In this document: in pieces, positions 1 to 4,089 of the stretch
How positions within the stretch are numbered: the stretch's first letter is position 1
Layout of the letters: every line of letters begins with the position of its first letter
Virus record (IMG/VR): IMGVR_UViG_2700989507_000008
Location: 1-4,089 of that record
Length of the DNA stretch: 4,089 bases
DNA from: a virus
Lineage: Duplodnaviria; Heunggongvirae; Uroviricota; Caudoviricetes
Direction: 5' to 3' (one strand)
The notes under the pieces: generated by a model
The model's input: only the letters and a program-made list of their open reading frames with translations
What the model was told of the DNA's origin: nothing
Database searches by the model: none
Made by a program: the position numbers and the translations under genes

Positions 1-1
1 G

Positions 2-571
2 GGTATCTCAGGGATGGTGAATAACATCACGGAGATGCTGAACGGAAATAAAGTGGAATGGCGCAGCTGGGCCTCATCAGTGCTGCAGGAAATATCAAAA
101 GTTCTTATGAATGCCGCGATTGTCAACGGAATTAAGACGGCGGCAAACGGTATGTCCGGTGCGGGAGGATTTCTCGGCAGCATTGGTGACTGGCTGGGCG
201 GAGCGGTGGCCAATGCAAAAGGCGGCGTGTATACCTCGGCAAACCTGAGTGCGTACAGCAACAGTATTGTGGATACGCCCACGTACTTTGCCTTTGCAAA
301 AGGGGCGGGGCTGATGGGGGAGGCCGGTCCTGAAGCCATTATGCCCCTGACCCGGGCGGCGGATGGCTCGCTGGGTGTGCGAGCGGTGGGCAGTATGAAC
401 GGTAGTGCGGGCCTGGTGTATTCCCCGGTCTACCATATCGCCATTCAGAATGACGGGACTAACGGACAGATAGGGCCGGAGGCGGCAGGCAGTCTTGTGC
501 AGCTGATTGACCAGCGGGTGCAGGCGGTGATGCTGTCCATGCGACGTGACGGAGGAATGCTGAGTGGCTGA
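2..571 (+). CDS. H: Tail length tape measure protein, C-terminal fragment (5' end lies outside the window)
   Basis: Reading frame is open from the window start (no in-frame stop in 2-13) to TGA at 569-571. Gly/Ala/Ser-rich C-terminal sequence. Sits immediately upstream of, and overlaps, a clear gpM homolog, which is where the tape measure gene lies in lambdoid tail clusters. The call is mainly by synteny; I cannot verify sequence identity to lambda gpH from memory. Confidence 0.7.
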   Translation, partial: GISGMVNNITEMLNGNKVEWRSWASSVLQEISKVLMNAAIVNGIKTAANGMSGAGGFLGSIGDWLGGAVANAKGGVYTSANLSAYSNSIVDTPTYFAFAKGAGLMGEAGPEAIMPLTRAADGSLGVRAVGSMNGSAGLVYSPVYHIAIQNDGTNGQIGPEAAGSLVQLIDQRVQAVMLSMRRDGGMLSG

Positions 572-905
572 GATAAAAACGCTGCATCTGGTCCCGCGTG
601 AAGGGATGCAGGTGAGTGAGAAGCCGTCGGTGGTGAGGGTGCGGTTTGGTGACGGTTATGAACAGCGCCGCCCCACAGGGCTGAATCCTCAACTGAAGAC
701 GTTTCAGGCGGTGTTCCGGGTGACGGATGAGGCGACCCGGTGCTGGCTGGAAGAGTTTTTATCGTGGCATGGTGGTTACCGTGCCTTTTTATGGCGACCG
801 CCGAAACATAACCGGATGGTCAGGGTGGTATGCCGTGAGTGGAGCGTCACGGATAACGTCCGGTACAGTGATTTCAGTTGTACGATTGAGCAGGTGGTGA
901 ACTGA
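564..905 (+). CDS. M: Minor tail protein M (tail tip assembly)
   Basis: 113-codon ORF whose translation (KPSVVRVRFGDGYEQRRPTGLNPQLKTF ... EQVVN) matches my recollection of the lambda gpM family. GTG start at 564 with GGAGG (551-555) 8 nt upstream; start overlaps the upstream stop by 8 nt; stop TGA 903-905 overlaps the L start (ATGA). Confidence 0.88.
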   Translation: MAEIKTLHLVPREGMQVSEKPSVVRVRFGDGYEQRRPTGLNPQLKTFQAVFRVTDEATRCWLEEFLSWHGGYRAFLWRPPKHNRMVRVVCREWSVTDNVRYSDFSCTIEQVVN

Positions 906-1603
906 TGCAGGATATTCACGAAGAAAGTCTGAACGAGTCGGTTAAATCAGAGCAGTCACCGCGGGTGGTACTCTGGGAAATCGACCTGACGGTACAGGGT
1001 GGTGAGCGGTATTTTTTCTGTAATGAGCTGAATGAAAAAGGGGAGCCGGTCACCTGGCAGGGGCGTAAGTATGAGGCATACCCGATTGACGGCAGCGGCT
1101 TTGAGATGAACGGCCGGGGCAGCAGTGCCCGCCCGTCGCTGACGGTGTCCAATCTGTTTGGCCTTGTCACCGGGATGGCGGAGGACCTGCAGAGTCTGGT
1201 GGGGGCCACGGTGGTCCGCCGCCGGGTGTATGCCCGTTTTCTGGATGCGGTGAATTTCGTTGCGGGCAATCCGGAGGCGGACCCGGAGCAGGAGCTGAGT
1301 GACCGCTGGGTGGTGGAGCAGATGTCGCAGCTGACAGCCATGACGGCCTCGTTTGTGCTGGCGACACCGACCGAGACGGACGGGGCGCTGTTTCCTGGTC
1401 GCATCATGCTGGCGAACACCTGTATGTGGGATTACCGGGGAGATGAATGCGGGTATAACGGTCCTGCGGTGGCGGATGAGTTCGACAACCCCACCACCGA
1501 TATCCGTAAGGACAGATGCAGCAAGTGCATGCGCGGGTGTGAGATGCGCGGCATGGTGGCTAATTTTGGCGGTTTCCTTTCCATTAATAAACTTTCGCAG
1601 TAA
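905..1603 (+). CDS. L: Minor tail protein L (tail tip assembly; C-terminal Cys cluster)
   Basis: 232-codon ORF; translation (MQDIHEESLNE...VVLWEIDLT...GGERYFFCNE...GEPVTWQGR...FGGFLSINKLSQ) is recognisably gpL-like. AGGTGG (892-897) lies 7 nt upstream of ATG 905. C-terminal cysteines at codons starting 1421, 1448, 1517, 1526, 1538. Stop TAA 1601-1603. Confidence 0.92.
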   Translation: MQDIHEESLNESVKSEQSPRVVLWEIDLTVQGGERYFFCNELNEKGEPVTWQGRKYEAYPIDGSGFEMNGRGSSARPSLTVSNLFGLVTGMAEDLQSLVGATVVRRRVYARFLDAVNFVAGNPEADPEQELSDRWVVEQMSQLTAMTASFVLATPTETDGALFPGRIMLANTCMWDYRGDECGYNGPAVADEFDNPTTDIRKDRCSKCMRGCEMRGMVANFGGFLSINKLSQ

Positions 1604-1613
1604 ATCCCGTTTT

Positions 1614-2357
1614 ATGACACAGACTGAATCAGCGATTCTGGCGCATGCCCGGCGGTGTGCGCCTGCGGAGTCGTGCGGCTTCGTGGTGAGAACGCCGGAG
1701 GGGGAGCGGTATATCCCTTGTGTGAATATCTCTGCAGAGCCGGAGGCGTATTTTCGTATTGCACCGGAAGACTGGCTGCGGGCAGAGATGCAGGGTGAGA
1801 TTGTGGCGCTGGTCCACAGCCACCCCGGTGGTCTGCCCTGGCTGAGCGAGGCCGACCGGCGGCTGCAGATAAAAAGTGCACTGTCCTGGTGGCTGGTCTG
1901 CCGGGGGGAAATTCATAAATTCCGCTGTGTGCCACATCTGACAGGACGGCGCTTTGAGCACGGGGTGACGGACTGTTACACGCTGTTCCGGGATGCATAC
2001 CATCTGGCGGGAATTGATATGCCGGATTTTGAGCGTGAGGATGACTGGTGGCGCAACGGTCAGAACCTGTACCTGGACAATATGGAGGCGACTGGTTTTT
2101 ACAGGATTTCCCTGCCTTCCGCACAGCCTGGCGATATCCTGCTGTGCTGCTTTGGCGCATCGGTGGCCAATCATGCCGCCATATACTGCGGCAACGGTGA
2201 GCTGCTTCACCATCTGCCTGAACAACTGAGTAAACGGGAGAGGTATTTCGAAAAATGGCAACGACGAACGCATTCAGCCTGGCGTCACCGCCACTGGCAC
2301 GTATCTGCCTTCACGGGGATTTACAACGATTTGGCCGCCGCCTCAGCCTGTATGTGA
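1614..2357 (+). CDS. K: Tail assembly protein K; N-terminal JAMM/MPN metalloprotease-like domain plus C-terminal NlpC/P60 cysteine peptidase-like domain
   Basis: ATG at 1614, 10 nt after the L stop; N-terminus MTQTESAILAHARR is gpK-like. JAMM motif H-x-H-x7-S-x2-D is intact (His68/His70 at 1815-1823, Ser78 at 1845-1847, Asp81 at 1854-1856). NlpC/P60-type Cys at 1974-1976 (DCYTLF) and downstream His at 2172-2174 (NHAAIY). The tracked ORF 1353..2357 extends upstream in-frame, but that part overlaps L and is not gpK-like. No obvious Shine-Dalgarno before 1614, so the start is probably translationally coupled to L. Confidence 0.88.
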   Translation: MTQTESAILAHARRCAPAESCGFVVRTPEGERYIPCVNISAEPEAYFRIAPEDWLRAEMQGEIVALVHSHPGGLPWLSEADRRLQIKSALSWWLVCRGEIHKFRCVPHLTGRRFEHGVTDCYTLFRDAYHLAGIDMPDFEREDDWWRNGQNLYLDNMEATGFYRISLPSAQPGDILLCCFGASVANHAAIYCGNGELLHHLPEQLSKRERYFEKWQRRTHSAWRHRHWHVSAFTGIYNDLAAASACM

Positions 2358-2935
2358 ACACGGCAGCGGAAGCCATCCGGGCGCTGTCGTTACAGGTGCC
2401 GGGATTCCGCCGTCAGATGAACGAAGGCTGGTACCAGATACGTATTCGCGGTGAGGACACGGCACCGGAGGCGGTGTACGCCCGTCTTCACGAACAGCTG
2501 GGTGAGGGAACGCTCATCCACATTGTGCCGCGACTGGCCGGGGCCGGAAAGGGCGGACTGCAGATTGTGCTGGGGGCGGCAGCCATCGTGGGGTCGTTCT
2601 TCACGGCCGGGGCATCAATGGCGTTATGGGGTTCAGCCCTGGCAGCCGGTGGTTTTTCTGCCACCACGATGCTGTTTTCACTGGGGGCCAGCATGATACT
2701 GGGTGGTGTGGCTCAGATGCTTGCCCCGAAGGCAAAAACACCGGATTACCGCGCAACGGATAACGGCAGACAGAACACGTATTTTTCCTCGCTGGATAAC
2801 ATGATTGCCCAGGGGAACCCGATGCCGGTGCCTTACGGTGAAATGCTGGTTGGCTCCCGGCGAATCTCCCAGGACATCAGTACCCGTGATGAAGGCGGTG
2901 ACGGGAAGGTGGTGGTTATCGGGCGGCAGGCATAA
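2255..2935 (+). CDS. I: Tail assembly protein I
   Basis: 226-codon ORF; translation (ARICLHGDLQRFGRR ... IHIVPR.AGA ... QIVLGAAAI.GSFFTAG ... NTYFSSLDNM.AQGN ... VVVIGR) is gpI-like. GGGAGAGG at 2236-2243 precedes ATG 2255. The first 103 nt overlap the 3' end of K in a different frame. Stop TAA 2933-2935. Confidence 0.9.
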   Translation: MATTNAFSLASPPLARICLHGDLQRFGRRLSLYVNTAAEAIRALSLQVPGFRRQMNEGWYQIRIRGEDTAPEAVYARLHEQLGEGTLIHIVPRLAGAGKGGLQIVLGAAAIVGSFFTAGASMALWGSALAAGGFSATTMLFSLGASMILGGVAQMLAPKAKTPDYRATDNGRQNTYFSSLDNMIAQGNPMPVPYGEMLVGSRRISQDISTRDEGGDGKVVVIGRQA

Positions 2936-2940
2936 AAGCG

Positions 2941-2978
2941 AAAAAATCCCGCAGTGCTCACGGACAGGAACTGCGGGA
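2941..2978 (-). terminator. Predicted Rho-independent terminator acting on the minus strand
   Basis: Perfect 9-bp inverted repeat TCCCGCAGT (2947-2955) / ACTGCGGGA (2970-2978) with a 14-nt loop. On the plus strand it is preceded by AAAAAA (2941-2946), so the minus-strand RNA would have the GC-rich hairpin followed directly by UUUUUU. There is no U-tract on the plus-strand side, so it is not a plus-strand terminator. Confidence 0.5.
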
Positions 2979-3037
2979 GCGTTACGAAGATTGAGTGTAA
3001 GGAATTATTCTTATGTCACGACAAAAAACATTAACGC
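2941..3037 (-). ncRNA. Hypothetical ~95-nt small RNA antisense to the tail operon, in the I-J spacer
   Basis: Inferred from the candidate promoter (TSS near 3037) and the minus-strand terminator (ends near 2941). The predicted transcript contains no ORF longer than about 6 codons and has a GU-rich 5' part (GCGUUAAUGUUUUUUGUCGUGAC). The 5' end is uncertain and there is no expression evidence. Confidence 0.25.
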
Positions 3038-3043
3038 AGAGAA

Positions 3044-3071
3044 ATTATTAGCGCCACAGTCAGTTTGTGAA
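3044..3071 (-). promoter_or_regulatory. Candidate sigma70 promoter on the minus strand (-35 TTCACA, 16-bp spacer, -10 AATAAT)
   Basis: Read on the minus strand: TTCACA (plus coords 3071-3066), 16-nt spacer, AATAAT (3049-3044); each is a 5/6 match to consensus. Lies in the AT-rich core of the I-J spacer and points towards the minus-strand terminator at 2941-2978. Predicted by eye only. Confidence 0.3.
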
Positions 3072-3108
3072 AATGTGAAGATATTCAGAATTTTTATTCA
3101 GTCATGAT

Positions 3109-3139
3109 ACAGGCATCCTCCGGGATGCCTGTTGTTTTT
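3109..3139 (+). terminator. Predicted Rho-independent terminator acting on the plus strand, immediately upstream of the J ribosome-binding site
   Basis: 10-bp stem ACAGGCATCC (3109-3118) / GGATGCCTGT (3123-3132) with tetraloop TCCG, followed by TGTTTTTG (3133-3140). The reverse complement lacks a U-tract, so it is unidirectional. Confidence 0.55.
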
Positions 3140-3173
3140 GTGCGTAACAGTTATCACAGTAAAGGGTGAGACA

Positions 3174-4089
3174 ATGGGCAAAGGTGGCGGCAAGGCGCAC
3201 ACGCCGGTAGAGGCAAAGGACAATCTTAAGTCCACGCAGATGATGAGCGTGATTGATGCCATTGGTGAAGGGCCGATTGAAGGCCCGGTGAAGGGGCTGC
3301 AGAGTATCCTGGTGAACAAAACCCCGCTGACGGACACGGACGGCAATCCTGTGATACACGGTGTGACCGCGGTCTGGCGCGCCGGGGAGCAGGAGCAGAC
3401 ACCACCGGAAGGCTTTGAGTCCTCCGGAGCGGAAACCGGACTGGGCGTGGAAGTGACGAAGGCAAAGCCGGTAACGCGCACCATTACATCCGCGAACATT
3501 GACCGCCTGCGGGTCACCTTCGGGGTGCAGTCACTGGTGCAGACCACGTCAAAGGGTGACCGAAACCCGACATCCGTCCGACTGCTGATTCAGTTACAGC
3601 GTAACGGTAACTGGGTGACGGAAAAGGATGTCACCATTAACGGCAAGACCACCTCGCAGTTTCTGGCGTCGGTGATTCTGGATAATCTGCCTGAGCGGCC
3701 CTTTAACATCCGGATGGTCCGGGAGACAGCGGACAGCACCTCGGACCAGCTGCAGAATAAGACGCTCTGGTCGTCATACACCGAAATCATCGATGTGAAA
3801 CAGTGCTACCCGAACACGGCGATTGTGGGGCTGCAGGTGGATGCGGAGCAGTTCGGCGGCCAGCAGATGACGGTGAACTACCATATCCGTGGTCGCATCA
3901 TTCAGGTACCGTCAAACTATGACCCGGAAAAACGCACGTACAGCGGTATCTGGGACGGCAGCCTGAAACCGGCATACAGCAACAACCCGGCCTGGTGCCT
4001 GTGGGACATGCTGACTCACCCGCGCTACGGCATGGGAAAACGTCTGGGGGCGGCAGACGTGGACAAATGGGCGCTGTATGCCATTGCGC
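3174..4089 (+). CDS. J: Host specificity / tip attachment protein J, N-terminal fragment (3' end lies outside the window)
   Basis: ATG at 3174 preceded by AAGGGTGAG (3161-3169). Frame is open to the window end and so is absent from the supplied ORF track. My translation begins MGKGGGKAHTPVEAKDNLKSTQMMSVIDAIGEGPIEGPV and continues ...NKTLWSSYTEIIDVKQCYPNTAIVG...AWCLWDMLTHPRYGMGKRLG, recognisably the conserved N-terminal region of lambda-family gpJ. Confidence 0.92.
   Translation, partial: MGKGGGKAHTPVEAKDNLKSTQMMSVIDAIGEGPIEGPVKGLQSILVNKTPLTDTDGNPVIHGVTAVWRAGEQEQTPPEGFESSGAETGLGVEVTKAKPVTRTITSANIDRLRVTFGVQSLVQTTSKGDRNPTSVRLLIQLQRNGNWVTEKDVTINGKTTSQFLASVILDNLPERPFNIRMVRETADSTSDQLQNKTLWSSYTEIIDVKQCYPNTAIVGLQVDAEQFGGQQMTVNYHIRGRIIQVPSNYDPEKRTYSGIWDGSLKPAYSNNPAWCLWDMLTHPRYGMGKRLGAADVDKWALYAIA

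Follow-up and report, generated by a model that had tools for sequence, protein, structure and literature searches.

The 238-bp spacer between tail genes I and J of the window (the whole 4,089-nt stretch of phage DNA analyzed here) very probably represents moron-like DNA inserted into the late tail operon of an Stx-type lambdoid prophage, and carries on its minus strand one gene for an Hfq-binding small RNA (sRNA) of the PasB/EcOnc22-24 family. The element is already known in kind, homologues having been found experimentally in 2014 and 2021. Our comparison adds the link between PasB and EcOnc22-24, the diversity of the alleles, a CRP-like site upstream of the promoter and a conserved hairpin before J.

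The I-J spacer and its minus-strand transcription unit

Pfam matches identified the window as the tail-tip part of a lambdoid late operon, running from the 3' end of H through M, L, K and I to the 5' end of J. The original prediction had singled out a 238-bp gap between I and J amid tightly packed junctions and had described its core as about one-third G+C, and both descriptions were borne out. The last base of I is 2935 and the first of J is 3174, whereas in the ORF list H and M overlap by 8 nt, M and L by 1 nt and K and I by 103 nt, with a gap of 10 nt between L and K. Windowed G+C was ~0.31-0.32 in the spacer core, as compared to ~0.54-0.68 in the flanking genes. The sequences closest to the whole window were prophages of O103, O26 and O157 E. 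coli (97-98% identity), and the spacer itself was 100% identical in a series of Stx2c- and Stx1a-converting phages. The window stems from an Stx-type phage of the same kind as those with EcOnc22-24. The features discussed below are as follows.

2255-2935, plus strand: tail assembly gene I (ORF list; Pfam Lambda_tail_I, E 1.5e-14), with its TAA at 2933-2935
2936-3173, no strand: I-J spacer, 238 bp, G+C 0.41 (core 2981-3108, 0.32)
2941-2946, minus strand: U6 tract of the terminator, ending 6 nt from the I stop codon
2947-2978, minus strand: intrinsic terminator hairpin, 9-bp stem (2978-2970 with 2955-2947, UCCCGCAGU/ACUGCGGGA) and 14-nt loop, from terminator scan, inverted repeats and fold
2979-2985, minus strand: allele-specific stretch GUAACGC 5' of the terminator, forming CGUAACGC together with C2986 of the adjoining block (alignments)
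2986-2992, minus strand: AAUCUUC block, single-stranded in the fold of the short form; AUCUU core invariant in 21 of 21 spacers, its flanks nearly so
3001-3014, minus strand: A-rich stretch AUAAGAAUAAUUCC, A-R-N-like, ending in a conserved UCC
2941-3022, minus strand: shorter form of the transcript, 82 nt, its 5' end aligned with the published 5' end of the 83-nt PasB
2941-3037, minus strand: predicted primary sRNA transcript, 97 nt, starting at G3037 (7 nt after the -10 hexamer) and ending in the U-tract (covariance model)
3023-3028, minus strand: U-run GUUUUUU near the 5' end of the long form, kept in nearly all alleles
3044-3049, minus strand: -10 hexamer AATAAT (promoter scan); TATAAT, GATAAT, CATAAT or TATCAT in other alleles
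3066-3071, minus strand: -35 hexamer TTCACA, 16-nt spacer to the -10 hexamer (promoter scan); not kept in Stx2_95-type alleles
3071-3092, no strand: CRP-like site AAATGTGAAGATATTCAGAATT, centered at 3081.5, the best-conserved block of the spacer
3109-3140, plus strand: terminator-like hairpin, 10-bp stem with UCCG loop followed by UGUUUUUG, just upstream of the J ribosome-binding site
3174-4089, plus strand: 5' part of gene J (host specificity, tip attachment), ATG at 3174; Pfam FNIII-A_GpJ

The promoter scan predicted a sigma-70-like promoter on the minus strand (3071 to 3044; TTCACA, 16 nt, AATAAT) that matches 10 of 12 positions. Over the scans as a whole, two promoter-like sites were found where shuffled sequences gave 0.5, and four terminator-like sites where 0.6 were expected. 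Downstream of the promoter, the core 7 bp of the terminator stem pair in all 10 alleles used for the covariance model described below, and one G-C pair is replaced by A-U through a compensatory change. The original prediction of transcription signals on both strands was half right, because a full promoter-to-terminator unit exists on the minus strand only. The plus strand offered a terminator-like hairpin, and the scan found no plus-strand promoter for a convergent sRNA that would end at 3109-3140.

Two positions compete for the 5' end of the RNA. The consensus promoter calls for a transcript of 97 nt starting near 3037, whereas the 5' end of PasB and the Hfq crosslink peak in Sakai, which begins in the U-run, point to ~3022, just past the U-run. 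The 82-nt form would then be either the product of a second start site or a processed RNA. The location of the ~3022 end immediately after the U-run suggests processing or a second, weaker promoter. For the former, trimming at the U-run may turn the 97-nt transcript into the ~82-nt form, and the U-run is a possible processing or Hfq site. For the latter, a candidate is TAATGT at 3033-3028, where the pattern TAnnnT is conserved. A sigma-54 promoter at TGGCGC was considered and rejected by eye for lack of the -12 GC element. In the fold of the 97-nt form, a long-range helix joins GCGUUA near the 5' end to UAACGC with a z-score of -3.55; this helix is particular to the allele type of the window and found no support from other alleles.

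Relationship to PasB and EcOnc22-24

PasB was described in prophage PP6 of EPEC E2348/69 as an 83-nt RNA (NC_011601, 1466343-1466261, minus strand) and validated by Northern blot (Pearl Mizrahi et al., 2021, PMC8550237); in an hfq deletion, its log2 change was -6.8 and -2.4. EcOnc22, EcOnc23 and EcOnc24 were found by Hfq crosslinking in EHEC O157:H7 Sakai, ran at ~85 nt on Northern blots and were destabilized without Hfq, and they were assigned to prophages Sp15 (Stx1), Sp14 and Sp11 (Tree et al., 2014, PMC4104026). We located the PasB gene in NC_011601 between I (ending at 1466255) and J (starting at 1466496), antisense to both. The 23-nt target of the common Northern probe for EcOnc22/23/24 occurs as an exact match in the I-J spacer of Sakai Sp15, again on the strand opposite to I and J and immediately 5' of the terminator, and the spacers of Sp11, Sp14 and Sp15 are identical 240-bp sequences. 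The published EcOnc peak coordinates refer to an older genome version; once they are shifted by ~+128, a correction verified with the EcOnc04 probe, the Sakai peak of Hfq crosslinking spans the body of the sRNA. PasB and EcOnc22-24, named independently of each other, are one family whose fixed home is the junction of tail genes I and J.

Ten alleles, namely PasB, EcOnc22 and eight more, went into a covariance model from which we withheld the window allele and all copies nearly identical to it. This model matched the window at 3037-2941 on the minus strand from end to end (positions 1-95 of 95) with 66.7 bits and an E-value of 2e-13, the next score being 12.7 bits. Because a model made without the window allele matches it over the full length, we conclude that the window holds a member of the PasB/EcOnc22-24 family. 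Other features agree with this assignment: the window RNA lies between I and J on the antisense strand, has its 3' end by the I stop codon, closes with a 3' stem-loop and poly-U, and has, by sequence, its own upstream promoter. Its transcript is 71% identical to PasB and 69% identical to EcOnc22 (Sp15). An Hfq-dependent RNA of ~83-85 nt was observed for the PasB (~83 nt, EPEC) and Sakai (~85 nt, EHEC) alleles, to which the window allele is 69-71% identical.

The likeness to PasB extends along the whole unit. Both RNAs occupy the I-J spacer in antisense orientation with a 3' end ~6 nt from the I stop codon, and both share the promoter block, the CRP-like site, the U-run, the A-rich and UCC block, an AAUCUUC-like block, the terminator stem and the U-tail. 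They differ in the terminator loop (11 nt in PasB, 14 nt in the window), over the transcript as expressed in the 71% identity, and in the stretch directly 5' of the terminator, where alignment places CAUUUGUC in PasB and CGUAACGC in the window allele. EcOnc22/23/24 share locus and strand with the window RNA and differ from it in sequence, as the 69% identity indicates. A survey preprint on PasB (Zhu et al.) describes variants differing by a few nucleotides only, which puts the window allele outside that description.

The original prediction had suggested a search of Rfam and nucleotide databases. A scan of Rfam 15 over the whole window on both strands, which included AgvB, AsxR, Esr41, STnc100 and IsrG, gave no match at E-values up to 1, and nucleotide searches did return spacer matches in prophages and Stx phages. 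The anti-sRNAs AgvB and AsxR of EHEC (Rfam RF02702 and RF02703) resemble the window RNA in being short and Hfq-bound, in having their own promoter and terminator, in lying at moron positions of lambdoid prophages, and in combining a conserved 3' scaffold with variable pairing regions. They show no sequence similarity to the window in the Rfam scan, and identity with them was rejected because their genes lie downstream of PR' and stx, outside the tail operon. The small RNA 24B_1 of Stx phage phi24B likewise stems from a tail-proximal late region (lom-vb_24B_43; PMC4426718); it is a ~20-nt cleavage product of a longer transcript, at another locus and of unrelated sequence.

The link between PasB and EcOnc22-24 was absent from the literature we searched: EcOnc designations do not occur in the survey preprint (Zhu et al.), and in the table of the 2021 study EHEC homologues are given for PasA and PasD and none for PasB. 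The allele diversity (67-80% identity), the CRP-like site and the plus-strand hairpin before J were likewise not found there, nor was a phenotype or a validated target for any member of the family.

Spacer alleles, moron character and coding potential

The original prediction had read the spacer as a moron-type insertion with a probable RNA product, and alignment of the I-J junction across related phages supports this reading. The spacer measures 60 bp in lambda and 59 bp in phage 2G7b, where it consists of a terminator-like hairpin of its own and the J leader, whereas the other 21 spacers, from Stx-type and EHEC/EPEC-type lambdoid phages, measure 235-343 bp, so that the extra DNA is patchily distributed. 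The surplus of ~180 bp over lambda is exactly the minus-strand unit from promoter to terminator, and homologous spacers give Hfq-dependent sRNAs on Northern blots in E2348/69 and Sakai. The hallmarks by which morons are recognized (Juhala/Hendrix) were all found: additional DNA separating genes that lie side by side in related phages, a deviating base composition (0.32 against ~0.54-0.68), a promoter and terminator of its own in the window, and expression in the lysogen, known from homologues. With no more than 59-60 bp between I and J in lambda-type phages, the element can fairly be called an 'sRNA moron'. Protein-coding morons such as lom and bor (a concept of Juhala et al., 2000) share the extra DNA, the own promoter and terminator, the atypical composition and expression from the prophage; they differ in that the cargo of the window is a non-coding RNA on the opposite strand.

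All larger spacers have a common order of elements along the sRNA strand. It begins with the pre-J hairpin and a near-invariant block containing AAATGTGA-N6-TCAGAATT, continues through the -10 hexamer, GCGUUA with the U-run and an A-rich stretch up to UCC, and closes with AAUCUUC, the terminator stem and the U-tail. Alleles vary in the spacer of the promoter, past the U-run, just ahead of the terminator and in the loop of the terminator. Conservation falls on the promoter block, the stem of the terminator and the hairpin of the plus strand, with a compensatory change in each of the two hairpins. Phage JLK-2012 has the same allele as the window; an O2:H1 allele is 94% identical to it, and the others are 67-80% identical. 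Alleles show mosaicism, and the points of exchange fall within the conserved block; WGPS8, for example, joins a J-proximal half of the window type to an sRNA half of the Stx2_95 type. The sRNA gene was antisense within the late operon in 21 of 21 spacers.

The expectation that the spacer holds no credible protein-coding ORF was also confirmed. Its ORFs have 26, 21 and, with a TTG start, 38 codons, none is kept in frame among the 21 related spacers, and stops occur in all six frames of the window spacer. A small-protein gene in the spacer, or a former protein gene or type I toxin-antitoxin pair now in decay, is very improbable in our assessment. Such a reading could draw on a plus-strand ORF of 22-41 codons starting MKI(N/S) that is present in many alleles, has its start codon complementary to the conserved sRNA block and is annotated as a hypothetical protein in one phage record. 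Against this, ORF lengths, frames and C-termini vary among alleles, and both recurring frames are broken in the window, one by a change of ATG to ACG and the other by a stop codon. A conserved small hydrophobic ORF opposite an antisense RNA, the mark of a type I toxin-antitoxin pair, was not found, there being no conserved frame. For the window, we rejected the small-protein and decayed-gene readings on the missing start codon and the lack of a conserved frame.

Among 5426 complete E. coli genomes, 1890 contained some match to the spacer, at 6268 places and with up to 11 per genome. The window-type sRNA accounted for 1013 places in 653 of these genomes, and the PasB type for 999 places in 956 genomes. 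None of the 40 matches listed had a RefSeq annotation under the spacer copy. In species-representative genomes, the exact promoter motif occurred at 42 loci, 39 of them chance matches; the motif combined with a match to the model was confined, among 185,579 such genomes, to E. albertii and two contaminant contigs, in agreement with the reported restriction to Escherichia and Shigella.

Regulation, pairing and possible roles of the sRNA

The block upstream of the promoter resembles a binding site for CRP. It deviates at two positions from the 22-bp consensus AAATGTGA-N6-TCACATTT, and matches of this quality arose in 0 of 200 shuffles. The half-sites are invariant in 20 of 21 spacers and flank a variable central 6 bp; in allele 09A19CPO, one half is lost. 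From its sequence, the sRNA may be under CRP or catabolite control through 3071-3092, a proposal that we place somewhat short of an even chance because the center of the site lies at no canonical distance: it is at -44.5 from the predicted start at 3037 and at ~-59.5 from a PasB-type 5' end, as compared to about -41.5 for class II and about -61.5, -72.5 and so forth for class I sites. The block at 3071-3100 could instead be a recombination linker at the mosaic boundary or the site of another regulator, which we regard as plausible without being probable. The unusual spacing from either candidate start speaks for this alternative, as do mosaic alleles such as WGPS8 that are joined at the block. 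Fixed half-sites around a variable 6-bp center, in contrast, are what a dimeric DNA-binding protein predicts and a recombination linker does not, the site is close to the CRP consensus, and PasB levels in two media go in the expected direction: PasB was higher in overnight LB culture than in DMEM, while the CRP-repressed sRNA Spf behaved in the opposite way. The words 'CRP' and 'promoter' do not occur in the text of the PasB survey preprint (Zhu et al.).

With the late operon silent in a lysogen, the sRNA would be made from its own promoter and would bind Hfq through its U-tail and A-rich stretch. The U6 tract at 2941-2946 is the likely binding site for the proximal face of Hfq, in line with Hfq-dependent sRNAs in general and with Zhu et al. 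The stretch AUAAGAAUAAUUCC is a candidate site for the distal face under the A-R-N rule (Tree et al., 2014). The RNA would then pair in trans with mRNAs or other RNAs through a single-stranded stretch composed of the conserved AAUCUUC and the allele-specific CGUAACGC. The PasB seed has been proposed to lie directly 5' of the terminator (Zhu, Shabalina and Storz, 2026 preprint), and two strong RIL-seq partners of PasB have GACGGAUG in common, which is complementary to CAUUUGUC of PasB. This proposed seed is not present in the window allele, which has CGUAACGC in its place, and the AAUCUUC-like block nearby is common to both and is a candidate for a shared seed. Seed assignments are weak, however, because the duplexes that three RIL-seq partners were predicted to form with PasB or the window allele were no better than those with shuffled sRNAs. 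By its sequence, the window allele is a family member by descent that probably has a target set different from that of PasB, since the stretch before the terminator differs. In the carrier phage LC727877, we found no complementary word of at least 12 nt, 10-mers occurred at chance level, and the holin-upstream RNA that is the top RIL-seq partner of PasB had no homologue.

Two further readings assign the spacer a role within the tail operon itself. In one, the sRNA would work mainly in cis, pairing in the lytic cycle with late tail mRNA across the I-J junction; cleavage by RNase III or RNase E, or collision of transcription, would then set the ratio of I to J or let a prophage interfere with the tails of related phages. 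The sRNA is indeed perfectly complementary to the I-J intercistronic mRNA, its antisense orientation is constant across the 21 spacers, an EHEC genome can hold up to 11 such loci, and large differences between alleles would cost nothing because complementarity in cis is kept automatically. We nevertheless consider a mainly cis role unlikely: PasB and EcOnc22-24 were seen in uninduced lysogens, in which late mRNA is scarce, PasB has many trans partners on Hfq, and the conserved blocks AAUCUUC and AAYUCC would be superfluous for a purely cis function. A cis role could coexist with action in trans.

In the other reading, the spacer would serve the late operon chiefly in cis, as a terminator or RNA-stabilizing hairpin with a translation leader for J, and the minus-strand RNA would be a by-product. 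This reading can draw on the plus-strand hairpin. The stem-loop at 3109-3132, followed by TGTTTTTG, folds with a z-score of -4.4, and among alleles one T-A pair changes to C-G with a U.G intermediate. A terminator-like hairpin precedes J in all variants, in three unrelated versions: the window type, the type of the 342-bp PPompW spacer, and lambda's AAACCGCC-TGCG-GGCGGTTT. Lambda manages with 60 bp, however, the extra ~180 bp being the minus-strand unit, and the minus-strand RNA is abundant and Hfq-bound in two pathotypes, so that we judge this reading quite improbable. The hairpin at 3109-3140 is in our reading a separate, terminator-like feature of the junction, which RNA polymerase modified by the Q antiterminator of the phage is expected to read through.

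A wider proposal is speculative and in our view improbable as a whole: the I-J spacer may be a swappable sRNA cassette, in which a fixed scaffold (CRP-like site, promoter, U-run, Hfq sites and terminator) carries allele-specific pairing regions. If so, an EHEC genome with up to 11 copies would possess a catabolite-controlled set of sRNAs with different targets. Each of these sRNAs would in addition be perfectly antisense to the tail mRNA of any phage sharing its allele, and cross-talk or interference among lambdoid phages, whether co-resident or incoming, would then be specific to the allele.

What is gained here is annotation together with testable hypotheses, namely the CRP site and allele-specific targets, and not a new principle. 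In size and variety, the PasB/EcOnc22-24 family far exceeds what the published PasB survey would suggest. In EHEC and EPEC, the expression of core and virulence genes is rewired by prophage sRNAs, and the Hfq-bound RIL-seq chimeras of PasB, which include ler, bfpB, bfpI, perB, ftsZ, galE, glk, gshA, hflX and prophage RNAs, connect PasB to the ler, per and bfp transcripts.

A terminator-like hairpin and a variable leader before J

Immediately 5' of the J leader, all I-J junctions examined carry a terminator-like hairpin on the plus strand. Three unrelated sequences fill this role, namely the window type, the PPompW type and the lambda type, the last of which has the form AAACCGCC-TGCG-GGCGGTTT, followed by TGTCATTT. 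The first and last of these are located as follows.

Window 3109-3140, plus strand: terminator-like hairpin of the window type, adjoining the J leader
Lambda imm434 locus (L016) 351-410: place of the lambda counterpart of this hairpin

A terminator within the lambda late tail operon is not known to have a described function. In PPompW_EH2201 (L009), HM670 (L019) and Ecol_867 (L020), the I-J spacer is 342-343 bp long, and ~150 bp of unrelated DNA stands in place of the J-proximal hairpin, beside an intact sRNA unit. This replacement DNA contains a hairpin, CCCCGGTATC-AGCA-GATACCGGGG, with flanking T-runs on either strand. The arrangement could represent a bidirectional terminator or an additional small gene.

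The J 5' leader contains a variable tandem repeat of the 7-nt unit TGTCTGA, located directly upstream of the J start. Most Stx2-type spacers have two copies (L004 served for comparison), and the spacers of Stx2a_F349 (L007) and 180-PT54 (L023) have four. J itself looks disrupted in the Sakai prophages Sp15 and Sp14, because it is annotated in Sp15 as two host-specificity coding sequences of 1176 and 2346 nt (L001, ECs_2943/2944), and the coding sequence at the J start in Sp14 is likewise just 1176 nt (L026, ECs_2720). The sRNA spacers of Sakai Sp11, Sp14 and Sp15 are intact and identical (240 bp). At the other end of gene I, 103 nt (window 2255-2357) are shared with K, which is read in a different frame. 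This is ordinary for the tail module; K and I of lambda likewise overlap in different frames.

Two strands of the sRNA block

On the plus strand, most alleles have ATGAAGAT(T/C)AA, which opens an ORF with MKI(N/S) as its first residues; this ORF is annotated as a gene in one phage record. The window has ACG where these alleles have the ATG.

L006 (another allele) 237-335, plus strand: MKI(N/S) ORF, its start region equivalent to window 2983-2994 (plus strand)

Since ATGAAGAT(T/C)AA is exactly complementary to the conserved sRNA block UUAAUCUUCAU, conservation of this block could serve either strand. In the 97-nt form of the window allele, the 5'-end GCGUUA is predicted to pair with UAACGC just 5' of the terminator (fold z-score -3.55); other alleles lack this helix.

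Window 3032-3037 and 2979-2984, minus strand: arms of the GCGUUA/UAACGC helix, from fold prediction

Related loci and PasB partners in other prophages

Two short contigs from non-enteric assemblies, 'Streptomyces flavalbus' tig00003715 (L047, 3408 bp) and 'Parendozoicomonas haliclonae' (L040, 460 bp), match the window K-I-spacer-J region at 81-94% identity. The sRNA model gives them 95-96 bits, and both almost certainly stem from contamination with E. coli prophage DNA.

The strongest RIL-seq partner of PasB, with 774 chimeras, and another partner, with 54, have a sequence stretch in common.

NC_011601 743482-743611 (L017) and 1290834-1290972 (L018), both plus strand: PasB partner RNAs from RIL-seq chimeras

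Because these partners are RNAs from prophages PP2 and PP5, from regions that adjoin pasA and pasC, and the 774-chimera partner is located between esterase and holin genes, the chimeras hint at cross-talk between prophages, and possibly also with the lysis cassette.

Follow-up and report, generated by a model that had tools for sequence, protein, structure and literature searches.

The 4,089-bp stretch of DNA analyzed here (the window) comes from the part of a lambda-like phage genome devoted to tail-tip assembly, and the spacer between the last two genes of the window raises the question of whether it encodes an independent small RNA and, if so, how such an RNA would act. Searches against Pfam identify six genes in the window:

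14-571: tape-measure protein, C-terminus (Pfam)
564-905: M (Pfam)
905-1603: L (Pfam)
1614-2357: K, with JAB and NlpC/P60 domains (Pfam)
2255-2935, plus strand: tail assembly gene I (Pfam Lambda_tail_I, E = 1.5e-14; RefSeq annotation of identical DNA), upstream neighbor of the sRNA unit and on the strand opposite to it
3174-4089, running off the window, plus strand: 5' part of tail tip gene J (Pfam FNIII-A_GpJ, E = 1.3e-42; RefSeq gpJ), downstream neighbor of the sRNA unit and on the strand opposite to it

The stop codon of I occupies positions 2933-2935, and the spacer that separates it from J is 238 bp long and belongs to a phage of the Stx1a/Stx2c type. Together with its flanks, this spacer is 100% identical to that of many Stx2c- and Stx1a-converting phages, none of which has a feature annotated under it. 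Parts of the spacer are matched in 1,730 of 5,426 complete E. coli genomes, with the window-type allele present at an identity of at least 95% in approximately 610 of them, and the sRNA family described below is annotated in none of the RefSeq and GenBank records examined. A first-pass annotation, made from the sequence alone, had proposed that the spacer holds an antisense small RNA unit with a minus-strand promoter and an intrinsic terminator of its own. Our analysis indicates that the flagged unit is a real sRNA gene, an unannotated and divergent copy of the family that comprises PasB and EcOnc22, EcOnc23 and EcOnc24.

Architecture of the minus-strand unit

The elements of the unit, and the plus-strand terminator located between its promoter and J, are the following:

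3071-3066, minus strand: -35 hexamer TTCACA (promoter scan)
3049-3044, minus strand: -10 hexamer AATAAT, with a 16-bp spacer to the -35 (promoter scan)
3037-2941, minus strand: predicted primary transcript of 97 nt, PasB/EcOnc22-family sRNA, beginning at G3037 (+1), 7 nt downstream of the -10, and including the whole U tract
3023-3037, minus strand: 5' leader GCGUUAAUG, then U6 (conservation)
3005-3012, minus strand: A-rich stretch AAGAAUAA, with A-R-N repeats (allele alignment)
2999-3004, minus strand: pyrimidine motif UUCCUU, which most alleles have as CUCCUU; complementary to a Shine-Dalgarno sequence and a candidate seed
2986-2992, minus strand: second single-stranded motif, AAUCUUC (conservation)
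2941-2978, minus strand: Rho-independent terminator, with a 9-bp stem (2978-2970 / 2955-2947), a 14-nt loop and a U6 tract (2946-2941)
3109-3142, plus strand: intrinsic terminator, with a 10-bp stem and the loop UCCG, then UGUUUUUGUG (terminator scan)

Both hexamers of the proposed minus-strand promoter are present where the first-pass annotation had located them, and a consensus scan scores TTCACA-16-AATAAT as matching 10 of 12 consensus positions, the -10 element being imperfect in its first base (A, not T). The one further call of the promoter scan in the window overlaps this site and reads it in a different register, and the two calls do not exceed the number expected from shuffled sequences (2.2 ± 1.8). 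This lack of enrichment, together with the imperfect -10, is what could be expected if hexamers and hairpin were juxtaposed by chance and no discrete RNA arose from the window allele. Since the motif statistics are not above chance, the case for the unit rests on comparative and published experimental evidence, and this evidence points the other way. The same architecture gives rise to detectable RNAs in two pathotypes, as documented for homologs by independent Northern sets; the expressed EcOnc22 of EHEC Sakai has the same AATAAT -10 under a weaker -35 (TTCCGG, with a 17-bp spacer) than that of the window; and the unit is kept across 40 alleles. A fortuitous arrangement is, in our assessment, extremely improbable.

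The GC-rich 9-bp hairpin and U6 tract that had been predicted to end the transcript were likewise recovered; they end 5 nt past the I stop codon and constitute the dominant predicted fold. The stem is formed by TCCCGCAGT (2978-2970) pairing with ACTGCGGGA (2955-2947), with six of its nine base pairs being G-C. The isolated terminator folds at -16.1 kcal/mol, and its hairpin appears in both the MFE and the centroid folds of the whole 97-nt transcript, which folds at -26.9 kcal/mol (z = -3.55), a value as good as which was obtained in only 1 of 200 shuffles. Eight terminator-like sites were observed in the window, against 3.4 ± 2.0 expected from shuffles; the terminator scan, in which loops were limited to 8 nt, recovered the hairpin only in shortened form, with 6 bp. 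A terminal GC-rich hairpin with a single-stranded tail of six or more U is characteristic of Hfq-dependent trans-acting sRNAs, and the U6 tail of the window unit would provide a site for the proximal face of Hfq.

The prediction that the transcript is non-coding is borne out by the absence of a conserved ORF on either strand across alleles. Three candidate ORFs were considered and rejected: a small ORF (MFFVVT) on the sRNA strand and a 26-codon ORF obtained from a scan of the late-operon strand, neither of which keeps its frame or sequence in other alleles, and a 12-codon ORF spotted by eye (ATG at 3013, behind AAGGA) that is not kept in other alleles either.

Homologous loci in EPEC and EHEC

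PasB (pathogenicity-associated sRNA B) was described in prophage PP6 of EPEC O127:H6 strain E2348/69 (Pearl Mizrahi et al. 2021, PMC8550237) as an 83-nt RNA encoded on the minus strand at NC_011601.1 1466343-1466261, between E2348C_1436 and E2348C_1437 (Table S6). In the RefSeq record, these two genes encode tail assembly protein I and tip protein J, and in local numbering I ends at 2256, PasB occupies 2262-2344 on the opposite strand and J starts at 2497. The published PasB Northern probe matches exactly the terminator region of the E2348/69 I-J spacer locus, and over its first 20 nt it agrees with the window terminator at 18 positions. The window unit and PasB thus occupy the same I-J spacer, on the same strand and with the 3' end 5 nt past the I stop codon, and they have the same promoter position, with an identical TTCACA -35 and 16-bp spacer upstream of PasB in E2348/69. 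Shared features extend through the transcript, from the GCGUUA leader with its U run, via the A-rich stretch and the pyrimidine motifs, to the U tail; the two RNAs also share the CCCGCAG/CUGCGGG stem core, which is found in EcOnc22 as well and hardly varies. The two loci differ in their -10 (AATAAT in the window, TATAAT in PasB), in the length of the terminator loop (14 nt versus 11 nt) and in the candidate seed, which is UUCCUUACAC in the window and CUCCUUCACA in PasB (UUCCUU versus CUCCUU). Whereas the spacers as a whole are 88% identical, the identity of the transcripts is only 71%. Variants of PasB have been described as differing by a few nucleotides only (Zhu, Shabalina and Storz 2026 preprint, 10.64898/2026.05.13.724894), so the window allele is probably outside the PasB count of that preprint.

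The expression of PasB was characterized in the original study (PMC8550237). Detected by Northern blotting and RIL-seq, it is Hfq-dependent, with log2 fold changes in the Δhfq strain of -6.8 (110-fold) under activating and -2.4 (5-fold) under non-activating conditions. In the uninduced lysogen it reaches baseMean values of 482-1082, in contrast to 5 and 15 for the almost silent flanking genes I and J, and is thus ~30-200 times more abundant than its neighbors, which indicates that it is transcribed on its own. Its 37 RIL-seq partners include no sRNAs, and 30 of them are coding sequences or 5'UTRs; the chimeras have PasB as their second RNA in 99-100% of cases, and partners from the core genome account for more than 98% of chimeric fragments.

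The second set of homologs is found in EHEC O157:H7 Sakai, where EcOnc22 (in the Stx1 prophage Sp15), EcOnc23 (Sp14) and EcOnc24 (Sp11) were identified as Hfq-CRAC peaks with a Northern band of ~85 nt and were found to be destabilized in Δhfq (Tree et al. 2014, PMC4104026, Table S2). Each of the three peaks lies within an I-J spacer and on the strand opposite to the tail genes, and no sequence difference separates the spacers of Sp15, Sp14 and Sp11. When reverse-complemented, the probe common to EcOnc22/23/24 (Table S3C, PMC4104026) matches this antisense strand just 5' of the terminator. Calibration on the AgvB1 locus revealed that the coordinates in Table S2 of that study are ~142 nt lower than those of NC_002695.2, and with this offset corrected, the Hfq-CRAC peak of EcOnc22 extends over both the sRNA body and its terminator. 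An assignment of this peak to the plus-strand hairpin, which follows from using the uncorrected coordinates on NC_002695.2, is ruled out by the AgvB1 offset, and the probe sequence independently settles the location. EcOnc22/23/24 and the window unit have the same locus, strand, architecture and AATAAT -10, but the window and EcOnc22 transcripts are only 69% identical, and EcOnc22 has a shorter leader and the motif CUCCAU instead of UUCCUU. PasB and EcOnc22 are themselves 74% identical across the transcript, and the searchable text of the PasB papers and of a 2021 review yielded no statement linking EcOnc22-24 to PasB.

The homologs also bear on the length of the RNA. The ~95 nt proposed by the first-pass annotation agrees with the 97 nt predicted from G3037, but the homologs run to only ~83-85 nt, and the 5' end of PasB deduced from coverage falls at about 3022-3023 in window numbering, so the mature 5' end of the window RNA may be near 3022 instead of 3037. 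The difference of 12-15 nt may be due to 5' processing within the AU-rich leader or to imprecision in mapping the ends.

Membership of the window unit in this family was evaluated with a profile built from 31 alleles, from which window-like sequences had been excluded to avoid circularity. In an nhmmer search, window positions 3037-2941 aligned to model positions 1-96 of 97 (37.9 bits, E = 4.4e-12), and the profile had no other match in the window. The occurrence of verified Hfq-dependent sRNAs at the identical position and on the identical strand (PMC8550237, PMC4104026) supports the original reading of an independent minus-strand sRNA. No such relationship was found to AgvB, AsxR, IsrK or DicF, the prophage sRNAs suggested for comparison, as the window spacer has no match in Rfam 15 even at E ≤ 10. 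PasB, EcOnc22 and the sodC-linked loci described below have no Rfam 15 match either, indicating that it is the family that is missing from Rfam 15, and not the RNA that is missing from the window.

Allelic variation and linkage to sodC

A pattern scan of IMG/VR provided 118 usable copies of the unit, which fall into 46 different sequences from promoter to terminator and predict 40 different transcripts, 90-103 nt in length. The alleles have in common the GCGUUA leader with its U run, the A-rich A-R-N stretch, the two pyrimidine motifs and the terminal hairpin followed by U6-8, the last of which was recovered by per-allele folding in 40 of 40 distinct alleles. Rare alleles carry a change in one stem pair, from C-G to U-G in one (c09) and from C-G to U-A in another (c35). 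RNAalifold, applied to a MAFFT alignment of 26 alleles, returned only three pairs, since the arms of the terminator are thrown out of register by indels in its loop, and per-allele folding was used instead.

Across these 26 alleles, the first four leader positions (G1, C2, G3 and U4) and the U run are conserved at 90% or more, and U5 and A6 are invariant. The A-rich run is present here in all alleles, in forms such as AAAAACAAC, GAAAAAUAAC and AAAACAAAAC, and by analogy with the ARN rule set out in PMC4104026 it would constitute an Hfq distal-face site. C36 and U39 of the UUCCUU motif are invariant, and U35 is conserved at 90% or more; in the AAUCUUC motif, U48, U50 and U51 are invariant, and A46, A47 and C49 reach at least 90%. 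Ensemble folds of the 40 alleles leave the UUCCUU/CUCCUU motif mostly unpaired, with unpaired probabilities of 0.5-0.99, and in the MFE fold of the window allele it is partly paired (unpaired probability 0.56). Mostly unpaired across alleles and resembling anti-Shine-Dalgarno sequences, UUCCUU and AAUCUUC are the likely pairing surface, or candidate seed, of the RNA.

A terminator-based pattern, run against one genome per species, matched mostly terminators that arise by chance. Full-length matches were obtained in E. albertii and in three tiny contigs labeled Parendozoicomonas, Streptomyces and Clostridiales, and these non-enterobacterial matches look like contamination.

Because the IMG/VR scan needed a block upstream of the -35, it did not provide a fair test of promoter conservation, and loci were therefore also collected through protein I alone. 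Close relatives of this protein led to 80 loci, which together with the window make up a set of 81 I-anchored spacers, distributed as follows:

TTCACA-16-AATAAT: 10 spacers
TTCACA-16-TATAAT: 18 spacers
TTCACA-16-GATAAT: 1 spacer
TTCTGT-16-TATCAT: 23 spacers
TTCCGG-17-AATAAT: 3 spacers
no -10-like hexamer and no sodC: 1 spacer
sodC cassette in place of the promoter: 25 spacers

The terminator is present in all 81 spacers. The expectation that the promoter hexamers would be conserved in homologous spacers holds for the -10, since 55 of the 56 spacers without sodC have a -10-like hexamer (AATAAT, TATAAT, GATAAT or TATCAT) at the same aligned position, but not for the -35, which is variable: TTCACA occurs in 29 of 81 spacers, and the weaker TTCTGT or TTCCGG are found in other alleles.

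In the 851-bp spacer class, a minus-strand sodC gene with a hairpin of its own replaces everything upstream of transcript position 3, and a window-type RNA body, 98.9% identical to that of the window from this position onward, forms the end of the sodC unit. Copies of this kind are also present in many O157:H7 genomes, such as 86-24, where the body starts 92 nt after the sodC stop codon, and none of the sodC-linked copies has the TTCACA/AATAAT promoter. The homology with these copies starts at transcript position 3, so the predicted +1 coincides with a module boundary, and the retention of the body after replacement of the promoter by sodC in 25 of 81 spacers shows that it can persist without a promoter of its own.

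These copies invite the reading that the RNA body is in essence the 3' tail and terminator of the sodC (Cu,Zn superoxide dismutase) moron, and that in the window, where sodC is absent, a promoter happens to lie next to the leftover tail, making the RNA a by-product with little function of its own. The arrangement, in which sodC is followed by the same body and no promoter, speaks for such an origin. The remaining 56 of the 81 spacers, however, are devoid of sodC, and the -10 that all but one of them keep lies exactly upstream of the leader; it is the promoter-bearing alleles, moreover, that have been shown to be expressed, bound by Hfq and rich in mRNA partners. The internal motifs are kept across alleles that otherwise differ, which is not expected of a mere terminator tail. 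We consider it quite unlikely that the window RNA is a sodC by-product.

Mode of action and relation to known prophage elements

The reading that we favor, and hold to be highly probable, is that the window carries a stand-alone sRNA 'moron' in the I-J spacer, encoding an Hfq-dependent, trans-acting RNA of the PasB/EcOnc22 family. The unit would have entered a lambdoid Stx prophage between these two tail genes, in the orientation opposite to the late operon. Host sigma-70 RNA polymerase would initiate in the lysogen from TTCACA-16-AATAAT, at the predicted +1 G3037, and would stop at the hairpin and U6 tract just past the I stop codon, producing a primary RNA of ~97 nt that is perhaps trimmed to ~82 nt. 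By analogy with its homologs, from which published data on expression, size, Hfq dependence and mRNA partners are drawn, the RNA would bind Hfq via its U-tailed terminator, and probably also via the A-rich stretch. It would then pair in trans mainly with core-genome mRNAs, at 5'UTRs and within coding regions, with the unpaired pyrimidine motifs UUCCUU and AAUCUUC as its putative pairing surface. No published target or phenotype was found for any member of the family, and the function of PasB has not been elucidated, according to the authors of the 2026 preprint (10.64898/2026.05.13.724894).

The label 'antisense' given to the unit by the first-pass annotation is accurate as to its orientation, which opposes the late operon, but the transcript is intergenic and overlaps no coding sequence. 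The orientation nonetheless leads to a different proposal, in which the RNA acts mainly in cis, through promoter interference or by pairing with the I-J junction of the late mRNA and directing RNase III cleavage. An RNA of this type would tune J, the tail tip gene, relative to the upstream tail genes, and the late mRNA could conversely mop up the sRNA on induction. The whole transcript (2941-3037) does oppose the late operon and matches the I-J junction of the polycistronic mRNA with full complementarity, and its position is fixed in all 81 related spacers. The plus-strand terminator at 3109-3142 (-19.9 kcal/mol, z = -4.4) is also kept across alleles, with a compensatory change from U-A to C-G, and in the 342-bp spacer class, which includes that of ATCC 25922, it is replaced by a non-homologous hairpin. 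In the lysogen, this terminator probably keeps rightward transcription by unmodified polymerase from reaching J, whereas Q-modified polymerase would read through it, and the presence of a conserved terminator between the sRNA gene and J makes the spacer a control point for rightward transcription, in support of a role in cis.

Several observations nevertheless weigh against this proposal. The RNA overlaps neither a coding sequence nor a ribosome-binding site. Lambda itself is not known to have an I-J spacer of this kind. PasB, furthermore, accumulates in the lysogen while there is hardly any message from I and J, and the mRNAs that it is ligated to in RIL-seq belong to the core genome. Duplexes predicted between the sRNA body and the start regions of M, L, K, I and J were no better than those of shuffles (best z = -1.6), a result that we treat as uninformative. 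An action mainly in cis seems unlikely, and the trans-acting moron is the reading retained here.

A more elaborate version of this reading, which we put forward tentatively and regard as doubtful, is that the I-J spacer hosts a 'seed-cassette' sRNA family, with delivery also as a sodC 3'UTR and with a possible cis role in the processing of the I-J late mRNA. A fixed scaffold, consisting of the promoter, the GCGUUA-U6 leader, the A-rich Hfq site and the terminator, may carry fast-diversifying pairing regions that may be shuffled between prophages by recombination. If this were true, each lysogen would have a different host targetome, and the RNA body, as the 3'UTR of the virulence gene sodC, would couple oxidative-stress defense to riboregulation.

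The kind of element, the family and the Hfq dependence of the homologs are already published, and the results do not overturn the current understanding of prophage-encoded Hfq-dependent sRNAs. What is new is the assignment to this family of an unannotated allele with ~70% identity, the identification of EcOnc22-24 as members of the PasB family, the allelic series and the linkage to sodC. A single sRNA family is thereby seen to be present in very many prophages of pathogenic E. coli, under two unconnected names in the literature. With the family recognized and ~40 alleles in hand, Hfq-CRAC and RIL-seq data from EHEC and EPEC can be read together, and it becomes testable whether allelic differences in the candidate seed change the host mRNAs regulated by a Stx prophage. 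The linkage to sodC likewise provides an example, concrete and open to testing, of a protein-coding moron gene that shares its transcription unit with an sRNA.

The anti-sRNAs AgvB and AsxR are a natural point of comparison. Like them, the window RNA is short, prophage-encoded, predicted to bind Hfq and provided with a U-tailed terminator; it has an A-R-N-rich stretch, and it is found in pathogenic E. coli and in EHEC phages, in which such anti-sRNAs were discovered (PMC4104026). An RNA with these properties could act as they do, as a sponge that titrates an sRNA of the core genome. AgvB and AsxR, however, measure 51-60 nt and act by sponging sRNAs, and beyond a generic terminator their sequences have nothing in common with the window RNA, which has no match to their Rfam families (RF02702, RF02703) at E ≤ 10 and is missing the conserved ~42-nt AgvB/AsxR 3' region (GUAUCUCAUGC...UUGCCCGAACCC). 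Genes of the AgvB type lie downstream of the Q-dependent PR', at a moron site near Q, stx and the lysis region, whereas the window unit lies between I and J. The lack of sRNAs among the 37 PasB partners in RIL-seq also argues against the anti-sRNA mode that the first-pass annotation had raised; it is not likely for this family, and we consider a sponge of the AgvB/AsxR type very unlikely.

A parallel in organization is offered by the phage morons, autonomous promoter-gene-terminator cassettes that are located between late genes and expressed from the prophage. Like a moron, the window unit is self-contained and situated between two tail genes, its homolog PasB is expressed in the lysogen while the neighboring genes are silent, and the same slot holds a sodC cassette elsewhere. 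Unlike typical morons, it has a non-coding RNA as its cargo and is oriented against the late operon.

Modular structure of the I-J spacer

Comparison of window 2930-3180 with other genomes by BLAST revealed that some of these share only 2941-3097, 3023-3180, 2930-3042 or 3069-3180 with the window, and that the segments held in common are 95-100% identical. These alignments indicate that the spacer between the tail assembly gene I and the tail tip gene J is a recombination mosaic and, since genomes share only part-segments with the window, that the body of the predicted minus-strand sRNA (window 2941-3037), its promoter and the J-proximal hairpin have been exchanged as separate modules. In one prophage copy (L030, allele a30/c27), the sequence diverges inside the promoter spacer, directly past TTCACAAACTGA, and continues as an IS3-family orfA. 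The sRNA promoter has apparently been disrupted by an insertion sequence.

Association of the sRNA body with sodC

In 25 of the 81 related prophage spacers, a minus-strand sodC gene (Cu,Zn superoxide dismutase) with its own hairpin lies between J and I, and the same arrangement is also present in many O157:H7 genomes. Two sodC-carrying loci, with homology to window 2941-3035, serve as examples:

L207, minus-strand sodC in an 851-bp I-J spacer
L286 1-2181, O157:H7 strain 86-24

The window-type sRNA body found after sodC is 98.9% identical to the window from transcript position 3 onward; in strain 86-24, its start lies 92 nt past the sodC stop codon. The TTCACA/AATAAT promoter is missing from the sodC-linked copies, and at these loci the sRNA body may be produced as a sodC 3'UTR-derived RNA.

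Plus-strand elements of the region

The J-proximal part of the spacer contains a hairpin on the opposite strand:

Window 3109-3142, plus strand, strong intrinsic terminator directly upstream of J, within the late operon

This terminator is kept across alleles, with one U-A pair replaced by C-G in a compensatory manner. In its place, spacers of the 342-bp class (L257, L125) carry a non-homologous hairpin, AAACCCCGGTATC...GATACCGGGGTTT, which looks bidirectional. Sakai-type spacers also present a variable number, about one to four, of copies of the 7-nt GTCTGAT (read on the sRNA strand) directly 5' of the J start codon, a repeat that the window-type spacer does not contain:

GTCTGAT repeats in the stretch from the plus-strand hairpin to the J start, for example in L109, L016 and L079 and in comparable copies (alleles a20, a25, a50)

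Further upstream, K and I share 103 nt (window 2255-2357, plus strand), which the two genes read in different frames. Phage lambda has a like arrangement of overlapping K and I genes.

Family identity and distribution

The family is missing from Rfam 15, and no feature is annotated under the sRNA among the RefSeq or GenBank matches listed. Full-length matches to the sRNA profile were also obtained in assemblies labeled Parendozoicomonas haliclonae, Streptomyces flavalbus and a Clostridiales MAG, on contigs of just 460-3,442 bp (L131, L135, L139). The most likely source of these matches is E. coli prophage DNA that contaminates the assemblies.

Calibration on the anti-sRNA locus AgvB1 determined that Table S2 of Tree et al. 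2014 (PMC4104026) gives chromosome positions about 142 nt below those of the current Sakai record (NC_002695.2; L124, L002, L122, L123); left uncorrected, they place the EcOnc22-24 peaks on the plus-strand hairpin, not on the sRNA. The PasB entry in Table S6 of PMC8550237 carries no note of an EHEC homologue, and the EcOnc names appear nowhere in the 2026 preprint (10.64898/2026.05.13.724894). EcOnc22/23/24 of EHEC (Table S2) and PasB of EPEC (Table S6 and the preprint) are one sRNA family at one prophage locus.

Follow-up and report, generated by a model that had tools for sequence, protein, structure and literature searches.

A putative intrinsic terminator between tail genes I and J of a lambdoid prophage, beside a PasB/EcOnc22-type antisense RNA gene

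Introduction

Intrinsic terminators and lambda-type Q antitermination are both established, and together they form the basis of the mechanism proposed here. The known terminators of Q-antiterminated lambdoid late operons (tR' of lambda, the tandem t'J after gene J, and the terminators that end morons such as lom and stx) are GC-rich hairpins followed by a U-tract, in sense orientation and downstream of Q. The hairpin that is the subject of this report shares all of these properties and differs from them in position: it lies between the structural genes I and J, whereas they stand at either end of the operon or behind a cargo gene on the sense strand.

The same intergenic region also harbors small RNAs. 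PasB of EPEC strain E2348/69 (NC_011601, 1466343..1466261, minus strand) is an 83-nt RNA that has been validated by northern blot and whose stability depends on Hfq (Pearl Mizrahi et al. 2021; Zhu et al. 2026); it was reported to be higher under a 'nonactivating' growth condition. EcOnc22 of EHEC strain Sakai is ~85 nt long and is destabilised without Hfq (Tree et al. 2014).

The stretch of DNA analysed here (the window, 4,089 nt) is a lambdoid tail module of the order H-M-L-K-I-J, as found in STEC and EPEC prophages, judging by its list of open reading frames (ORFs) and by RefSeq annotation, and the prophage is of the Shiga-toxin type. The end of the tape-measure gene comes first, followed by M, L, K (a C40 peptidase), then I as the last gene ahead of the I-J spacer, and finally J; an identical region is present in E. 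coli O103:H2 strain 12009, and the RefSeq annotation of that region was used for I and gpJ. By examining the structure of the hairpin, its operon context, the variation of the spacer that holds it, and the corresponding junctions of other phages, we propose that the hairpin is an intrinsic terminator that stops unmodified RNA polymerase and is read through by Q-modified polymerase, a reading to which we give a probability of about 0.6. The hairpin is an unannotated instance of a well-known kind of element, and the small RNA beside it is one that has already been described.

Results

The spacer between I and J is much longer in the window (238 bp) than in lambda (60 bp), and its features are collected in Table 1. 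A 301-nt query consisting of the spacer and both gene ends matched 1756 of 5426 complete E. coli genomes, in up to 11 places per genome and mostly in STEC and EPEC; the query also matched Stx1a, Stx2a and Stx2c phages.

Table 1. Features of the I-J junction, in window coordinates.
Feature	Position	Strand	Details or basis
Gene I, tail assembly protein	2255..2935	+	ORF list; RefSeq annotation of the identical O103:H2 12009 region
I-J spacer	2936-3173		238 bp
PasB/EcOnc22-24-type sRNA gene	2941..3037	-	Antisense to the late operon; aligns with mapped PasB
Terminator hairpin of the PasB-like RNA	2947..2978	-	UCCCGCAGU...ACUGCGGGA, then U6; terminator scan and fold
Promoter-like site of the PasB-like RNA	3044..3071	-	TTCACA (3071..3066), 16 nt, AATAAT (3049..3044); promoter scan, 10/12 match
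CRP-like palindrome	3074..3089	.	TGTGA-N6-TCAGA; inside the most conserved spacer block, 3069-3097
Hairpin, 10-bp stem with UCCG tetraloop	3109..3132	+ (late-sense)	Structure, energy, shuffles, variants
Stem, 5' arm	3109-3118	+	ACAGGCATCC
Loop	3119-3122	+	TCCG
Stem, 3' arm	3123-3132	+	GGATGCCTGT
T-rich tail	3133..3142	+	TGTTTTTGTG; sequence; T-run present in all type A variants
J ribosome-binding site and start codon	3164..3176	+	GGGTGAG, ATG at 3174; sequence; RefSeq gpJ of the identical region

A first-pass annotation, made from the letters of the window, had described a 10-bp stem with a tetraloop and a U-rich tail at 3109-3139, and such a structure is indeed present there. The stem consists of ten perfect pairs, six of them G-C, and ends 41 nt upstream of the J start codon; the four-nucleotide loop, taken together with the pair that closes it, C(UCCG)G, belongs to the UNCG class, which is common in terminators. 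A terminator prediction and a folding-energy calculation, both suggested by that annotation, agree with it: the hairpin is the top match of a consensus terminator scan of the window and has a folding energy of -18.8 kcal/mol, while its 46-nt context folds at -19.9 kcal/mol (z = -4.4; equalled by none of 200 shuffles). The GC-rich stem, the loop and the stable fold are those of an intrinsic terminator (stem of ~5-14 bp, loop of 3-8 nt), and a d'Aubenton-Carafa-type score is positive (+15 to +25).

Directly after the stem comes a U-rich tract, TGTTTTTG, with 6 T in 8 positions; if the closing A-T pair is counted as tail, the tract reads TTGTTTTTG. It is interrupted by a G (UGUUUUUG). On the minus strand the arm GGATGCCTGT is followed by ATCATGAC, and the scan reports the hairpin on the plus strand only; lacking a T-run after the stem on the minus strand, the hairpin is expected to act in one direction and not as a bidirectional terminator. 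Sites of this quality are rare by chance: when the whole 4089-nt window was subjected to 1000 dinucleotide-preserving shuffles and both strands were searched for a perfect stem of at least 10 bp with a loop of 3-8 nt and at least 5 T in 8, a single shuffle contained one (4 at a stem of at least 9 bp, and 23 at a stem of at least 8 bp).

The window stops short of Q, and the position of the hairpin relative to that gene was taken by proxy from an Stx2c phage (LC727876.1) whose spacer is 100% identical to that of the window. In this phage the Q antiterminator gene (PF03589) lies at 666-1457 and the hairpin at 28150-28173, both on the plus strand, which places Q ~27 kb upstream of the hairpin and on the same strand. 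The first-pass annotation had further supposed that expression of J would depend on Q-like antitermination; the presence of Q upstream is in keeping with this, and, as Q is already required at tR' for the whole late operon, the dependence is not specific to the hairpin. Across the 36 kb of LC727876.1 there are nine sense against one antisense terminator-like hairpins, compared with 0.12 and 0.22 in shuffles. Among the sense sites are a tR' candidate that follows Q, one that follows a lipoprotein gene, one upstream of stx2A and one downstream of stx2B; further sites lie between TerL and the capsid gene, within M, at I|J and downstream of lom. The hairpin at I|J has the lowest folding energy of the nine. 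The site at 14615-14632 (GAACCGC-TGCG-GCGGTTT plus a T-run) stands between the large terminase and protease-capsid fusion genes. The I|J hairpin is annotated neither in the lambda RefSeq record, at the equivalent site, nor in E. coli RefSeq records, and no description of a lambda I-J terminator was found in the open-access literature.

The spacer had been treated as otherwise empty, and this view has to be given up: most of it is a minus-strand sRNA gene of the PasB/EcOnc22 type. The mapped position of PasB in E2348/69 is the I-J spacer of prophage PP6, where the gene comes immediately after the stop codon of I. The PasB sequence can be aligned with the window, whose copy has a diverged PasB body with the same terminator and promoter layout. 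The predicted RNA of the window ends in U6 at 2946..2941, after a terminator that adjoins the I stop codon and whose 5' arm is, in the conservation profile, among the two most conserved segments of the spacer. The -10 box places its predicted 5' end at ~3037, and the published E2348/69 end corresponds to ~3022. In E2348/69 itself, the published PasB 5' end falls ~15 nt downstream of the start predicted from the consensus TATAAT box (2844 versus 2866-2871 in our numbering of that locus); the coverage-based end may be only approximate, or the RNA may undergo 5' processing. In the alignment, the -10 hexamer keeps a constant offset from the conserved block at 3069-3097 in four diverged variants (AATAAT, TATAAT, TATCAT and AATAAT).

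The northern probe for EcOnc22/23/24 is the late-sense strand of the equivalent segment in the I-J spacer of Sakai Sp15 (the published EcOnc peak coordinates refer to NC_002695.1, with an offset of ~130 nt against the current record), and these RNAs are therefore antisense to the late operon and belong with PasB. On this comparison of positions and sequences, the EPEC name PasB and the EHEC names EcOnc22/23/24 appear to denote one family; the PasB papers that we searched contain no statement of this equivalence. As other possible occupants of the spacer, AgvB/AsxR and HnrS (EcOnc10-12) were considered and rejected, as their positions are downstream of PR' or at other places in the late region, and not in the I-J spacer. 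Being extra DNA with its own promoter-like site and terminator, the spacer fits the definition of a moron. The hairpin and the sRNA gene share this spacer, but the hairpin lies on the opposite strand, outside the sRNA (2941-3022/3037) and upstream of the sRNA promoter; by strand and position it is not part of the mapped PasB transcript, and many PasB loci lack it (types B and C, below).

Hairpins that are GC-rich and followed by a T-run also occupy this place, between the stop codon of I and the ribosome-binding site of J, in junctions of unrelated sequence. Lambda has AAACCGCC-TGCG-GGCGGTTT followed by TGTCATTT; HK106 has GCCACC-TTCG-GGTGGC followed by T6; and a hairpin with a T-run is likewise found in phiES15 and in prophages of Enterobacter, Rahnella and Pantoea, whose I proteins are 33-45% identical. 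In Pseudocitrobacter and E. wuhouensis, the terminator of an inserted lipoprotein gene occupies the position. A strict perfect-stem rule scores 8 of 11 junctions (types A and B counted), and shuffles equal their quality in 0-33 of 2000 cases; the Enterobacter hairpin was seen by eye and fails the strict rule on account of a G.U pair. No hairpin was found at I|J in mEp013, WFI, phi1026b or Swain, where I and J overlap or nearly abut. The scan of genome contigs with protein I yielded 12 loci only, several of them apparent contaminants, and it was the distant ones that were informative.

The comparison extends to the T1-like phages KP36 (JF501022) and Tls, which have the same junction in a homologous tail module and a hairpin of the same anatomy, although its sequence is unrelated to that of the window. 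In KP36 the depositors annotated it as 'rho-independent terminator; ARNold'. Unlike the prophages, these phages are virulent and have no known Q, and a promoter-like box, TACAAT, follows the hairpin (in Tls, for example), so that J there looks like a separate transcription unit.

Since such hairpins stand between cistrons of an operon whose polymerase should ignore terminators, they may act on the fate of the RNA: as a barrier to 3' exonucleases that stabilises the tail-assembly message after its cleavage, or as an insulator that keeps the J ribosome-binding site open. Compact junctions fit this explanation, in that they put the T-run directly before the J Shine-Dalgarno sequence (TTTTTTATGGGTGAAA) and the hairpin 16-22 nt before the start codon (lambda, HK106, phiES15, Rahnella and Pantoea; that of Pseudocitrobacter follows the lipoprotein moron), as does the fact that the hairpin of the window folds independently of the J leader. 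All independent versions, however, keep the T-run right after the stem, which is needed for termination and not for an exonuclease barrier; the Shine-Dalgarno sequence of the window's J gene is ~25 nt away from the T-run; and the hairpin with its promoter-like box in KP36/Tls points to a boundary between transcription units. We therefore consider a role in RNA fate unlikely.

Variation within the closer relatives was surveyed in 86 I-J spacers, sampled via protein I from viral contigs (the 80 closest relatives) and from phage and genome records, and three types were distinguished. Type A (47 of 86) carries the hairpin at 3109-3132. Type B (15 of 86: locus L004, of the PPompW phage, at ~760-936, and 14 further loci; 342-bp spacer) has a different hairpin of 12-13 bp, AACCCCGGTATC-TGCT-GATACCGGGGTT, which looks bidirectional, with T-rich runs on both strands, and which leaves ~100 extra bases before J that could give room for a second antisense RNA. 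In type C (24 of 86: locus L008, at 2182-3032, and 23 further loci; 851-bp spacer), the PasB promoter region and the hairpin are replaced by a minus-strand Cu/Zn superoxide dismutase gene, sodC (PF00080), and there is no hairpin ahead of J. The hairpin, missing from these 24 spacers, is thus dispensable. The PasB body and terminator remain downstream of sodC, where PasB could be a product of the sodC transcript or could be silent.

Among type A spacers a single pair of the stem differs, being U-A in some and C-G in others, with U.G and C.A as recombinant forms, and the hairpin of E2348/69 has a different loop. A test of covariation among the homologous hairpins is accordingly weak, with one pair involved and 56 of 500 shuffles doing as well, and the hairpins of unrelated sequence at the same position in other phages are the stronger comparative evidence. 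Both compensatory changes would be non-synonymous in the sole ORF that spans the hairpin, which favours a constraint on pairing over a constraint on a peptide. That ORF (21 codons, 3104-3169, plus strand, with ATG at 3104) stops in the Shine-Dalgarno region of J and is probably not translated, because it has no ribosome-binding site of its own and the stem changes alter its codons. A second candidate peptide, of 12 aa at 3013, was rejected as well: it is not conserved in E2348/69.

Extra genes recur at this junction. In prophages of Pseudocitrobacter faecalis (L092, 1910-2545) and Enterobacter wuhouensis (L095) the I|J junction has taken up a putative lipoprotein gene in sense orientation, complete with a promoter region and a terminator of its own; with PasB and sodC at the same place, the junction is a hot spot for the insertion of cargo. 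The hairpin of the window could accordingly be a leftover: the terminator of a former sense-strand moron, preserved through linkage and recombination rather than by selection. The cargo at I|J does differ among phages, and the lipoprotein gene has its terminator exactly there; the hairpin has been lost in type C and swapped in type B; and its high conservation could reflect a recent spread among STEC prophages. What makes this origin rather improbable is that lambda, HK106, phiES15 and the Enterobacter, Rahnella and Pantoea prophages have hairpins and T-runs of different sequence in cargo-free junctions of 50-60 nt (those of lambda type have no room for a gene, since the hairpin comes ~20 nt after the I stop codon), and that the compensatory change from U-A to C-G argues for maintained pairing.

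The most conserved block of the spacer, at 3069-3097, contains a CRP-like palindrome, AAATGTGAAGATATTCAGAATTT, ~42-45 bp upstream of the predicted PasB start; the window has one match with at most one mismatch to TGTGAN6TCACA, against 0.10 expected. The palindrome is probably an upstream element of the PasB promoter. The 29-nt block occurs without the hairpin, at 100% identity in every such match listed, and by subtraction ~1000 of the 1639 E. coli genomes that match the block have no full-length match; the block is therefore assigned to the PasB promoter unit rather than to the hairpin. By the same subtraction from full-length matches, the genomes with the block alone, among them many non-STEC ones, may carry a type B or sodC-type spacer. 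A CRP-dependent promoter on the plus strand was also considered: with the palindrome centred at 3081.5, the -10 element would fall at 3111-3116 (AGGCAT) for class II or 3131-3136 (GTTGTT) for class I, and both are unusable.

These observations bear on an alternative raised in the first-pass annotation, namely that the hairpin is the 3' end of a short plus-strand RNA arising in the spacer. Such an RNA would be ~60-90 nt long and could be transcribed, for instance, divergently from the PasB promoter. Conservation within the spacer peaks in the segment just upstream (3069-3108), whose A/U-rich composition resembles that of Hfq-binding modules; the -10 region of PasB, being AT-rich, could fire both ways (TATTAG matches 4/6 on the plus strand); and prophage sRNA genes are often paired. 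The promoter scan of the window, however, detected no plus-strand promoter-like site at its threshold, in line with the annotation's own failure to see a convincing one, and hence no source upstream in the window for transcripts to be stopped. Neither of the CRP positions offers a usable -10 element, and the conserved block belongs, as described above, to the PasB unit. Moreover, the 63 Hfq-CRAC candidates include no late-sense candidate at the Sakai I-J spacers, the examined parts of the EPEC RIL-seq tables hold no I-J intergenic entry, and an Rfam search of 2800-3300 on both strands gave a best E value of 1.1, with all matches far below the gathering score. A plus-strand RNA ending at the hairpin is consequently unsupported, and we regard it as improbable. 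Least credible of all is a chance inverted repeat without function, for which nothing speaks beyond the general frequency of short hairpins, and against which stand the result of the window shuffles and the conservation of the hairpin with its positional analogues.

Discussion

The original claim of a plus-strand intrinsic terminator inside the late operon is borne out computationally, by the structure of the hairpin, its rarity by chance, its conservation, the analogous hairpins of other phages, the Q gene upstream and the excess of sense terminators; from these we infer termination in vivo, read-through by Q-modified polymerase and any selective role. Several points count against the terminator reading: the covariation among homologous hairpins is weak, the U-tract is interrupted, the scan detected no plus-strand promoter upstream in the window whose transcripts the hairpin would stop, and no hairpin is present in sodC-type spacers or in phages whose I and J genes overlap or nearly abut.

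In the mechanism that we propose, RNA polymerase without Q, which in a repressed prophage could have started at stray or divergent promoters or at those of morons, would pause on the U-tract while the GC-rich, UNCG-capped hairpin forms, and would release its transcript near the predicted 3' ends at ~3137-3141, so that it would be kept out of J and the cargo genes downstream. Q-modified polymerase from PR' would pass the hairpin during lytic growth. The hairpin would then be one of about eight sense-oriented terminators that punctuate the late operon, and the I|J boundary a recurrent position both for terminators and for the insertion of extra genes, of which the PasB/EcOnc22-type antisense sRNA gene, inserted between the I stop codon and the hairpin, would be an example. 

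If the hairpin does terminate transcription, it is an extra barrier that keeps J and the virulence cargo downstream silent in lysogens, and one more site at which late expression is tied to processive antitermination; it would then be of relevance to the leakiness of prophage genes in STEC. For annotation, the spacer should be labelled as a PasB/EcOnc22 sRNA locus with a terminator on the sense strand.

On a larger scale, we put forward, tentatively and with more doubt than confidence, that the I|J terminator is a selected checkpoint common to lambdoid and T1-like siphoviruses and not an incidental feature, and that it is also a preferred landing pad for cargo. Under such a scheme, the tail-tip assembly genes would be separated from J and its cargo (lom, tail fibres and effectors), which would be transcribed only by antitermination-competent polymerase or, in virulent relatives, from a promoter of their own; and PasB, sodC and lipoprotein genes would all land at the same site. 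In the prophage of the window, the hairpin could in addition keep divergent and possibly CRP-stimulated transcription from the PasB promoter out of J in lysogeny. That lambda-like and T1-like tail modules share a terminator at I|J may be a pattern not yet described, as no open-access paper on it was found, and a recurrent terminator and cargo insertion point at this boundary is a small, testable generalisation about tail-operon architecture and mosaicism.

Two minor observations were made in the course of the survey. Four short contigs (L088, L090, L094 and L096) bear tail DNA of E. coli or Enterobacter type under unexpected labels (Streptomyces flavalbus, Parendozoicomonas haliclonae, a Geobacteraceae MAG and a Clostridiales MAG); the I proteins of the E. 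coli-type ones are 92-100% identical to that of the window, and the contigs most likely represent assembly contamination or mis-binning. A second terminator-like hairpin, GGCATGGTGGTTACCGTGCC followed by TTTTTATGG, lies on the plus strand within the coding region of M (766-785 of the window, corresponding to 25807-25826 of LC727876.1); it is kept in a related phage, and may be a chance occurrence or a weak internal terminator.
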